Source: Planctomycetota bacterium
GTDB taxonomy: Bacteria; Planctomycetota; UBA8108; SXIK01
Assembly: GCA_965223845.1 (NCBI GenBank)
Contig: CBDCXR010000004.1
Span: forward strand, 2,560,001-2,624,000
DNA length: 64,000 nucleotides
Reading direction: 5' to 3'
The notes beneath the pieces are model-generated. The model worked only from the letters and a program-made list of their open reading frames with translations, did not search any database and had not been told where the DNA came from. Positions 1-64,000 of this stretch are shown one piece after another; within the stretch, counting starts at the first letter, position 1; each line of letters opens with the position of its first letter. The position numbers were made by a program, and so were the translations under genes.

Positions 1-281
1 CGTTCGTTCGTACCGAGCTCGAGCACCGCGAGCGTTGCCAGACCGCTGGTCCCCACCGTCCAGGTGTGATACGTCGCCGGATTGGCGAAGGCGCTGGTAA
101 ACGTCGCATTGCGGACGCCTCCCCACGACCCGTCCTTTCGCTGCGACTCGAGGAGATATTCAACGCCCCGATCCATGGCGCGCCGAACGTCCTTCTCCGA
201 GCTGTCGGCTTCCGTCCCGCCGCGAGATTCGGCGCCGAGCGGCGCCGTCGCTAGGAGGACGGCACAGAGAAACCGGCTCAT
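1..281 (-). CDS. Secreted prenyltransferase/squalene-oxidase (QW) repeat protein, 5' part only (runs off the window edge)
   Basis: Not in the ORF track. Hand translation from ATG 281: MSRFLCAVLLATAPLGAE...DVRRAMDRGVEYLLESQRKDGSWGG. Signal peptide plus a QxxDGSW repeat. The ATG overlaps the upstream gene's stop (ATGA). Confidence 0.75.
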   Translation of the reverse strand, partial: MSRFLCAVLLATAPLGAESRGGTEADSSEKDVRRAMDRGVEYLLESQRKDGSWGGVRNATFTSAFANPATYHTWTVGTSGLATLAVLELGTNE

Positions 282-1045
282 TCCTTGGCCTCTTCCTTGC
301 TCTCCTCGTCCTCGATCTTCTCTTCGAGCTTCTCGAGCTGCTCCTTGAGGTCGTCCAGCTCGGCCTCGGCGCTCATCTTGGCGATCTCCTTGAGCAACGC
401 CCCGGCCTCCGCATCTCGCTCGGCCTTCTCCACTGCGGCGCGTTTCTTGGCGACGTCGAGTTCGAGCGTGGCCTGCTCGCGAGGGAGCTCGTGCCCCTTG
501 AGAGCTTCGAACTCTTTCTCCTGGATGCGGATCTGCTGACGACTGCGCTCGGCGTTGCGCTTGCCGCGGTTGATGACGAACTCGGCGGTACGATCCTCCA
601 GATCCTGCTCCTCATACATGATCTCGATCTGTTTGAGCTCTTCTGCTGCCTCCTGGGCGCGATCCTTGACCCGTTGAAGGTTGAGCTCCTCCTGGGCGAT
701 CCGGTTCGGCGCATCGATCCCCACGAACTGCGCGAGCTTTCCCGTGGCGATCTTGAGCTCCATGTTCGCGTGATCGACGGCCTGTCGCGAGTCGATCTCC
801 TGCGCCGCGGCATTGACCTCCGCCTGCTTCAACTTCGCGACCGCGATTTCCAGCTTGCGCTTGATGCTCCCGAGCTTCGCTTCCGGATTCTCCTCAGGTT
901 TCTTGGCGTCCGACTGGGCGGCCCCTTTCTTTTCGTCCTTGGCTCCGGAGGCGCTCGCTGCATTCCCGTCCAGGAAGGAGCGTCCCAACAAGGCCCCGAC
1001 CGCAATCAAGATAACGATCCCGATCAGACTGCTTCGTGAATCCAT
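278..1045 (-). CDS. Membrane-anchored coiled-coil protein (similar to the helical hairpin of HlyD/periplasmic adaptors)
   Basis: N-terminal hydrophobic helix, then a long E/K/A/R-rich heptad region. AGGAGGAG RBS before ATG 1045. Confidence 0.6.
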   Translation of the reverse strand: MDSRSSLIGIVILIAVGALLGRSFLDGNAASASGAKDEKKGAAQSDAKKPEENPEAKLGSIKRKLEIAVAKLKQAEVNAAAQEIDSRQAVDHANMELKIATGKLAQFVGIDAPNRIAQEELNLQRVKDRAQEAAEELKQIEIMYEEQDLEDRTAEFVINRGKRNAERSRQQIRIQEKEFEALKGHELPREQATLELDVAKKRAAVEKAERDAEAGALLKEIAKMSAEAELDDLKEQLEKLEEKIEDEESKEEAKE

Positions 1046-1374
1046 TGCTCCTCCTTGAGAGAGTCGGATGGTGCTGAGTACGCATGAGATGAGGTGTTCG
1101 CGCAGGTCACGCCTACCACAAGGACACCAGAGGGTCTGGGAGGGTCACCTAAGCTCTGCCCCGCGGGTCCGTTCGACTACCGCGAATTCGAGACCGCGAG
1201 CGCAGGCACGCGAATTCCCGTTTCCACTGGTGATTCTCTTCCAATGAAAGACAGAAATCCACGAGGTCATCGGATCGAGGTTCGAGAAGAAGCGGTGGGA
1301 TCGCTCTTTGTTCTTCTCAGGCCTACGCTCCCGACCTCAAGCGTACAGTCGATCGTCAGCTCCGCGCCGCAGAA

Positions 1375-4300
1375 TCACTCGCCGTCAAACAGCGTGAGCT
1401 GAGTGAATTCCGGCCGAGCGCGTCGCTTCCCCCGAGCGCGCTCTTCGCCGACGAGACTGCCTTCGATCGCATCGACGAACGGAGATCGTTTTCGTACGCG
1501 TGATCGACCATGGCGCGCTCTCTTCTTCGCGTGGAGAAGGACGAGCCGCTCGCGCGCTCGCGTCATCCCCACGAAGAAGAGACGCCGCTCTTCCGAGACG
1601 TCAATCGCGTCGTCGTCGCCGAAGCGCAGCGGCACTAGACCGTCTTCACAGCCCGCGATACAGACGAAGGGAAACTCGAGTCCTTTCGCAGCGTGGAGCG
1701 TGAGGAGAGAGACGCGGTCGGCACGAGGATCCCAGTAGTCGGCATCGGTCGTGAGCGCGACGTCTTTGGCGAAGGCCTCGAGATCGCGTCCACTCCGCTC
1801 GGCATAAGGCGTGAGAAGGGGCAATACGCGATCGGCAGATTCGCCCACTACGCGAGCCGCGGCTTTGAGCATCTCGAGGACGGAGCTGTCCCTCGCGTCA
1901 ACTTCGCTTGTCTGCAACGCTGTGAGAAGCTGCTGAATCTCCGGCCTTTCAACGAATCGCTCGTGCGAGTTTCGCTGATACGGGATTCCGGATCGATCCA
2001 GCGCCTCCGAGATCGCATCCGCCTGTCGATCGGTGCGGTAGAGGATCGCGAGGTCGCCGAAGGACAGCCCATCGGCCACCGGTTCGGCATCGCCCGAGGC
2101 GACGCGCCCGCTGTCGAGCGAAAAGAATGTCGATCCGCCGATGGCTCGCTCGATCTGCTCGACGATCGCCTCGGCTTCAGCGCGCTCGCTCGCGCACTCT
2201 CGAAGCACGACCGGCTCGCCGCGCTCCCCAACCGCGGACAGGGATCGACCGGGAACGAGCGTCGTCGGCGCGACCATCTGCTGAGCCGCATCGACGATGA
2301 CCCCCGACGATCGATAGTTCCGCGTGAGCGTCACGGTTCGCGCACCCGGATAGTCCTCGGTGAAGCGCTGAAAGATCCCGACATCACTCCCCCGAAATCC
2401 GTAAATCGACTGATCCGGATCCCCGATGGCGCAGATGTTTGCTCCCGGCGGAGCGAGGTGGCGAAGGAAGCGGTACTGGAGAGGATCGACGTCCTGATAC
2501 TCGTCGACCGCGATCCACGAGTGCCGAGCGCGGACGGTCTCGGCGAGATCCGCACGCGCGTCGAAGAGGCGCACCGGAAGCGCAATCAGGTCGTCGAAAT
2601 CGATGAGGTCCCGCTCGCGCATAGATCGCTCGTACTCCGCGAGAGTATCGCCGGACGCGCGCGATTCCCGCTTCTCCCGCGAGAGTTCACGCGCTGAGAT
2701 GCGAGCGTCCCGCTCCGAGAGCGCAAAGACTTCGCGCAGGAGCTCGATCTGCTCGTCCGCACCCACGCACCGCGGGACGACATCAAATCCAAGCTCGGCG
2801 TGAAACTCCTCGACGATTCCGAGTCCGAAGCGATGGAACGTGGCTGCGATGATGCGTTCGGCCGCAGAGCCGAGAAGAGAGTCGAGACGCTCACGGAGCT
2901 CGGCGGCGGCGCGTCGCGTGAACGTGATCGCGAGACAACTCTCCGGTGCGACATTCCGGTTTGCGATGAGATGGGCTAAGCGGTGAGTGAGCGTTCGCGT
3001 CTTTCCGGTCCCGGGGCCCGCCACGATGAGAAGGGGCCCGTTCCCCGCGTTCGCTGCCGCTAGTTGATCAGGGTCGAGCGCGTCGAGGATGCCGTCGCCC
3101 CTCTCGCGCGAAGGCGACGACCCCGGCGGGACAGCGGTCGCACCGGCCCCGTCGTCGCGCGCGCTTGCGCGCCCCCGATGCTCAACGGTCTCTGCGGCTA
3201 CCGCAGTCGGCGACGTTCCCGCCTCGACGGGAGCCGGCGCGGGCTCCGCCGCCGAGCTCGGAGGCGAAGCGGCATCGATGAGATCGAAGAGGAGAGACGC
3301 GTGAGACTTGCGCTCGAGTTCACTCGGATCGAACAAGCGGATCGTGCCGTATTCCCCGTCGTAGCCGGCATCGCAGCGGACCTCACCCGCGCGCAGTCGT
3401 GCGAGTGCTTCGGCGAGAAGCGAGGACGATTGACGCTCGATGTCGTCGAGGGGCGCGTCTTCGAGGATGAACAGCTCAGGTCCCAAGCGATGGAGCAGAG
3501 CTTCGTAGCGCTTCTGCACTGCCTTGCTCTTCGGGCCGACCCCCTGAATCTCCGAGAGAATCTCCTCGAGCGGAACGAGATTGCGAAACGGCATGTCGCG
3601 AGGCGGCGTCTCGTCCTTCGCGCGATCAGCGAGCTCGCTCACTCGGTGCATCACGCCGAGTGTGAGCGGTTTCCCGCAAACGCCGCAGACGCCTCCATCC
3701 CGCCGGCTCTCGTCCGGCTCCTGCCGCACGCCGCACTTCCGGTGTCCGTCGAGGTGGTACTTGCCCTCCTCGGGAAAAAACTCGACCGTTCCGCCGTAGC
3801 CGTCCCCTGTCTTGAGGGCGTCCCGCATCGCGAAGTAGTCGAGTTCGGTGTCGAACACACACGCCTCGCGACCGAGCTTCGGCGGCGAGTGCGCGTCGGA
3901 GTTGGAGACGAGCGTGTAGCGGTCGAGATGGGAGACTCTCCCGATCATCGGCGGATCCGCCGAAAGCCCAGTCTCGAGCGCGAAGATCTCGCTCGTCAGG
4001 TCGCCGTAGCAGTGCTCGACGGTGTCGAAGCCCGACTTCGACCCGAGGACGGCGAACCACGGTGTCCAAATGTGCGCCGGGACGAGGTAACACCCGTCTC
4101 CACCTTCGAGCGTAATCTCGAGGAGATGGCGCGAATCGAGCCCGAGGATCGGCCGGCCATCCGACGCGAGATTGCCGATGCGCGCGAGGCTCGCGGTGAT
4201 CGCTCGCGCCTTGTCGAGGTCCGGCGCGTAGATGAGATGGTGGACCTTCCGCGTTCGCTCGTCCTTCTTGTAAATCGTCGAGATCTCGACTTCGAGCATG

Positions 4301-4563
4301 AAGCGAACCGGCTCTCCACCGCGAGCACCGAGCCAGCCGTCGACGAGGCTCTCGAGGTCGGGACGCAGGCGAAAGAGTCCCGGCTCGGCCGGAACGAGCT
4401 TCTCCTCGAGCTCGCGAAACCACTGAGGGTGCGTGAAGTCGCCGGTTGCGACGACCCCGATGCCCTTCTTCTGAGCCCAAAGTGCGAGGTGCTCGAGATC
4501 GAGGTCGCGACTCGTCGCACGCGAGAACTTCGAGTGAACGTGCAAATCTGCGTAGAACGCCAC
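1375..4563 (-). CDS. PHP/endonuclease Q-like nuclease fused to a UvrD/REP (SF1A) helicase
   Basis: N-terminus ADLHVHSKFSRATS, TGDFTHP, PAHIWTPW, SNSDAHS, GKYHLDGHRKC..CGVCG (EndoQ-type PHP domain with Zn finger). C-terminus AGPGTGKT, VDEYQD, IGDPDQSIYGFRG, NYRS, TLHAAKGLEF, EERRLFFVGMTRA. Start set at GTG 4563 after AGGTGG. Confidence 0.9.
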   Translation of the reverse strand: MAFYADLHVHSKFSRATSRDLDLEHLALWAQKKGIGVVATGDFTHPQWFRELEEKLVPAEPGLFRLRPDLESLVDGWLGARGGEPVRFMLEVEISTIYKKDERTRKVHHLIYAPDLDKARAITASLARIGNLASDGRPILGLDSRHLLEITLEGGDGCYLVPAHIWTPWFAVLGSKSGFDTVEHCYGDLTSEIFALETGLSADPPMIGRVSHLDRYTLVSNSDAHSPPKLGREACVFDTELDYFAMRDALKTGDGYGGTVEFFPEEGKYHLDGHRKCGVRQEPDESRRDGGVCGVCGKPLTLGVMHRVSELADRAKDETPPRDMPFRNLVPLEEILSEIQGVGPKSKAVQKRYEALLHRLGPELFILEDAPLDDIERQSSSLLAEALARLRAGEVRCDAGYDGEYGTIRLFDPSELERKSHASLLFDLIDAASPPSSAAEPAPAPVEAGTSPTAVAAETVEHRGRASARDDGAGATAVPPGSSPSRERGDGILDALDPDQLAAANAGNGPLLIVAGPGTGKTRTLTHRLAHLIANRNVAPESCLAITFTRRAAAELRERLDSLLGSAAERIIAATFHRFGLGIVEEFHAELGFDVVPRCVGADEQIELLREVFALSERDARISARELSREKRESRASGDTLAEYERSMRERDLIDFDDLIALPVRLFDARADLAETVRARHSWIAVDEYQDVDPLQYRFLRHLAPPGANICAIGDPDQSIYGFRGSDVGIFQRFTEDYPGARTVTLTRNYRSSGVIVDAAQQMVAPTTLVPGRSLSAVGERGEPVVLRECASERAEAEAIVEQIERAIGGSTFFSLDSGRVASGDAEPVADGLSFGDLAILYRTDRQADAISEALDRSGIPYQRNSHERFVERPEIQQLLTALQTSEVDARDSSVLEMLKAAARVVGESADRVLPLLTPYAERSGRDLEAFAKDVALTTDADYWDPRADRVSLLTLHAAKGLEFPFVCIAGCEDGLVPLRFGDDDAIDVSEERRLFFVGMTRARERLVLLHAKKRARHGRSRVRKRSPFVDAIEGSLVGEERARGKRRARPEFTQLTLFDGE

Positions 4564-4794
4564 CGTGACACCACCTATTTCCACCGCCGAGGTTCGTGCG
4601 TGAGGGTAAAGCGAGAACTCACGCGGAGCGACGTTTTCGCTCCCGGCAGCTCGTCACGACGCACGAGCCGTGTGACCGCGACCGTTGGCCTTAGCTTCCA
4701 CCTCGCCTCCACCGCGCGAGGCATTGTAGTCGCCATCGTGGAAATGACGGGGGCAAAAACGCCGTTGAGCGCGTCGCGTGTCGTCTCCGAGCGC

Positions 4795-5724
4795 TCAGCC
4801 GCGCGGACGGCTCCTAGAGACGACGCGCTCGAAGCATCGACGCACCCACTCCGGGTCGAGAAAGAGCACGTAGACCGCGGCGCAAAACATGAATTCGTAG
4901 ATTCCGAGGAGCACCCAAATCCCGGTGTGGAAAAAAACTCCCATAGCGATCGCGAGCCATCGCAGGCGACGCACGTAGAGAGCGAAGCCAGCGGCGAGCT
5001 CGAAGACGACGACGCTCCAGGTCGCGACGTCGTAGATCCAGCCCGCGAGATCGAGCCGGGCGACCCAGTGGGCTGCAGGCGTGCCCCAGGGCCCGATCAA
5101 GGTCATCCGCATCATCTCGCCCGTCTTCCACGTCGGTTGGAGGAGCTTCCACACCCCCGATCCGAAATAGAGAATCGCAATCTGGAACGCGATCAACCGC
5201 CCCGCCCAGGGAGGGACGAGTTGCGGCTCCATCGAGCCTCCGGCGCGGCGCGATCGCCGGAACGCGGTGAGGGACAAAACCTCATCGAGACGAGCGAAGC
5301 ACGCGAAGAAGAGGATCAAGACGAGGAGGCGGTCGTAGGACGAGTCCTTGATCGCGAGATTGATGCAGAAGTGATAGACGTAGAGGCTGAGCAGAATCGG
5401 TGTCGTCCACGAAGTTCGCACTCCGAGAGTGAAGAGGGCGGCGGCGACGACGAGTGCGCCGAAGAGTAGCTGTGCGCCGACCGGACCCGGTGCGATATCC
5501 GGAAGCACGACGGGCGTGTAGATCCCCGCGCTCGAAAAAAGAAGCTCGACTTCCGGCGCAAGCGGGAGGAAGTATCCGAGGAGATAGAGGCCGAAGAGGA
5601 TGCGAAAGAGTGCGAACCCGTGCGGGGAAATCGGGTCGAACCAGTACGCGTTCCAGCGTCGCGCGACGGCACGACGAAACGAAGCGCGCGGCTCGGGTGG
5701 ATCGTTCTCAGTACGCCCGACCAC
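4795..5724 (-). CDS. HTTM-domain membrane protein (SdpB / vitamin-K-dependent carboxylase N-terminal-like)
   Basis: WNAYWF..FRILFG, LIAFQIAILYFGSGVWKL..W..G, FELAAG, GVFFHTGI; multiple TM helices. Confidence 0.85.
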   Translation of the reverse strand: MVGRTENDPPEPRASFRRAVARRWNAYWFDPISPHGFALFRILFGLYLLGYFLPLAPEVELLFSSAGIYTPVVLPDIAPGPVGAQLLFGALVVAAALFTLGVRTSWTTPILLSLYVYHFCINLAIKDSSYDRLLVLILFFACFARLDEVLSLTAFRRSRRAGGSMEPQLVPPWAGRLIAFQIAILYFGSGVWKLLQPTWKTGEMMRMTLIGPWGTPAAHWVARLDLAGWIYDVATWSVVVFELAAGFALYVRRLRWLAIAMGVFFHTGIWVLLGIYEFMFCAAVYVLFLDPEWVRRCFERVVSRSRPRG

Positions 5725-5727
5725 ACG

Positions 5728-6321
5728 TCACTCCACGAACCATTCGCGGCGCAGCGTCGTGTCGCGCCGTTTCTCGGCGAAGTAGCCATCCGCGCTTCGC
5801 GGCCACTCGAGCGCGTAGATCCTGAGCTCGAGGATGCGTTCACCGGGATGGATCCGTGCGTACCGTTCCTTGATCTTTCGCGCGAGAAACTCCTGGCTCT
5901 TGCGGTGGTTCCAAGTGATGCGACCGATCTCCCGCCTCGCCCACAATCGCTGCATCCGCTCCGGCCGGCGAAACGGCACGTATTCTTCCGGGTCGAGATC
6001 GATCCAGTCCTTGCGCACCTTTCCGTCGACGACTCGCTCGACTCGGCCCGAAATGTACACCTCACGATTCCGCGTCTCGTAGTAGGAGAACATGCCGAAG
6101 ACGAGGAACGCGTCCTCGACTTCGCGCGGAATCGGCGGGCGAAGGTAAGAGGGCAAAGGGCGACCGAGAAACCGAAGCGGTCGCACGATGACAGCGACGT
6201 TCGCGTAGACGACGAGAAGAATAGCGAGCGTGATCGCGACGCGCTTCCAACGCGGAGGACGAACGACCGCGGCAGCGACGTTTCCACTCGCATCGTCTCC
6301 GAGCTCGGCGCGCGCCGGCAT
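5728..6321 (-). CDS. Single-TM partner of the HTTM protein (SdpA/DUF5819-like)
   Basis: N-terminal TM helix followed by an 'FGMFS' motif, resembling the W-x-M-F-A/S of HTTM partner proteins. Ends 3 nt upstream of the HTTM gene start. Confidence 0.55.
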   Translation of the reverse strand: MPARAELGDDASGNVAAAVVRPPRWKRVAITLAILLVVYANVAVIVRPLRFLGRPLPSYLRPPIPREVEDAFLVFGMFSYYETRNREVYISGRVERVVDGKVRKDWIDLDPEEYVPFRRPERMQRLWARREIGRITWNHRKSQEFLARKIKERYARIHPGERILELRIYALEWPRSADGYFAEKRRDTTLRREWFVE

Positions 6322-6324
6322 TCG

Positions 6325-7863
6325 TCAGCGCCTCAGCTTCCGGTCGTCGAGTCGCTCGCCCTTCGGCCGACGGATCGGCATGAGGAGTGCACCGCCCGCT
6401 TCGAGCTCGTCGAAGAGCTGCTTCTTGAGCGGAGCGATACGATCCTGGAACGCGGGGACGGCGATGAGATTGTGCCTTTCGTGGGGATCCGTCTCGAGGT
6501 CGTAGAAACCGTCGAGGTCCCACACTCCATGGTAGTAAATATATTTGTAGCGATTCGTTCGAATCGCGAACGTCGTCGGAGTCGCCGGGAAGTTCCACTC
6601 CCAGTAGTACTCGTAGATGATGTGATCCCGCCACGGCGCGGACTCGCCGCGCAAAAAGGGAAGAAACGAGCGGCCGTCCATCTCCCGAGCCGCGCTGCTC
6701 ACGCCGGCGATATCGAGCAACGTCGGCGCGATGTCGATGTTCTGCACCATGGGAGAGATCTTCGTCCCCGGGCGGATGAGACCCGGGGCGTAAACGAGTA
6801 GCGGTACGCGGATCGACTCCTCGAACGCGTCGCGTTTGTCGTAGAAACCGTGCTCACCTAGCTCGAAGCCGTTGTCGCCCATGTAGAAGACGATCGTCGA
6901 GCGGGACTTGCCCGTTCGATCGAGATGGTCGAGCAGACGCCCGAGGTTTTCATCGAGTCCGTGGACCGTCTCGCAGTACTGCCAGTAAAGATCGTCGAAG
7001 GAGGGAACCGGATCGTTGTCGAACGCTCCGGTTTCCATGTGATCGATCCCGTGAATGCTGTAGCGACGCTCGCGGACCCAGCGCGGCTGAGTGCGGTAGT
7101 TTTCCTCCGTGTTCGCCATCGTCTCGGGATAGCGAATCGTTTTCCCCGCGTAGCGCCCACGATGCCGCGGCGCCGGAAGAAACGGGTAGTGAACGGCCTT
7201 GAATCCGAGGCACAGAAAGAACGGTCGATCGCCTACGCCACCGAGCCACTCGATCGCGCGGTCGGTCAAAATGTCCGTCGTGTACCCTTCGAAACGCTTC
7301 CGTTCGCCGTTGATGTTGAGCGTCGGATCGAAGTAAGTCCCTTGGCCGCGGAAACTGACCCAGTGATCGAATCCCGGCCGGGGCGCGTCGTCGTCGTGAC
7401 CCATGTGCCACTTCCCGACGTACGCGGTCTGGTAACCGGCTTCGCGGAGGAAGTGCGCAGAGAACCGCGTACCTTCGGGCACGGGTCGCTGATTGTCGAC
7501 CACGCGGTGGCGGTGCATGTACCGGCCAGTCAGGATCGTCGCTCGACTCGGCGAGCAGAGGGACGTCGAGACGAAAGCATTTACGACGTGCGCGCCCTCT
7601 CTCGCCATGCGGTCGAGCGCCGGCGTTTCGAGAAAAGCCGGGGCATCCGGCATGAAACGCATGAAGTCGTAGCGATGGTCGTCGCTGAGGACGAAGACGA
7701 TGCTCCGTTTCTGGCTGCCGAGTCCACCGTTCGCATCGTCCGCGGCGAACGCGCCCGGCACAACCAACGCCGCGGCGAGCACCACGCGCGCTGCGCCGAA
7801 CTTACGGACTGCGCAAGACTGCGCCGGCGTCGGTGACCGTTGCCATCGTCGAGTGTTCTCCAT
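6325..7863 (-). CDS. Formylglycine-dependent (S1) sulfatase, exported
   Basis: SDDHR, LCSPSRATILTG (CxPxR), GKWHMG, GDNG..GEHG..DKR, DIAPT, DPHE. Start uncertain (7863 chosen; the ORF extends to 7959). Confidence 0.92.
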   Translation of the reverse strand: MENTRRWQRSPTPAQSCAVRKFGAARVVLAAALVVPGAFAADDANGGLGSQKRSIVFVLSDDHRYDFMRFMPDAPAFLETPALDRMAREGAHVVNAFVSTSLCSPSRATILTGRYMHRHRVVDNQRPVPEGTRFSAHFLREAGYQTAYVGKWHMGHDDDAPRPGFDHWVSFRGQGTYFDPTLNINGERKRFEGYTTDILTDRAIEWLGGVGDRPFFLCLGFKAVHYPFLPAPRHRGRYAGKTIRYPETMANTEENYRTQPRWVRERRYSIHGIDHMETGAFDNDPVPSFDDLYWQYCETVHGLDENLGRLLDHLDRTGKSRSTIVFYMGDNGFELGEHGFYDKRDAFEESIRVPLLVYAPGLIRPGTKISPMVQNIDIAPTLLDIAGVSSAAREMDGRSFLPFLRGESAPWRDHIIYEYYWEWNFPATPTTFAIRTNRYKYIYYHGVWDLDGFYDLETDPHERHNLIAVPAFQDRIAPLKKQLFDELEAGGALLMPIRRPKGERLDDRKLRR

Positions 7864-8004
7864 GGTGCGGATCGCTCCTCGTAAGCTCATCCCTTTGGTT
7901 GGTGCGCCAGGCGACTTCCTCTCGCTCTTACGCCTCACCCTCTCGATTTCTTCCTTCATACTCGTCGCGGTCTTCGGGTGAATCTCCTCCGTGAGGAGAC
8001 CGAG

Positions 8005-9177
8005 TCAAGGCGCATCCGCCGGCGCGAGGAGAGCGAGCTCGTTCGCAGCAGCAACGATGCGCTCGCCCGCAAACTCGATGTCGCCTGCTGACGTCCCCGG
8101 CCCGATCGAAAACCGCACCGCACCGCGCACGAGCGCGCTCGCGACTCCCATCGCCTCGAGCACGTGCGATGGGCGACCCGCGCCCACGGAGCACGCACTC
8201 GCCGTCGACGCCGCAACACCGACCGAGTCGAGACGGCGGACGAGCGCCTCGCCGGTGACCCGCGGGAAGGAAACGTTCAGGACCGTACCGACCTCCGCGG
8301 CCGCCGCTCGAGGCGCGTGGACGACGGTCCCCTCGACGCCGCCTTCGACGAGCTCTCTCAGTCGATCGCGTCGAGCGCGCCGTTCGGGCGTCACCCGCAC
8401 TCGCTCCGCTTCGGCGACCTCGACCGCCCTTGCGAAACCGATCGCTCCCGCGACGTTTTCCGTCCCGGCCCGCCGACCGCCCTCTTGTTTCCCGCCGAGA
8501 AGATGCGGCGCACAACCGACGCCGCGCCGAACGAGGAGTGCACCGGCTCCCTTGGGGCCGCCGATCTTGTGTGCAGATAGACTCACGAGATCCACCGGCC
8601 ACCTCGCAAGGTCGATCGGGACTTTGCCGAGAGCCTGCACCGCGTCGACGTGAAACGCCGCGCCGTGCCGCTGCACGATGTTCCCGATCGCTTCCGTGTC
8701 GAGGAGCACGCCCGTTTCGTTGTTCACCGACATCACGCTGACGAGTCGCGTCGCGGGTCGAATCGCTCCTCGCACCGAGTCCGGATCTACGGCGCCGGTG
8801 GGGAGCGCCGGAACGACGGTGATCTCGACTCCGAACGACCTCAGGACGTCGGCGGTAGCGAGAGTTGCTGCGTGCTCGACCGCACTCCAAACGACGTGCA
8901 CGGAATCACGCTCGATCTCGTCGAGAGCCGTTCGCACGACACCGAGGATCGCGGCGTTGATCGCTTCCGTCCCGCCCGACGTAAAGAGAAGATCGAATCC
9001 ACTCGCTCCGAGAGCGTCCCGCAGCGCTTCACGCGCGCCTTCGAGGGCGGCTCGCGCGCGCTTCCCTTCGGCGTGAATCGAGCTGGGATTCCCGAAATTG
9101 CCGCTCGTCTCCGCCATCGCCGCCGCCACCTCCTCGCGGAGCGGCGTGGTCGCGGCGTGGTCGAGATACACCCTCAT
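8005..9177 (-). CDS. iscS: Cysteine desulfurase, IscS/NifS family
   Basis: YLDHAATT, GNPSSIH, FTSGGTE, NNETG, DAVQA, SAHKIGGPKG (PLP lysine), STASAC (catalytic Cys). Start at ATG 9177. Confidence 0.9.
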   Translation of the reverse strand: MRVYLDHAATTPLREEVAAAMAETSGNFGNPSSIHAEGKRARAALEGAREALRDALGASGFDLLFTSGGTEAINAAILGVVRTALDEIERDSVHVVWSAVEHAATLATADVLRSFGVEITVVPALPTGAVDPDSVRGAIRPATRLVSVMSVNNETGVLLDTEAIGNIVQRHGAAFHVDAVQALGKVPIDLARWPVDLVSLSAHKIGGPKGAGALLVRRGVGCAPHLLGGKQEGGRRAGTENVAGAIGFARAVEVAEAERVRVTPERRARRDRLRELVEGGVEGTVVHAPRAAAAEVGTVLNVSFPRVTGEALVRRLDSVGVAASTASACSVGAGRPSHVLEAMGVASALVRGAVRFSIGPGTSAGDIEFAGERIVAAANELALLAPADAP

Positions 9178-9237
9178 GGGTATCGATCGTACCGCGGTCG
9201 TCGCGCCCGATTCCACTCCGGCGCGACGCGCCCGCAC

Positions 9238-10602
9238 TCACTCCGCGATCGTCACTCGCGTTTTGTACGGCACGAGATCGTAGAGCAGCTCGACGTCGAC
9301 GTTGTTCATCCGCACGCAACCCGCCGACGACTCGACGCCGATCGACCGGGGATCCTGCGTCCCGTGGATGCCGTAACCGGAGTATTGCTCCGTCGCCTCG
9401 AATCCGAGCCAGCGGGATCCGAGCACGTTATCCGGGTGCCCGGGCGGGATCGACGCGCGCCCAGCCGGCCACCAAGCGGGGTCCTTTTCCTTGACCTTCA
9501 CCACGAAGCTTCCGACCGGAGTGCCGCCGAGCTTGCCGAGGCCGACGGGACGCTCGAGGAGCACGCGGCCATCGACCGTCACCCAGAGGCGAAATTCGCT
9601 CTTCTTGACGAACACCTCGATCTTGCCGACGAGAATTCGCAGCCGCACCCCGGGCCGGATCACGTCGCTCGCGAGTCCGTTGAGTCGCTGAATGGAGCCC
9701 ACCGTCGTTCCGTGCCGTACGGCGATCGCGGTCAAGTTGTCCCCGGCGCGGACGGTGTAGGTTTCGAGCACGAGCGGCGAACGACCCGAAAACACGACGC
9801 GCTCGAGGAACGGTCGCAAGTGTCCGAGCACTCGCGTTCGACTCGCGGAGTCGCGGGCCGCCTCATACGCGAGGCTGAGCTCCTCCCACGCCCGGAACGC
9901 GGACGCCGAATCGGCGAACGCCGTCTTGAGACTCTCGAGCGCGGCACCGAGACTCTCGGCGAAAAGTTGCTCGCCGCCGCTCCCTCGCGCCGCGAGGTAG
10001 CGGAGGTACTCGCGCCGGCGGACAAATTCGGTTTCGATCTCGAGAAGTCGAGTGACCTCCGCGGTGAGGTCCATGCCCTGGTCCTTCCACACTGCGTAGA
10101 TCCGCTCGAGGAGCTGCTTTCCGAGAGCCGCGTCGCCGGCGTCGAACGTCGCGAACGCGAGCTCCCGCTGCTCGGTGAGTACGCTCGCGGCGACGACGTC
10201 CGCGGCGCGCGAGGTCGGAGGCGCAGGACGGAGTCCCGACGCCGGTCGAGGAGCGAGCTCGGCTGCGTCGCCCGCGAAGAACATCGCGCCACCGAATTTC
10301 GGTGGCAACGGAGTCTCCGCAACGACGTTCCCCTCGCCCGCCTCCGAGATCGAAGGCGCGGTTTCCGCCCCGTTTCCCGCCTCGCGCGAGCCCTCGCCCC
10401 GCGAGGCGCCTTCAGGCGACGGCTCGGACGCCGCGCCGTCCGCCGGCGACGTCGCTTCCGGATCGCCCGCCAGCCGGGGAACGACGGGTGCCGGCTCTCC
10501 ACTCGTCGAGTCGTCGGGCGTGCCGCCCGACGCCCACTGAATCAAGGCCCAACCGGCACCACCGATGATGAGCCCGGCACACAACGTGAGTGCAGTCTTC
10601 AC
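9238..10602 (-). CDS. LysM-domain L,D-transpeptidase (YkuD family) with N-terminal anchor
   Basis: YTVRAGDNLTAIAVRHGTTV (LysM), NVLGSRWLG, YGIHGT..SSAGCVRM (catalytic HxxxC motif). Confidence 0.9.
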   Translation of the reverse strand: MKTALTLCAGLIIGGAGWALIQWASGGTPDDSTSGEPAPVVPRLAGDPEATSPADGAASEPSPEGASRGEGSREAGNGAETAPSISEAGEGNVVAETPLPPKFGGAMFFAGDAAELAPRPASGLRPAPPTSRAADVVAASVLTEQRELAFATFDAGDAALGKQLLERIYAVWKDQGMDLTAEVTRLLEIETEFVRRREYLRYLAARGSGGEQLFAESLGAALESLKTAFADSASAFRAWEELSLAYEAARDSASRTRVLGHLRPFLERVVFSGRSPLVLETYTVRAGDNLTAIAVRHGTTVGSIQRLNGLASDVIRPGVRLRILVGKIEVFVKKSEFRLWVTVDGRVLLERPVGLGKLGGTPVGSFVVKVKEKDPAWWPAGRASIPPGHPDNVLGSRWLGFEATEQYSGYGIHGTQDPRSIGVESSAGCVRMNNVDVELLYDLVPYKTRVTIAE

Positions 10603-10845
10603 GTCCCCGCTCCTCTCTCTTCGATCGTCTTTTCTCGATCAGCGGCTCCGGTCCGGATTCGCGCCTCCAAGCGCTCGAACCGGACAACGGACGGGCCGCT
10701 CCGCATGGCGCGCCCGCCCTGCGCACGCGGAACTCCTCGGGTGAGCGACGCGCATTTAACCTCAATTCCCCCTCGAATGCCACTGCGCCGCCGACCGTGC
10801 GATCGGATCGAGCCACGGATCCCCTCGAGCGCCCCCGACTCCGCC

Positions 10846-13287
10846 TCAACGAAGCGGAAAGCCAGCGTCCTCGAGGCTCCCGATGACTCGAGTTTGGAGC
10901 GCTCCGATCTCCTCCCCCGAGAGCGTTCGCTCGGCGGATCCGAACACGAGGTGAAACGCGACGGATTTTTTTCCGTCGTCCAGATTCTCGTAGACGCTCA
11001 TCACGTCGAGCCCGAGGAGCGCCTCGCCAGCAGCGTCTCGAATCACGGAGGCGATCTCGCGCACCGGCGTGCGCGAGGCGGCGACGACCGCGACGTCGAA
11101 GGGAACGGTCGGATAGCGAAGCGGCGGGTGATAGTCGACGGTGCGGCGATCGCCGTCAGAGAACAGGGCGTCGAAGTCGAGATCGAACGCGACGATCTCA
11201 CCCTTCAGCTTCAGCTCGCGCTGGAGCACTGGATGGACGCGGAACACTCGGCCGAACTCGCGCTCTTTTTGAACGAAGCGCCCCGAGACGGTGGGATGGA
11301 TCCACCGCACGAGCTCGGCGTCTCCCAGCGGAAGCAAGTCGACCGGTGCGAGACCGAGCCGCGCGAGGAGATCGAGCAGGACGCGACGCACGCCGTAGAA
11401 GTTGCCGTTCTTCTTTTCGGGAAAGCTCACGATTCCCGCGAGGCGAGAGCGCTCATCGGGCAGCCCGGGCTCGGTCAGCTCGTCCGCTTCTTTCCGGTAG
11501 ACTCGACCGAGCTCGAAGAATCCGAAGTCGAGTCCGTAGCGCTGGTTCTCCTTCGCCTTCTCGAGATGAATCGGGACGATCTCGCGCCGCATGTGATCGA
11601 GATCCTCGCTCACAGGGTTTCGGAGCACCATGTGCGCGGCGGGATCGAGTCCGAAACGCGCGCAATGAGCGGCCCCGACCATGGAGTACGTGAACACCTC
11701 GCTCCAGCCGGCTCGGTCGGACAAGTAGTGCTTCGCGCGGCGCTCGAATCGGCGGTGCTCGTTCGGTACGGGCGCGGCGACCGGCCAAGCGGGCGCGAAC
11801 GGTTCGATGTTGTCGTAACCGTGAACCCGCCCCACCTCCTCGACGAGGTCCTCTCGCACCTCAACATCCTTCGTCGCTCGCCAGGACGGGACCGAGACCG
11901 TCCACTCGTCGTCCGGCTCTCCGTCGACGCCGAAACCGAGCCACTCTAGGCTCTCCTTCACTTCGCGAGCCGGCAGCGGCGCGCCCAGCCGCTGCGCGAT
12001 GAACTTGGCGTCGGTCCGGATCTCGATCCGCTCGGCCGGCTCGAAACCCACGTCCTGAAGCGGCCCGATCACTTTGGCGCCGGGGCAGAGGTCGAGGATC
12101 ATCTTTGCGGCCCGGAGAACGCCTTCTCGCGCGAGGACGGGGTCGAGCGACTTCTCGAAGCGAAGCGACGAGTCGGTGCGTTTCCCGACGCGGGTCGAGG
12201 TCTGCCGCACGCGAACGGGAGAAAAGTTCGCGCACTCGAGAAACACCGACGTTGCGCCCTCCGAGATTTCCGTTCCTTCACCGCCCATGATTCCGGCGAG
12301 CGCGACGGGCTCCGCGCCATCGGCGATGACGAGGTCCTCCGCGAGCAGCTCGACGGTCGTATCGTCGAGGAGACGGATCTTCTCGCCCGCTCGCGCGCGA
12401 CGGACGACGATCTTGCCGCCGCCGACCCGCGCCGTGTCGAAGGCGTGGAGCGGCTGCCCGAGCTCGAAGAGAACGTAGTTCGTCACGTCGACGATGTTGT
12501 TGATCGGACGACTGCCGATCGCGAGGAGTCGATGCTGGAGCCACGCGGGAGATGGCTCGACGCGCACGCCGTCGATTTGAAGTCCGCAGTAACGCCGGCA
12601 AAGTCCGTCGCGTCCGCCGACCCCGTCGCCTTCGATCGCGACCGTCACCGACGCACTCCCCGGCGCCGTCGCGAGCGATTCGTCGAGATCGAGCGGCCGC
12701 AGCGGGACGCGGTACATCGCCGCGAACTCGCGCGCGAGCCCGTAGTGTCCCCAAAGGTCGGGCCGGTGAGTGAGCGACTTGTTGTCGATTTCGAAGACCA
12801 CGTCCCGGAGCTCGGGGAACGCTTCGACGAGAGTGCTCCCCACTTCAGCGCCGTCCGGAATCTCCCAGAGTCCCGCGCCGTCCGCGGAGACTCCGAGCTC
12901 CTTCTGCGAGCAGAGCATTCCCTCGGACCGGATCCCACGCACCTTCGCCGCCTTGATCTTCGTCCCGCCGACGACCGTTCCCGGCAGGGCGAGCGCGGCC
13001 GCCATCCCCGGGCGAACGTTCGGCGCGCCGCAGACGACCGTGAGAGGGTCACCGCCGGCGTCGACGCGAGCGAGGCGGAGACGATCGGCCCCAGGATGCG
13101 GTTCCACCGACTCCACGTTCGCGACGACGATTCCGCCGAGCTGCGTCCCCCACTCCGTCACCGCCTCGACTTCGGCGGTGTGAAGCGAGAGCTCGACGCC
13201 GATCTCTTGCGGCGATCCGATCTTTCGGGCGGACTCCGAACGATCGAACGGACAGAACTCGCGGATCCAGTTGAGCGAAACTTGCAT
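10846..13287 (-). CDS. pheT: Phenylalanine-tRNA ligase beta subunit
   Basis: HPGADRL, VVCGAPN, RGIRSEGMLCS, RPINNIVDVTNYV..GQPLHAFD, VPSWR..D..DLVEEVGR, and a C-terminal FDX-ACB domain. Confidence 0.97.
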   Translation of the reverse strand: MQVSLNWIREFCPFDRSESARKIGSPQEIGVELSLHTAEVEAVTEWGTQLGGIVVANVESVEPHPGADRLRLARVDAGGDPLTVVCGAPNVRPGMAAALALPGTVVGGTKIKAAKVRGIRSEGMLCSQKELGVSADGAGLWEIPDGAEVGSTLVEAFPELRDVVFEIDNKSLTHRPDLWGHYGLAREFAAMYRVPLRPLDLDESLATAPGSASVTVAIEGDGVGGRDGLCRRYCGLQIDGVRVEPSPAWLQHRLLAIGSRPINNIVDVTNYVLFELGQPLHAFDTARVGGGKIVVRRARAGEKIRLLDDTTVELLAEDLVIADGAEPVALAGIMGGEGTEISEGATSVFLECANFSPVRVRQTSTRVGKRTDSSLRFEKSLDPVLAREGVLRAAKMILDLCPGAKVIGPLQDVGFEPAERIEIRTDAKFIAQRLGAPLPAREVKESLEWLGFGVDGEPDDEWTVSVPSWRATKDVEVREDLVEEVGRVHGYDNIEPFAPAWPVAAPVPNEHRRFERRAKHYLSDRAGWSEVFTYSMVGAAHCARFGLDPAAHMVLRNPVSEDLDHMRREIVPIHLEKAKENQRYGLDFGFFELGRVYRKEADELTEPGLPDERSRLAGIVSFPEKKNGNFYGVRRVLLDLLARLGLAPVDLLPLGDAELVRWIHPTVSGRFVQKEREFGRVFRVHPVLQRELKLKGEIVAFDLDFDALFSDGDRRTVDYHPPLRYPTVPFDVAVVAASRTPVREIASVIRDAAGEALLGLDVMSVYENLDDGKKSVAFHLVFGSAERTLSGEEIGALQTRVIGSLEDAGFPLR

Positions 13288-13345
13288 CGGAGGGACAGGT
13301 CAGAAGAGAAGCGAAACGTTCGCGCGACGTATCACCGAAGCCGCA

Positions 13346-14368
13346 TCAGCGAAACTGGCGCACAAAGCGAAGGTCGGCGCTGTGGAGATGACGGATATCC
13401 TCGATGCCGTAGCGCATCATGACGAGTCGATCGAGCCCGAGCCCGAACGCGAATCCCGAGTATTCGTCGGGATCGATCTCGCCGGCGCGGAGCACGTTCG
13501 GATGGACCATGCCGCAGGGGAGGAGCTCGACCCAGCCGGTTTGCTTGCAGACGGCGCAGCCGTCGCCGCGGCAAATGAGGCAGCGAATGTCGAGCTCGAA
13601 CCCCGGCTCGACGAAGGGGAAGTACCCCGGACGGAGCCGCACTTCCTCCTCGCGGCCGAAGATGCGCGAGAGGAGAGTCTTCATGAAGTAGATGAGGTGG
13701 GCGACCTTGATGTCTCGGTCGACCATCATGCCTTCGAGCTGGTGGAACGTCGCCTCGTGGCTCGCGTCGAGACGCTCGCAGCGGAACACCTTTCCCGGTG
13801 CGATCATCTTGAACGGCGGGCGAAAGCGTTTCATCCCCCGCACCTGGATGCTGGAGGTGTGCGTCCGGAGCAGGTTTCCGTCCTCGAGGTAGAACGTGTC
13901 CTGCATGTCGCGAGACGGGTGGTCCGCCGGGATGTTCAAGGCCTCGAAGTTGAAGTAGTCCGTCTCGACGTGCGGCCCGTCGAGGACCTGGAATCCCATC
14001 GAGACGAAGACATCTTCGATCTCGTACTGAATCTGCGTCGTCGGGTGGAGTGTCCCGCTCGGGCGAGCGTCCGCGTCGAGCGTCACGTCGAGCCAATCGG
14101 CATCGAGCTCGCGGCGCAACGCAGCGCCGGCGATCTCCTCGCGTTTCGACCGGAGGGCGGCTTCCGCCTCGCCCTTGCGCACGTTGAGGAGCTTGCCCGC
14201 GCTCTTTCGCTCCTCCGGTGAGAGCTTGCCGAGGCCCTTGAGGAGAGTCGTGAGGGCGCCGCTCTTCCCGAGGTAGCGGACCCGCAACTCGTCGAGCTCG
14301 GGTTCGCTCTCGACGGCGGCGAGTGCGGTTTCGAGCTCCTCCCAGATCGTGTCGACTTCGTTCTGCAC
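13346..14368 (-). CDS. pheS: Phenylalanine-tRNA ligase alpha subunit
   Basis: NFEALN..HPSRDMQDTFY, LLRTHTS, FHQLEG, RPGYFPFVEP, GFAFGLGLDRL. GTG 14368 follows GGAGG. Confidence 0.97.
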   Translation of the reverse strand: MQNEVDTIWEELETALAAVESEPELDELRVRYLGKSGALTTLLKGLGKLSPEERKSAGKLLNVRKGEAEAALRSKREEIAGAALRRELDADWLDVTLDADARPSGTLHPTTQIQYEIEDVFVSMGFQVLDGPHVETDYFNFEALNIPADHPSRDMQDTFYLEDGNLLRTHTSSIQVRGMKRFRPPFKMIAPGKVFRCERLDASHEATFHQLEGMMVDRDIKVAHLIYFMKTLLSRIFGREEEVRLRPGYFPFVEPGFELDIRCLICRGDGCAVCKQTGWVELLPCGMVHPNVLRAGEIDPDEYSGFAFGLGLDRLVMMRYGIEDIRHLHSADLRFVRQFR

Positions 14369-14541
14369 TCTCTCGTCCTCCGCCGCCGTCCACGCTCGCA
14401 CCGAACGCGAACCGATCCGGCGCCGACCACCGTGACCGCGACGCGCGATGGACGTCGTCGGCTAACGGATCACTCGGCCGCGACGCGCTCGCACGTGAGG
14501 AGTTCGAGCGAGTGCAGTCGCTCCCGGACGCCCGCCCGCGT

Positions 14542-14898
14542 CTACTTGAGCGCGCCCCGAGCCGTTTCGACGAGCCCGTCGAACGCCGCGCTGTCTCGCA
14601 CCGCCATGTCCGCGAGGATCTTCCGGTTGAGCTCGACGCCGGCCGAGTTCAGCCCGCGAACGAACTGACTGTAGTTGATTCCGCGCGCGCGACACGCGGC
14701 ATTGATGCGCACGATCCACAGCCGGCGGAAATCGCCCTTCTTTTTCCGGCGGTGCTTGGTTGCGAACGCTTCCGCTCGGATCAGCGATTCCTTGGCGACG
14801 CGGTGGAGCTTGCTGCGACCGCCCCAGTAGCCGCGAACTCGCTTGCGAAGTCGGCTCTTCTTGCGGAGTCGGGCGACTCCGTTCACTGCGCGTGACAT
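14542..14898 (-). CDS. rplT: 50S ribosomal protein L20
   Basis: [33 protein letters not shown]. Confidence 0.98.
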
Positions 14899-14970
14899 CT
14901 CGTTGAAACTCTACTCTTCGGGTCGCGGGAATTCGGGTCTCGCGGGGATTGCCGGATACGACGACGTCGC

Positions 14971-15165
14971 TCAGACGCCGAGCAACCGTCGCATTTTCAC
15001 TGCGTCCGACTCCGCGCAGATCAGCTGGCGGCGGAGCTGTCGCTTGCGCTTGGCCGACTTCACCGACAAGAGGTGACGCCGACCGGGCCGGGATCGCTTG
15101 ACCTTCCCGCTTTTCGTCAGGCGGAAGCGCTTCTTGGCCGCGCGGTTCGTCTTCATCTTCGGCAT
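14971..15165 (-). CDS. rpmI: 50S ribosomal protein L35
   Basis: MPKMKTNRAAKKRFRLTKSGKVK; lies between infC and rplT. Confidence 0.97.
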   Translation of the reverse strand: MPKMKTNRAAKKRFRLTKSGKVKRSRPGRRHLLSVKSAKRKRQLRRQLICAESDAVKMRRLLGV

Positions 15166-15379
15166 CGGAGGGGCCCCTCCTCGGGTGGCCCGATTCGCTC
15201 GCTCGCGACGGAACGTCGCAGATCTCGCGGCCGCCGTCGTTCGACGCCATCGCTGGCTCGTCCGGCAATGGGCGAAAGGGACGTATTGTAGCAGGGACGA
15301 ACCGCGAGGAAAGGGGCAAGCGCCGAGTTTCTCCGGGCCGCTCGCCCGACCCGCCCGCGGGAGCCGCGCCGCCGCGCGG

Positions 15380-15916
15380 TCACCGGCTGACGAGGATCAT
15401 GATCATGCGATTGCGGCCTTCTCGGGACGGCTCCTGCTCGACCTTGGCGATGTCGTCGACTTCGCCGGCGAAGCGAAGGAGCGATTGGCGACCGATGTCG
15501 AGGTGGATCGTCTCGCGTCCACGAAACATCATCGTCACCTGGACCTTGTGGCCCTTCTCGAGAAAGCCCCGGGCGCGTCCGAGCTTCACCTGGAAATCGT
15601 GCTCTTCGCACTTCGGGCGAAGCTTGATCTCCTTACGCCGCTGGACGGTCTTCTTCGACCCTCGCCCCTTCTTCTTTTGGTCGAATTTGTACTTCCCGTA
15701 GTCCATGAGCTTGCAGGTCGGCGGCTTGGCCATCGCGGCCATTTCCACCAAATCGAGGCCCCGCTCTTCGGCGAGGGCCAGCGCGTCAGCAACGCTCATG
15801 ATCCCCAACTGCTCTCCGTGCTCGTCGATCAGACGAACGTCCCCGGGCCGCGGACGAAAAATGATCCGGGGCCCTCTTTGAGGCGGCGGGCCTCCTCTAC
15901 CAGGCATCGGGCGAAT
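15380..15916 (-). CDS. infC: Translation initiation factor IF-3 (probable ATT start)
   Basis: VRLIDEHGEQLG, GLDLVE, PPTCKLMDYGKY, KEIKLRP, FLEKGHKV..FRGRE. An in-frame ATT at 15916 lies 7 nt after AAGGAG. Confidence 0.95.
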   Translation of the reverse strand: MRPMPGRGGPPPQRGPRIIFRPRPGDVRLIDEHGEQLGIMSVADALALAEERGLDLVEMAAMAKPPTCKLMDYGKYKFDQKKKGRGSKKTVQRRKEIKLRPKCEEHDFQVKLGRARGFLEKGHKVQVTMMFRGRETIHLDIGRQSLLRFAGEVDDIAKVEQEPSREGRNRMIMILVSR

Positions 15917-16140
15917 GGGAAATCTCCTTCTTTCTTGAGACCGGCGTTCTCGGGACCGGGCGAAGCGTGCCCGGTGAGTCGCGCCGGGTACACATCAAGA
16001 TCGCGTCCCGCACTCGGAACACTTCGGCAGACCGCTTCGCTGCTTGCGAGAGAGGCGTCCACCGGATTCGCGATTTGCGGCTTCCGAATCGAATCCTTAC
16101 CGGACGCACGCACGATCGAGCGGGGCCTCTTCGTTCTCGA

Positions 16141-16170
16141 AGCGTAACTCGGTCAAAAAACTTACGTCAA
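16141..16170 (-). promoter_or_regulatory. Putative sigma70-type promoter for the infC operon
   Basis: TTGACG-18 nt-TACGCT on the minus strand, in an AT-rich patch after aspS. Confidence 0.45.
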
Positions 16171-16196
16171 TAGAAAATCCGCCGAAGGCCGGCGTG

Positions 16197-18002
16197 CTAC
16201 TCGACCGCCTCCCCTCCGCGAAACTCGAGGCCCAACTCCTTCCATTGCTCGGCCTTAGGCGCGCTCGGGGCATCGGTCATCAGGCAGTTCCCGCGCGCGG
16301 TCTTCGGAAAGGCGATGACATCGCGGATGCTCTCGGCGCGGGTCATGAGCATGACGAGCCGATCGAGTCCGAGCGCGATCCCGCCGTGGGGCGGCGCGCC
16401 GTAGGACAGAGCGTCGAGGAGGAAGCCGAATTTCGCCCGGGCCTCGTCGTCCCCGAGCGCGATCGCGCGAAAGACCTTCTCCTGCACGTCTCGCCCATGG
16501 ATTCGGATGCTGCCGCCGCCGAGCTCCGTGCCGTTTAGAACAATGTCGTACGCTCGAGAACGAACCTCCCCGGGCGACGACTCGAGCTGGTCGAGATCCT
16601 CGGCGCGCGGACTCGTAAACGGGTGATGGAGGGCGACCCAGCGCTCGTCCTCTTCGTCCCAGTCGAGGAGGGGGAAGTCGGTGACCCACAAGAAATCGAG
16701 GCGCGCCGGGTCGATCAGCCCGAGCTGGCGGCCGACATGGAGCCGCAGCTCGCCGAGCCCGGGTCCCGTCACCGAATCGCGATCGGCGAGGAAGACCAGC
16801 AGGTCGCCGTCCGTGGCTCCGAACGCGGACCGCAGCCGCTCCTCGATCGCGCCGCCGACGAACTTCGCCACCGGTCCCTTGGGTCCGTCCGCCTCGAGCT
16901 TCACCCAGGCCATCCCCTTAGCGCCGTACTCCTTGCACACGTCCTCGCACGCGGTGATTTCTTTCCGCGAGAGCTTGGCCCCACCGGGAACGCAGATGCC
17001 GCGCACGCGACCGCCGCTCGAGAGCGCGGATTGAAACACACGGAATTCCGTATCACGCGCGATGTCCGAGACGTCCTCGAGAAAGAGGTCGCAGCGCGTG
17101 TCCGGCCGATCGGTGCCGTAACGTTCCACCGCTTCGGCGTACGGCATGCGCCGGATCGGAAGCTCGATCTCGTGTCCGAGGATGTCTCCGAACACACGCG
17201 CGAGGAGTCCATCGATCAGCTCGAAGACGTCCGACTCGTCGACGAAGGCCATCTCGATGTCGAGCTGGGTAAACTCGGGCTGCCGGTCCGCGCGCAGATC
17301 CTCGTCGCGGAGACACTTCACAACCTGATAGTAGCGGTCGAACCCGCTCACCATGAAGAGCTGCTTGAAGAGCTGCGGTGACTGCGGCAGAGCGAAGCAC
17401 TTCCCCGGATGCCCGCGCGCCGGGACGAGGAAGTCGCGCGCTCCCTCGGGCGTGCTCTTCGTGAGGAGAGGCGTCTCGAGATCGAGGAATCCCCGTTCTT
17501 CAAGGTAAGTGCGGAGGAGCCCGGTGATCTTCGCGCGGAGAACGATGCGCTCCTGCATTTCGCGGCGACGGAGATCGAGGTAGCGGTAGCGAAGACGAAT
17601 CTCCTCGCCCGGAATCGCATCCGTCGTTCCGATCTCGAACGGCGGGACCTCGCACGGATTGAGGACGCGAAGCTCTGACGCGACCAGTTCGATCTCGCCC
17701 GTCGCGAGCTTCGGATTGACCATCCCATCGGGTCGCGCCCGCACGGTTCCTCGCACCGCGATGACGAATTGCGGGCGGAGGGTATCGAGAGCGTCGCCGG
17801 AGAGCTCGGCCGGGTCGAGCACGACCTGCGTTAGGCCGTACCGATCCCTGAGGTCGAGAAAGCGGAGCCCGCCGTGATCGCGCAGGCTTTCGACCCAGCC
17901 GTTCAGGCTCACCTCGGCATCGACATCCGCCGCGGCCAGTTGGCCGCAGGTGTGGGTGCGCTTGAGTTCTCGTTCTCTCTCGCCGGACGTCATTTCCGCC
18001 AT
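16197..18002 (-). CDS. aspS: Aspartate-tRNA ligase, probably non-discriminating (Asp/Asn)
   Basis: RTHTCG, RDHGG, RLRYRYLDLRR, STPEGARDF, LPQSPQLFKQ, RDEDLRADRQPEFTQ, GAPPHGGIALGLDR. The His in RDHGG and the Gly in RPDG match non-discriminating AspRS determinants. Confidence 0.96.
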   Translation of the reverse strand: MAEMTSGERERELKRTHTCGQLAAADVDAEVSLNGWVESLRDHGGLRFLDLRDRYGLTQVVLDPAELSGDALDTLRPQFVIAVRGTVRARPDGMVNPKLATGEIELVASELRVLNPCEVPPFEIGTTDAIPGEEIRLRYRYLDLRRREMQERIVLRAKITGLLRTYLEERGFLDLETPLLTKSTPEGARDFLVPARGHPGKCFALPQSPQLFKQLFMVSGFDRYYQVVKCLRDEDLRADRQPEFTQLDIEMAFVDESDVFELIDGLLARVFGDILGHEIELPIRRMPYAEAVERYGTDRPDTRCDLFLEDVSDIARDTEFRVFQSALSSGGRVRGICVPGGAKLSRKEITACEDVCKEYGAKGMAWVKLEADGPKGPVAKFVGGAIEERLRSAFGATDGDLLVFLADRDSVTGPGLGELRLHVGRQLGLIDPARLDFLWVTDFPLLDWDEEDERWVALHHPFTSPRAEDLDQLESSPGEVRSRAYDIVLNGTELGGGSIRIHGRDVQEKVFRAIALGDDEARAKFGFLLDALSYGAPPHGGIALGLDRLVMLMTRAESIRDVIAFPKTARGNCLMTDAPSAPKAEQWKELGLEFRGGEAVE

Positions 18003-18318
18003 CGCTCGCCTCGCCGGGGAGCCTGCACTCGCCTTTCGACCGGCGCGGGAATCGAGCGCGCTCGGACCATCGGAGGCGCCACCGTCCGGACAGCCCGAGC
18101 GGCACCCGGATTGTAGCCGCCTCGATCGACGCACCGTTCGCGGCGCAGGCTCTCGGCGCGTCGGGTTCGTCTAGGGCCCACCTTTCGCTCCGTCTCCGGA
18201 TCGGTCGTCTCGGGCATCGCGGTGGACGCGGGAGACGATGAGAGCGCGGTGAGTCCCCGAGATCGGACCGAGGATTCTACCGACGAGTCCCAGGAGCGGC
18301 GACCGAAAAACGTCGGTG

Positions 18319-21300
18319 TCACAGCTTCGCGATTTGAGCCTGGATCCGCGCGAGCAGGGCCGCGTAGGGCGCCCGCTTCGCATACAGCGCGGCCTCGCCG
18401 AAGAGTCGTCGTGCCCGCTCACGATTCGCTGGGGTGTCCCCGGTTGCCATCTCGAGGGCGCCACGCGCGAAGCAAAAGCGAGCCTTCCAGTAGTTGAGCT
18501 GGAGCTTCTTCGCGAGGTAGTTCCCTTCCTCGTAGCAGAGGAACACGCGCTCGCGGTCGTTCTCCTCGATCAGGAATTCCCCCAGATAGATGTAGAGAGG
18601 GAGGAGGTCTCGCTCGGCGCCTTCCTCCTTGAAGATGCTCTCAGCGCGGTTGAAGTAGGTCAGCGCCCGGCGGCGCTGATTCCGCGCCGCGAAGACGAGC
18701 GCCTGGAGCATGAGCGCCCTCCCTTGACTCACGCGGCTCCGATTGAGCTGATCGAGCTCGTTCAAGGTCTTCACGTAGCCTTCGGCCTGCTCGAGGTTTC
18801 CGAGTCGGACCTGCGCGACGATGAGATGGACGAGGAATCGCTCGATGTAGTAGTAGAGGCGCCGCTCGCGCGCGAGCTTGAGTCCGCGCTCACCCTCGTG
18901 AAAGAGCATGAGGAAATCGCCGCGAAGCTGGCAGAGGCGACACTGGAACTCGAGCAGCTTGAGGAGTGCGCGCGGCTCTTCCGGCTCGCCCGGGTAGGCG
19001 GCCTGGATGTACTCGACCGACCGATCGAGTCGACCGCGATCGAGATTCATGTTCGCGAGCACGAAACGTGCCTCCGACATGCTGAGATCATTCCCGATGC
19101 GCTCAGCGTTCTCGAGCCCACGGAGGAGCGCCTTCTCCGAGTCTTCGTATTGGCCGAGCCGCCGGTGCGACTCGCCGAGCAGGTTGAGCGCTTTGACGAG
19201 CCCGACGCGATTCTTGCTCTCGTCGTAGAGCCGCACCGCCCGGCGGAGGACTTGCGCCGCCGTTTCGTCGTGTCCGAGGAAGAGCTCGAGTCCGCCGAGC
19301 TCCGTCATCGCATCGGCGCACGCGCTACGCTCCCCCATGCGCCGTCGAAGATCAGCACAGAAGCGAAACTGATTGCGGGCGAGCGTAAACTTGTCCTTGT
19401 ACTTGTAGAGCTTACCGAGGCAGTGGAGAGTCGAGTCGCTCGACGACATGCCGGGTGCAGAGTCGAGGAGATTGAGAGCTCCCGCGCCGCTCCGCGTCGC
19501 TTCACGTTTCTGTCCGAGATAGTAGTGATTCTCGGCGAGAAGGAGCTGGAGCTCCGCGAGCTCGGAGAAGCGGTTCGCGAGCAACTTCTTTCGATCGACG
19601 ATCTCGCAGAGCTCGAGACTCTCGCGATAGCGTCCCTGAAGAAAACGAATCCGGGCGCGAACGAGGAGGACGTTCGCGCGCCACATGCCGGGGGCGGCCT
19701 CCGATTCGCCGCAGCTCGCTTCTACGTCCTGGAGGCCGTTCTCCGAGCGGCGGAAATCGCCGAGCGACATGTTGACGCGCGCGAGGTCGATGAGCACCTG
19801 AAGCGGGTGCGGATCTTGTCCCACGCCGTCGGACCTCTGGGCGATCACGCGGAGCTCACGTCGAGCGGTTTCGAAATCTCCGACTCGCATATTGAGCCGA
19901 GCGATCTGGTAGCGAACGCGCAGCCACTCCTCGCTCTCCTCATCGCGGAGAAGCTCCTCGACGCGCTCGTAGGTTTCGAGAGCCGCGTGGAGGCGGAACT
20001 CCTCCTCGTAGAGAAGGCTCGCCTCGAGACCGTAGCGAACTCCCTGATCCCTGTTCCCAGCGAGGAGGAAGTGACGCGCGAGCTTTCTCGGTCGCGAGAG
20101 GCCGACCGAAGAGTAGTAGTGCTCGCACAAGGTTCCGGCTCGGTCATGAAACGTCGCCCGCTCGTCCTCCGGCACCATGCGGTACAGGATCTCCCGCGCG
20201 CTCGAATGCACGAACCCGAAGCCGGTCCCGTCGACGCGAACGAGCCCCGCTTCCCGTAGGTGCTCGAGCGCCTCGGTCGACGCAACGCCGGACACGCGAG
20301 CGAAGTTCGCCGCGAGGGGCAACTCCGTCGAGTCGCCGAGGAAGGCGATCGCGACGGCGAGGCGAGTCGCGTCGGTCGAGAGGGACTTGATCTTCGCCTT
20401 GAGCTCCTTTCGCACCTGGAGCGGAGGCTCGACGCCGGCGGCGTCCTCCTCGAGCCGCCAGCCGCGCGGGAGCCTCTGGATCACGCCTTCGGAGATGTAC
20501 TGAGCACAGATCTGCGTGATCACCGCCGGATTGCCGTCGCTCATTGCGGCGAGCTGCCGGACGAACCAGTCGGGAAACTGGTGACCGGTGAACAGGTGCT
20601 GAAGGAGCGCGGCGACGTCCGAACGGTGGAGTCGCTCGAGTCGCACGTCGAGAAACAGATCGTCGCGGTCGGAGAGTAGAAGCTGAGCGAGCAAAGAATT
20701 CTCGGTGAGCTCCTCCTCGACTACGGTGGCCGTCGTCAATAGGCGGCTGTCTTCGACGACGGTCTGAGACTGCGCCTCGACGAGCTCATGGACGAACCGG
20801 ACCACGAGATCGCCCGCCGACTCGAGCCGCTCGAAGTGTAGGACCACCGGTCGCTCGCGGCTGCTCTCGAGAGCGGATTCGACGAGCCGGCGGAGGATAT
20901 CGCTGAACCCCGAATCGCCGCCGACATCGCCGGCGTCGATTGCAGCGCGCACCTGCGCGTAGACTTCCGCGTGGAGCTCGTCGACGAAGATTCGCGAGAG
21001 CTGTTCGAGAAGCGTATCGAAATCCGAGTTCGGTCGCTCCGCGTTCGCGTCGCAATCGACGTCGAGATAGATCACGCCGCGCGTCTGCGTGAGCACGCGA
21101 AGCTCGACGACGAAGTTCGCCTTTCCGATTCCGCGCTCGCCGCGGATCACCGCCATGCGGCCCTTCGGAAACACCGGGATCCAGTGAGTCTGGAACTCGC
21201 CCGGCTCGCCTTGGTCGAACCGCGCCATCTCCATGTCCTCGTGGTGAAACTCGCTCTCGTCGATGGCGCAGACACTGTGGAACAGCCGGTAGAGCGTTTT

Positions 21301-22323
21301 TAGATACTTTTCGCGGGACTGGATGTGAGGTGAGCCGAGATAGCTCTTGGCGGTCTCGACGGTTTCGAGTGGGAAGTCGAGCTCGGTGACTTCGTTGAGC
21401 GCGGCGATGACACCGGTCGCGCCTTGAAATCGATCGGGGGGATTCTTCTCGAGGAGCCGGAGGATGACCCTGCTGAGCGTGGGCGGCACCGAGGGAGCGA
21501 TCCGAGCGGGAGGCGTCGGCGCCGTCTCGAGATGGGCCTTCAGAACGGCGATCTTGTTCTTGCCTTGAAACGGCACGCGGCCCGCGGCGAGTCGGTACAG
21601 CACCGCACCAAACGAATAGAGATCGGTGCGTCGGTCCACCTGAGACCCGGTGATCGTTTCGGGTGCGATGTAGTTGGCCGTGCCGACCAGACGCCGTCCG
21701 CCGAATTCCTTCTCGCGCTTCGTGAGCCCGAAGTCGATGAGCTTGACTTCGGGGATCCTCTTCCCGTCATCCTCGCTCCACCGGACGAGGATGTTCTCCG
21801 GCTTGATGTCTCCGTGAACGAGTCCACGCGAGTGAATGAACTCGAGACCGCGCAGGATCTGCACCGTGATGTCGAGAAAGATGTTCAGCTCGTCGGCACG
21901 AGCGAGATTGAGCCGCGAGCAGGCCTCGAGGAGATGTTCCCCCTCGACGTACTCGCAGGTGAAGTAGTACTCGCCGAGCTCGAGATCGAAGCCGAAATCG
22001 TAAACGCGCGCGAGCCCGGGGTGAGCGAGCATCGCCATCGCGAGGAACTCGTTTCGAAGAACCGCGACGGCGCTGTTGTCGTCGCCGTCGCCTTCGCGGA
22101 CTCGCTTGATCGCGACCTGGCGTCCGTCGCCGAACAAGTCCTCCGCAAGTGCAACCGCCCCCATCCCCCCTTCACCGATCGTCCTCAGACAGCGATATCG
22201 GCCGGCGACCGTTACGGCCTCGGCCTGCGTGCGTTCGATTGTCGGTGCGTCGTTCATGAGGGAGCGAGTCCATCTCCTTACCCGCTCTCCGGCCTCGGGG
22301 CTCGCCGGAGCAGTCTGCGTCAC
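18319..22323 (-). CDS. Ser/Thr protein kinase with a STAND/AAA-like NTPase region and TPR repeats
   Basis: IGEGGMGAV, VAIK, HGDIKPEN, DFG, GTANYIAPE, DLYSFG; then GERGIGKAN and C-terminal TPR-like helical repeats. Confidence 0.88.
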   Translation of the reverse strand: MTQTAPASPEAGERVRRWTRSLMNDAPTIERTQAEAVTVAGRYRCLRTIGEGGMGAVALAEDLFGDGRQVAIKRVREGDGDDNSAVAVLRNEFLAMAMLAHPGLARVYDFGFDLELGEYYFTCEYVEGEHLLEACSRLNLARADELNIFLDITVQILRGLEFIHSRGLVHGDIKPENILVRWSEDDGKRIPEVKLIDFGLTKREKEFGGRRLVGTANYIAPETITGSQVDRRTDLYSFGAVLYRLAAGRVPFQGKNKIAVLKAHLETAPTPPARIAPSVPPTLSRVILRLLEKNPPDRFQGATGVIAALNEVTELDFPLETVETAKSYLGSPHIQSREKYLKTLYRLFHSVCAIDESEFHHEDMEMARFDQGEPGEFQTHWIPVFPKGRMAVIRGERGIGKANFVVELRVLTQTRGVIYLDVDCDANAERPNSDFDTLLEQLSRIFVDELHAEVYAQVRAAIDAGDVGGDSGFSDILRRLVESALESSRERPVVLHFERLESAGDLVVRFVHELVEAQSQTVVEDSRLLTTATVVEEELTENSLLAQLLLSDRDDLFLDVRLERLHRSDVAALLQHLFTGHQFPDWFVRQLAAMSDGNPAVITQICAQYISEGVIQRLPRGWRLEEDAAGVEPPLQVRKELKAKIKSLSTDATRLAVAIAFLGDSTELPLAANFARVSGVASTEALEHLREAGLVRVDGTGFGFVHSSAREILYRMVPEDERATFHDRAGTLCEHYYSSVGLSRPRKLARHFLLAGNRDQGVRYGLEASLLYEEEFRLHAALETYERVEELLRDEESEEWLRVRYQIARLNMRVGDFETARRELRVIAQRSDGVGQDPHPLQVLIDLARVNMSLGDFRRSENGLQDVEASCGESEAAPGMWRANVLLVRARIRFLQGRYRESLELCEIVDRKKLLANRFSELAELQLLLAENHYYLGQKREATRSGAGALNLLDSAPGMSSSDSTLHCLGKLYKYKDKFTLARNQFRFCADLRRRMGERSACADAMTELGGLELFLGHDETAAQVLRRAVRLYDESKNRVGLVKALNLLGESHRRLGQYEDSEKALLRGLENAERIGNDLSMSEARFVLANMNLDRGRLDRSVEYIQAAYPGEPEEPRALLKLLEFQCRLCQLRGDFLMLFHEGERGLKLARERRLYYYIERFLVHLIVAQVRLGNLEQAEGYVKTLNELDQLNRSRVSQGRALMLQALVFAARNQRRRALTYFNRAESIFKEEGAERDLLPLYIYLGEFLIEENDRERVFLCYEEGNYLAKKLQLNYWKARFCFARGALEMATGDTPANRERARRLFGEAALYAKRAPYAALLARIQAQIAKL

Positions 22324-22529
22324 GGACCCGAGCGGCCCCCTCTTCCGCGTCCCGTCGATCCGTTCCCCCGAGCCAAACGCCGGACGATCTCCAGCGCCGG
22401 ACTAGCTCGAAGGACGACCAAGAATACGATGCTGGCCAAGCGACAACTTCTCGGTCGCGCCCGTGCCGCGTGACCGGCCCCACGCGGCTGCGTGATCGGA
22501 CGAGTCGGTTCGGTTATCGGGCAGCGACC

Positions 22530-23735
22530 CTATCGGATGGCGACGAGCCCGCCGGGAAGTCGGCGGACTCGACCCTCGGACTCGAGCCGAGAAAGCTCCG
22601 CGGTGATCGCCGAAGGAGGCGCCGAGAGTACGTCGGCGAGAGCGTCCGCCGACTCGGCGTCCCCCGATCGAAGCGCAGCGACGATCGCGTGAGCCAGCGC
22701 GCTCGCGTCGCTCGGAAGCGAGTCCTCGGGCGCGCCGGCGGAACGGCACTCCGCGCGAAGAGTTTCACGCATCCCCGGCGGGAGACCCGATGGATCGAAG
22801 GCGAGCGCCTCGACGAGGTCGCTCGGTTCGACCGCGACCGCGGCACCGTCCCGCAGGAGACGAAGGCAGCCGGCGCTCTCTTCTCGATCGACCGGACCGG
22901 GGAGCGCGAACACCGTCGCTCCCTGCTCGAGCGCGTGATGGACCGTGATCAAGGTGCCGCTCTTCCATCCTGCTTCGACGACGAGGAGGATTCGCGAGAG
23001 GCCGCTCAGAATCGCGTTTCGCATCGGAAAGTGAAACGCCCGCGGTGCCGCGGTAAAGGGGAACGGCGTGAGAACCGCTCCGCCGCGCTCGACGATTTCC
23101 TCGGCGAGCCGCGAATGCTCGCGCGGATAGAGGCGCCCCCACCCCGAGCCGAGGACGGCGATCGTCGCGCCGCTCGCTTCGAGAGTCGCACGGTGAGCTT
23201 CGGCATCGACGCCGCGCGCGAGTCCACTGACGATGACGGCACCGCAGCCGGCGAGCTCGGACGCGAAACGGCGCGCCTGACGGAGTCCGTAGGGAGACGG
23301 CCGCCTCGATCCGACGATGCCGATCGTCGGGGACGAGAGCGACATCGGAAGCTGGCCGCGCACGAAAAGGACGACGGGTTGCCCGGCGAGACACTCGAGG
23401 CGCGACGGGTAATCGGGTTCACCGCGACAGAGGATCCGAATGCCCTCGCGGCGCGTGGTCTCGAGCTCCCGCTCGGCCTCTCTCGCGATATCGCTCGACG
23501 CGAGACGCCGCGCGACGGCCGGACGCAGCTTGCCGCGCGATCGGAGCGCTTCGATCGCAGTGTCTACCCGGCGTGGATCGCCGCCCGCGTGATCGAGAAG
23601 GCCGATGCCGTCTTCCGGCGAGTAGATCGTCGCGAGATGGAGGCGGAGAAACGCGATCGTACGAGCGTCGTCCGCCGAACCGTTCCCCGCCGAGGTCGCC
23701 CCGTCCGCTCGATCGCAGCACGGTTTCTGAGTCAT
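22530..23735 (-). CDS. dprA: DNA-processing protein DprA
   Basis: IVGSR..SPYG, IVSGLARGVD, VLGSG, FPMRN..SGLS, VVEA..KSGTLIT, and a C-terminal wHTH. Confidence 0.93.
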   Translation of the reverse strand: MTQKPCCDRADGATSAGNGSADDARTIAFLRLHLATIYSPEDGIGLLDHAGGDPRRVDTAIEALRSRGKLRPAVARRLASSDIAREAERELETTRREGIRILCRGEPDYPSRLECLAGQPVVLFVRGQLPMSLSSPTIGIVGSRRPSPYGLRQARRFASELAGCGAVIVSGLARGVDAEAHRATLEASGATIAVLGSGWGRLYPREHSRLAEEIVERGGAVLTPFPFTAAPRAFHFPMRNAILSGLSRILLVVEAGWKSGTLITVHHALEQGATVFALPGPVDREESAGCLRLLRDGAAVAVEPSDLVEALAFDPSGLPPGMRETLRAECRSAGAPEDSLPSDASALAHAIVAALRSGDAESADALADVLSAPPSAITAELSRLESEGRVRRLPGGLVAIR

Positions 23736-23851
23736 GACTGTACGTTGTCCGTCGAAGTCGACGGCGCCGACGTTCAGCGCGGATCGGGCAAGCTCAGCGT
23801 GTATATACCACCGAATTCCCATCCCCGCTCGCCCGGCTCGAGACTACCGCT

Positions 23852-23880
23852 TTGGCACTCGCGATCGACGCGAATAGAAT
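23852..23880 (+). promoter_or_regulatory. Putative sigma70 promoter of lipoprotein paralog 1
   Basis: TTGGCA-17 nt-TAGAAT. Confidence 0.5.
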
Positions 23881-23966
23881 CGCCTTGGGTTTCGAGCGAC
23901 GAAGCTCTCTCGCCAACTCGCCGGAGTGCTCGGTGGCTCCGGCAACACCGAATGCGCTCCGGAGCG

Positions 23967-24689
23967 ATGACCGGACTCGAGAAGGCCGCGGTAGGGTTCG
24001 GTATCGCGATCGCGGTGACCGCCTGCGTTTACGACGAGATTCCGGATCGAGGGGACACCGTTCCCCTCTTCTCGTTTCCCGTGCGGCACCCATCCCGGTT
24101 GCTCAGCGCCGGAACGTTCCACGGCACACAGCTCTTCGTCGAGCTCGACCTCAAGAACGACATCGAGCCACGCGGCTATCTCACCGACGCCAAATATGAC
24201 GAGCGAATGGCGCCAATCGTGCCGCGAATCTCCGAGACGGCCGAGACGTATCGCATCGGCGCGCACCGCGTCGATCTTCACCGCGCGACGTGGATCGTCT
24301 CGAGCGACGATCCTCACGATTCGCGCGCGGCCCCGTTCCGCTACCCGATGCGACCGCTCTCGCGACTCTACCTCTTCAAGGAGGTACCCGGCGAGTTCAC
24401 TTTCTACTTTCGCGGCCAGAGAATCGTCGTCCCGTCGAATCGTCCTTGGCGACCATCGATTCACTACTACTACGGCACGCGACACGTGAACACCGAGGGG
24501 AGCGCGGTGCGGCTGGCTAGGTTCTGGGAAGTCGTTCAGATCGGGGAGTCGACGATCGAACGTGAGCCTCACCGCGCAACGTGGAATGTAGGCGGACAGC
24601 GATTCACTCCGCGGGAAGGAGAGTCGCTCCGCATATCCGATGCCGTACCCGCACGCGCGGGCGCCGAGCCTCGGGTGACGACACCCTAA
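23967..24689 (+). CDS. Hypothetical lipoprotein (paralog 1)
   Basis: 3' part of the 22470-24689 ORF. MTGLEKAAVGFGIAIAVTAC ends in a lipobox. Homologous to 25051-25797. Confidence 0.8.
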   Translation: MTGLEKAAVGFGIAIAVTACVYDEIPDRGDTVPLFSFPVRHPSRLLSAGTFHGTQLFVELDLKNDIEPRGYLTDAKYDERMAPIVPRISETAETYRIGAHRVDLHRATWIVSSDDPHDSRAAPFRYPMRPLSRLYLFKEVPGEFTFYFRGQRIVVPSNRPWRPSIHYYYGTRHVNTEGSAVRLARFWEVVQIGESTIEREPHRATWNVGGQRFTPREGESLRISDAVPARAGAEPRVTTP

Positions 24690-24928
24690 GGGCTCGATGA
24701 AGAAGCACTTCGAGTCGAGAACCGATTCGTAGCGCTCCGATTCGCCGCGGCCGACGCGGGCGATGTCCGTAGCTTTCGGGTATCGACGCGGCCGAGATGA
24801 GCATGGGTGTGGTGCATTTCTCGGCCGAATGTGCTTTCGGCGGGCGACTCCGGGTGCTCGGGCGTCCCCTTTGGCGGCGTGAACGAGGACGACCGCGGCG
24901 CGTGTCGGATCCGCGCGGTGAACCTGCG

Positions 24929-24956
24929 TTGCGATCGCACCCAGCGTCAGTAGAAT
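24929..24956 (+). promoter_or_regulatory. Putative sigma70 promoter of lipoprotein paralog 2 and rlmN
   Basis: TTGCGA-16 nt-TAGAAT. Confidence 0.45.
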
Positions 24957-25050
24957 CTCGGAGCGGACGGCCGCGCGCCGCCGCCGAGATCTTCTCGCAC
25001 CCGAAGCCTTTCGACCACCCGAGCGCGCCGCGACGACCAGCTCGACTGCG

Positions 25051-25797
25051 ATGAAACCATCGACTCCTCCCCGGCCCGGTCTAATTCCGCTCCTCCTTTC
25101 GACCCTCTCGACGATCCTCCTGTCGGGCTGCGTCAAAGAGAAGATCTCCGGCCGTGCAGATCTCGTTCCGCTCTTTGAGTTCGGCGTCGAGCTCCCGACG
25201 CGTCTTCTCAGCGCGGGAACCTTTCACGGGACGCAGGTCTTCGTCGAGCTCGACCTCGAGAACGACATCGAGCCCCGCGGCGTTCTGACCGACGCCAAGC
25301 TCGAGCAACGGATGGCACCGGTCGTGCCATCGATCGCCGAGGGCCTGGAGTCGTACTCCATCGGGGTCCATCGCATCGATCTACGTCACTCGACGTGGAT
25401 CCTGCCGCACGCCGATCCGGCGACGACTCGAAGCTCGCCGTTTCGCTACCCCGTACGGGCGGCGGCCCGTCTCTACGTGTTCAAGGAAGTTCAGGGCGAC
25501 TTCGAATTCGAGTATCGCGGCCAGAAGATCGTCGTCGAGTCGAAGCGCCCGTGGCTGCCATCGGTCCACTATTACTACGAGACCGAGTGGCTCGACCATG
25601 GGACGGAGAATCGGCGCGGCGTTCGGGCTGGGCGGCAGCGCACGATCCGCGAGGTCGTTCAGATCGGAAACACTTCGATCGAGAACCTCGCCGACGTTGT
25701 CCCGTGGAACGTCGGACGGCATCGGTTCACCCCGGGCGAGGGACGGACGCTGCGGATTTCGGGAGCGGTGCCGGCACTCGCGCCACCGAGCCGATGA
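25051..25797 (+). CDS. Hypothetical lipoprotein (paralog 2)
   Basis: Lipobox LLSGC. Shares RLLSAGTFHGTQ.FVELDL.NDIEPRG.LTDAK and PW.PS.HYYY with paralog 1. Confidence 0.82.
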   Translation: MKPSTPPRPGLIPLLLSTLSTILLSGCVKEKISGRADLVPLFEFGVELPTRLLSAGTFHGTQVFVELDLENDIEPRGVLTDAKLEQRMAPVVPSIAEGLESYSIGVHRIDLRHSTWILPHADPATTRSSPFRYPVRAAARLYVFKEVQGDFEFEYRGQKIVVESKRPWLPSVHYYYETEWLDHGTENRRGVRAGRQRTIREVVQIGNTSIENLADVVPWNVGRHRFTPGEGRTLRISGAVPALAPPSR

Positions 25798-26936
25798 CGA
25801 ATTCACCCGCCGGATCGAGGGATGCCGCCGCGGCCGAGACGTCGAGCGGCGTCGAGCTGCTTGGCCTCGCGGAAGATGAACTGCGCTCGCGAGTCGCGGA
25901 GTTTCTCCGCGAAACCGGCGCCCCCTCGTATCGCGCGAAGCAGATCCGTGAGTGGCTCTACACGCGCGACGCGGAATCCTTCGACGCGATGGACAACCTC
26001 CCTAAGACGCTCCGCGGGGCACTCGCCGAGCGGTTCGTGCTTCATCCACTTCGCGAAGAAGCGAGCGCACTCTCGCGAGACGGAACGCGCAAGTTCCTCT
26101 GGCGCCGGTCGGAGGGGAACCCGATCGAGAGCGTCGTGATCCCCGACCGCGATCGCGTGACCTACTGTGTCTCGACCCAGGCCGGCTGTCCGGTGAAGTG
26201 CACGTTTTGCGCGACGGGCTACGGCGGCTTTCAAGGTCAATTGAGTCCCGCCGAGGTCGTCGACCAAGTCGTTTCGATGCGGCGGATCACCGCTGCGCCG
26301 CCGACGAATCTCGTCTTCATGGGAATGGGCGAGCCGCTCCTCAACTTCGACGCGCTCCTCCGCGCGATCGGCGTGCTCACGGACGCTGCGCAGATCGGAC
26401 TCGGTGCGCGGCGTCTCACGGTCTCCACCATCGGCGTGCCCGAGCGGATCGTCGAGCTCGCGCGGCGGCATCCGCAGGTGAAGCTCGCGCTCTCGCTCCA
26501 CGCACCAGACGACGACTTGCGAACCGAGCTGATTCCGCTCAACCGCCAATACCCGCTTGCCGAAGTCCTCCGCGCCGTCGCGGAGCACGCGCGGATCGCC
26601 GGCCGGATGGCGACGTTCGAATACGTTGTCCTCCCCGGCGTCAACGACTCCGAGACGCACGCGCGGAGCGTCGTGCGTCGCCTCGAGGGAATCCCTTCGC
26701 GGATCAACCTCATCGGATTCAATCCCTTCGCGGAAGCTCCCTACGAAAAACCGTCCGTCGCGCGCCTCGAGACGTTTCGAGGCTGGCTCGAGGAGTTCCC
26801 CGGTCCCGTGACGATTCGGCGGAGCCGCGGTGAGGACATCGCGGGCGCTTGTGGCCAGCTCAGCTTGATTCGTCGGGGAGCGGCGCGCCCGAAGGATGCA
26901 GCGTGCGCGGAAGACGACCCGGGAGCGCGCGATTGA
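25794..26936 (+). CDS. rlmN: 23S rRNA m2A2503 / tRNA m2A37 radical SAM methyltransferase
   Basis: SRDGTRKFL, CVSTQAGCPVKCTFCATG, VFMGMGEP, LALSLHA, GEDIAGACGQL. The ATG overlaps the previous gene's stop (ATGA). Confidence 0.95.
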   Translation: MTNSPAGSRDAAAAETSSGVELLGLAEDELRSRVAEFLRETGAPSYRAKQIREWLYTRDAESFDAMDNLPKTLRGALAERFVLHPLREEASALSRDGTRKFLWRRSEGNPIESVVIPDRDRVTYCVSTQAGCPVKCTFCATGYGGFQGQLSPAEVVDQVVSMRRITAAPPTNLVFMGMGEPLLNFDALLRAIGVLTDAAQIGLGARRLTVSTIGVPERIVELARRHPQVKLALSLHAPDDDLRTELIPLNRQYPLAEVLRAVAEHARIAGRMATFEYVVLPGVNDSETHARSVVRRLEGIPSRINLIGFNPFAEAPYEKPSVARLETFRGWLEEFPGPVTIRRSRGEDIAGACGQLSLIRRGAARPKDAACAEDDPGARD

Positions 26937-27100
26937 GGGAGAAAGATCGAAGGGAACCGGCAGCGAAGATTCGCTAGCGGCTCCCTTCGTTGATCGCGAG
27001 TTCGACGCCTCCCCAAGAGACGGCGGAGATGGAGGTCGACCCGCGCCCGATGCTCGATTCACGCCCTGCGGCGGCGCCCTAGAGCTCGGCGAGAATCCTC

Positions 27101-30100
27101 TCACTCGCAGGGCGGAAACGCTTCACAACCGAGAGTGGACGGCGTCGGGTCGATCCCGCAGCCGCTCGTCGGCTCGGGCGGCCTCTGGCCGCGCCCGAAG
27201 AGGAAATTGAGGAGATAGATCGCGTCGGCGATATCGACGCGAGCGCTGTCGTCCGCGTCCGCGCTTTCGAGACAGCTCGGATCGAAGCTCCCGACGAAGA
27301 GGTAGCCGAGGATTGCGACCGGATCGCTGATATCGACGCGCGTGTCGGCGTTCGCGTCCCCGCGCCGGAAGCGGGGCTCGTCCCGCGTTTCGGCGAGATC
27401 GAGCGAGCAGGACGCGCCCCGCGTTCGACTCTCGCCGATCGCGCCGCACACGCTCCACGTCACCGTGCCTTCCGCGAGTGCCGCGACCTCGGCGTCGACG
27501 AAGGAATCGGACGTCCCACCGAGGAGTGCGAGGAGTCGCCCCTGGCGATACACGCGAACGAGGTCGTACGCATCGGCGTTCCGCCACGAGATCACGACGG
27601 ATCCGTCCACGTCCCGTTCGCACGCGAGATCCGCGATCGGCGCCGCGCCGAGCTCGACTTCGATCGCGTTGTCCGCGGACGAGCCGCGCGGATCGAACTC
27701 GACGAGCGTCACGCGGAACCGCGAGCTCTCGTACGGTACGACCACCTGGGCCGAGAAGTTCCGGCGGCCGCCCGGAACGAGGTCGAGGATCGCTTCGACC
27801 GACGTCACCGGTCGCCACGATGCCGTCGCGGGGTCGCGGATCTCGACGCGGAGCTCGTTCTTGGTTTCGAACGGGCGCGCGATACCCCGATTGGTCACTT
27901 CGATCTCGAGCTCGACCGATGCTCCGGGAGCGGCGTGCCGGTCGCTCGCCCGGATCCCCGCGATGGCGAGGTCGCTTTCGAACGCGAGCGATTCGTCGAC
28001 GAGGAAGCTGAAATCGGGCGGACCGTCCGAGCAGTTCCGCACGGTGCGTACAGAGCCGTCCGCACGGAGCGCGACGTCGATCTCGAGATCGTGAGCCGCG
28101 TCGCTCGTCACGCTGCGGGCTCGGCCGACGGTGGGCGCGCCGGTGGCAGCATCGACCGGTGCGATGGCGAGCTCGCCGTCGCCGCCGGAGGCGCCGCGTC
28201 CCTCGAAGCTGCGGAACGCGATGACACCGAACCCGTCGGCGTCGAGCTCCACGCGGGGCCAGCGGCCGCTCGCGGATGCGTCCGGGCGACCGGGAACGGG
28301 GGCAAGTCGCTCGAGCGCACGCGGCGGTGCGAACCGCCCGTCGGCGAGAACGACGGTGTGGACGACGTCCATGTTGCCCTCTCCGGCGACACGTCGAGTC
28401 ACCGGATCGACGCGACGGGTCGTGAACGCCACGATGCCGTTCCCGCCGCGGCTGAGCGCGACGCTCGGCATCAGGGGGCCGGGTGATTCGTCGGGCGTCG
28501 TCAGCGCTTCGGGCGCCTGCCACGCTCCGCCCGCGAGCCGGCTCGCGACGATCATTCGATCGAGCGGCGTGTTGAAGTCACCGTCGAGGTCGCGGACCCA
28601 GACGACGGCACCGAGGGCTCCGAACGGATCGACGGCGATCGCGGGCGCGATGTCCGCAGCAGGCGCGCGACGATCGTCTCCGGAAACGGCGACCGGATCG
28701 CCGACCGCGTTTCCGCGGTCGATTTTCTGGGCCCAGATCGACGTCGAGCTGAGCTTTACGCGGCCGGTCGAATCGACGAACTCGGCGTCGTCCGCGTGAA
28801 TCCACGCCACCCACGCCGCGTCCTCTCCGGGTACGCTCGCGACGACGGGCTTCCCGTCGGGCTCGTCGTTCTCCGTGAGCCGCGCCGGCGCGCTCCATCC
28901 GGTTCGCGAATCCCAGATCGCGTAGAAGATCTCGTCACCCGCGAATCCCGCGTTCAGGTACTCGAGGTCGGTGAGAGATTGCCGGAGGAGCGCCGCCTCG
29001 GCGCGCGGAATCGCATTCTCCGTCCACACCGCGAGCGCGCGACGATCGTCGATGAAGGTGACTTCGACGTCTCGCTGAAACCGGTCGTCGCGAGCGCCGC
29101 GGAGGAACTCCGGCGCTTCCCAGCCGTCGCCGCGATCCACGCTGAAGAGGATCTCCGGGTCGACGTCGTTTTCGCCGAAGTCTTCCACCCATACGAGGAG
29201 CGATAGGTCGAGCTCGGGAGATGTCGCGAGGGACGGCGACTTGAGGCCCGGCCGCGCCTCGCCGCCGGCGAGCGCGCGGAGCTCCTCGTCGTCGTCCTCG
29301 GGATACTCGCAGTCATCCGGATAGGTCGTCGAGAAGAGCTCGAGCTCTTTCGAGAGACAGCCGGCACCGAAAAAGACGCAGCCTTCGAGAGTCGAACCGA
29401 GACTGAGACGAACGCACTCCTCGAGCTCGGTGAGGAGCTCCTGCCCCTGCAGACGCAGCGTGATCGGAAGCGCGAGACCGAGCTCCGGGCGCAGGGTCGC
29501 ACTCACCGAGGCGAGCCCGAAGAGAACGTCGACTTCCGCTTCGCCCTCACCCCAGCCGGTGACCTTGGGGATGAAGCGGACGCCGAGGTCGGCGTACGGC
29601 TCGTCGACTCCGACCTCGACCCGCACATCGGCGTCGAGGTCGACATCCACCCCGACCGTGAGGCTCACGTCGAGCTCGACGTAGACGGGCCCGAACGATC
29701 CTTCCCACAGCGTCTCGTCGAACAGCTCCCACTCCCACGCGTCGTCGTAAAGATCGATTCCGTTCTTGAAATAGAGGACGTTCAGGCGATCGCAAGCGAG
29801 TCCCGCGCTCTCGAACGCGACCTCCTCGTCCCAACGTTTCGAGACGAGATCGCGGGAGAGCAGCTCGAGGTCGACGCTCCCACCGAGCCGACTCGGCAGC
29901 CAGATGCCGTCGGTGTTGCCGAGAGTCTTGATCTCGCGGAACCGAAGCGTCTGGTCGAGTCGAACGTCGAGACGGTTGTCGTACGTCCGGTCGATCACCG
30001 GGACGTCGAATGTGCGTTCCCAAAGAGGCGCGTCCGGAAGCTGAGCGCGGAGAGTGTACTCACGCGTTTCAGGGTCGTAGGTGACGGTCTTCGCGACGAA

Positions 30101-32671
30101 GTCGTAGTCGAAGAACCGCGGGACGGGACAAAGCTTCACGTCGCGAAGTTCTTCGCCGACTCGTCCCGCCTCGTCCTCGGCGACGATCCAGAGCCTGACC
30201 AGCCCGACGGGAGGAAGGTCGCTCATGTTAAACGTCGCCTGCCAAAACGTCTGCGGATCGGGATCGCTCGCGTCCGATTGCACAGCGGAGCTCGCTGCGT
30301 GCACCTCGGCTTCACCGAGATCGCCGTCCGCGCCCACCAGTCGTACGACGACGGAGCGAACCGAAGTGTCCTCCGCGGGCGAGACCAAAAACTTGTACGT
30401 GTTCGATACGTCGGGGTCGACGTCCGGCACGAAGCGCTGATCCTCTGGCTTCGGCGAGAGGTGGGTGATCTTCGGCGCCGCTCCCGCCGGAGGAAGCGGA
30501 ACGTTCGGCTTCACGTCGATGGTGACGGTCTCGCCAGCCTTCGCGCAGTTGTTGTCGGTGACCGTCAACCGAACTTCGTAGAGACCGAAATCGGGAAAGA
30601 CGTGGGTGACCGTCGGCGTCGCGCTTTCGACGGGCGTGCCGTCGCCAAAGCGCCACTCGTACTTGATGATGACGCCGTCTTCGTCCGTCGCGTCCGCGCG
30701 CAGAGTGACGGGCACGCCGTTCTCGCAGGATGCGAGGCCGCGTTCGACTTGCGTTACGATCACCCCGCCGAGATCGATCCCGGACTCGCAGAGGGCGATC
30801 CCGACCGTCTCGTCGCGACCGACGTCGTGGATCACGGGCGGACGATTGCCGGAAATCCCACTGAAGTCGACCAGGGGATAGGGCGGCGGCGGAAACGACC
30901 CTCCGAGCGGATCCGTGCGCGCGTCCGTCGACACGAGGTAGTGATTCGTCGCCGCGTCGCCGCCGTCGATCCAGAATCGGACGGCGTAATCGCCTGCGGG
31001 AACGGGCTCGAGGATGACACCTTCCGCCCACTGCGCGCCGGACGCGATCGCGAGATCACCGAGATCGAACGGGATCGAGGTCGGCTGAAGGATCCCTTTC
31101 AGCTCACCTCGGAGATCGCCGAAGTGGTTCGCGCGCGCGGCGTGGAGGCGCACTCGGAGCCCCGCGAGGCTCTTCGGAATCGAGATTCGAGTTGCGACGT
31201 CGTTTGCACCGTCGCCGAGGAGCGGCACTCGCACGGAGTCGAGTCGCTGGCTGCCGAACTGAATGATCGTCGGGCAATTGACGACCGCGGCGAAGCACAT
31301 CGCGTCTTCTGCGTCATAGAGCTCGCCTCGCCCGACGATCGTGTACGGAACCGCGATCGCGTTCCCGCGCAGCCCCTCCTCCCGATCGTGGTAGCTCGTT
31401 GCATCGCCCGGGAGCGTCGAGACGGGCCGACCGAAACGGAAGACATCGATCGACTCGTACGGAACCGGAGTCGACCAAGTGAGGAACGCTTCGTCGACTC
31501 CGAGCGTACACGTCACATCCTCGACCCCGGGAAGTCGAGGATCACGATACTCGACTGCATCGGGAATCACGACGGGGAGCTCGTTCTCCGCCGCCGGATT
31601 TCTCACCGCGACGTCGTAGAAGCCTTCGTCGTGCGGCGGGACATCGACCGCGATGCGATCTCGCGCCAATCGGCGAGGATTCCGGGCCGGGGTTCCGCCA
31701 ACGGTCACCTCGAGGCCCGCGCGGACGCCCTGACCGTACAAGCGGAGCTCCGTTCCGCCCCGCGTCGGATGAACGAGAGGATCGATCGCTTCGACGGCGA
31801 ACGAAGGCGGTTCGAGCACGGGCCGGTAGAACTCGAGGTTGTCGATGATCTCGTTCCCGTTGTCCGCGATGCCGACTTCGCGTCCACTCTCGAGCGAGAC
31901 GAGGTGGAGCTCGACGCGGTAGATGTCGACTTCCTCGGAGAGTACCGAAAGCGGCCGGTCGACGCTCGTTCTCGTCGCGCCGAGGAGAACGACGTCCTCG
32001 CCGACGACTCTCTCGTTCACATCCAAGGCGCGCAGACGAGCGCGCGTCGTCTCGAGACCGGTCGGAAATCGGAGCCCGGTGAGCATCCGCACGAACTGGA
32101 CGGGTTCGACGAATCGAATCGACATCGGATCCGGGTTGCCGGGCTCGATGTCGTCGGAGCCCTCGAGAACTTGCGCCGCGCGCGGCCGCGACCACGTGAT
32201 CGCGGTGACCGCGCGGACCGGAGGCGTCCGCAGCGGAAAGACGACGCCCTCGTTCTCGTACTGTCGCTCGATCGGAACGTTGTCGTCGAGCTCGTCGAAC
32301 GTGATCAGTGTGCCCGGAAACACCGTCATGCGAGTTTCGGTCGTCTGATCTCCGAACGACGCCGTGACGACGACCTCCTCGGGGCGATCCACCTCCGCGA
32401 CGGCGACGGTCTTCGCGATCGTCCGCTGCGACTCGCCGAGCGAAACGGAGTCCGGCACGGCGAGGATTTCCGGTCGACTGGAGGACAGGTCCACGGTGAG
32501 CCGAGCGGACGGCAGCGGCCGCTCGACCGTGATGCGAACGACCTGAACCTGTCCGTGGACGAGGAATGCGGGAAGTGCGGGCGGGAGCAAGCGTGCGTTC
32601 GGCGGCTCCTGCGCGCGGATCAAGGCCGACCCGAAAAGGACGGCCACGACGGCGAGAGATCGAAGCGTCAT
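27101..32671 (-). CDS. Large (~1850 aa) secreted multidomain protein: Ig/IPT, PKD, beta-propeller-like, CARDB-like and C-terminal dockerin-like domains
   Basis: Signal peptide MTLRSLAVVAVLFGSALIRA. IPT-like P..GGTELRLYG. PKD motif YEWRFGDG..H.F...G.Y.V.LTVTD. C-terminal FRRGDANADTRVDISD..DADDSARVDIAD. Confidence 0.8.
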   Translation of the reverse strand: MTLRSLAVVAVLFGSALIRAQEPPNARLLPPALPAFLVHGQVQVVRITVERPLPSARLTVDLSSSRPEILAVPDSVSLGESQRTIAKTVAVAEVDRPEEVVVTASFGDQTTETRMTVFPGTLITFDELDDNVPIERQYENEGVVFPLRTPPVRAVTAITWSRPRAAQVLEGSDDIEPGNPDPMSIRFVEPVQFVRMLTGLRFPTGLETTRARLRALDVNERVVGEDVVLLGATRTSVDRPLSVLSEEVDIYRVELHLVSLESGREVGIADNGNEIIDNLEFYRPVLEPPSFAVEAIDPLVHPTRGGTELRLYGQGVRAGLEVTVGGTPARNPRRLARDRIAVDVPPHDEGFYDVAVRNPAAENELPVVIPDAVEYRDPRLPGVEDVTCTLGVDEAFLTWSTPVPYESIDVFRFGRPVSTLPGDATSYHDREEGLRGNAIAVPYTIVGRGELYDAEDAMCFAAVVNCPTIIQFGSQRLDSVRVPLLGDGANDVATRISIPKSLAGLRVRLHAARANHFGDLRGELKGILQPTSIPFDLGDLAIASGAQWAEGVILEPVPAGDYAVRFWIDGGDAATNHYLVSTDARTDPLGGSFPPPPYPLVDFSGISGNRPPVIHDVGRDETVGIALCESGIDLGGVIVTQVERGLASCENGVPVTLRADATDEDGVIIKYEWRFGDGTPVESATPTVTHVFPDFGLYEVRLTVTDNNCAKAGETVTIDVKPNVPLPPAGAAPKITHLSPKPEDQRFVPDVDPDVSNTYKFLVSPAEDTSVRSVVVRLVGADGDLGEAEVHAASSAVQSDASDPDPQTFWQATFNMSDLPPVGLVRLWIVAEDEAGRVGEELRDVKLCPVPRFFDYDFVAKTVTYDPETREYTLRAQLPDAPLWERTFDVPVIDRTYDNRLDVRLDQTLRFREIKTLGNTDGIWLPSRLGGSVDLELLSRDLVSKRWDEEVAFESAGLACDRLNVLYFKNGIDLYDDAWEWELFDETLWEGSFGPVYVELDVSLTVGVDVDLDADVRVEVGVDEPYADLGVRFIPKVTGWGEGEAEVDVLFGLASVSATLRPELGLALPITLRLQGQELLTELEECVRLSLGSTLEGCVFFGAGCLSKELELFSTTYPDDCEYPEDDDEELRALAGGEARPGLKSPSLATSPELDLSLLVWVEDFGENDVDPEILFSVDRGDGWEAPEFLRGARDDRFQRDVEVTFIDDRRALAVWTENAIPRAEAALLRQSLTDLEYLNAGFAGDEIFYAIWDSRTGWSAPARLTENDEPDGKPVVASVPGEDAAWVAWIHADDAEFVDSTGRVKLSSTSIWAQKIDRGNAVGDPVAVSGDDRRAPAADIAPAIAVDPFGALGAVVWVRDLDGDFNTPLDRMIVASRLAGGAWQAPEALTTPDESPGPLMPSVALSRGGNGIVAFTTRRVDPVTRRVAGEGNMDVVHTVVLADGRFAPPRALERLAPVPGRPDASASGRWPRVELDADGFGVIAFRSFEGRGASGGDGELAIAPVDAATGAPTVGRARSVTSDAAHDLEIDVALRADGSVRTVRNCSDGPPDFSFLVDESLAFESDLAIAGIRASDRHAAPGASVELEIEVTNRGIARPFETKNELRVEIRDPATASWRPVTSVEAILDLVPGGRRNFSAQVVVPYESSRFRVTLVEFDPRGSSADNAIEVELGAAPIADLACERDVDGSVVISWRNADAYDLVRVYRQGRLLALLGGTSDSFVDAEVAALAEGTVTWSVCGAIGESRTRGASCSLDLAETRDEPRFRRGDANADTRVDISDPVAILGYLFVGSFDPSCLESADADDSARVDIADAIYLLNFLFGRGQRPPEPTSGCGIDPTPSTLGCEAFPPCE

Positions 32672-32922
32672 TGGAACAGATCTCCGGGGCGCGACGACGA
32701 ACGGGGCGGAGCTCCCCGCGGCGCCGCGTCGCTCGGGAGTCGCGCCGGACGCCGTCACGTGGCGTCCGACGCGGGAGGAAACCGAGCCGCCGTGCTCGAC
32801 GTGGACCGAGAATCTCGAACTTTTTTTCCGCCGGGGCGATGGACCCCCGAGGGCGCGTTCGTCGCTCGGACCGGGGAGCGCCCCTCGACTGGCTTCCCGG
32901 AGCGGCATACGATGCTCTCGCG

Positions 32923-33561
32923 ATGCAATCCGACTCCTCGCCCCAGACCGACGCCGCCGAACGCGAGGTCGTTCGGCGCGCGCTCGCCGGAGACCGCCGC
33001 GCGTTCGACGAGCTTCTCGAAAGCTACCGGCCGCGTCTCCGGCGCATGATCGAGCTCCGCATCAGCACGGAGCTGCGCGCCCGTGTGGACGCTTCCGATG
33101 TGATTCAGGAGACTTTTCTCGAGGCGTCCGAGCGGCTCGCGGATTACGCGACCCAGCCGAAGACGTCGTTCTTTCTTTGGGTGAGGTATCTCGCGCGCCA
33201 GCGCCTCGTGTCGCTCTATCGTCACCACGTCGACGTCAAGGCGCGGGACGCCAGGCGCGAGCTCTCGATCTACAATCGCCCCGGAGGATCGTCGGCCGGG
33301 ATCGCGAGTCGACTCGTGGGGAACTGGACGTCGCCCACGAAGGCGACGGAACGAGCCGAGATCACCCGCGTCGTCGAGGAGGCGCTCGAGGCGCTCGACC
33401 CGATCGATCGCGAGGTTCTCGTCCTCCGGCACTTCGAGCAGCTCTCCAATCGCGAGATCGCGGCGGAGCTCGATCTCGACGTCTCCGCTGCGAGCAAGCG
33501 ATACATCCGCGCCGTCGGTCGCCTTCGAACGGTGATCGAGCGTTTCGGCCTGCCGCAATGA
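32923..33561 (+). CDS. ECF sigma factor (planctomycete-type, kinase-associated)
   Basis: YRPRLRRMI, DASDVIQE, W.R.LARQRL, ARDARRE, DREVLVLRHFEQLSNREIA, SKRYIRA. Overlaps the kinase start (ATGA). Confidence 0.9.
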   Translation: MQSDSSPQTDAAEREVVRRALAGDRRAFDELLESYRPRLRRMIELRISTELRARVDASDVIQETFLEASERLADYATQPKTSFFLWVRYLARQRLVSLYRHHVDVKARDARRELSIYNRPGGSSAGIASRLVGNWTSPTKATERAEITRVVEEALEALDPIDREVLVLRHFEQLSNREIAAELDLDVSAASKRYIRAVGRLRTVIERFGLPQ

Positions 33562-36500
33562 ACCCGACCGACCACGCAGACGACCTCGACCCTTCGACGA
33601 TCGATCCCATCGACGCTCTCGCCGTCGAGTTTCTCGCGGCGGCTCGACGCGGTGAGGATCCATCGGTCGAAACCTACGCGGCCGCCCATCCGGGACTCGC
33701 GGAGCAGATTCACGAGCTCTTTCCGACTCTCCTCCTCCTCGAGGTGGCGGCGTCCGAATCGAAAGGTGAACCGCCGGCGGTGAGCGGACGAAGCGACTTT
33801 CCGGCGATCAGCGGATTCACGGTTCTGAGCGAAATCGGCCGCGGCGGCATGGGAGTCGTCTACGAAGCGGATGACCTCGCTCTCGACCGCCGCGTGGCGC
33901 TCAAGGTTCTGGAGGGCACGGGACGACTGTCGCCGGACCAAATTGAACGATTCCGCTCCGAAGCCCGCGCGGCCGCACGCCTCCACCACACGAACATCGT
34001 TCCCGTGTTCGAAGTGGGTGACGACGGCGGAGTGCTCTACTACTCGATGCAGCGGATCGGCGGACAGAGCCTCGACAAGATCATCGCGGAAGCGGCGAAG
34101 AACGCGGGCGAGCGAGACGGGGATCACCATCGCGCGCCTCGCAGCCCGGCGTACTTCGATGCGGTCGCGCGCATCGGGATCGACATCGCCTCGGCGCTCG
34201 CACACGCGCACAGCGCCGGAATTCTTCACCGCGACCTCAAGCCGTCGAACATCCTCGTCGATCAGCGCGCAAACGCCTGGTTGACGGATTTCGGTTTGGC
34301 GAAAGTCGCCGATGGCGCCGACCTCACGCGCTCGGGCGACGTGGTCGGGACACTTCGCTACCTGTCTCCCGAGCGACTCGACGGTAGGTCTTCTCCGGAA
34401 AGCGACATCTACGGACTCGGTCTCTCCCTCTACGAAATGCTCGCGCTACGACCGGCGTTCCCGTCGCGCGTGCGGATCGCACTGCTCGCCGAGATTTCCG
34501 AGTGCCGTCCCGCCCCGCTCGATCGGATCGAACCGCTCGTCCCGCGCGATCTCGCGACGATCGTTCACAAGTCGATCGCGCGGAATCCGAGGGATCGCTA
34601 TTCCTCCGGCGACGAATTCGCCGCCGATCTCCGCGCATTTCTCGAGCGCCGACCGATTCGCGCCCGACGCGTCGGTCTCGGCGAGCGTACGTGGCGCTGG
34701 TGCGAGCGGAATCCGGTGGTCGCAACGCTTTGCGCGTCGTCGGCGCTTCTTCTCGTCGCGCTCGCCGTCGTCGGATTCACGAGCGCCTCGCGGCTGCGCA
34801 GCTCTCTTCACGGGAGTCTCGTCAACGAGTCGCGCGCCTGGCGGCAGACCGGCGGCGCCGGTCACGCGATCCTCGCCCAAGCCGCGATCGTCGAGGCGGC
34901 GCAGATGGGATCTAGCGAAGGATTGCGGGACGAAGCGCTCTCGAGCGTATTCGCCGTCGACCTCCGACCGAGACGAGAGATCGCACGGCCGCCGCGTCTC
35001 GTCTCCACGTTCGACCGCGCGCTGTCGCGCTACTCGATTCCCGGCTCGCGCGCGATCGAGATTCGGGAGACGACACGAGACGAGGTCATCGACCGCTTCG
35101 AGCTCCCCGCGAGTCTGCGCACGTTCGATCTCGTGAAGCTGAGCGGAGGAGCGCGGTACACGGCCGTGCGCTCGGGGCTAGATGGTCCGCGCCGTCTGTG
35201 GATCTGGCACGCGGAGGCCAGCGACTGGCTCGGTCCGTGGCCCGTCGATCGCAGCTCCGACCCCATCGCCTTCTCCGCGGACGAGTCGCGGATCGCGGTG
35301 ATCGCATCGGACGGGACGATCGAAGTGCGGTCTCTGCCCGACGGGCGCGAGCTCACTCGGATCCGCCCGGGCACCCGTCCTCGAACGCTCGAGTTTTCGC
35401 CGGATGGAGCCGAGCTCGCATCCGCGGGACGACGCTCGCTCGCCGTCGAGATCCATCGCACCTCGTCGGGACAGCGCGTCGCTCGCCTTCACCACTCGGG
35501 GCGCCCCGCCGCGATGGCTTGGAATCCGCGTCGTCGAGAAATCGCGGTCGCGTGTTTCAACTTCGACGCTTTCATTTGGGACGTCGAGAGGAAGCGGCGG
35601 CGCTCGGTTCTGCGCGGACACCGGGCGGAGGTGCACTGTGTCGCCTACAGCGGAGACGGCGAGCTCCTCGCAACGTCGAGCTGGGACGGAACGACGCGCC
35701 TCTGGCGCGCGACGACGGGCGACCTTCTCGTGACTGCTCCCGGAACTCTCATCGCGTTCGCCGACGATGGCCGATCCCTAGCCGTCGAGGGCGCGCGCGC
35801 TCAGACAATCCTCTACGACGTGCACCGCGAGGATGGTGTCGAGCGCACCGCGTTCGAAATGGTCGACAAGGGGCCGGCGCAGGTCGCGTTCTCGCCGTGC
35901 GGCCGCTGGCTCGCCGCCGCCTGCGGCCGAGACCAGGCGTACGTCTGGCGTCACGGCGGGCGACCGCAGCTCCTTCCCGTCGGCCGCTGCGACCGGGTCG
36001 GATTCGGCCCCGCGGGCGACAGCCTCTACACCGCGGGATCGCGTCTCTATCGCTGGGCGATTCGCGAGGAGAAAAACTCGGCGGTGACGATCGGACCGCC
36101 CGAGCCCATAGCGTTCACCGGTCGCGATCTCGCCGTCGCGAGCGCCGGCGGCTGGATCGCCCGCCTCCAGGTCGATCGACTCGCCGTCGCGGACTGCCGG
36201 GACCCGGCGAGCCCACAAGTCGTCGGCGAGCACCCGGGAGCGTGGTTCCTCGCCGTTTCGCCGGACGGCCGCTGGGGCGCGACCGGAACGGGAACGGCGC
36301 GCGGAGTAAGGATCTGGGCGATCGCCCAGCGTGAACTCGCTCACGAAATCGAATCCACCCGCGCGGGAGTCACCTTCAGTCCGAGCGGACGCTGGCTCGT
36401 CGTCGGCGAGGGTGAGCTCTACTCGCTCGTCGAGACGGAGAGCGGAGAGAAGCTCTGGACGTTCGCGCGCACGACGGCGAACGATCGTCCCGGCCCGGCG

Positions 36501-37064
36501 GCCTTCGATCCGGGCGAACGAATCGTCGCGCTCGTCGAATCGCATCGCGACGTCGTCCTCATCGATCGCTCGTCCGGCGCGGTGCTCGCCCGACCCCAGC
36601 GAACCGATTCTGGCGATGTCACGTCACTCGAGTTCTCGAGCTCGGGGGATCGACTCGCGCTCTCGACCGAGGATCACGTCGTCGAGATCTGGGATCTCCG
36701 TCGCTTCGCCGACCGACTCTCCACTCTCGGTGTCGAGTGGCGCATCGAGTTCGCCGAGCCGCGCTCGAACGTCGAGGAACTGAGATCGCTGATCGTCTTG
36801 GCCGGCGCGCTCGCCGACAAACCCGCGGATTCGCCGATCGCCCGCACGGCCGAGACTCTGGCCGTCATCGACGCGCTGAGCGTCGCCCTCACGGCGAATC
36901 CCGCCGACGAGGCGCTCCTCGGACGCCGAGCGGCCGCGCTCGAGTCCTTGGGCTACCTCGACGACGCGCTCGTCGACGCGGAGAGGGCGCTCGAGCTCTC
37001 TCCCAACCGGGACAGCCTCACCGAGCTCCGGAGTCGAATTCTTCAGCGGATCGACGCGCGCTGA
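33558..37064 (+). CDS. Ser/Thr protein kinase with TM helix, WD40 repeats and C-terminal TPR
   Basis: IGRGGMGVVY, VALK, HRDLKPSN, TDFGLA, GTLRYLSPE, W.ERNP + TM, GH..V..VAYS.DG..LATSSWDGT.RLW. Confidence 0.9.
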   Translation: MNPTDHADDLDPSTIDPIDALAVEFLAAARRGEDPSVETYAAAHPGLAEQIHELFPTLLLLEVAASESKGEPPAVSGRSDFPAISGFTVLSEIGRGGMGVVYEADDLALDRRVALKVLEGTGRLSPDQIERFRSEARAAARLHHTNIVPVFEVGDDGGVLYYSMQRIGGQSLDKIIAEAAKNAGERDGDHHRAPRSPAYFDAVARIGIDIASALAHAHSAGILHRDLKPSNILVDQRANAWLTDFGLAKVADGADLTRSGDVVGTLRYLSPERLDGRSSPESDIYGLGLSLYEMLALRPAFPSRVRIALLAEISECRPAPLDRIEPLVPRDLATIVHKSIARNPRDRYSSGDEFAADLRAFLERRPIRARRVGLGERTWRWCERNPVVATLCASSALLLVALAVVGFTSASRLRSSLHGSLVNESRAWRQTGGAGHAILAQAAIVEAAQMGSSEGLRDEALSSVFAVDLRPRREIARPPRLVSTFDRALSRYSIPGSRAIEIRETTRDEVIDRFELPASLRTFDLVKLSGGARYTAVRSGLDGPRRLWIWHAEASDWLGPWPVDRSSDPIAFSADESRIAVIASDGTIEVRSLPDGRELTRIRPGTRPRTLEFSPDGAELASAGRRSLAVEIHRTSSGQRVARLHHSGRPAAMAWNPRRREIAVACFNFDAFIWDVERKRRRSVLRGHRAEVHCVAYSGDGELLATSSWDGTTRLWRATTGDLLVTAPGTLIAFADDGRSLAVEGARAQTILYDVHREDGVERTAFEMVDKGPAQVAFSPCGRWLAAACGRDQAYVWRHGGRPQLLPVGRCDRVGFGPAGDSLYTAGSRLYRWAIREEKNSAVTIGPPEPIAFTGRDLAVASAGGWIARLQVDRLAVADCRDPASPQVVGEHPGAWFLAVSPDGRWGATGTGTARGVRIWAIAQRELAHEIESTRAGVTFSPSGRWLVVGEGELYSLVETESGEKLWTFARTTANDRPGPAAFDPGERIVALVESHRDVVLIDRSSGAVLARPQRTDSGDVTSLEFSSSGDRLALSTEDHVVEIWDLRRFADRLSTLGVEWRIEFAEPRSNVEELRSLIVLAGALADKPADSPIARTAETLAVIDALSVALTANPADEALLGRRAAALESLGYLDDALVDAERALELSPNRDSLTELRSRILQRIDAR

Positions 37065-37082
37065 TCGCGACGCAACCGCGAA

Positions 37083-38180
37083 TCAGCTCCCGGGACGCCG
37101 GCGGGTCGCGCTCCCCTCGGTCTTCTTCGGCGCGTCGTCTTCGACCGGCTTCTGCTCGAGGAGCTTCCCGGGATCGATCAGGACCGGCTTCTGACCGGGC
37201 CCGGGACTCTCCACCTTCGGTCCGGGGAGTCCCTCCGGGCGCTCGAAGAGCTCGTCCTCGAGACCGGCGTTGAACTGAACGCTCCGGTACCGTCGCTCGG
37301 TGTCGAGATCGCCGTCGCCGTAGATCTCCTGCAGCATCGAGAAGTTGATGGCGAGGCCGGAGTCATCCATGAAGGGGATCTTCTTGTAGCGCTTGAAGTA
37401 CTGCTCCCGCTTGATCGGCTTCGACGGATTGCGCGTCGTGTCGCGCCATTCTTTCTTGAGCAGCAGCCCGGTTTCGCGCGAGAAGAAGTAACGCTCGATC
37501 TGTCGCCCCGAGAAGTCGACGATCTTCACGATATCCGCGGACTCGATCTCCTCGCCGGTGTCGATCTCCGCTTCGCCTCCGAGCGTAGCGACGTAGCCGT
37601 CGTCCGCCCAGTGGCAGAAGAAGTCATCCATGTATTTCCCGTGGACGAAGACGAGGAGCGTGTTGCCATCGAGGCGATCCACTCGCCCCATCACTTGAAC
37701 CCATCCTTCTTCCGTCTCGTCGCTGTAGACCTGAACGAATGCGAGCTTCTGCCCCTCCTTGATCTCGTAATTGAGCTCCCACTCTTCGCGCAGGTTGTAG
37801 TCCCCCTTGATCATGAGCGTGATGTCCGCTCGCGCTTCGCTCGTCGGTTGGAAAATCGTGTTCGTATACGAAACCTTTCGGTCCGCGATCTTGTCGAGAA
37901 CCGGTCGACCGCCGATGGCGGTGAGATAGCGATCGATGACGGCGATCGCCTTCGGATCGCTCACGGGACTCGGCTTCCCGTCTTGACCGAAGATCAGAGT
38001 TCCGCCCGCGTCCGCGCCGCTCGCGGTGTCTTGAGCCGTTGCGGTCGGCGCCTGCTCCTGCGCCCCGATGAATCCGCCGGCGACCACCAGCGCCAGTCCG
38101 AACGCTCCGATCAACAGCCGCGCGTAAGCCGGCCCGAAGGGCACTTGCCGCATCTTCATCCTGCTCGAACTCCACTGCAT
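37083..38180 (-). CDS. Secreted protein, LolA/outer-membrane-lipoprotein-sorting-like fold (tentative)
   Basis: Signal/TM segment, 'VIDRYLTAIGG', YFFSRETGLLLK, and a C-terminal 'FNAGLEDELF' typical of LolA-like proteins. Confidence 0.5.
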   Translation of the reverse strand: MQWSSSRMKMRQVPFGPAYARLLIGAFGLALVVAGGFIGAQEQAPTATAQDTASGADAGGTLIFGQDGKPSPVSDPKAIAVIDRYLTAIGGRPVLDKIADRKVSYTNTIFQPTSEARADITLMIKGDYNLREEWELNYEIKEGQKLAFVQVYSDETEEGWVQVMGRVDRLDGNTLLVFVHGKYMDDFFCHWADDGYVATLGGEAEIDTGEEIESADIVKIVDFSGRQIERYFFSRETGLLLKKEWRDTTRNPSKPIKREQYFKRYKKIPFMDDSGLAINFSMLQEIYGDGDLDTERRYRSVQFNAGLEDELFERPEGLPGPKVESPGPGQKPVLIDPGKLLEQKPVEDDAPKKTEGSATRRRPGS

Positions 38181-38529
38181 GGTTGGAACGTCTACTGCGA
38201 TCCGGGCCCGAAGGGCCGGAATGGGAGATCACCGCGGAAGCCGACGCGCGTGACACGCGGATTCGGTTCGCTGCGGCAAGTCGCTTCTGGAGTACCCGGG
38301 TACGAAATCTTCTCGGGAACGATCCCGTTTTCGTCGTCGCGCGCGCCGCTCATCCCGAGGGCGACGCCGGTCCCGCGCCGCTTCGGGCTTCGGCTCACCG
38401 GACGGTGCGCTCACATCACCCGAATCCGTGCCTTTTATCACTCGAACGTCGCCCGCGCAAGCGGCAATCGCTCCCCAACCGGCGGACACGTACGGAGTTA
38501 CCGCAGCCGGAGCGCTCGGTCGGATCGGC

Positions 38530-39723
38530 TCAAAGTCCGGCTTCGCCGGATGGCGACGCAGTCTCGGAGACGGCGGGTACGGTTTCCGACGACCGCTCGG
38601 AGTAGACGAGACTCGACACCTTCGCGGCCGGGATCGGGCGGCGCGTGTGGAGAAACGAGAAGCCCTCGTCGTCGAGCCAAAGCCTGACCGTACTCGCTGG
38701 GACGAAGAGGCCCATGTGAGGAACGACGGTCGGCTGCCGCTTTCCATACGTGTAGATCATGCTCGATACGCCGATCAACTCGCTCCGCTCGGCGCAGAAG
38801 ACTCCGCCGCCCGAGTTTCCGAAGAACGTCGGTGCGTTCAGCATCCAGAAGTTCTGCGATCCGACGCGCTTCGTGCGGGACGAGATCTCGCCGAGAGTGG
38901 GAAGGGGGTGGTTCCCGAGCGGACAGCCGACGGCGTACGCCGGAGAGAAGACGTCGATCTCGCGCATGCGGTCGGGGTCGATCCAGCTCGCGACGAACGG
39001 GAATCGCTCGGTGGAGTTCAGCCGAAGCAGGGCGAGATCGCGCGCCTGATCGAAGAGCACCATGTCCGCGGACTCGGTGCGGAGGATGTCGCTTTCGGGA
39101 CGCGAGGCGATGTGGACCTCGTCGACGGTGCGGGCGTCAGCGCGGTCGCCGGTGACCTCGAGGACGACATGGTGCGCGGTGAGAATAAACGTCGTGTACG
39201 CCGGGATATCGCCCGGTCGCGAAATCGGCTGGAGCTCGCTGTAGACGATGACTCCGCTCCCGACCGTCCCGTTCCCGCGGAGCTGAACCGTCGGGAGAAT
39301 CATCCGCTCGCGCATCTCGCGCGCGTCACGGTCGAGCCGCGCGGACATGCGCTGGATCGCCGACGCCGCGCCGGCGAGGCGCTCGCACTCGGTCTCGAGT
39401 CCCTCGGAGATCGTCCGGTCGTAGCTTGCGAGTCGGTTCTCGATGAAGGTCGCCGTCGAGCGCTGGTTCGCGTCGAGGCGCGCAACCGTCTCGAGGATGG
39501 AATCCCGCTCGCCCCGAAGCTCACTCGCCGAGCGCTCGACGAGACCGCGGAGCTCGCGGTGCGTGTCGAGAGAATGCGCGTGAACGCGGGCGAGGTCGGA
39601 CTCGACCGACGCGCGCGGGCGAAGATCGAAGACGCCGTTCTGAAGCGCGAAGATCAGTGCCACAAGGACGATCAATTTGAGTGTCTCGACCGCACTTGCT
39701 CGGAGCCAGCGCTTCACTTTCAT
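38530..39723 (-). CDS. Membrane-anchored trypsin-like (S1) serine protease with coiled coil
   Basis: GSGV, LTAHHV (His), DLALL (Asp), GNSGGG (Ser); N-terminal TM; no PDZ domain. Confidence 0.88.
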   Translation of the reverse strand: MKVKRWLRASAVETLKLIVLVALIFALQNGVFDLRPRASVESDLARVHAHSLDTHRELRGLVERSASELRGERDSILETVARLDANQRSTATFIENRLASYDRTISEGLETECERLAGAASAIQRMSARLDRDAREMRERMILPTVQLRGNGTVGSGVIVYSELQPISRPGDIPAYTTFILTAHHVVLEVTGDRADARTVDEVHIASRPESDILRTESADMVLFDQARDLALLRLNSTERFPFVASWIDPDRMREIDVFSPAYAVGCPLGNHPLPTLGEISSRTKRVGSQNFWMLNAPTFFGNSGGGVFCAERSELIGVSSMIYTYGKRQPTVVPHMGLFVPASTVRLWLDDEGFSFLHTRRPIPAAKVSSLVYSERSSETVPAVSETASPSGEAGL

Positions 39724-40056
39724 CTCTACTTCCCTCGTCTGAGTCAGAGTGCGGTTCGACCGAAAACACCACCGTCGCTACCGCCCCTCACCTCTCCGAG
39801 CGAGCGGCAAGGTCGGGCTGAGAATACGATGCGCCGATGGCGCGTCGCAAACGGCGCCACCGAGAGCCGAAACGCGGTCGACCCTATAACGGTCGGCTCG
39901 CCGGGCCCGAGAGTCTCACTCGATTCCCGGGCGAAAGCGGTCGTTCCGAGAACTCGATGAGTCTTCGGAATGGTTTCCTCAGGAGATCGAGGCCGCGGAA
40001 CGGTGCTCGGGAGCTCTGCTCTAGCCGATGTCCGCGCCCCGGAGCGGCGTCGCTGC

Positions 40057-42933
40057 TTAGCTCTCGCCGGATGGGCGGTCGTCCGCCGGTCCGTCCGACT
40101 CGAGGACGATGTTGACGAGCCGCTGCGGAACGGCCACCACCTTGCGGATCCGGCGGGGCCCCACGATCTCGCGGATGATGTCTCGCTGGAGTGCGCTCGC
40201 TTCGAGCTTCTCCGCCTTCCAGTCGGCGGAGGTTTCCATGCGATCGCGGATCTTACCGTTCACCAACACCGGGACGACGACGTCGTCGGGTTGGACGAGC
40301 TCTTCGCTCGCCTGGGGCCACTCTTCATCCTCGACGCTCGACTCTTCCCCGAGCTTCTTCCACATCTCCTCGGCGAAATCGGGAACGAGCGGAGTGAGGA
40401 GGATGACGAGAGTCCGGAGCGCGGCGGAGTCCATCTCTTCGATCGTGGTCTCTTTCTGGCCGAGGAATCGGACGAAGTGACACACCGCCGCGATCGCCGT
40501 GTGGATCTGCAGCCGATCGAGACGACGACTCACGGAATCGATGAGTCGGTGCTTCGCGACGAGCATCCGCTGCGAGACGAACTTCCCGTGCTCGTGCCGC
40601 CGGAGGATCTCGCGCCGGACGCGATCGAGAAGCTTCCGCTTGTGGAAGACGCCATGCTCGTCGGCCGTTACGGGGCGGTGGAGTGCGCCGAGCGACAAGA
40701 CGTGCAGGCGAACCGCGTCCGCGCCGTACTTCCGGATCCACTCCATCCAGTCCGGCTCCTCTCCGGACGTGGAACGGACGCGAGCGATGCGCTGGTAGCG
40801 ATGGAACGGCTCGTACACGGGGCATTCGCCGAGGTCGTAGAGGATCTTCGCGATGAGTCGCACGGCGAGCAAATCGCGTGCGGTGAGCGAATCGGGGCCG
40901 AACGTCATGCTGATCGGAAGCGGCGCGAAGCCGTGCTCTTCGCTGAGAAAGGGATGGAGCTTCTTCGGTTCGTCCGCCGAGGGCGCGCGACGCCGATTCG
41001 CCCGGCGACGTCGATCCCGTCGCTCGCTGGCCGGCTCGTTCTCGGGCGCCGCGACCGACGTAGCGGTCTCGCTTCGTTCGGGTTCGACCTCCGCGCCATC
41101 GCCAGACCCCGGAGACTCCACCCGCGAAGGCTCGTCGCCATCGTCCGGTGGAGGCGGATCGTCCGGTGGCGACGGATCGTCCGGCCCTCTCGCGCCGCTC
41201 TCCGTCTCGCGCGAGGCATCGCCATCGTCGGGATTCTCGCGGTCTTCGCTCGAACGAGGTTCGCCCGGATCGTCCGCGTCTCCCACCGCGCCGTTCTCGT
41301 CACCGGGCGGCGATGCGGGTTCGGGGGCGGAGGTCGGATCCTTCGCCTCTTCGAGTTCCTCCGCGGCCTCGGGATGACTCTCCTCCTCCACCGCGCGCAG
41401 TTCGGGTTCACCTCCCGGTTCTCGACTCTCGGCAGAACCGTCCGTCTCGGCTTCGTCGTCGCACTGAAGGTCGGACTCGCCGCCGTCCGGCTCGCCCGAG
41501 AGGCGCGCGAACCCTTCGAGCTCGCCGTCGAGATGCGGCGACACCGCGCGCAGGAAGCTCCACGCGCGTCCGAGCCAAGGGAGGATCACTTGCCCGTCGA
41601 GCTCGGACGCCTCGCCGCACTGGGGACAAGGCGCGTGCGTGTCGGCGTCGGGGTCGGCCCGCCGAGGCAAGGCCGCGGTCGGCACCGGTACGGCACCACA
41701 GCGATCGCAGTGGATCACCGGGATCGGTGCACCGCGCGAAAACCTTCCCGACAGCGGTAGTCGACGAAAGCGAAAACGGGTGACGCGGCGGCAGATCCCG
41801 CGGCGACCGAGGAAGGCGATGATCCGATCGCGCCCCACTTTGACGGCGAGGCTCGTGAACGGTCCGGAGTTCGTCAGAACACCGTCGCCCGTCCAGGCTT
41901 CCGTGAGGCGGCTCGCGGAGTCGAACTTGGCGGCATCGTTGTGAATCACCTCGCGAATCGGGAGCCGCATCTCCTTCGCGAGACGGAAGAGCTCGGGATC
42001 GTGACCCGGAACACCCATCACGACCCCGTCGCTGTACGCGTTGTCCGCGAGCGGGCTCAATAGGATCGGGATGCGCTTGAGCGTCGCCGGATTGATCGCG
42101 AATCCGCCCGTGTGGGTCGCCGATCGTCGCGGGGCGTCGTGACGACGAAGGCGATCGCGATACTTCTCGACCTCGTCGGTGTACGCCCAATCGATGAGCT
42201 CGTCGGCGAGCGGGTTGAACGGACTGACGAGGAGAAACGTCGCCCCGTAGATCGCTTCGCACTGCGTCGTGAAAACGCGCAGCTCCGAGTATTCCGTCTC
42301 AAAGGGACGCGACACCGCAAACGTGATCTCGACGCCGCGCCGCCGCGTGAGGAACTGTCGCTGCCGCGTGCGAAGCTGCGGCGTCCAGCGCGCCTTGTCG
42401 ATGTCGCCGAGAAGGCGCTCGCCGAACGGCTCCGACCAGAGGTACCACCGGGACACGACGCGATCTTCGAACGTGCCGCCGCAGTGGGGACAGTCGAGGT
42501 AGCGGCCCGTGGGCGCCTCGAGCGCGCAGCTCGTACACACGCTTCGGTTCTGCGTGACGTAGCGCGCGAGTCCACGCTCGAGGAGCTGGATGAAGACCCA
42601 CTGCGAAAGCCGGTAGTACGGGGGCGCCGAGGTATCGAAGATGTCGCTCGGTGGCGTGAGTCGAAGCGAAGCGATGAGTTCGGTGAGAAAGCGACGGCCA
42701 CCGTCTTCGTCACCCCCGCTCTCGGCGCCGCCTTCCGCCTCGCGCCCGTCGGCGAACCCGTCGCTCGCCTGGACTAGGAACACCTCGCGCCCGCGGAGAC
42801 GCTGGAAGCGGACCCAGACGTCGGTCGCGAACCAGCGGCGGATGAGATCGCCGTCGAGTTTCCCCGCCCCTTCGCTCCGGGGAACGGGCCAGGCGAAAAC
42901 GGAATGTCTCCCCTTCGGTGAACTGCTCGGCAT
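40057..42933 (-). CDS. Leucyl-tRNA synthetase paralog with degenerate catalytic motifs (probable pseudo-enzyme)
   Basis: LeuRS order is recognisable throughout (YYRLSQW.F, FTT..GATF, TGGFAINP, VMGVPGHD, NSGPF, GAPIPVIHC, YGADAVRL, VNGKIR..KVVAVPQRLVNIV). HIGH reads DGDL and KMSKS is absent. Open frame with an AGGAG RBS. Confidence 0.85.
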   Translation of the reverse strand: MPSSSPKGRHSVFAWPVPRSEGAGKLDGDLIRRWFATDVWVRFQRLRGREVFLVQASDGFADGREAEGGAESGGDEDGGRRFLTELIASLRLTPPSDIFDTSAPPYYRLSQWVFIQLLERGLARYVTQNRSVCTSCALEAPTGRYLDCPHCGGTFEDRVVSRWYLWSEPFGERLLGDIDKARWTPQLRTRQRQFLTRRRGVEITFAVSRPFETEYSELRVFTTQCEAIYGATFLLVSPFNPLADELIDWAYTDEVEKYRDRLRRHDAPRRSATHTGGFAINPATLKRIPILLSPLADNAYSDGVVMGVPGHDPELFRLAKEMRLPIREVIHNDAAKFDSASRLTEAWTGDGVLTNSGPFTSLAVKVGRDRIIAFLGRRGICRRVTRFRFRRLPLSGRFSRGAPIPVIHCDRCGAVPVPTAALPRRADPDADTHAPCPQCGEASELDGQVILPWLGRAWSFLRAVSPHLDGELEGFARLSGEPDGGESDLQCDDEAETDGSAESREPGGEPELRAVEEESHPEAAEELEEAKDPTSAPEPASPPGDENGAVGDADDPGEPRSSEDRENPDDGDASRETESGARGPDDPSPPDDPPPPDDGDEPSRVESPGSGDGAEVEPERSETATSVAAPENEPASERRDRRRRANRRRAPSADEPKKLHPFLSEEHGFAPLPISMTFGPDSLTARDLLAVRLIAKILYDLGECPVYEPFHRYQRIARVRSTSGEEPDWMEWIRKYGADAVRLHVLSLGALHRPVTADEHGVFHKRKLLDRVRREILRRHEHGKFVSQRMLVAKHRLIDSVSRRLDRLQIHTAIAAVCHFVRFLGQKETTIEEMDSAALRTLVILLTPLVPDFAEEMWKKLGEESSVEDEEWPQASEELVQPDDVVVPVLVNGKIRDRMETSADWKAEKLEASALQRDIIREIVGPRRIRKVVAVPQRLVNIVLESDGPADDRPSGES

Positions 42934-43097
42934 CGCTCCTCGAAATCCGGGGCCCGGCGATCGCCCGACCGGCTTGAAACGCGGCGGGGAATGCGTGTAG
43001 GGCCTTGCCCCATCGGCACTTCCACCTAGTCGGCGGCGCGGGAATGGAAGGGGCGAAGATATAGCGGAAGGAGAGGGTGTTCAATGCAAAAACAACC

Positions 43098-43125
43098 TTG
43101 ACAGCTAGACGGCGTCCTCTATGAT
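43098..43125 (+). promoter_or_regulatory. sigma70 promoter of tRNA-Ala
   Basis: TTGACA-16 nt-TATGAT, preceded by an A-rich tract. Confidence 0.75.
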
Positions 43126-43195
43126 TCCTATCCCTAAAGCCGGACGCAGAACGCCTTTACCGCGTCTCGCCCCGCCCGGATCACCGGCCCGATGA

Positions 43196-43271
<76 letters not shown>

Positions 43272-43284
43272 CCGACGGACGAAC

Positions 43285-43314
43285 GAGAGCGAGCCTCGAG
43301 CTCGCTCTTTTTTT
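43285..43314 (+). terminator. Rho-independent terminator after tRNA-Ala
   Basis: AGAGCGAGC-ctcga-GCTCGCTCT stem followed by a T run. Confidence 0.85.
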
Positions 43315-43405
43315 GTTCGATCGGTCGCGTTGGTGGCGATTCGAATTGCGACGCCGCACGCCACCGTCCCTCACCGTACGTGCGGCTGGATCTGGGGAGT
43401 TCCCG

Positions 43406-45667
43406 ATGGTTCTAAAGTTCTCGCTGCACGCCGCGCTGGTCTCGCTCGTCTGGGCGCTGAGCTCGCTCGGCGCGCTCGCTTCGCCACCCGGAGACGGTCC
43501 GGACATTTCCTTTCTCCCCGTTCTCGATTCCTCCTCGTCGGCGCCGGCCGCGGTCGATTACCTCGTCGCGAAGCCGGCGCGACGCGCCGAGGTGTTTCGG
43601 AGCGAAGACGGCCGCGAACTCATCCTGACGAACGGACTCGTCCGGAGAGTCTGGCGCGTACGCCCGGCGGTCGCCTGCGTCGCTTTCGACGAGCTCCGAT
43701 CGAGCCGATCGATTCTCCGCGCGGTCCGACCGGAGGCGCGCCTCATCATCGACGGTGAAACGGCGACGATCGGCGGACTGGCGGGGCAAGTCAACCACGC
43801 CTATCTCACGCCGGAGGGACTCGACGCCCTCAAACTCGACCCGAGCGCGTACCGCTGCGTTCGCATCTCGGTTGGTGAGCCTCGGCCGCGATTCCCGTGG
43901 CGACGCGTCCGTCACCACGCACCGAACGCGGCCTGGCCTCCGCCGGGAGCCTCGCTTCGCTTCGATTTCGTTCCCCCCGAAGACAACACGGCGCTCGCCG
44001 GTGTCGTGGTCTCGGTCCACTACGAGCTCTACGACGGCGTGCCCGTTCTCAGCAAATGGCTCCGCGTATCCAACGGCACGGAACATGCGATCGATGTCGA
44101 TCGGTTCACCCTCGAGATTCTGGCCGTCGTCGAACACGACAATCCGGTCGAGCTCCGCGCAGGAGTGGATCCGCTCCCGCCGGATTCACTCCACGTCGAG
44201 ACGGACTACGCGTTCGGCGGGTTCACCCACCGGAACGCGGCGCGCTTCAGCGTGAGCTGGCGTGCGGATCCGGCGTATCACACGCAGGTCAACTGGGCGA
44301 AGCAGACGCCCTGCCTCCTCGTCGTCGAGCCGACGCGCGGACCGGATCAAACGGTGCCGCCCGGCGAGGTGTTCGAATCGTTCCGCGCCTTCGAGCTCGT
44401 GCACGACTCAAGCGAGCGGGAACGCCGCGGCCTCGCGTTGCGCCGCATGTACCGCACGATCGCGCCGTGGGTCACCGAGAACCCGCTGATTCTCCACGTC
44501 GTGAGCACGGACCCAGACATCGTGCGGCGCGCGATCGACCAAGCGGCGGAGTGCGGGTTCGAGATGGTGAGCCTGAGCTTCGGAAGCGGGCTCAACATGG
44601 AAGACGGATCGGACGAGAACCTCGAGAAGTTTCGCGCTCTCTCCGCGTACGCGGCGGAGCGCGGAATCCATCTCGGAGGGTATTCCCTCCTGTCGAGTCG
44701 ACGCGTGAAGCCCGACGGTGACAACTGCATCCATCCCGAGACCGGAAAGCCCGGCGGACAGACACACGGCTACTGTCCCGCACTCGCCTCGGCCTGGGGA
44801 CAGAGCTACCTGAAGAAGCTCCGCGCGTTTTACGAACGGACCGGGTTTCTTCAGTTCACACACGACGGATCGTACCCCGGCGACTTCGACGCCGCGGCGC
44901 GGCCACCGCTTCAGAAGGGCCTCGACGACTCCCAGTGGGTTCAGTGGCGCGAGATCACGAGCTTCTATCGCTGGCTTCGGTCTCGAGGAGTGTATCTCCG
45001 CGTCCCCGATTACTATTTTCTGAGTGGAAGCAACGAATGCGGTATGGGCTACCGCGAAGTGAACTGGTCCCTCCCGCGCGATCAGCAAGTCATCCACACA
45101 AGGCAGAACATCTTCGACGGAACCTGGGAGAAAACGCCGTCGATGGGCTGGATGTTCGTTCCGCTCACGCAGTACCACGGCGGCGGCGCGGCGGCGACGA
45201 TCGAGCCTCTCGATCAACACATCGAGCACTACGAGCGAATGCTCACGAGCAACCTCGGACTCGGTGTGCAGGCGGTCTACCGCGGGCACCGTCTGTACGA
45301 CACTGATCGCGTGCGCGATCTCGTGACGCGCTGGGTCGCTTGGTACAAGGAGCACCGGTCGATCCTCGAGTCCGATCTCGTCCACGGGCGGCGCGCTGAC
45401 GGTCGTGACCTCGACTGGATGCTCCACGTCGGGCCCGATCTCGAGACGAAGGGGATGCTCGTCGTCTACAACCCGCTGCCGAAGCCACGTCGGCGGACGA
45501 TTTCCGTGCCGCTCTACTACACCGGGATCGCGGAGAAAGCGCGCATCACATCGGATCTCGGCGACGAGACCGATCACGCGCTCGACCGCACGCACCGCGT
45601 CGCACTCGACGTCGAAGTTCCCGCGCGCGCCATGCGCTGGTTCGCCATCCGGAGCGCCGACGAGTGA
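43406..45667 (+). CDS. Secreted alpha-galactosidase-like glycoside hydrolase (GH36/clan-D related)
   Basis: Signal peptide, LTNGLVRR N-terminal domain, RTIAPWVTENP, IDQAAECGFEMV.LSFGSG, HDGSYPGD. Family assigned from recall. Confidence 0.65.
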   Translation: MVLKFSLHAALVSLVWALSSLGALASPPGDGPDISFLPVLDSSSSAPAAVDYLVAKPARRAEVFRSEDGRELILTNGLVRRVWRVRPAVACVAFDELRSSRSILRAVRPEARLIIDGETATIGGLAGQVNHAYLTPEGLDALKLDPSAYRCVRISVGEPRPRFPWRRVRHHAPNAAWPPPGASLRFDFVPPEDNTALAGVVVSVHYELYDGVPVLSKWLRVSNGTEHAIDVDRFTLEILAVVEHDNPVELRAGVDPLPPDSLHVETDYAFGGFTHRNAARFSVSWRADPAYHTQVNWAKQTPCLLVVEPTRGPDQTVPPGEVFESFRAFELVHDSSERERRGLALRRMYRTIAPWVTENPLILHVVSTDPDIVRRAIDQAAECGFEMVSLSFGSGLNMEDGSDENLEKFRALSAYAAERGIHLGGYSLLSSRRVKPDGDNCIHPETGKPGGQTHGYCPALASAWGQSYLKKLRAFYERTGFLQFTHDGSYPGDFDAAARPPLQKGLDDSQWVQWREITSFYRWLRSRGVYLRVPDYYFLSGSNECGMGYREVNWSLPRDQQVIHTRQNIFDGTWEKTPSMGWMFVPLTQYHGGGAAATIEPLDQHIEHYERMLTSNLGLGVQAVYRGHRLYDTDRVRDLVTRWVAWYKEHRSILESDLVHGRRADGRDLDWMLHVGPDLETKGMLVVYNPLPKPRRRTISVPLYYTGIAEKARITSDLGDETDHALDRTHRVALDVEVPARAMRWFAIRSADE

Positions 45668-45808
45668 TCCACGAAAAAACGGAGGTGCGTTGAAACACGC
45701 CCCAAATCCCCGCGTCTGATTTTAAAGACCGTGACACTCCGCGCGGGCAGCCTGTTCCTCGGTTCCTCCGATTCGAGCCGCTGACGGTTCAAAAGGAAAT
45801 CGCCTCAG

Positions 45809-46240
45809 ATGGTCGACCCGGGAACGATCGGAGCCATGACCGCAGCGAACGCAGCGGCAGCGGCTCACGCAGCAGCGGAGCGAGCCCAGGAGGAGGAAGA
45901 ACTGTTGACCCCGTACGACGATGATCCCTCCGCGAGAGATTGGGAGTACAAGATCCTGCGCGCGAACACGGGTGTGTTCAGGAACCCACAAGAACTGAGG
46001 CGGCACCTCGACGAAGAGTCCCAAGCCGGTTGGGAGCTCGTCGAGAAATTCGACGACGCGCGCATCCGTCTCCGGCGCCTCCGGAGCGCCGGGGCCGATG
46101 ACCATCTCCTCTCGTTCGACGCGTACCGAAGTCGTCTCGGGTTTTCCCAGACGAAGCTCGCGCTCTTCACCGTCTTCGGAATCCTCGCCATCGTCTTGAT
46201 CGCCGCGATCGCGATCGCGATCGTGGCCGCAGGCGGCTGA
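45809..46240 (+). CDS. Small membrane protein with DUF4177-like motif
   Basis: WEYKIL....L.EE.QAGWELV motif and a C-terminal TM helix. Start may be ATG 45836. Confidence 0.6.
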   Translation: MVDPGTIGAMTAANAAAAAHAAAERAQEEEELLTPYDDDPSARDWEYKILRANTGVFRNPQELRRHLDEESQAGWELVEKFDDARIRLRRLRSAGADDHLLSFDAYRSRLGFSQTKLALFTVFGILAIVLIAAIAIAIVAAGG

Positions 46241-46308
46241 TTCAGACCATTCAGACGACGCGTGGCGAGCGAGACCGGCACGCCGACCGGCGTGCACTAC
46301 GCCCGCTT

Positions 46309-47787
46309 CTACGCGAGAATCGATTCGATCACGCTCCCGTGTACGTCGGTGAGTCGGCGGTCGATCCCGTTGTGGCGCACGGAGAGTCGAGTGTGATCGA
46401 TTCCGAGAAGGTGGAGCACGGTCGCGTGGAGGTCGTAACTCCAAATCGGCTCGCGCGCCTTCCACCCCCACTCGTCGCTCTCCCCGTGCGCGACGCCACC
46501 GCGAACTCCACCGCCGGCGAGCCAAGTGACAAACGTTCCCGCGTTGTGGTCGCGTCCGGCTTGCCCCTGGCTGAACGGCATCCGGCCGAACTCGGTCGTC
46601 CAGATGACGAGAGTATCGTCGAAGAGCCCGCGGCTCTTCAGGTCTTCTAGGAGCCCTGCGATCGGACGATCCGTCTGGGCCGCCATGCGCGGAAGCTCGC
46701 CCCGGATGTTCGCGTGATTGTCCCAGTTGTCCTTCGGACCACCCGCGCCGCTCCACACCTGGACGAAGCGGACTCCGCGCTCGACCATCCTTCGCGCAAG
46801 AAGGCAGCGAAGGCCGAAGTCGCGCGTGGGGTCCGAGTCGATGCCGTAAAGGCGGCGCGTCGCGCGTGTCTCGCGCGAGAGATCGAAGAGCTCCGGTGCG
46901 GCGAGCTGCATTCGCGCGGCGAGCTCGTAGGACTCGAGGCGGGCAGCGAGTCCGGGATGATGCGGAGCGGCGTGCAAGCGTCGTTCGTCGAGCCAGCGAA
47001 GCAGCGCTCGACCGTCGCGCTCGCTCGCCGGGGTGATGAACTCCGCGCCGGGCGGCGGACGCAGGAAGGGAATCGGTTCCTTCTCCGCGTTCGAGATCAC
47101 CGTAGCTTGGTGCTCCGCACCCAGAAACGCGGCGGAGAAGTTGCCGCGATTGTTGTAGGGGAGACCGCGTGCGTCGGGGAGCGCGACGAACGCCGGCAGA
47201 TTCTCGTTCGGGTCACCGAGCGCGTAGGAAATCCAGGCTCCAACACAAGGGAATCCCGGCTCCGTGAAGCCGGTATTCTGCATGTAGCTCGCGAGGCCGT
47301 GGACGTTCGACTTCGACGCCATCGAAAGGAGAAACGCGATGTCGTCGACCTGCGTCGCGACGTGCGGGAACACTTCGCTCACCCACCGGCCACACTCGCC
47401 CCGGCGACGGAACTCAAAGGGACTCTTCAAGACCTTGAATCCCGGGGAGCCGGTCACCGACTCGAGCTGCGCGTTCGCGCCGGGATCGAACCGTCGGCCG
47501 TGGAGCTCCGCGAGGCGCGGCTTGTAGTCGAACGTGTCCATCGGACTCGCGCCGCCGTTCATGAAGAGCTGGATCACACGGCGGACGCGAGGGCGATGAT
47601 GGACCGTTCGTCCAGAGGCCTCCCCTGATCGCGCGACCGCGCGAGACGCTCCGATCGCCGGCGCGCGTCCAAAGAGCGCGGCGACGACGAGCTGCCCGAA
47701 CCCGCCGCCCGCTCCGAGCAGAATGTCTCGCCGCGCAACCGCTCGAGCGCGGCTTGTTTCGACTCTGGTTGGAGGGGCGATGGACAT
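46309..47787 (-). CDS. DUF1501 domain protein (Tat-like signal)
   Basis: RRDIL, VIQLFMNGGASPMDTFDYKP, CLLARRMVERGVRFVQ, WDNH, TEFGRMP, GRDHN, DLHATVLHLLGID. Confidence 0.9.
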   Translation of the reverse strand: MSIAPPTRVETSRARAVARRDILLGAGGGFGQLVVAALFGRAPAIGASRAVARSGEASGRTVHHRPRVRRVIQLFMNGGASPMDTFDYKPRLAELHGRRFDPGANAQLESVTGSPGFKVLKSPFEFRRRGECGRWVSEVFPHVATQVDDIAFLLSMASKSNVHGLASYMQNTGFTEPGFPCVGAWISYALGDPNENLPAFVALPDARGLPYNNRGNFSAAFLGAEHQATVISNAEKEPIPFLRPPPGAEFITPASERDGRALLRWLDERRLHAAPHHPGLAARLESYELAARMQLAAPELFDLSRETRATRRLYGIDSDPTRDFGLRCLLARRMVERGVRFVQVWSGAGGPKDNWDNHANIRGELPRMAAQTDRPIAGLLEDLKSRGLFDDTLVIWTTEFGRMPFSQGQAGRDHNAGTFVTWLAGGGVRGGVAHGESDEWGWKAREPIWSYDLHATVLHLLGIDHTRLSVRHNGIDRRLTDVHGSVIESILA

Positions 47788-47804
47788 AGCGCGCGGCTCG
47801 TGCG

Positions 47805-50504
47805 TTAGCGAACGAACAGGAACTCACTCGAGTTGAGCACGATGCGACAAGCGTTCGCGAGACCGTGCTTCGCGGCGAACGCCGCGACACGATCACACTC
47901 TTCTCCGTCCGGCCGGCGCCCGTACGCGAGGAGAAAGAGGCGCGCGATGCGCTCGTCGAGCCCGTCGACTTCTCGTTCGATCCTCGCCGCGAGATGTTCA
48001 CTCTGACGAACGAGAAAACGGTCGTGGAGAAGGGCGAGTGCTTGAAGCGGTGTGACGGTCGACTCACGAACCGGAGTGAGAAGCGACGCATCCGGACAGT
48101 CGAGTGCGGCAAAGAGCGGATCGGGCACGGTGCGAAAGACGAATCGATACACGGCGCGGCGACGGCTTGCGGCACTGTCGATGTCAAACGCGCCGTAGTC
48201 GACGACAGGGGTCACGTGTATCCCCGGCGATTCGACGAAGTGTCGCGCCGAGGGGCCGTGCATCCGAACGTCGATCGTCCCGCTCATCGCGAGGACCGCA
48301 TCGCGTACGCTCTCGGCGTCGAGTCGCCGTGGAGCCCGCCGCCAGAGCAGGCGATTCTCGGAATCCACGGCGAGCGCGGCCGGGTCGACGCGTCCCGATT
48401 GCCGGTAAACCGAGCTCGTCATGATCACTCGATGGAGAGCCTTCAAGGAACCGCCGCGATCTTGGAACCACGCCGCGAGCCAATCGAGAAGCTCGGGGTG
48501 AGACGGCCGGTCGCCGAGGCGACCGAAGTCGTTCGGAGTGGCGACGATTCCGCGGCCGAAGTGGTAATGCCATACGCGATTGACGATGGAACGCCACGTG
48601 AGGACGTTCTTACCGTGGGAAAGCCAGCGCGCGAGGGCCGCGCGGCGCGTTCCCTCGGGCGCGCCGGGGTCGATCTCGAACCTCGCGTCGAGACCGTCCA
48701 CGCAACGGAGCGCACCGGGTATCGCCGTACCGAGAGGCTGATCGATGTCGCCGCGGCGGAGGACGTGCACGGCACGCACACCGCGTGGAGGAACAAAGTT
48801 TCCCTGCGGCTCGAACTCACTCGCCACCGCGTAGACGCGCCGGGGTGCGGACAGGTTCGCGAGCTCCGCTTCCGCGGCCGAGAGCCCGACGAGACGCGCG
48901 AGCTCTGCCCTCTCCGCATCGGTTCGATCGGCCGGAGAGACCGCGAGCAGCGCGGCCAAAGGGGGCGGGACGACGTCCCCGGTCGGCCACGGTCCTTCAT
49001 CGCCGGTGACGGAGAGGCGCACGCGACCGATCAGGTGACCGCCGCCGTGGAGCTGATCTAGAACGACGACGAGCTCGCTTTCAGAAGACGCGCGGACCGG
49101 CTCGGCGAAGGCGAATACCGCAGAATGGGATGCGCCGACCGCCGGGTAAATCCCCCATGCCGTCTCCGGAAGTCCGTCGATCGCACGCTCGATCCCCCAG
49201 CCCGCCTGATTGAAGTCGGCGCTCGCCGAGCGAACGCGCACCACCTCGGGCTCGCCACGGGCGCGGGCGACAAAGAGTCGGATCTCGGAGAGATGGAGGT
49301 TCCCGTTGTCCTGTCGTCCCGGTCCGCCCTTCGGCAGCCGCGCATCCGCGAGAACCTCGAGGCGAACCGCTCGCACGCGAGCGGTCGGGATCGGGGACCG
49401 GACCGTGTACGAGTCCTTCTCCGGCCGCGGGCCGGAGGAGTAGATCGATCCGTCCTTCTCGCGCGAAAGCAGCGCACCTTCCTCCGAACGAAAGGCCCGC
49501 GGTACGAGCGGAATCCAGTTTCGCTCTCGGACGCGAATGCGCTCCTCCTCCTCGCGCGCCGCCCGTTGACGCCGCTCGGAAAGGAGCTCTTCCCTCGAGA
49601 TGGTGTTCTCGCGCAGGGCGTTTCGCTCCGCGAGGAGTCCTTGTCGTCGGGCGTGTACCTTCGGGTCCTCGTCGTATCCTCGCTCGACGCGATCGACTCC
49701 GGCGAACACCGCCTGAAGGCTGTAGTAGTCATCCTGTGTGATCGGGTCGACCTTGTGATCGTGACACCGCGCGCAATGCGCCGTCGCACTCACAAACGTC
49801 GACATGACGGTTTGGATCATGTCGTCGCGATCGAGATAGCGCGCGACCATCTTGTCCTTCGTTCCGTCCTGGATCCCCATCTGTGAGCTTTCGTCCCACG
49901 GCCCCGCCGCGAGGAACGCGGTCGCGACGAGCGCCTGAGGATCTCGAGGGAAGAGAACGTCACCGGCGACCTGCTCCTCAACGAATCGCGCGTACGGTTT
50001 GTCCTCGTTGAAGGATCGGATCAGATAATCGCGGTACGGCCAGGCGTTCGGCCGCGGACGATCTTGGTCGTGTCCGTGCGTCTCGGCGAAATGGACGACA
50101 TCCATCCAGTGGCGCGCCCAGCGTTCGCCGTAGCGAGGACTCGCGAGCAGTCGGTCGACGCGCCGCTCGTAGGCATCCGCCGCCGGATCCGCGACGAACG
50201 CCGCGATCTCCTCCGGCGTCGGCGGCAATCCGACGAGGTCGAACGAAACGCGGCGGAGCAACGTCGCGCGGTCGGCGGTCTCTTGCCGCCGAAGTCCGCG
50301 CTTCTCGAGCGCCGCGAGGATGAACGCGTCGATCGGCGTTCGCACCCACTCGGTATCGCGTACCTGAGGGACGCTCGGACTCGCGAGCGGTCGAAGCGCC
50401 CAGGCCGAGTCATCGGTCGACTCATCGCCACGCACTGCGCGTGGGAGCACCACGGCGAGCGCGAACGCCGAGAAGACGACCGCACGCGTCCTCGATCTCG
50501 ACAT
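47805..50504 (-). CDS. DUF1549/DUF1553 (PSCyt2/PSD1) protein with a central beta-sandwich insertion
   Basis: PIDAFI, RRVSFDLVGLPPT, YGERWARHWMD, AWPYRD, CARCHDHK, VNRVW..HFGRG, PSHPELLDWLA, RRLDAE..RD, TPLQAL. Start overlaps the upstream stop (TGATG). Confidence 0.9.
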   Translation of the reverse strand: MSRSRTRAVVFSAFALAVVLPRAVRGDESTDDSAWALRPLASPSVPQVRDTEWVRTPIDAFILAALEKRGLRRQETADRATLLRRVSFDLVGLPPTPEEIAAFVADPAADAYERRVDRLLASPRYGERWARHWMDVVHFAETHGHDQDRPRPNAWPYRDYLIRSFNEDKPYARFVEEQVAGDVLFPRDPQALVATAFLAAGPWDESSQMGIQDGTKDKMVARYLDRDDMIQTVMSTFVSATAHCARCHDHKVDPITQDDYYSLQAVFAGVDRVERGYDEDPKVHARRQGLLAERNALRENTISREELLSERRQRAAREEEERIRVRERNWIPLVPRAFRSEEGALLSREKDGSIYSSGPRPEKDSYTVRSPIPTARVRAVRLEVLADARLPKGGPGRQDNGNLHLSEIRLFVARARGEPEVVRVRSASADFNQAGWGIERAIDGLPETAWGIYPAVGASHSAVFAFAEPVRASSESELVVVLDQLHGGGHLIGRVRLSVTGDEGPWPTGDVVPPPLAALLAVSPADRTDAERAELARLVGLSAAEAELANLSAPRRVYAVASEFEPQGNFVPPRGVRAVHVLRRGDIDQPLGTAIPGALRCVDGLDARFEIDPGAPEGTRRAALARWLSHGKNVLTWRSIVNRVWHYHFGRGIVATPNDFGRLGDRPSHPELLDWLAAWFQDRGGSLKALHRVIMTSSVYRQSGRVDPAALAVDSENRLLWRRAPRRLDAESVRDAVLAMSGTIDVRMHGPSARHFVESPGIHVTPVVDYGAFDIDSAASRRRAVYRFVFRTVPDPLFAALDCPDASLLTPVRESTVTPLQALALLHDRFLVRQSEHLAARIEREVDGLDERIARLFLLAYGRRPDGEECDRVAAFAAKHGLANACRIVLNSSEFLFVR

Positions 50505-52906
50505 CACTCCGTCTCCGCCCGCGCCGCGGCGGGCCAGCGAAGATGCCGGTGAAGGAACTCGAACGTCCCCTTTCCGTTGATCTTGTGCGGCCCGTCGAAC
50601 CACTCGATCGCGCAGCGATCGCCGATCTTCAGTTGCGCCTGGTAGAGGAACCGCACCTTGGCGAACTCCCACGCGACCGTCCAATCATCGGCGACTCCGT
50701 CGTAGTGCCCGCGCTCGACCATGAACGGCCGCGGAGCGATGAGCGCCGCCATCTCGGCGTAATTGAACGTGCTGCCGAGATCGAACTCGAAGATCTCGTA
50801 CTCGCCCGTCCAGACATAGCTCCGTCCGTGATGCGTCGACGCGTTCTTGTCGACCCACTCGTTGAAATCGGCCGAGCAGATCGAGAGACAGTAATCGGAC
50901 ACGAGCGGAGGGATCCGCATCGCGCTCTTTCCGCCGTAGCTGAGACCGTAGAACGCGATGCGTTCCGGATCGACGATCGGGAGCGACTGGAGCCAGTCGA
51001 CGATCTGTTGGTGCTGCGGCACCATGATCGAGAAGAGCGTCTTTTTCAACGGATTCGCTTTCCGCTGAAGCGTGCGGAATCGATCGCCGAAAATGTAGAG
51101 ATTCTGAGGTGCGAAGGTGATGAACCCACGCTCGGCGAGCTTTGTTGCGAACCTCTCGTAGTACTGCTTGTCTTTCTCGCCGATCACACTCTGCGGCCGT
51201 CCCTCGAGACCGTGCTGGCACACGACGACGGGTCTCCTTTCCCCGGTCGCGATCCCCGACGGGACGAGGAGGAGCCCGTAGGCGATGACGTCGGGGAAAA
51301 CGTCGAGAACGACTTCATACGTCGTGTGGGTCGTGGCTTCACCGAATACACGGGTGCGCGGATTCGCGGGAAGAAGCGGATCGGAGAACGTTCCGATGAC
51401 CTCCTCCGCGAAGAACTCTCGGAGCGGCTCCGCGCTCTTCAGATAGGCCTCCTCGGAGGAAGTGTCGAGGCGATCGAACACGAAGGCCTTGCGCACGGCG
51501 GGGCTCGCGCGAAGGACTTCCTGCGTGTGCCGGTCGATCTCACGCATCGTGCGCTCGAGCCGGCGCAGCGGATCCTCGAGATCGCGGAGAACGCGCGGGG
51601 CGGGACCGCTCGGAGCCGGAGTCGCGCCGCGGCTGAGCTTACCGAGAAACGACTGAAGCGCTGATTCGGAGCCCGGAAGCCCTCGCCCATCGGCGCCGCT
51701 CACAGCGAGTGCGATCCCTCCCGAGGAGTCGAGCTCACTCACGAGCGCACGCGCCCGCGCGATCTCCGAACGGACGGAGTCGAGCGCCGGCGTCACGATT
51801 CGCGCCGGGCCGCCGCCACCGGTTCCGCCGTAGCTCAACTCTGGAGCCTGCGCGGCTTCGACGACGAGGGCGCGCGGGGCCACCAGACTTGCGAGCTCGG
51901 CGTCGCCGAAGCGCTCGAGAAGTGCGAACACGTTACGATCCAGCGGCTCTTCCCAAATGTGGTGACGCCGATCGAAGTACCCGCTCACGCCGGCCGCGTC
52001 GATCCGCGCATCGAGCGCCGCGGAATAGAGTGCGAGGAGACCGCCTTCGCCCCAGCCGTAGACTCCGACGGGTCGATCGGGCGCGTCTTTCTCGAGCCAG
52101 TCGACGACGGCGAGGACCTTTTGAATCTCGTAGCCGACCAGTCCGCGTCCGAGCTCGAACGCCGCGCGATAGAGAAACTCGCGGTGCGTCATCGTCGGCT
52201 TTCGCCCGGGTCCCCAGACAAACTTTCCGCGCGCGCGATCGACGAGCGTCGGAACGATCACCCGGCAGCCGCTCTCGGCGATCCGGCGCGCGAACTGCGC
52301 TTCGGGCGGAGTTCCCGCGACGAGCCCGGCGAGCTGCTCGGGTGTCTGGTCGGCGTCGGGGATCGCGACGACGTCCGCGATCGGTTCCCGCGCGCGCGGA
52401 ACGAGCAGCAATCCTTCGCCGCGCACGCCGGCGAACGCCGGCCAGCGCACGGCGTAGACGTCGAAGCTCGGTGTCGCGCCGACTTGCGCCGAGTGGTCCG
52501 TTGTCCAGACGAGCTCGAGTCCGCTCGGTTCCGGTCGCTCGTCGCGCACACCGAGAATCGAAGCGAGTCGCGCGCGCGAAGGCGCAACGGAACGCTCGTA
52601 CGCCTCGTGCGAGGAGAAGTCGCGGCGCCAGTGCAGTTCGCGAGCGGCCTCCGATTCCTCGATCTTTCGGAGCAGGAATCGATCGACGCCCTCGACGAGC
52701 TGCGACGCGATGTCTCCCTCCAGTCGAAGGAGCTCGGTCCCCGGATAGGGATCGCGATTCTCGTCGGACTGCGAGATCGATCGAGCCGGACTGAGCAGCG
52801 CCGCGACGAGCGCCGTCCCGGCGACGATTCGACGCGACGGCCTCGACGAACGCATCGAAACCGCGCCGCGACACCGGCTTGCGTTCGCACATCGCGTGAG
52901 GCTCAT
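50504..52906 (-). CDS. Tandem alpha/beta-hydrolase (dienelactone hydrolase/acetylxylan esterase-like) protein
   Basis: Two repeated hydrolase domains with elbows GWGEGG and GLSYGG; signal peptide; AAGGAG RBS. Confidence 0.8.
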   Translation of the reverse strand: MSLTRCANASRCRGAVSMRSSRPSRRIVAGTALVAALLSPARSISQSDENRDPYPGTELLRLEGDIASQLVEGVDRFLLRKIEESEAARELHWRRDFSSHEAYERSVAPSRARLASILGVRDERPEPSGLELVWTTDHSAQVGATPSFDVYAVRWPAFAGVRGEGLLLVPRAREPIADVVAIPDADQTPEQLAGLVAGTPPEAQFARRIAESGCRVIVPTLVDRARGKFVWGPGRKPTMTHREFLYRAAFELGRGLVGYEIQKVLAVVDWLEKDAPDRPVGVYGWGEGGLLALYSAALDARIDAAGVSGYFDRRHHIWEEPLDRNVFALLERFGDAELASLVAPRALVVEAAQAPELSYGGTGGGGPARIVTPALDSVRSEIARARALVSELDSSGGIALAVSGADGRGLPGSESALQSFLGKLSRGATPAPSGPAPRVLRDLEDPLRRLERTMREIDRHTQEVLRASPAVRKAFVFDRLDTSSEEAYLKSAEPLREFFAEEVIGTFSDPLLPANPRTRVFGEATTHTTYEVVLDVFPDVIAYGLLLVPSGIATGERRPVVVCQHGLEGRPQSVIGEKDKQYYERFATKLAERGFITFAPQNLYIFGDRFRTLQRKANPLKKTLFSIMVPQHQQIVDWLQSLPIVDPERIAFYGLSYGGKSAMRIPPLVSDYCLSICSADFNEWVDKNASTHHGRSYVWTGEYEIFEFDLGSTFNYAEMAALIAPRPFMVERGHYDGVADDWTVAWEFAKVRFLYQAQLKIGDRCAIEWFDGPHKINGKGTFEFLHRHLRWPAAARAETE

Positions 52907-53140
52907 GGACACGACTCCTTTCCGGGTCTGCGTCGCACGAAGGAGACGGATTCACGAACCTCCGCGCGTCACCGAGCGCCATCTTGTTCGAGCGGGGCGA
53001 GCAGAGCAAGCGAGAGGGCGGTCTCGATCGAGCTCGCGGCCGTTCTCACCCCGGAGTCGATGGATTGCGCCGCGCGGCGGCCGCTCCGTCGACTATCATC
53101 TCGAGACCTCACGTTCCGCGAACCCCACACTTCTCGCCTC

Positions 53141-55468
53141 ATGGAATCAGCGATGACGACTGCCCTTTCTCAATCGCCCCCCATTCGATTCGAACGCTTG
53201 GTGTGTCTCGTCGTTCTCTTCAGCGCCGTCGCCGCTACCGAATCGCACCGCGTCCGTGCCGACTGGAAACCCGCCGAAGGCCCACTCGCGACGCGATGGG
53301 CGAACGACGTTTCCCCGACGAATGCGCTCCCCGAGTACCCGCGGCCACAGCTCGTGAGGCCGGCGTGGTCGAATCTAAACGGACTCTGGGAGTACGCGAT
53401 TCGGCCGAAAGGCGAGTCGCAGCCAGACGAGTTCGACGGTGAAATCCTCGTCCCCTTCGCGATCGAATCGTCACTCTCGGGCGTGATGAAAACGGTCGGA
53501 CCGGAGAACGAACTCTGGTACCGCCGAAGCGCCATGCTGCCGAAGCTCGGCGAGGGCGATCGCCTGCTCCTTCACTTCGAGGCCGTCGACTGGGAAGCGA
53601 CGGTCTGGGTGAACGGGAAGGAGATCGGATCCCATCGCGGTGGTTACGACGGGTTCTCGCTCGACATCACCGGCGCCTTCGCTCGGAGCGCGGACGTCGC
53701 GGAGATCGTCGTTCGCGTCTGGGATCCGACCGATGCGGGCTACCAGCCGAGGGGGAAGCAAGTGGGGAATCCGCGCGGGATCTGGTACACGTCCGTCACC
53801 GGGATCTGGCAGACCGTCTGGCTCGAGCCCGTTCCGGCGGCGTCCATCGACGGTCTCTCGTTCTACCCCGATCTCGATCGCGGCGAGCTGCGCGTTGCCG
53901 CGTCCGGACGGGGAACGACTGCGGAGCATTCTCTCGCGCTCGTTGCGCGCGCCGGAAATCGCGTCGTCGGAACCGCGACGGGTGGCGTCGGCGACGTGAT
54001 CCGTCTCGCGGTTGCGGACGTGCGCGCGTGGTCGCCGGACGATCCGTTTCTCTACGATCTCACCGCGACGCTCCGGCGGGGCGACGAGGTCGTGGACGTC
54101 GTCCAAAGCTACTTTGCCCTCCGATCGATCGAGATGGCGAAGGACGCCGATGGCTTCAATCGTTTCTTTTTGAACGGCGAGCCGATCTTTCACTTCGGGC
54201 CGCTCGATCAAGGCTGGTGGCCCGACGGACTGTACACCGCTCCGACCGACGCCGCTCTCCGCTACGATGTCGAAGTCACGCACCGCATGGGTTTCAACAT
54301 GGCGCGAAAGCACGTCAAGATCGAGCCGCGGCGATGGTACTACCACTGCGACCAACTCGGCTTGATGGTCTGGCAGGATCTGCCGAACGGAGATCGCCAC
54401 ATCCGGCCGGATGAGCCGGATATCGAGCGTTCGCCCGAGTCCGCGGCGAACTTCGCCCGCGAGCTGCGTGCGATGATCGATCGGCTGCAGGCGCACCCGT
54501 CGATCGTCGTCTGGGTTCCGTTCAACGAAGGCTGGGGACAGTTCGACACTCACGGCGTGCTCGGCTGGGTCGAAGATTACGATCCCACGCGCCTCGTCGA
54601 CGGCCCGAGCGGATGGACCGATCGGGGGACGGGGCACATTCATGACATCCATCGCTATCCCGGACCGGCGATGCCGGAACCAGAATCCAACCGAATCGCA
54701 GCTCTCGGCGAATTCGGCGGACTCGGACTCCCGCTCGAAGGTCACCTCTGGTGGAACAAGCGAAACTGGGGCTACCGCACCTACCGCACGAAAGCCGAGC
54801 TGCTTGCGAACTATCGCCGCCTCTTGCGCAAGCTCCACCCGATGGTGGGGCGAGGTCTCGCCGCGGCGATCTACACGCAGACGTCCGACGTCGAAGGCGA
54901 GGTCAACGGACTTCTCACGTACGACCGCGACGAGGTGAAGCTCGGGGTCGAGATCCTCGCCAAGCTGAACCGAGCGCTCTACGGACCGCCGCCGATCATT
55001 CACCGCACGCCGATTCTGGCAACGAGCGAGACGGACCCCGCCGAGTGGCGCTATACGCTCGAAGAGCCGCGAGATGGGTGGGAAACGGGCGAGTTCGACG
55101 ACTCCGCGTGGACCGCCGGACCCGGCGGCTTCGGCCAGGCCGACACTCCAGGTGCCCGAGTCCGAACGGAGTGGACGAGCGAGAGAATTTGGCTCAGACG
55201 GAAGTTCAGCGTTCGCGAGATCCCGTCTCAGCCTCTCTTCTTACGCATCCACCACGATGAGGACGCCGACGTCTACCTGAACGGACGTCACCTCGCGTCG
55301 CTCACGGGGTACACGACCGAATACGAGGACGTGCCGATCGGAGTGGACGTTCGCTCCGTGCTGCGTGCGGGCGAGAACACGCTCGCCGTCCGCTGCCGGC
55401 AGACGGGCGGCGGTCAGTATATCGACGTAGGCCTCGTTGCGATCGTCGAGGAGAGTGCGGAGCGCTGA
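53141..55468 (+). CDS. Glycoside hydrolase family 2 with a C-terminal beta-sandwich domain
   Basis: PEYPRPQ, NLNGLW, LHFEAVDW, GIWQTVWLE, LDQGWWPDG, GFNMARKH.K, WVPFNEGWGQ, GEFGG. Confidence 0.9.
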   Translation: MESAMTTALSQSPPIRFERLVCLVVLFSAVAATESHRVRADWKPAEGPLATRWANDVSPTNALPEYPRPQLVRPAWSNLNGLWEYAIRPKGESQPDEFDGEILVPFAIESSLSGVMKTVGPENELWYRRSAMLPKLGEGDRLLLHFEAVDWEATVWVNGKEIGSHRGGYDGFSLDITGAFARSADVAEIVVRVWDPTDAGYQPRGKQVGNPRGIWYTSVTGIWQTVWLEPVPAASIDGLSFYPDLDRGELRVAASGRGTTAEHSLALVARAGNRVVGTATGGVGDVIRLAVADVRAWSPDDPFLYDLTATLRRGDEVVDVVQSYFALRSIEMAKDADGFNRFFLNGEPIFHFGPLDQGWWPDGLYTAPTDAALRYDVEVTHRMGFNMARKHVKIEPRRWYYHCDQLGLMVWQDLPNGDRHIRPDEPDIERSPESAANFARELRAMIDRLQAHPSIVVWVPFNEGWGQFDTHGVLGWVEDYDPTRLVDGPSGWTDRGTGHIHDIHRYPGPAMPEPESNRIAALGEFGGLGLPLEGHLWWNKRNWGYRTYRTKAELLANYRRLLRKLHPMVGRGLAAAIYTQTSDVEGEVNGLLTYDRDEVKLGVEILAKLNRALYGPPPIIHRTPILATSETDPAEWRYTLEEPRDGWETGEFDDSAWTAGPGGFGQADTPGARVRTEWTSERIWLRRKFSVREIPSQPLFLRIHHDEDADVYLNGRHLASLTGYTTEYEDVPIGVDVRSVLRAGENTLAVRCRQTGGGQYIDVGLVAIVEESAER

Positions 55469-55524
55469 AGCAATCGGGCGCGGGCGGCTTGCGCTGAGAT
55501 TTGTCGGCGAAGCACACCTCCCTC

Positions 55525-56256
55525 TCACTTGATCTCACGAAAGCGGACGTCTTTGAATTCGACCCACATCGGCCTGCCGGCGTGCAGCTGAAACGCGAGA
55601 ACGCCATCCTTGAGCGCCTTGGGGTGACTGTCGGTGAAGTCGAGAATCAGGCGTCCGTTCAGGTAATGCTGAATGTGGTTTCCCCGGGCGATGATGATCA
55701 CGTCGTTCCACTCGTCGAGCTTGAACAGCTTCTTGAACTCTTCGGGCGTGATTAGTTTCTCGACGACCTTCTTCTTGCCGTCTTTGTCCGTCACCGCCTT
55801 CTCGCCGACCAAGCAGATTCGCCCCCGCCTGCCGGCCAAGCCGCCTTCGTCGTAGATGAAGCCGGCGATGTTGGGGAACTTGATCTCGTTTCGGATCTCG
55901 TGCTGATACCCGCGGACACGCCACTTGTTTTTCTTGTCCGGCGTAGAGCGGTACTGAATCCCGGAGTTGTTCGTCGCGTTACAGCGGAAAGACACACGCA
56001 GCTCGAAGTCGGTCGTCTTCCCTTCCTTCCAAACGAGAAACGTGTTGCCCTTGGCCTTCTTTTCCGGGGTCGTCTCGCCGCGGATCGCGCCGTCCTTGAC
56101 GGACCACAACCTCGGGTCGCCGTCCCAGCCCGTTAGGTCCTTTCCGTTGAAAATCCTCTTCATGCCCTTTGGCTCGGGCGGAGCGTTCACGGCATCGTCG
56201 GCCGAGGCGGTGACGGGTAGGCAGAGCAAGGAACTGACGAGGACGCTGCGAATCAT
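55525..56256 (-). CDS. DUF1080 / 3-keto-disaccharide hydrolase family protein
   Basis: FNGKDLTGW, NSGIQYRS, GYQ, WN..I.A.G, G..AFQLH, V.FKDV. Confidence 0.9.
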   Translation of the reverse strand: MIRSVLVSSLLCLPVTASADDAVNAPPEPKGMKRIFNGKDLTGWDGDPRLWSVKDGAIRGETTPEKKAKGNTFLVWKEGKTTDFELRVSFRCNATNNSGIQYRSTPDKKNKWRVRGYQHEIRNEIKFPNIAGFIYDEGGLAGRRGRICLVGEKAVTDKDGKKKVVEKLITPEEFKKLFKLDEWNDVIIIARGNHIQHYLNGRLILDFTDSHPKALKDGVLAFQLHAGRPMWVEFKDVRFREIK

Positions 56257-56618
56257 GGGAAATCTCTCCGATCGAATTGGCTGTTGAAACCCGTGCCGAG
56301 ATCGTATCACGGCGGACTCGGACGCCGCGTTGATTCACCCCGAGGTCGTGAAAAGGGAAAGCAAAAAGCCCGCTCGGCCGGCGCACGGCCCGTCCCTGGT
56401 TGAAGCCGCTCGTCGAGCGCTCGGCCGGATCGGCATCAGCGCTGAAACGAACTAGGGACGAGAACGTTTGAGCAGAGGAAGCGCCTCTTCGGCTGAAGTC
56501 GAAAGCGCAGCCCGGTCGAAATCGATGCTGCTGATTTGACATTCTACGTGCCCGCGAGATCACGATTCCTCGCGAATCACCGGGGAAACTCGGCACCGAT
56601 CGCACCTTCGAATCGGAA

Positions 56619-56647
56619 TTGACAAGACCCAAAACCCGACCCACAAT
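56619..56647 (+). promoter_or_regulatory. Putative sigma70 promoter of the nfeD-floA operon
   Basis: TTGACA-17 nt-CACAAT. Confidence 0.55.
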
Positions 56648-56678
56648 ACCCAAAGTTTTTCCTTATCTGTTTGAGTCA

Positions 56679-58385
56679 ATGGGCTTTATGGAATCGACGC
56701 CCAGCGCCCGCACCACCCGTGAACCACGTGTGACTCGCTTCGCGGGATCGTTTATCGGAATACGGTCGTTTCCGACGGGATTCGCGGCGATCGGAGGTGC
56801 GCTGTCGCTCCTTCTTGCGATCTTCGGGCCGTCGTTTTCGAGCGCGCAGGAGCAAGACCCGTTCGAGCCGGAACGCGCCGCCGAGAACGCCGCGGCGATC
56901 CTGTTCGTGCCTCTCGACGGCGAGATCACCCGCGACGGCACCGTCGAGCTCATGCGCCGAATCGGGTGGTGGCTGGAGCGTGAGCCCGCGATCCGCTACG
57001 TCGTCCTCGAGATCGACTCGCCCGGCGGCGACGTCGAGGCGGCGAAGGATCTCGCCGACTTTCTCCAGTCCGGGATCGGAGAGGCACGCGCGATCACACT
57101 CGTCCGCCCGCGAGGGCTCGCGCTCTCGGCGGCCGCGCTCGTCGCGATGTCGACGCGAGACATCCTCATGGGCGTGGGGAGCGTCATCGGCGCGCGAGAG
57201 GCGCGGAAGGATGCGCCCGCGATCGAGGCGCCCGATTTTTCCGCACTGAGCGAGGTCGCGCGCGACGATCTCCGTCAGTACCTGCGGAACTTCGCGCGCG
57301 ACCGCGGCAGCCCGACCGCGCTCGCCGACGCGATCGTCGAGCCGGTGCGCGCGGACATCCTCCGGGGAACGCCGATTCGGTGGCGCGACGGCCAGGAGGT
57401 CGAAGACGAGTACGTCTTCGGCACGAAGGAGGACGTCGAGAGCCTGAAGCGCGACCAAAAGATCCGCATCGAGAACATCGAAGTCGTTCTCCGCACGGGA
57501 GAGCGTCTACTCCTCAGTGCGGACGACGCACTCGAGTACCGATTCGCGTCGCACATCGCGAATGATCGCGGTGAGCTGAAGGAGATGCTGCAGCTCTCCG
57601 TCCCCCCGCAGCTCACGTTCGATTTGAGCGCGGGGGCGGAGCGTCGCGATGGCTCCGCCCAGCCGTTCATCGATTTTCTCAACCATCCGTTCACGCGCGG
57701 AGTGCTCATTCTCGGCGGCTGCCTCGGCCTCCTGCTCGAGCTCAAGCTCCTCGGAACGATGATTCCCGGCGCGATCGGGCTCGTCTGTTTTCTCGTCTTC
57801 TTCATCGCCGCGTCGCAGCCGATCACGGGCCACGTGCACGGCACGGCGAGTCTCGGGGAAATCATGCTCGGGCTCATCGGCCTCGGCCTCGTCGCCGTCG
57901 AGTTGATCTTCCCCGGATTCGCGATCTTTGCGATCTCGGGGATCGCCCTCTGCGGCGTGAGCGTGGTGATGGCGATGGTGCCGGGTGAAGCGACGGACGT
58001 CAGTACGGAGGACGCGATTCAGAGCGCGATCTCCGTTTTCCTCTTTTCGCTCGCGGCTGGACTCGCAGTGTTCTTTCTCCTCCTTCGCTATCTTCCGAAG
58101 CTCAAGATCGGGCGAAGGCGTCCGGGGATTCTCTCGGAGGCAACAATCGTCGGAGTTCCGACTGCGGACAGCGCCGAGGAAGCTCGCAGCCGCGCCGACG
58201 CTCTCGTCGGGCGAGTCGGGCGTGCCGTAACGACGCTTCGACCGTCGGGCAAGATAGAGCTCGACGGCGGAGAGCTCGTCGATGTCGTCACCGAGGGACG
58301 CTTTGTCGAATCGGGTTCCCGCGTCCGCATCGTCGAGGTGACCGGCGCGCGTGTCGTCGTCACCGAAGAAGAGACATCAGACTGA
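56679..58385 (+). CDS. Long-form NfeD (ClpP-like domain, TM region, OB fold)
   Basis: IDSPGG, ALSAAAL, ELK..G..IPG, ELIFPGF, and C-terminal G.A.TTLRPSGK....DVVTEG. Confidence 0.85.
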   Translation: MGFMESTPSARTTREPRVTRFAGSFIGIRSFPTGFAAIGGALSLLLAIFGPSFSSAQEQDPFEPERAAENAAAILFVPLDGEITRDGTVELMRRIGWWLEREPAIRYVVLEIDSPGGDVEAAKDLADFLQSGIGEARAITLVRPRGLALSAAALVAMSTRDILMGVGSVIGAREARKDAPAIEAPDFSALSEVARDDLRQYLRNFARDRGSPTALADAIVEPVRADILRGTPIRWRDGQEVEDEYVFGTKEDVESLKRDQKIRIENIEVVLRTGERLLLSADDALEYRFASHIANDRGELKEMLQLSVPPQLTFDLSAGAERRDGSAQPFIDFLNHPFTRGVLILGGCLGLLLELKLLGTMIPGAIGLVCFLVFFIAASQPITGHVHGTASLGEIMLGLIGLGLVAVELIFPGFAIFAISGIALCGVSVVMAMVPGEATDVSTEDAIQSAISVFLFSLAAGLAVFFLLLRYLPKLKIGRRRPGILSEATIVGVPTADSAEEARSRADALVGRVGRAVTTLRPSGKIELDGGELVDVVTEGRFVESGSRVRIVEVTGARVVVTEEETSD

Positions 58386-58394
58386 AACGCACCG

Positions 58395-58898
58395 ATGGAA
58401 GTGCTTCTCAATAGTCCTCTGTTTTGCGTGCTCGTCATCGTTTGCGGACTGGCGTGCCTCTTCCTCGAGCTCTTTATCCCCTCGGGAGGAATTCTCGGCA
58501 TCGTCGGCTGCGCCGGCGCGGTGATCGGGATCTACGGGTTCTTTCACCAGGGCCTCATCCTCGTCGGCGTCGGTGCGATCGCCGCCACGGTGGTGTTCGT
58601 CGTCTTCGCCGTGAAGTTTTGGCTCGGGAGAGTGTCCTTCAAAGCGGCCTTGACTCCCGAGACATCGACTGGAGCCGATCTTTCGAAAAGCGAGCACCTC
58701 GGGAAGCGAGGAGTCGCACAGACTCAGCTTCGCCCGGCGGGGACGGCTCTGATCAACGGTCGCAAAGTGGATGTAGTCAGCCGGGGAAGCTTCATCCCGC
58801 AGGGGACTCCGATCGAAGTCATCGACGTCTCCGGGAACCGCGTCGTCGTACGCGCAGCGGAGGATGCGGCTGAAACTGAGGCGGACGTCGCCTCTTGA
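58395..58898 (+). CDS. Short-form NfeD family protein
   Basis: LELFIPSGG, G.A.TQLRPAG.A.ING.KVDVVS.G.FI. Confidence 0.88.
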   Translation: MEVLLNSPLFCVLVIVCGLACLFLELFIPSGGILGIVGCAGAVIGIYGFFHQGLILVGVGAIAATVVFVVFAVKFWLGRVSFKAALTPETSTGADLSKSEHLGKRGVAQTQLRPAGTALINGRKVDVVSRGSFIPQGTPIEVIDVSGNRVVVRAAEDAAETEADVAS

Positions 58899-58976
58899 GC
58901 GAAAACAGACCAACGAGAATTCGAACTCGCCGCGGCCGACGACTGCCGCCGGGGATTCGCCAACAAGGAGTGAAAC

Positions 58977-60056
58977 ATGACTGAGACGTGGGAAACGATG
59001 CTGTCCGGAGTCGGTGTGCTCGGACAGGTCGAGTTCGGCGACATTCTGCAGTGGATCGGTCTCGGCCTGCTCGCGATCTTCATCGTCGTCGCGATCTTCT
59101 TCATTCTCGCGTTCGGGAAGCTGTGGATTCAGGCCTATTCGTCGGGCTGCCCGATCTCGGTCTCGCAGTTCGTCGGGATGTTCTTTCGGAAGGTGAACCC
59201 GCAGGTCATCACCGACGTGCTCGTCATGAGCACGAAAGCGGGCGTCCCGGTTGACCTGGATAAGCTGCAGTCACACGTCCTCGCGCGCGGAAACGTCCGC
59301 CAAGTCGTCCAGGCGCTCGTCGCTGCGTCGCGCGCGAATATCGATCTCTCGTTCGAGCGCGCCGCGGCGATCGACCTCGCCGGGCGCGACGTTCTCGACG
59401 CGGTCCGGACCAGCGTCCACCCGAAGGTGATCGATTGTCCGAGCCCGGGGCGCGGCCGGAACACGATGGACGCCGTCGCAAAGGACGGAATCCAGCTCAA
59501 GTGCCGCGCTCGCGTCACGGTGCGTACGAACCTGAGCACTCTCGTCGGTGGTGCGACCGAGGAAACCGTCATCGCGCGCGTCGGTGAGGGAATCGTCGCC
59601 GCGATCGGTCAGGCGGAGACCCACAAGGATGTCCTCGCCAATCCGCGCAAGATCTCGCAGGAAGTGCTCGACGCGGGCCTCGACGCGCAAACCGCCTACG
59701 AAATCGTGTCGATCGACATCGCCGACGTCGACGTCGGGGACAACATCGGGGCGCGCCTCCTCGTCGACAAGGCGGAAGCGGAGAAGAAGCGAGCGCAGGC
59801 CGAAGCCGAAGCGCGCCGCGCCATGGCCGTCGCGGAAGCCCAGGAGATGGAAGCGCGAACGATCGAGAACCGCGCGCTGGTGATCCTCGCCGAAGCGGAG
59901 GTGCCGAAGGCGATCGCGAAGGCGTTCGAGAGTGGGAATCTCGGCGTCATGGATTACTACAACCTCCGAAATCTGCAGGCCGACACGAAGATGCGCGGGG
60001 AACTCGCGCGCAGTATGGAACCCGAGGACGAGGAAGGTGCGGCGGGCCCGGAATGA
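58977..60056 (+). CDS. floA: Flotillin-like protein FloA (YqfA family)
   Basis: [67 protein letters not shown]. Confidence 0.92.
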
Positions 60057-60108
60057 TGGTTTCCACGACGAGCGTGCCGATCGTCCCAGCGTCTCCTGAG
60101 AGCCACCT

Positions 60109-60804
60109 ATGACGTTCCTCGCCCAAGCTTTCGACGATCCGCGGAATTGGATTCAGATCGTCATTTTCGCGATCATCATCCTCGGTTGGATCGTCCGAGC
60201 CATCGTTTCCGCCGCGCGCGGGCGCGGTGGAGCGCGAGGCGCGGAGGGCGGCCCGCGGAAGGGTCTTCGCGACTTTCTCGAAGAGGTTCGCAAGGCCGCC
60301 GAGGAAGAGTCTCAGCGAAAGATCGCGCCCAAGGAGCCGGCGCCCGAGGAAGCTCCCCGGCCCGTCGCGACGAGTCCCGCCGACGAGCGACTCGCCGAGC
60401 GTCGGCGGGCATCGGAAGCCCGACGGCGGGCTCTAGCCGAGCGCCGCGCGCGCGTCGAGGCCGAACGCGCGGAGCGGGAGGCGGCCGAACGCGAGGCGGC
60501 GATGGCGGAGCAGCGTGACCCCGACGGCGAGTGGTCGACCGTCGCCGACCGAAAGCTCGAGTCCTCCGTCGCGGGTCGATCCCTCCACTCGACTCTCGAG
60601 CAGCGAGAGCTAGCGAGCCAGCTCGAGCAGCGAACGATCGTTCGCGCGATCGGGCATTTCCGAAGCGCCTCGAAAAAGGCGTCGGGCCGTCCGCGCCGCG
60701 CGCTCGTCGGCGGCCTCGCCGGATTGACCATGCGCGAGCTGATTCTCGCGCAAACAATTCTCGGCCCCCCGCGTTGCCAGCGCGAAGGCCACCGCGAGAT
60801 GTAA
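60109..60804 (+). CDS. Hypothetical single-TM protein downstream of floA (YqfB-like position)
   Basis: N-terminal TM, charged linker, and C-terminal 'RELILAQTILGPP', resembling the 'EILG.P' motif of genes that follow floA. Confidence 0.7.
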   Translation: MTFLAQAFDDPRNWIQIVIFAIIILGWIVRAIVSAARGRGGARGAEGGPRKGLRDFLEEVRKAAEEESQRKIAPKEPAPEEAPRPVATSPADERLAERRRASEARRRALAERRARVEAERAEREAAEREAAMAEQRDPDGEWSTVADRKLESSVAGRSLHSTLEQRELASQLEQRTIVRAIGHFRSASKKASGRPRRALVGGLAGLTMRELILAQTILGPPRCQREGHREM

Positions 60805-60862
60805 GACGCGCCCGCCGGACGGCGATGCCGCCGCTCTTCGACGCCTGCTAAGACCACGGATC

Positions 60863-60946
60863 TGCCTCGGGTGGGAATCGAACCCACACTCCCGTAAGGG
60901 AACGAGATTTTGAATCTCGCGCGTCTGCCAATTCCGCCACCGAGGC
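60863..60946 (-). tRNA. tRNA-Leu(CAA)
   Basis: Minus strand GCCTCGGTGGCGGAATTGGCAGACGCG-CGAGA-TTCAAAA-TCTCG, long variable arm, GGTTCGATTCC, CCGAGGC-A. CCA is not encoded. Confidence 0.96.
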
Positions 60947-61266
60947 CGAGTGCGCGTCTGAAGGCCGCGCATTCTACCTGAACGCGCGGCCGGCGTGCGG
61001 CGAAACTAGCGTCTCCTCCGCTCGGCTCTCGGCGGCGTGCGCCTGAGCCGAAAGCCCGGACGATGGCTTCGCGTCGAAGCCCCCTCGCGCGAGTCTCGCG
61101 GGCTCCCGCGTGTCCGCTGTCGTCGAAGGGCGCGCCTCGTCGAATCCGTCCGTCGCTCTCCCCGTCAAACCGGAGATTCCGAGGGATTTGACATCGGCGG
61201 GCGCTGAGGTTCAGCCACCGTAAGCTACTATGTTGAAACTGCTTAAAGGATTGGTCGCGGAGTGCC

Positions 61267-61295
61267 TCGACATCGCTCACTTTGCCGTGTAAAGT
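61267..61295 (+). promoter_or_regulatory. Putative promoter overlapped by palindromic operator ACTTTGC-N3-GTAAAGT
   Basis: TCGACA-17 nt-TAAAGT. The near-perfect inverted repeat at 61279-61295 covers the -10 box. Confidence 0.6.
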
Positions 61296-61354
61296 AACGT
61301 CCGTCGCACACGAGCCCCGCGCAGCCTGGGCCACGAAGGCCAGCAGAACGACCG

Positions 61355-62032
61355 ATGCAAATCGACGACGCGATCGATCAAATCTCCGAGATCCACCACC
61401 ACCTCGCGCGGACGGAAGTCTACCGCGGCTACCGCGCGCTTCCGATCGCGGCGACCGGCGTTCTCGCGCTCGCGGGAGGATTTGCTCAGCCGGCGATCTT
61501 GGGCGCGGTCGATCCCGCGGAGTTCGGGGGCGCGTTCGTCCTCTACTGGTCGTCGCTCGCGGTCGCGTGCGTCGCGCTCGCTAGCACGGGCATCATCGCG
61601 CGCTACCGTCGAGACTGCGCGCGCGGCCGGCGGCACGCGCGTCTCGTGATCGCGCAGTTCGTTCCGTCGCTCGCGGCCGGTGCGATCGCGACGGTCGCCG
61701 CCTCGGTCTGGCTGCACGAGCTTCGTGCTGGACTCCCCGGCGTCTGGTCGATCCTGTTTGCGCTCGGCGTTTTTTCGTCTCGCCCGTACCTCCCGCAAGC
61801 GACCGGCTGGGTCGGGCTGTTCTACTTCGCCGCGGGAGTGGCGCTTCTGTGGGCGTCGTCGCAGTTCGGCCCGGCCGGACCGCTGAGCCTCTCGCCGTGG
61901 GCGATGGGCTGGACGTTCGGGTTCGGCCAGCTCGCTGCGGCCGCAGTTCTCTACTGGAAAGTCGAGCGCCCCCAGCCGCAGGCGCGGGACGGATTTCGTG
62001 CCGTGGAGTCCAAAGCGGAGACATCGCGATGA
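61355..62032 (+). CDS. Integral membrane protein (about 6 TM), partner of the wHTH regulator
   Basis: A..QISEI...LAR...YRG N-terminus, LPGVW.ILF.LG, MG.TFG.GQL. Stop overlaps the regulator start (ATGA). Confidence 0.8.
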   Translation: MQIDDAIDQISEIHHHLARTEVYRGYRALPIAATGVLALAGGFAQPAILGAVDPAEFGGAFVLYWSSLAVACVALASTGIIARYRRDCARGRRHARLVIAQFVPSLAAGAIATVAASVWLHELRAGLPGVWSILFALGVFSSRPYLPQATGWVGLFYFAAGVALLWASSQFGPAGPLSLSPWAMGWTFGFGQLAAAAVLYWKVERPQPQARDGFRAVESKAETSR

Positions 62033-62478
62033 CGTTGCGACGGACGAAGTCGAGCGCCGGTCAAGCGGATTCGTGCTCGAGTCCCGGCGAGCGAACGAGC
62101 GAGCGGCGCGCGAGCGACTCGGGTCGGTTCGCCTACGGTCTCGATCGACTCTTTCATGAGCGTGCGCGTCTCAGCATCCTCACGTCCCTCTACACCCACG
62201 CGCAGGGTCTCCTCTTCGGCGAGATCAAGACTCTGTGCTCGCTCACCGACGGCAACTTGAGCCGTCATCTCCAAACGCTCTCCGACGCGAACCTCGTCGA
62301 GCTGTGGAAGAACACCGACGGTCCGCGACCACAGACGCTCTGCCGGTTAAGCGGACAAGGTCGAAAGCGGTTCGGCGAGTACCTCCACACACTCGAGCGT
62401 GTCGTCCGCGATGCCGCAGAGACGACACCGGACGCGGAAACTCGAGAAACGCTGCCGCCCGGCTGGATTCCCGCCTGA
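62029..62478 (+). CDS. Winged-helix transcriptional regulator (HTH_34/MarR-like)
   Basis: LDRLFHERARLSILTSL, LTDGNLSRHL..L, T...LS..GRKRF..YL..LE. Confidence 0.88.
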   Translation: MTLRRTKSSAGQADSCSSPGERTSERRASDSGRFAYGLDRLFHERARLSILTSLYTHAQGLLFGEIKTLCSLTDGNLSRHLQTLSDANLVELWKNTDGPRPQTLCRLSGQGRKRFGEYLHTLERVVRDAAETTPDAETRETLPPGWIPA

Positions 62479-62499
62479 GTCTCTTTTTTTGCCGCGGAG

Positions 62500-62514
62500 C
62501 TTTGCGATGCAAAG
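62500..62514 (+). promoter_or_regulatory. Second copy of the palindromic operator, overlapping the likely ispH start codon
   Basis: CTTTGC-GAT-GCAAAG, a perfect inverted repeat. Confidence 0.55.
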
Positions 62515-63409
62515 GAACGACCACCCGTCCCGCCCGCTCACGATCGTTCGCTCGCGGGTCATGGGGATGTGCTTCGGGGTGCGCGAGGCCCTTCGCATCG
62601 CGGAACGAACCGCTCGCCCCGAAGACGTGACCATCCACGGGGAGCTCGTTCACAACGACGGCGTTCAGGCGGCGCTCGCGAGACGCGGTTTTCGGACGAC
62701 TCCCGAGTCCGGTGAACGCGCGGTGCCGGCGACGAAGCAAGTCCTCGTGACAGCTCACGGAATCAGTGAGCGCGAACGCGCACGCCTCTCACGTGCGGGA
62801 AAAGAGCTCGTCGATACCACCTGCCCGCTCGTACGCGTCGTCCACGCCGCCGCCCAGCGATTCGCCGCGGAGGGATGTTTCGTGGTCGTCATTGGGAAGC
62901 CCGGTCACGTCGAGGTGCGCGGGATCACCGAGGACCTCGCGGAGTTCGCCGTCGTGTCGACTCCGGCCGAGGTGCGTCGCTGGGACGCAGCGAAGATCGG
63001 TATCGTCTGCCAGTCGACGGCTCGTCCGTCCGAGAGCGCTCGCATCGCCGCGGAAATCCGTCGACTCCACCCGGAGAGCGATGTCCGTTTCGCGGACACG
63101 ATTTGCCAGCCGACGCGAGACCGGCAAGCTGCGATCGGAGAGCTACTCGAGCGAGTCGAGGCGGTCGTCGTCGTCGGGGGGCGGAACTCGAACAACACCC
63201 GAGCGCTCGCGCGAGAGGCCGAGCGACGCGGACGCCCTGCGCTCCACGTCACCGGCCCCGACGGAGTCGACGCCGATTGGCTCGCGCCGTTCACACGGGT
63301 GGGATTGACCGCGGGCACCTCAACGCCGGATGCCGTCATAGATTCGGTTCATGCGCGCATGAGATCGCTTCGGCCATGCGAAGAGCCGGGGCTCCCGGCG
63401 AGCGCTTGA
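62507..63409 (+). CDS. ispH: 4-hydroxy-3-methylbut-2-enyl diphosphate reductase
   Basis: GMCFGV, LVHN, TAHG, DTTCPLV, GHVEV, DTICQPT..RQ, VVGG.NSNNT, G.TAGTSTP. All three [4Fe-4S] Cys are present. Confidence 0.95.
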   Translation: MQRNDHPSRPLTIVRSRVMGMCFGVREALRIAERTARPEDVTIHGELVHNDGVQAALARRGFRTTPESGERAVPATKQVLVTAHGISERERARLSRAGKELVDTTCPLVRVVHAAAQRFAAEGCFVVVIGKPGHVEVRGITEDLAEFAVVSTPAEVRRWDAAKIGIVCQSTARPSESARIAAEIRRLHPESDVRFADTICQPTRDRQAAIGELLERVEAVVVVGGRNSNNTRALAREAERRGRPALHVTGPDGVDADWLAPFTRVGLTAGTSTPDAVIDSVHARMRSLRPCEEPGLPASA

Positions 63410-63606
63410 TCGACCGGCGGGGCGGTTGGGAATCGATCGGGAATCCGCGACGCAGCGGGGGTCCGAAAAGCCCGCTTTCCGGCGGAACCCGCCGCATCCG
63501 ATCGCCCGCTCTCGCTCTCCGGCCCGCGCTGCGTCCGTGGCGCGACTCTTCGCGCCGTCCTCGCGCCGAATTGGGGTACAATCGGGCGGTTTACAGAACT
63601 GTAGCC

Positions 63607-64000
63607 ATGCCCTCGTCCCTCTCGCCCCAAGAACCTCGACCGGCTCGCTCGATGTTCCCTCGCGCCCTCGTCGCGACGGCCACCGTCTGCGCGGTCGTTC
63701 TCGTCGATGTACGCGCCGATGATCGCGCTCCCCCGGCGTCGCCGGAGCGTTCACCCTCGGTACGGTTCGCGCACGATGTCCGTCCGATCCTTTCGAACAA
63801 CTGCTTTCAGTGTCATGGGCCGGACGAGAACGATCGGGCGGCGGGTCTTCGCCTCGATGTCGAGGAGGATGCGAAGCGCCGCCTGAAGAGCGGCGTGACG
63901 GCGATCGTGCCGGGAGACCCGGGCGCGAGCGCGATCCTGCGGCGCGTCGCGCATCCTTCGGCGGACGAACGGATGCCGCCGCCGGAGACTCAGAAACGAC
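63607..64000 (+). CDS. Planctomycete cytochrome c domain (PSCyt1) protein, 5' part only
   Basis: Hand translation: signal region, then VRFAHDVRPILSNNCFQCHGPD...GLRLD...IVPGDP..S.IL.RV...MPP. Truncated by the window end. Confidence 0.85.
   Translation, partial: MPSSLSPQEPRPARSMFPRALVATATVCAVVLVDVRADDRAPPASPERSPSVRFAHDVRPILSNNCFQCHGPDENDRAAGLRLDVEEDAKRRLKSGVTAIVPGDPGASAILRRVAHPSADERMPPPETQKR

Follow-up and report, generated by a model that had tools for sequence, protein, structure and literature searches.

The locus lies in a window of 64,000 nucleotides, the whole stretch of DNA that was analysed, and is centered on a reverse-strand gene for a paralog of leucyl-tRNA synthetase (LeuRS), for which the sequence-only reading had proposed an intact 958-codon frame preceded by a ribosome-binding site. 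Both the open frame and a GAGGAG element just before its ATG are present (Table 1). On one side the gene is divergent from an alanine tRNA gene, and on the other it is followed by genes for an anchored trypsin-like peptidase and for a 365-residue protein. The peptidase scores far below the cut-off of TIGR02037, and the 365-residue protein has no match in Pfam or NCBIfam.

Table 1. Features of the paralog locus in window coordinates
Feature	Position	Strand	Details
365-aa protein, signal-peptide-like N-terminus	37083..38180	-	second downstream neighbour; 9/12 parA loci
397-aa trypsin-like (DegP/HtrA-related) peptidase, N-terminal hydrophobic anchor	38530..39723	-	PF13365, 1e-14
parA LeuRS-like pseudo-synthetase CDS	40057..42933	-	958 aa, ATG start; protein P0001
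Helical (anticodon-binding-type) and C-terminal domains	40099..40653	-	residues 761-945; PF08264; best-conserved parts
Short linker at the position of the leucine-specific domain and KMSKS loop	40738..40803	-	residues ~711-732; HMMER alignment to 1h3n
Acidic proline-rich disordered insert	40966..41493	-	residues 481-656 by pLDDT (<50), ~470-667 by alignment
CP1 (editing-type) domain	41812..42354	-	residues 194-374; PF13603, 1.2e-29; motif table
LDGDL at the class I HIGH position	42844..42858	-	residues 26-30; alignment to 1h3n and canonical LeuRS
Shine-Dalgarno-like GAGGAG	42936..42941	-	2 nt 5' of the paralog ATG; read from sequence
Possible paralog promoter, TTGAAC, 15-nt spacer, TATATC	43058..43084	-	inferred; back to back with the tRNA-Ala promoter
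Sigma-70-type tRNA-Ala promoter, TTGACA, 16 nt, TATGAT	43098..43125	+	11/12 consensus positions
tRNA-Ala(GGC) gene	43196..43271	+	ARAGORN and Rfam; divergent from paralog; G3:U70 and CCA encoded
Terminator-like hairpin after tRNA-Ala(GGC)	43285-43309		

The product, P0001, is a true LeuRS homologue and not a chance ORF of a high-GC genome. The bacterial affinity claimed for it earlier is upheld by the match to TIGR00396 (leuS_bact; 1.8e-83, 281.1 bits), by T. thermophilus LeuRS as its top PDB match (1h3n, 8.1e-71), by structure comparison and by the orthologue clade described below; its match to the archaeal family TIGR00395 (leuS_arch) amounts to 69.4 bits and is restricted to residues 731-886. 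The TIGR00396 score is nevertheless far below, at about half of, the 548.4-bit whole-protein cut-off of this equivalog for bacterial leucine--tRNA ligase, and P0001 accordingly falls outside it. In a Pfam search the LeuRS editing domain and Anticodon_1 (PF08264, 2.6e-13) were the sole matches, and the catalytic-core family PF00133 was not found. An AF2 model (pTM 0.70, folded parts mostly with pLDDT of at least 85) recovered bacterial LeuRS in all of its best 49 Foldseek PDB matches (target-normalised TM 0.61-0.75), and together with the Pfam matches supports a LeuRS fold with CP1, helical and C-terminal domains. The YYRxTQWIFL segment of canonical LeuRS is likewise kept. The names given to the family differ between sources, one using "leucyl-tRNA synthetase" and another "class I tRNA ligase family protein".

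We checked the motif replacements reported for the synthetic site by HMMER and MAFFT alignment against 1h3n and canonical LeuRS, and with a single correction they held. The DGDL reported in place of HxGH indeed occupies the HIGH position; among the orthologues of P0001 (here parA) HIGH is absent from all 25 rows covering the site, no member having either of its histidines, and it is present in 17/17 canonical rows. GxDAFG reads SDGFA, RDWxxSRQRYWG reads RRLPLSGRFSRG and YxGGxEHAxLHLLY reads TFGPDSLTARDLLA, and EHAxLH and RQRYWG are gone in parA. The proposed equivalence of FPYPSG with VPRSEG did not survive, as FPYPSG aligns with FAWPVP, but the motif is degenerate under either pairing. The reported absence of KMSKS extends to 27/27 parA rows. 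Here the HMMER alignment jumps from chain residue 569 of 1h3n to residue 651, with about 20 residues standing in between in P0001; the equivalent of T. thermophilus residues ~569-651 is missing, and the leucine-specific domain is gone along with KMSKS. HIGH, KMSKS and the second editing aspartate (see below) are kept by all 17 canonical rows of the same alignment, and a pattern search found that 11 further full-length database representatives of the family are also without HIGH and KMSKS. P0001 thus appears to be without the residues on which leucine activation and transfer depend, and the earlier claim of a catalytically dead synthetase is supported to the extent that loss of catalysis can be predicted from such replacements. 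A near-invariant D-G-F is retained from GxDAFG in parA, and for this reason a residual small-ligand site may exist.

The editing site has not fared better. P0001 has TTQCEA at the TTRPDT position and a Leu for the second Asp of AHDxRD; this Asp is replaced by Leu, Phe or Gln in 27/27 parA rows, and by His in one further database representative. We take it to be the equivalent of E. coli D345, which anchors the alpha-amino group of the substrate in LeuRS editing. The earlier statement that CP1 is retained is therefore correct for the fold and incorrect for the editing site: P0001 lacks the CP1 post-transfer editing site, and does not have the intact editing active site expected of a free-standing trans-editing factor. 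CP1 is strongly constrained yet remodelled, a combination that fits a new ligand or chemistry as well as passive RNA binding. The two Zn knuckles noticed earlier are real in P0001, where both Cys pairs are found, but do not hold family-wide, the first being missing from part of the family and the second from some members.

A feature that the sequence-only reading did not mention is an acidic insert of ~180-200 residues in P0001 (net charge -38 to -40), located where canonical LeuRS has 9 residues. It is found in 27/27 parA rows, with a length of 150-251 residues and a net charge of -22 to -79 in every parA protein, and is absent from the parB, parC and canonical rows. The pI of the folded part is on the basic side, at 8.3-9.4 in 13/18 database members, as against 5.0 for the canonical LeuRS of the same genome. 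The helical and C-terminal domains have a pLDDT of ~85-97 and a within-parA identity of 0.55 and 0.61, respectively, and hold the family signatures G(K/R)(F/Y)VS and TxEE(M/V)D.

The gene is not the only leuS of its genome. A canonical copy lies on the same contig, ~1.1 Mb from the paralog (G000:C4:1484467-1487472), scores 890.8 bits summed against TIGR00396, retains all of its motifs (HVGH, KMGKS, TTRPDT and AHDERD) and shares 65-71% identity with the orthologues of five related genomes. The attributes of a pseudo-synthetase, namely homology to an aminoacyl-tRNA synthetase, loss of catalytic residues and a canonical enzyme encoded elsewhere, are hence found together. As to whether homologues share the motif losses as a clade under constraint, a question raised along with the original proposal, the parA orthologues form a single clade (SH-aLRT 95) with the losses in every row, and parA-level matches occur in 20/20 genomes of the same order. 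Orthologue pairs give a whole-gene dN/dS of 0.18-0.30, without stops or frameshifts, and parA is maintained by purifying selection. The constraint is strongest in CP1 (0.07-0.12), the helical domain (0.09-0.13) and the C-terminal domain (0.04-0.16), and weaker in the N-terminal Rossmann half (0.25-0.42) and the insert (0.25-0.40); 100 columns are invariant across 18 sequences.

In a sample of 251 genomes of the phylum, second LeuRS copies were seen in one class only, whose other orders carry less or differently degraded forms (parB and parC), with protein identity across the three groups going down to ~25-35%. All 33 paralog rows are split from all 22 canonical rows with a support of 100, but the tree was built by a quick method and has long branches, and the branching of the paralogs outside every canonical LeuRS sampled may be an artefact of rate. 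Derived helical-domain motifs are common to parA and parB, which are 0.45 identical there, versus 0.28-0.31 to canonical LeuRS. Further, parB keeps RDWxFxRQRYWGEP, GGIEHAILHLLY, FPYPS and GWDSFG, and these retained motifs raise the possibility that the ligands of the ancestral paralog were not tRNA alone but included leucine or an adenylate-like molecule. In both parB and parC the CP1 domain is much more degraded (GAILAxPxxDxRxK).

The gene order tRNA-Ala(GGC), paralog and membrane-anchored trypsin-like peptidase recurs in parA, parB and parC. The tRNA gene adjoins the paralog in the window, in 10/10 other distinct parA genomes, and in 5/5 parB and 2/2 parC loci having upstream DNA; none of the seven canonical leuS loci examined has a tRNA neighbour. 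In 8/8 aligned loci the -35 box of tRNA-Ala is invariant, and an alignment of the 8 intergenic regions shows conservation of both boxes of the putative paralog promoter, which a consensus promoter scan did not report, with the two -35 boxes lying 13 bp apart. The divergent arrangement is conserved throughout the class, probably by way of back-to-back promoters. The peptidase gene lies downstream of the paralog in 10/12 parA loci and in 5/5 parB and 3/3 parC loci with downstream DNA, and its product is probably extracytoplasmic. The tRNA-binding model set out below gives no explanation for this class-wide linkage to the gene of a presumably periplasm-facing peptidase.

The loss of both active sites, combined with purifying selection across the whole class, makes a new RNA-binding role for the parA protein probable. 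The explanation to which we give a slightly better than even chance is that the paralog is a non-catalytic descendant of bacterial LeuRS whose action is to bind a structured RNA, tRNA or other, with no chemistry involved. Charging of tRNA-Leu in the host would be left to the separate canonical LeuRS. The paralog has kept the LeuRS architecture, comprising the Rossmann-fold shell and the CP1, helical and C-terminal domains, and has dispensed with HIGH, the KMSKS loop, the leucine-specific domain, most pocket motifs and the editing Asp; it would serve as a sensor, chaperone, sequestering factor or regulator. The sequence-only reading had named tRNA-Leu binding or sequestration and scaffolding among the candidate roles. 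The CP1, helical and C-terminal domains are where LeuRS holds the body and the 3' end of the tRNA, and it is the concentration of selection on these parts, along with the charge of the protein, that points to RNA binding. The acidic insert adjoins the dead synthetic site of a protein that is basic elsewhere, and could compete with or gate such binding.

The constraint on CP1 is equally what one would expect of a protein whose CP1 pocket has been re-purposed, be it as an enzyme or as a ligand sensor, and for which the dead synthetic core is a mere scaffold; conceivable substrates are a non-alpha-amino acyl-tRNA, the mischarged product of another tRNA or a small molecule. Consistent with this, few regions are as constrained as CP1, and many of its residues are invariant in a family-specific manner (E226, D248, Y251, R261, S271, E328 and H331 of P0001 among them). 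Some of the canonical pocket also persists (FT(T), the final Gly of GTG, P-x-H and TNSG), and most members have the His-Asp of AHD. We nonetheless regard it as unlikely, because the amino-group-anchoring Asp is replaced in every parA row, the Asp preceding it is His, Asn or Glu in several members, and the degradation of CP1 in parB and parC implies that any CP1 chemistry would be specific to parA and not the shared function. The conserved neighbourhood suggests yet another possibility, that the target may be other than tRNA-Leu and the paralog is tied to its neighbours, being either retargeted to tRNA-Ala(GGC) for its binding, protection or regulation, or a regulator within a tRNA-Ala/paralog/peptidase module. 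The persistence of the gene order throughout the class despite low protein identity, the two conserved -35 boxes 13 bp apart and the fact that this tRNA is the sole normal-length GGC isoacceptor of the genome all speak for such a tie. We consider it quite improbable, as a common promoter architecture or a low rate of rearrangement may suffice to explain the adjacency, the tRNA looks ordinary (G3:U70, A73, CCA), one parA locus has a CGC in place of the GGC tRNA, and at one parB locus the tRNA is co-directional; moreover, a membrane-anchored, probably extracytoplasmic peptidase argues against direct contact, and the 333-bp gap separating it from the paralog in the window suggests separate transcription.

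Active LeuRS duplicates are known, and P0001 might be an active second enzyme with non-canonical motifs, for instance an antibiotic-resistant or stress isoform. The presence of AgnB2 of Agrobacterium K84 (5ah5) among the Foldseek matches and the weak activity described for NmLeuRS2 in the available part of its report (PMC4005665) lend this some plausibility, but deletion rather than substitution of the KMSKS loop and leucine-specific domain, the lack of either HIGH histidine in any member, the disappearance of EHAxLH and RQRYWG from parA, and the low TIGR00396 score make it very improbable. A decaying pseudogene or a chance-open ORF would account for the lost motifs and for the faster evolution of the paralog (34-49% identity among genomes whose canonical LeuRS is 65-71% identical), and long spurious antisense ORFs do occur here, such as one of 596 aa at 39970-41760 (+). 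With full-length orthologues free of internal stops in genomes of the same order, dN/dS below 0.16 in three domains, the many invariant columns, a confident folded model and class-wide persistence, this probability is close to negligible, and we consider decay and chance ruled out by the selection and conservation data.

Beyond the RNA-binding explanation that we prefer, a long shot is that the retargeted pseudo-synthetase, the divergent tRNA-Ala(GGC) gene and the downstream membrane peptidase constitute a class-wide module. In it the pseudo-synthetase would, for example, bind tRNA-Ala(GGC) or another tRNA, or gauge its charging, and link this charging state to envelope proteolysis or growth control, with the acidic insert as an RNA-mimicking gate. 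If real, such a module would parallel, in bacteria and from a LeuRS ancestor, the tRNA-sensing pseudo-synthetase domain of GCN2.

Duplicated synthetases without catalysis are a recognised source of new regulators. The three decay stages found in one class (parB, parA and parC) offer a natural series for the order in which synthetase functions are lost, and for asking which feature is retained last, and the placement of the gene, flanked by tRNA and peptidase genes, provides a concrete testable hypothesis. At a practical level, the current annotation of the family could introduce errors when the metabolism of Planctomycetota MAGs is reconstructed or their marker genes are counted. Our literature search found no published description of a bacterial LeuRS pseudo-synthetase of the parA type.

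Relative to canonical bacterial LeuRS (1h3n; E. coli 4aq7 and 4as1), the paralog has the same fold, the CP1, helical and C-terminal domains and the YYRxTQWIFL segment; it differs in being devoid of HIGH, the KMSKS loop, the leucine-specific domain and the editing Asp, and in having the 150-251-aa acidic disordered insert and a basic folded part. The HisRS-like domain of GCN2 and HisZ are dead-site synthetase folds kept for binding or regulation and do not charge tRNA. They exemplify the working principle proposed for the paralog, but descend from a class II HisRS and work in other contexts, and the paralog shows no sign of a kinase or enzyme partner. HisZ is listed in the accessible part of a review (PMC9437257). 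That part describes the LeuRS-I of Sulfolobaceae as a second copy without aminoacylation, in which the CP1 editing domain is disrupted and an acidic region is present; it still forms leucyl-adenylate and binds tRNA-Leu, and its role is believed to be tRNA-dependent and to lie outside translation (PMC9437257). As far as this account goes, the paralog resembles LeuRS-I in being a second LeuRS copy with disrupted CP1 editing and an acidic region; LeuRS-I is, however, archaeal-type, whereas the paralog is bacterial-type (leuS_bact 281, leuS_arch 69 bits) and has lost the adenylation motifs, and the acidic region is a C-terminal domain in the former and an internal insert in the latter. Lacking an archaeal-type backbone, the paralog is an analogue and not a member of archaeal LeuRS-I. 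The LeuRS2 of Halobacteria, such as NmLeuRS2 of Natrialba magadii, is likewise duplicated with a presumed non-housekeeping role (PMC4005665, PMC9437257, in their available parts), but aminoacylates and edits, albeit more weakly (PMC4005665), whereas the planctomycete paralog is without the motifs for both. The LeuRS paralogs covered in the accessible part of the review are archaeal and still partly active (PMC9437257); the planctomycete case differs in being bacterial, in having lost both active sites and in remaining under strong purifying selection.

The LeuRS-like gene of the window, hereafter the paralog, is an intact ATG-started frame preceded by a GAGGAG box 2 nt 5' of the start, in agreement with the sequence-only reading. 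The genome has a G+C content of ~66% and abounds in long spurious ORFs, one of which, an antisense ORF of 596 aa, lies within the paralog gene itself; the open frame is therefore weak evidence on its own, and it is homology that decides that the gene is real. The product matches the bacterial leuS model TIGR00396 (1.8e-83; 281 bits, where the curated cut-off is 548), two Pfam families, the LeuRS editing domain (1.2e-29) and Anticodon_1 (2.6e-13), and the Thermus thermophilus LeuRS 1h3n (8.1e-71). A Pfam search recovered no match to the catalytic-core family PF00133. In alignments the HxGH site reads DGDL, the GxDAFG site SDGFA, the RDWxxSRQRYWG site RRLPLSGRFSRG and the YxGGxEHAxLHLLY site TFGPDSLTARDLLA, and KMSKS has no counterpart, so that the motif losses first listed by eye are upheld. 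The damage is nevertheless wider than that list. The KMSKS loop was correctly reported as lost, but the whole leucine-specific domain went with it, the alignment leaving out everything between T. thermophilus residues 569 and 651; likewise the CP1 (editing-type) fold survives as claimed, but its editing site is also degraded, with TTQCEA in place of TTRPDT and Leu in place of the second Asp of AHDxRD, the residue (E. coli D345) that in LeuRS anchors the substrate amino group. An acidic insert at residues about 470-667 had been overlooked as well. Of the five features that define bacterial LeuRS and can be tested by sequence, the paralog lacks four, so we do not class it as a leucine--tRNA ligase; at the level of sequence it qualifies as a pseudo-synthetase, which supports the original interpretation.

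The paralog is not the only leuS of its genome (estimated completeness 91.7%). The same contig carries a canonical gene (G000:C4:1484467-1487472), which scores 890.8 bits against TIGR00396 and has all its motifs intact (HVGH, GFDAFG, TTRPDT, AHDERD, RDWLFSRQRYWG, GGAEHAVLHLLY and KMGKS). Canonical LeuRS proteins of this order (loci L001 and L033-L037) are unusually long (about 1000-1025 aa) and carry large insertions, both behind the first Rossmann half and within CP1.

Sequence searches recovered 17 cluster representatives of the paralog (P0002-P0018) at 796-483 bits, with the next score, 305 bits, marking the start of ordinary LeuRS. When 1.84 billion representatives were searched exhaustively, 17 full-length proteins, query included, scored at or above 378 bits, alongside three fragments, with canonical enzymes bearing HVGH and KMSKS beginning at 281 bits. 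The score gap in both searches indicates a small, sharply bounded family, here termed parA, for which neither NCBIfam nor Pfam has a model. Its carriers in public records are MAGs labelled Planctomycetota or Planctomycetia, and the window's gene occurs in four sequencing runs of one study, none recorded as RNA. Among the database names of members (P0004, P0007, P0008, P0013-P0015), one source uses 'leucyl-tRNA synthetase' and another 'class I tRNA ligase family protein'; the former name is probably a functional mis-annotation for members of this family. In an alignment of 27 parA rows (25 distinct) with 17 canonical rows, HIGH is missing from all 25 parA rows that cover the region, KMSKS is missing from 27/27 and the editing Asp is substituted in 27/27, and all three are retained in every canonical row. 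An additional motif check of the database representatives, a crude regular-expression test, matched RLSKR in P0010 and P0012 within the acidic insert, away from the KMSKS site.

Whole-genome searches found parA-level matches in 20/20 same-order genomes, the full-length ones being free of internal stops. Whole-gene dN/dS (Nei-Gojobori), computed on orthologue pairs whose dS lies at 0.1-1.5, is 0.18-0.30, below 1 as the pseudo-synthetase interpretation had anticipated. By region it is 0.07-0.12 in CP1, 0.09-0.13 in the helical domain and 0.04-0.16 in the C-terminal domain, and 0.25-0.42 and 0.25-0.40 in the N-terminal Rossmann half and the acidic insert. Between the same genomes the paralog shows 34-49% identity versus 65-71% for canonical LeuRS; it is thus faster-evolving than the canonical gene, yet clearly under purifying selection. 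A decaying pseudogene is countered by these dN/dS values and by the stop-free full-length orthologues, and we regard it as highly improbable.

Genomes from other orders of the class also have a second LeuRS-like gene, though one of another grade. The parB form (families f4 and f6; loci L019, L021, L023, L028 and L030) has SVNQ or SVSQ at the HIGH site, no KMSKS, a badly degraded editing site and no acidic insert, and retains the leucine/adenylate pocket motifs FPYPS, GWDSFG, RDWxFxRQRYWGEP and GGIEHAILHLLY; judging from these motifs, it may be a ligand-binding, non-activating intermediate. The parC form (family f5) is shorter and more degenerate. In the tree, parA, with its shared motif losses, is one clade (support 95), as is parB (support 100), and the 33 paralog rows all split from the 22 canonical rows with support 100. 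This tree, built by a quick method, placed the paralogs outside every canonical LeuRS sampled, but an ancient origin was not adopted on this basis, as the placement of such fast-evolving long branches (2.7 substitutions per site for L026) is unreliable. The helical domains of parA and parB share the derived motifs G(K/R)(F/Y)VSRxxLxxKHxLI, in a segment carrying a deletion relative to canonical LeuRS, and TxEE(M/V)D; identity in this domain is 0.45 between the two forms versus 0.28-0.31 between either and canonical LeuRS. When the C-terminal 234 residues of the paralog were searched against 251 genomes of the phylum, two matches per genome were found in 12 of 13 inside the class and 0 of 238 outside it, and scores of at least 146 bits were confined to the class. 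The paralog was not found in one genome, G021, which is 93% complete.

An AlphaFold2 model built from an 18-sequence family alignment has a pTM of 0.70, with pLDDT of 85-97 in most folded blocks and below 50 at residues 481-656. The top 49 Foldseek matches in the PDB are all bacterial LeuRS (E 1e-49 to 1e-37; target-normalised TM 0.61-0.75), and the comparison suggested earlier thus points to a preserved LeuRS shell in the predicted structure. The insert (~180-200 residues in the window's protein) is acidic and proline-rich; it spans 150-251 residues in 27/27 parA rows, with a net charge of -22 to -79, versus 9 residues at this position in canonical LeuRS. The folded remainder is basic in most members, with a pI of 8.3-9.4 in 13 of 18 database members (8.6 in the window's protein), and the canonical LeuRS of the same genome has a pI of 5.0. 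Short motifs (PEDxDxF, DEPETI, LRPF) recur across the inserts of many members; PEDxDxF and DEPETI are absent from the window's protein.

Features of the window in and around the paralog locus
Feature	Position	Strand	Remarks
PKD-domain ORF	27101-32908	-	1935 aa
Signal-peptide protein	37083-38180	-	365 aa, no known family
Trypsin-like peptidase (PF13365)	38530-39723	-	397 aa, N-terminal hydrophobic anchor, downstream of paralog
Paralog	40057-42933	-	958 codons
tRNA-Ala(GGC) promoter	43098-43125	+	sigma-70, 11/12 consensus positions
tRNA-Ala(GGC)	43196-43271	+	divergent, 262 bp upstream of paralog
Mechanical ORF	43211-45667	+	818 aa
tRNA-Leu(CAA)	60863-60946	-	~18 kb from paralog

The other parA genomes studied, 10 distinct ones with 12 loci, all have a tRNA-Ala gene as the immediate upstream neighbour of the paralog, its anticodon being CGC instead of GGC at one locus. 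The same holds for 5/5 parB loci (four divergent, one co-directional) and for both parC loci with upstream DNA; none of seven canonical leuS loci has a tRNA gene. The window's tRNA-Ala is ordinary-looking (G3:U70, A73, encoded CCA), is accompanied by a terminator hairpin and is the sole normal-length GGC isoacceptor of the genome. Its -35 box is conserved in the intergenic alignment, and 13 bp away on the opposite strand stand a conserved TTGAA(C/A) and then a TAT-rich box, which together resemble a promoter for the paralog, back to back with that of the tRNA, though the consensus scan called none there. Rfam at its gathering threshold detected two tRNAs only in the window and no known RNA element beside the paralog. 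Downstream, the peptidase is present in 10/12 parA, 5/5 parB and 3/3 parC loci with downstream DNA, and the 365-aa secreted protein, which forms a conserved pair with it, in 9/12 parA loci. This conserved position shows the three forms (parA, parB, parC) to be a single orthologous locus, decayed to differing degrees. The peptidase, in which a long predicted helical stretch precedes the protease domain, appears extracytoplasmic save for ~15 N-terminal residues, and hence we do not claim that the paralog binds it.

The mechanical 818-aa ORF begins within the tRNA-Ala gene and crosses its terminator; the true start is probably near 43406 (MVLKFSLHAAL..., signal-peptide-like), and the protein has no Pfam match and no counterpart at related loci. 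The C-terminal ~100 residues of the giant PKD ORF have 46-50% identical matches at L038, L040, L041, L049 and L050; these lie a few kb from the paralog on its upstream side, rather than downstream as in the window, and in a different orientation. ARAGORN also reported two CUA-anticodon tRNAs (labelled tRNA-Pyl), a tRNA-SeC(TCA) and a 90-nt 'tRNA-Ala(ggc)' outside the window (G000:C4:1643846-1643919, 6791124-6791203, 7438635-7438732 and 467861-467950), calls that may be spurious or may represent suppressor-like tRNAs. It flagged no intron in the six tRNA-Leu genes of the genome, and the idea of a tRNA-Leu intron or splicing factor was dropped, though not disproved.

By sequence and model the fold is retained and both catalytic sites are lost, a state in which an active LeuRS isoform is very improbable, and selection acts mainly on the CP1, helical and C-terminal domains. 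In LeuRS these parts grip the 3' end, body and elbow of the tRNA, as seen in the E. coli and T. thermophilus complexes, which occur among the Foldseek matches. As the conserved domains are the tRNA-holding parts, the most economical reading, towards which we lean, is that the paralog binds tRNA, or some other structured RNA, without catalysing a reaction; its acidic insert, carried by a basic body, would then serve as a gate or a competitor within the same molecule. CP1 is remodelled, yet highly constrained, and it is conceivable, if unlikely, that it holds a new ligand or performs new chemistry; the intact leucine-pocket motifs of parB suggest that leucine or an adenylate-like molecule may have been a ligand of the ancestral paralog. 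RNA binding leaves unexplained the class-wide linkage to tRNA-Ala(GGC) and the peptidase, which may point to a target other than tRNA-Leu tied to these two neighbours, a proposal we consider doubtful.

The working principle proposed for the paralog, RNA binding by a synthetase-like protein without chemistry, resembles that of the HisRS-like domain of GCN2. The finding matters to the synthetase field, and its carriers are uncultured lineages. Searches of the openly accessible literature, together with passages of PMC9437257, PMC5388404, PMC3423927 and PMC4452313, turned up no LeuRS pseudo-paralog described from planctomycetes or any other bacteria. The closest cases described in this literature are archaeal: the Halobacteria LeuRS2, which is weakly active (PMC4005665; PMC9437257), and the Sulfolobaceae LeuRS-I, which does not aminoacylate and has a disrupted CP1 and an acidic C-terminal domain (PMC9437257). 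The latter thus recalls the paralog in its CP1 and its acidic region, but it still makes Leu-AMP, an activity that the paralog, to judge from its motifs, would lack.
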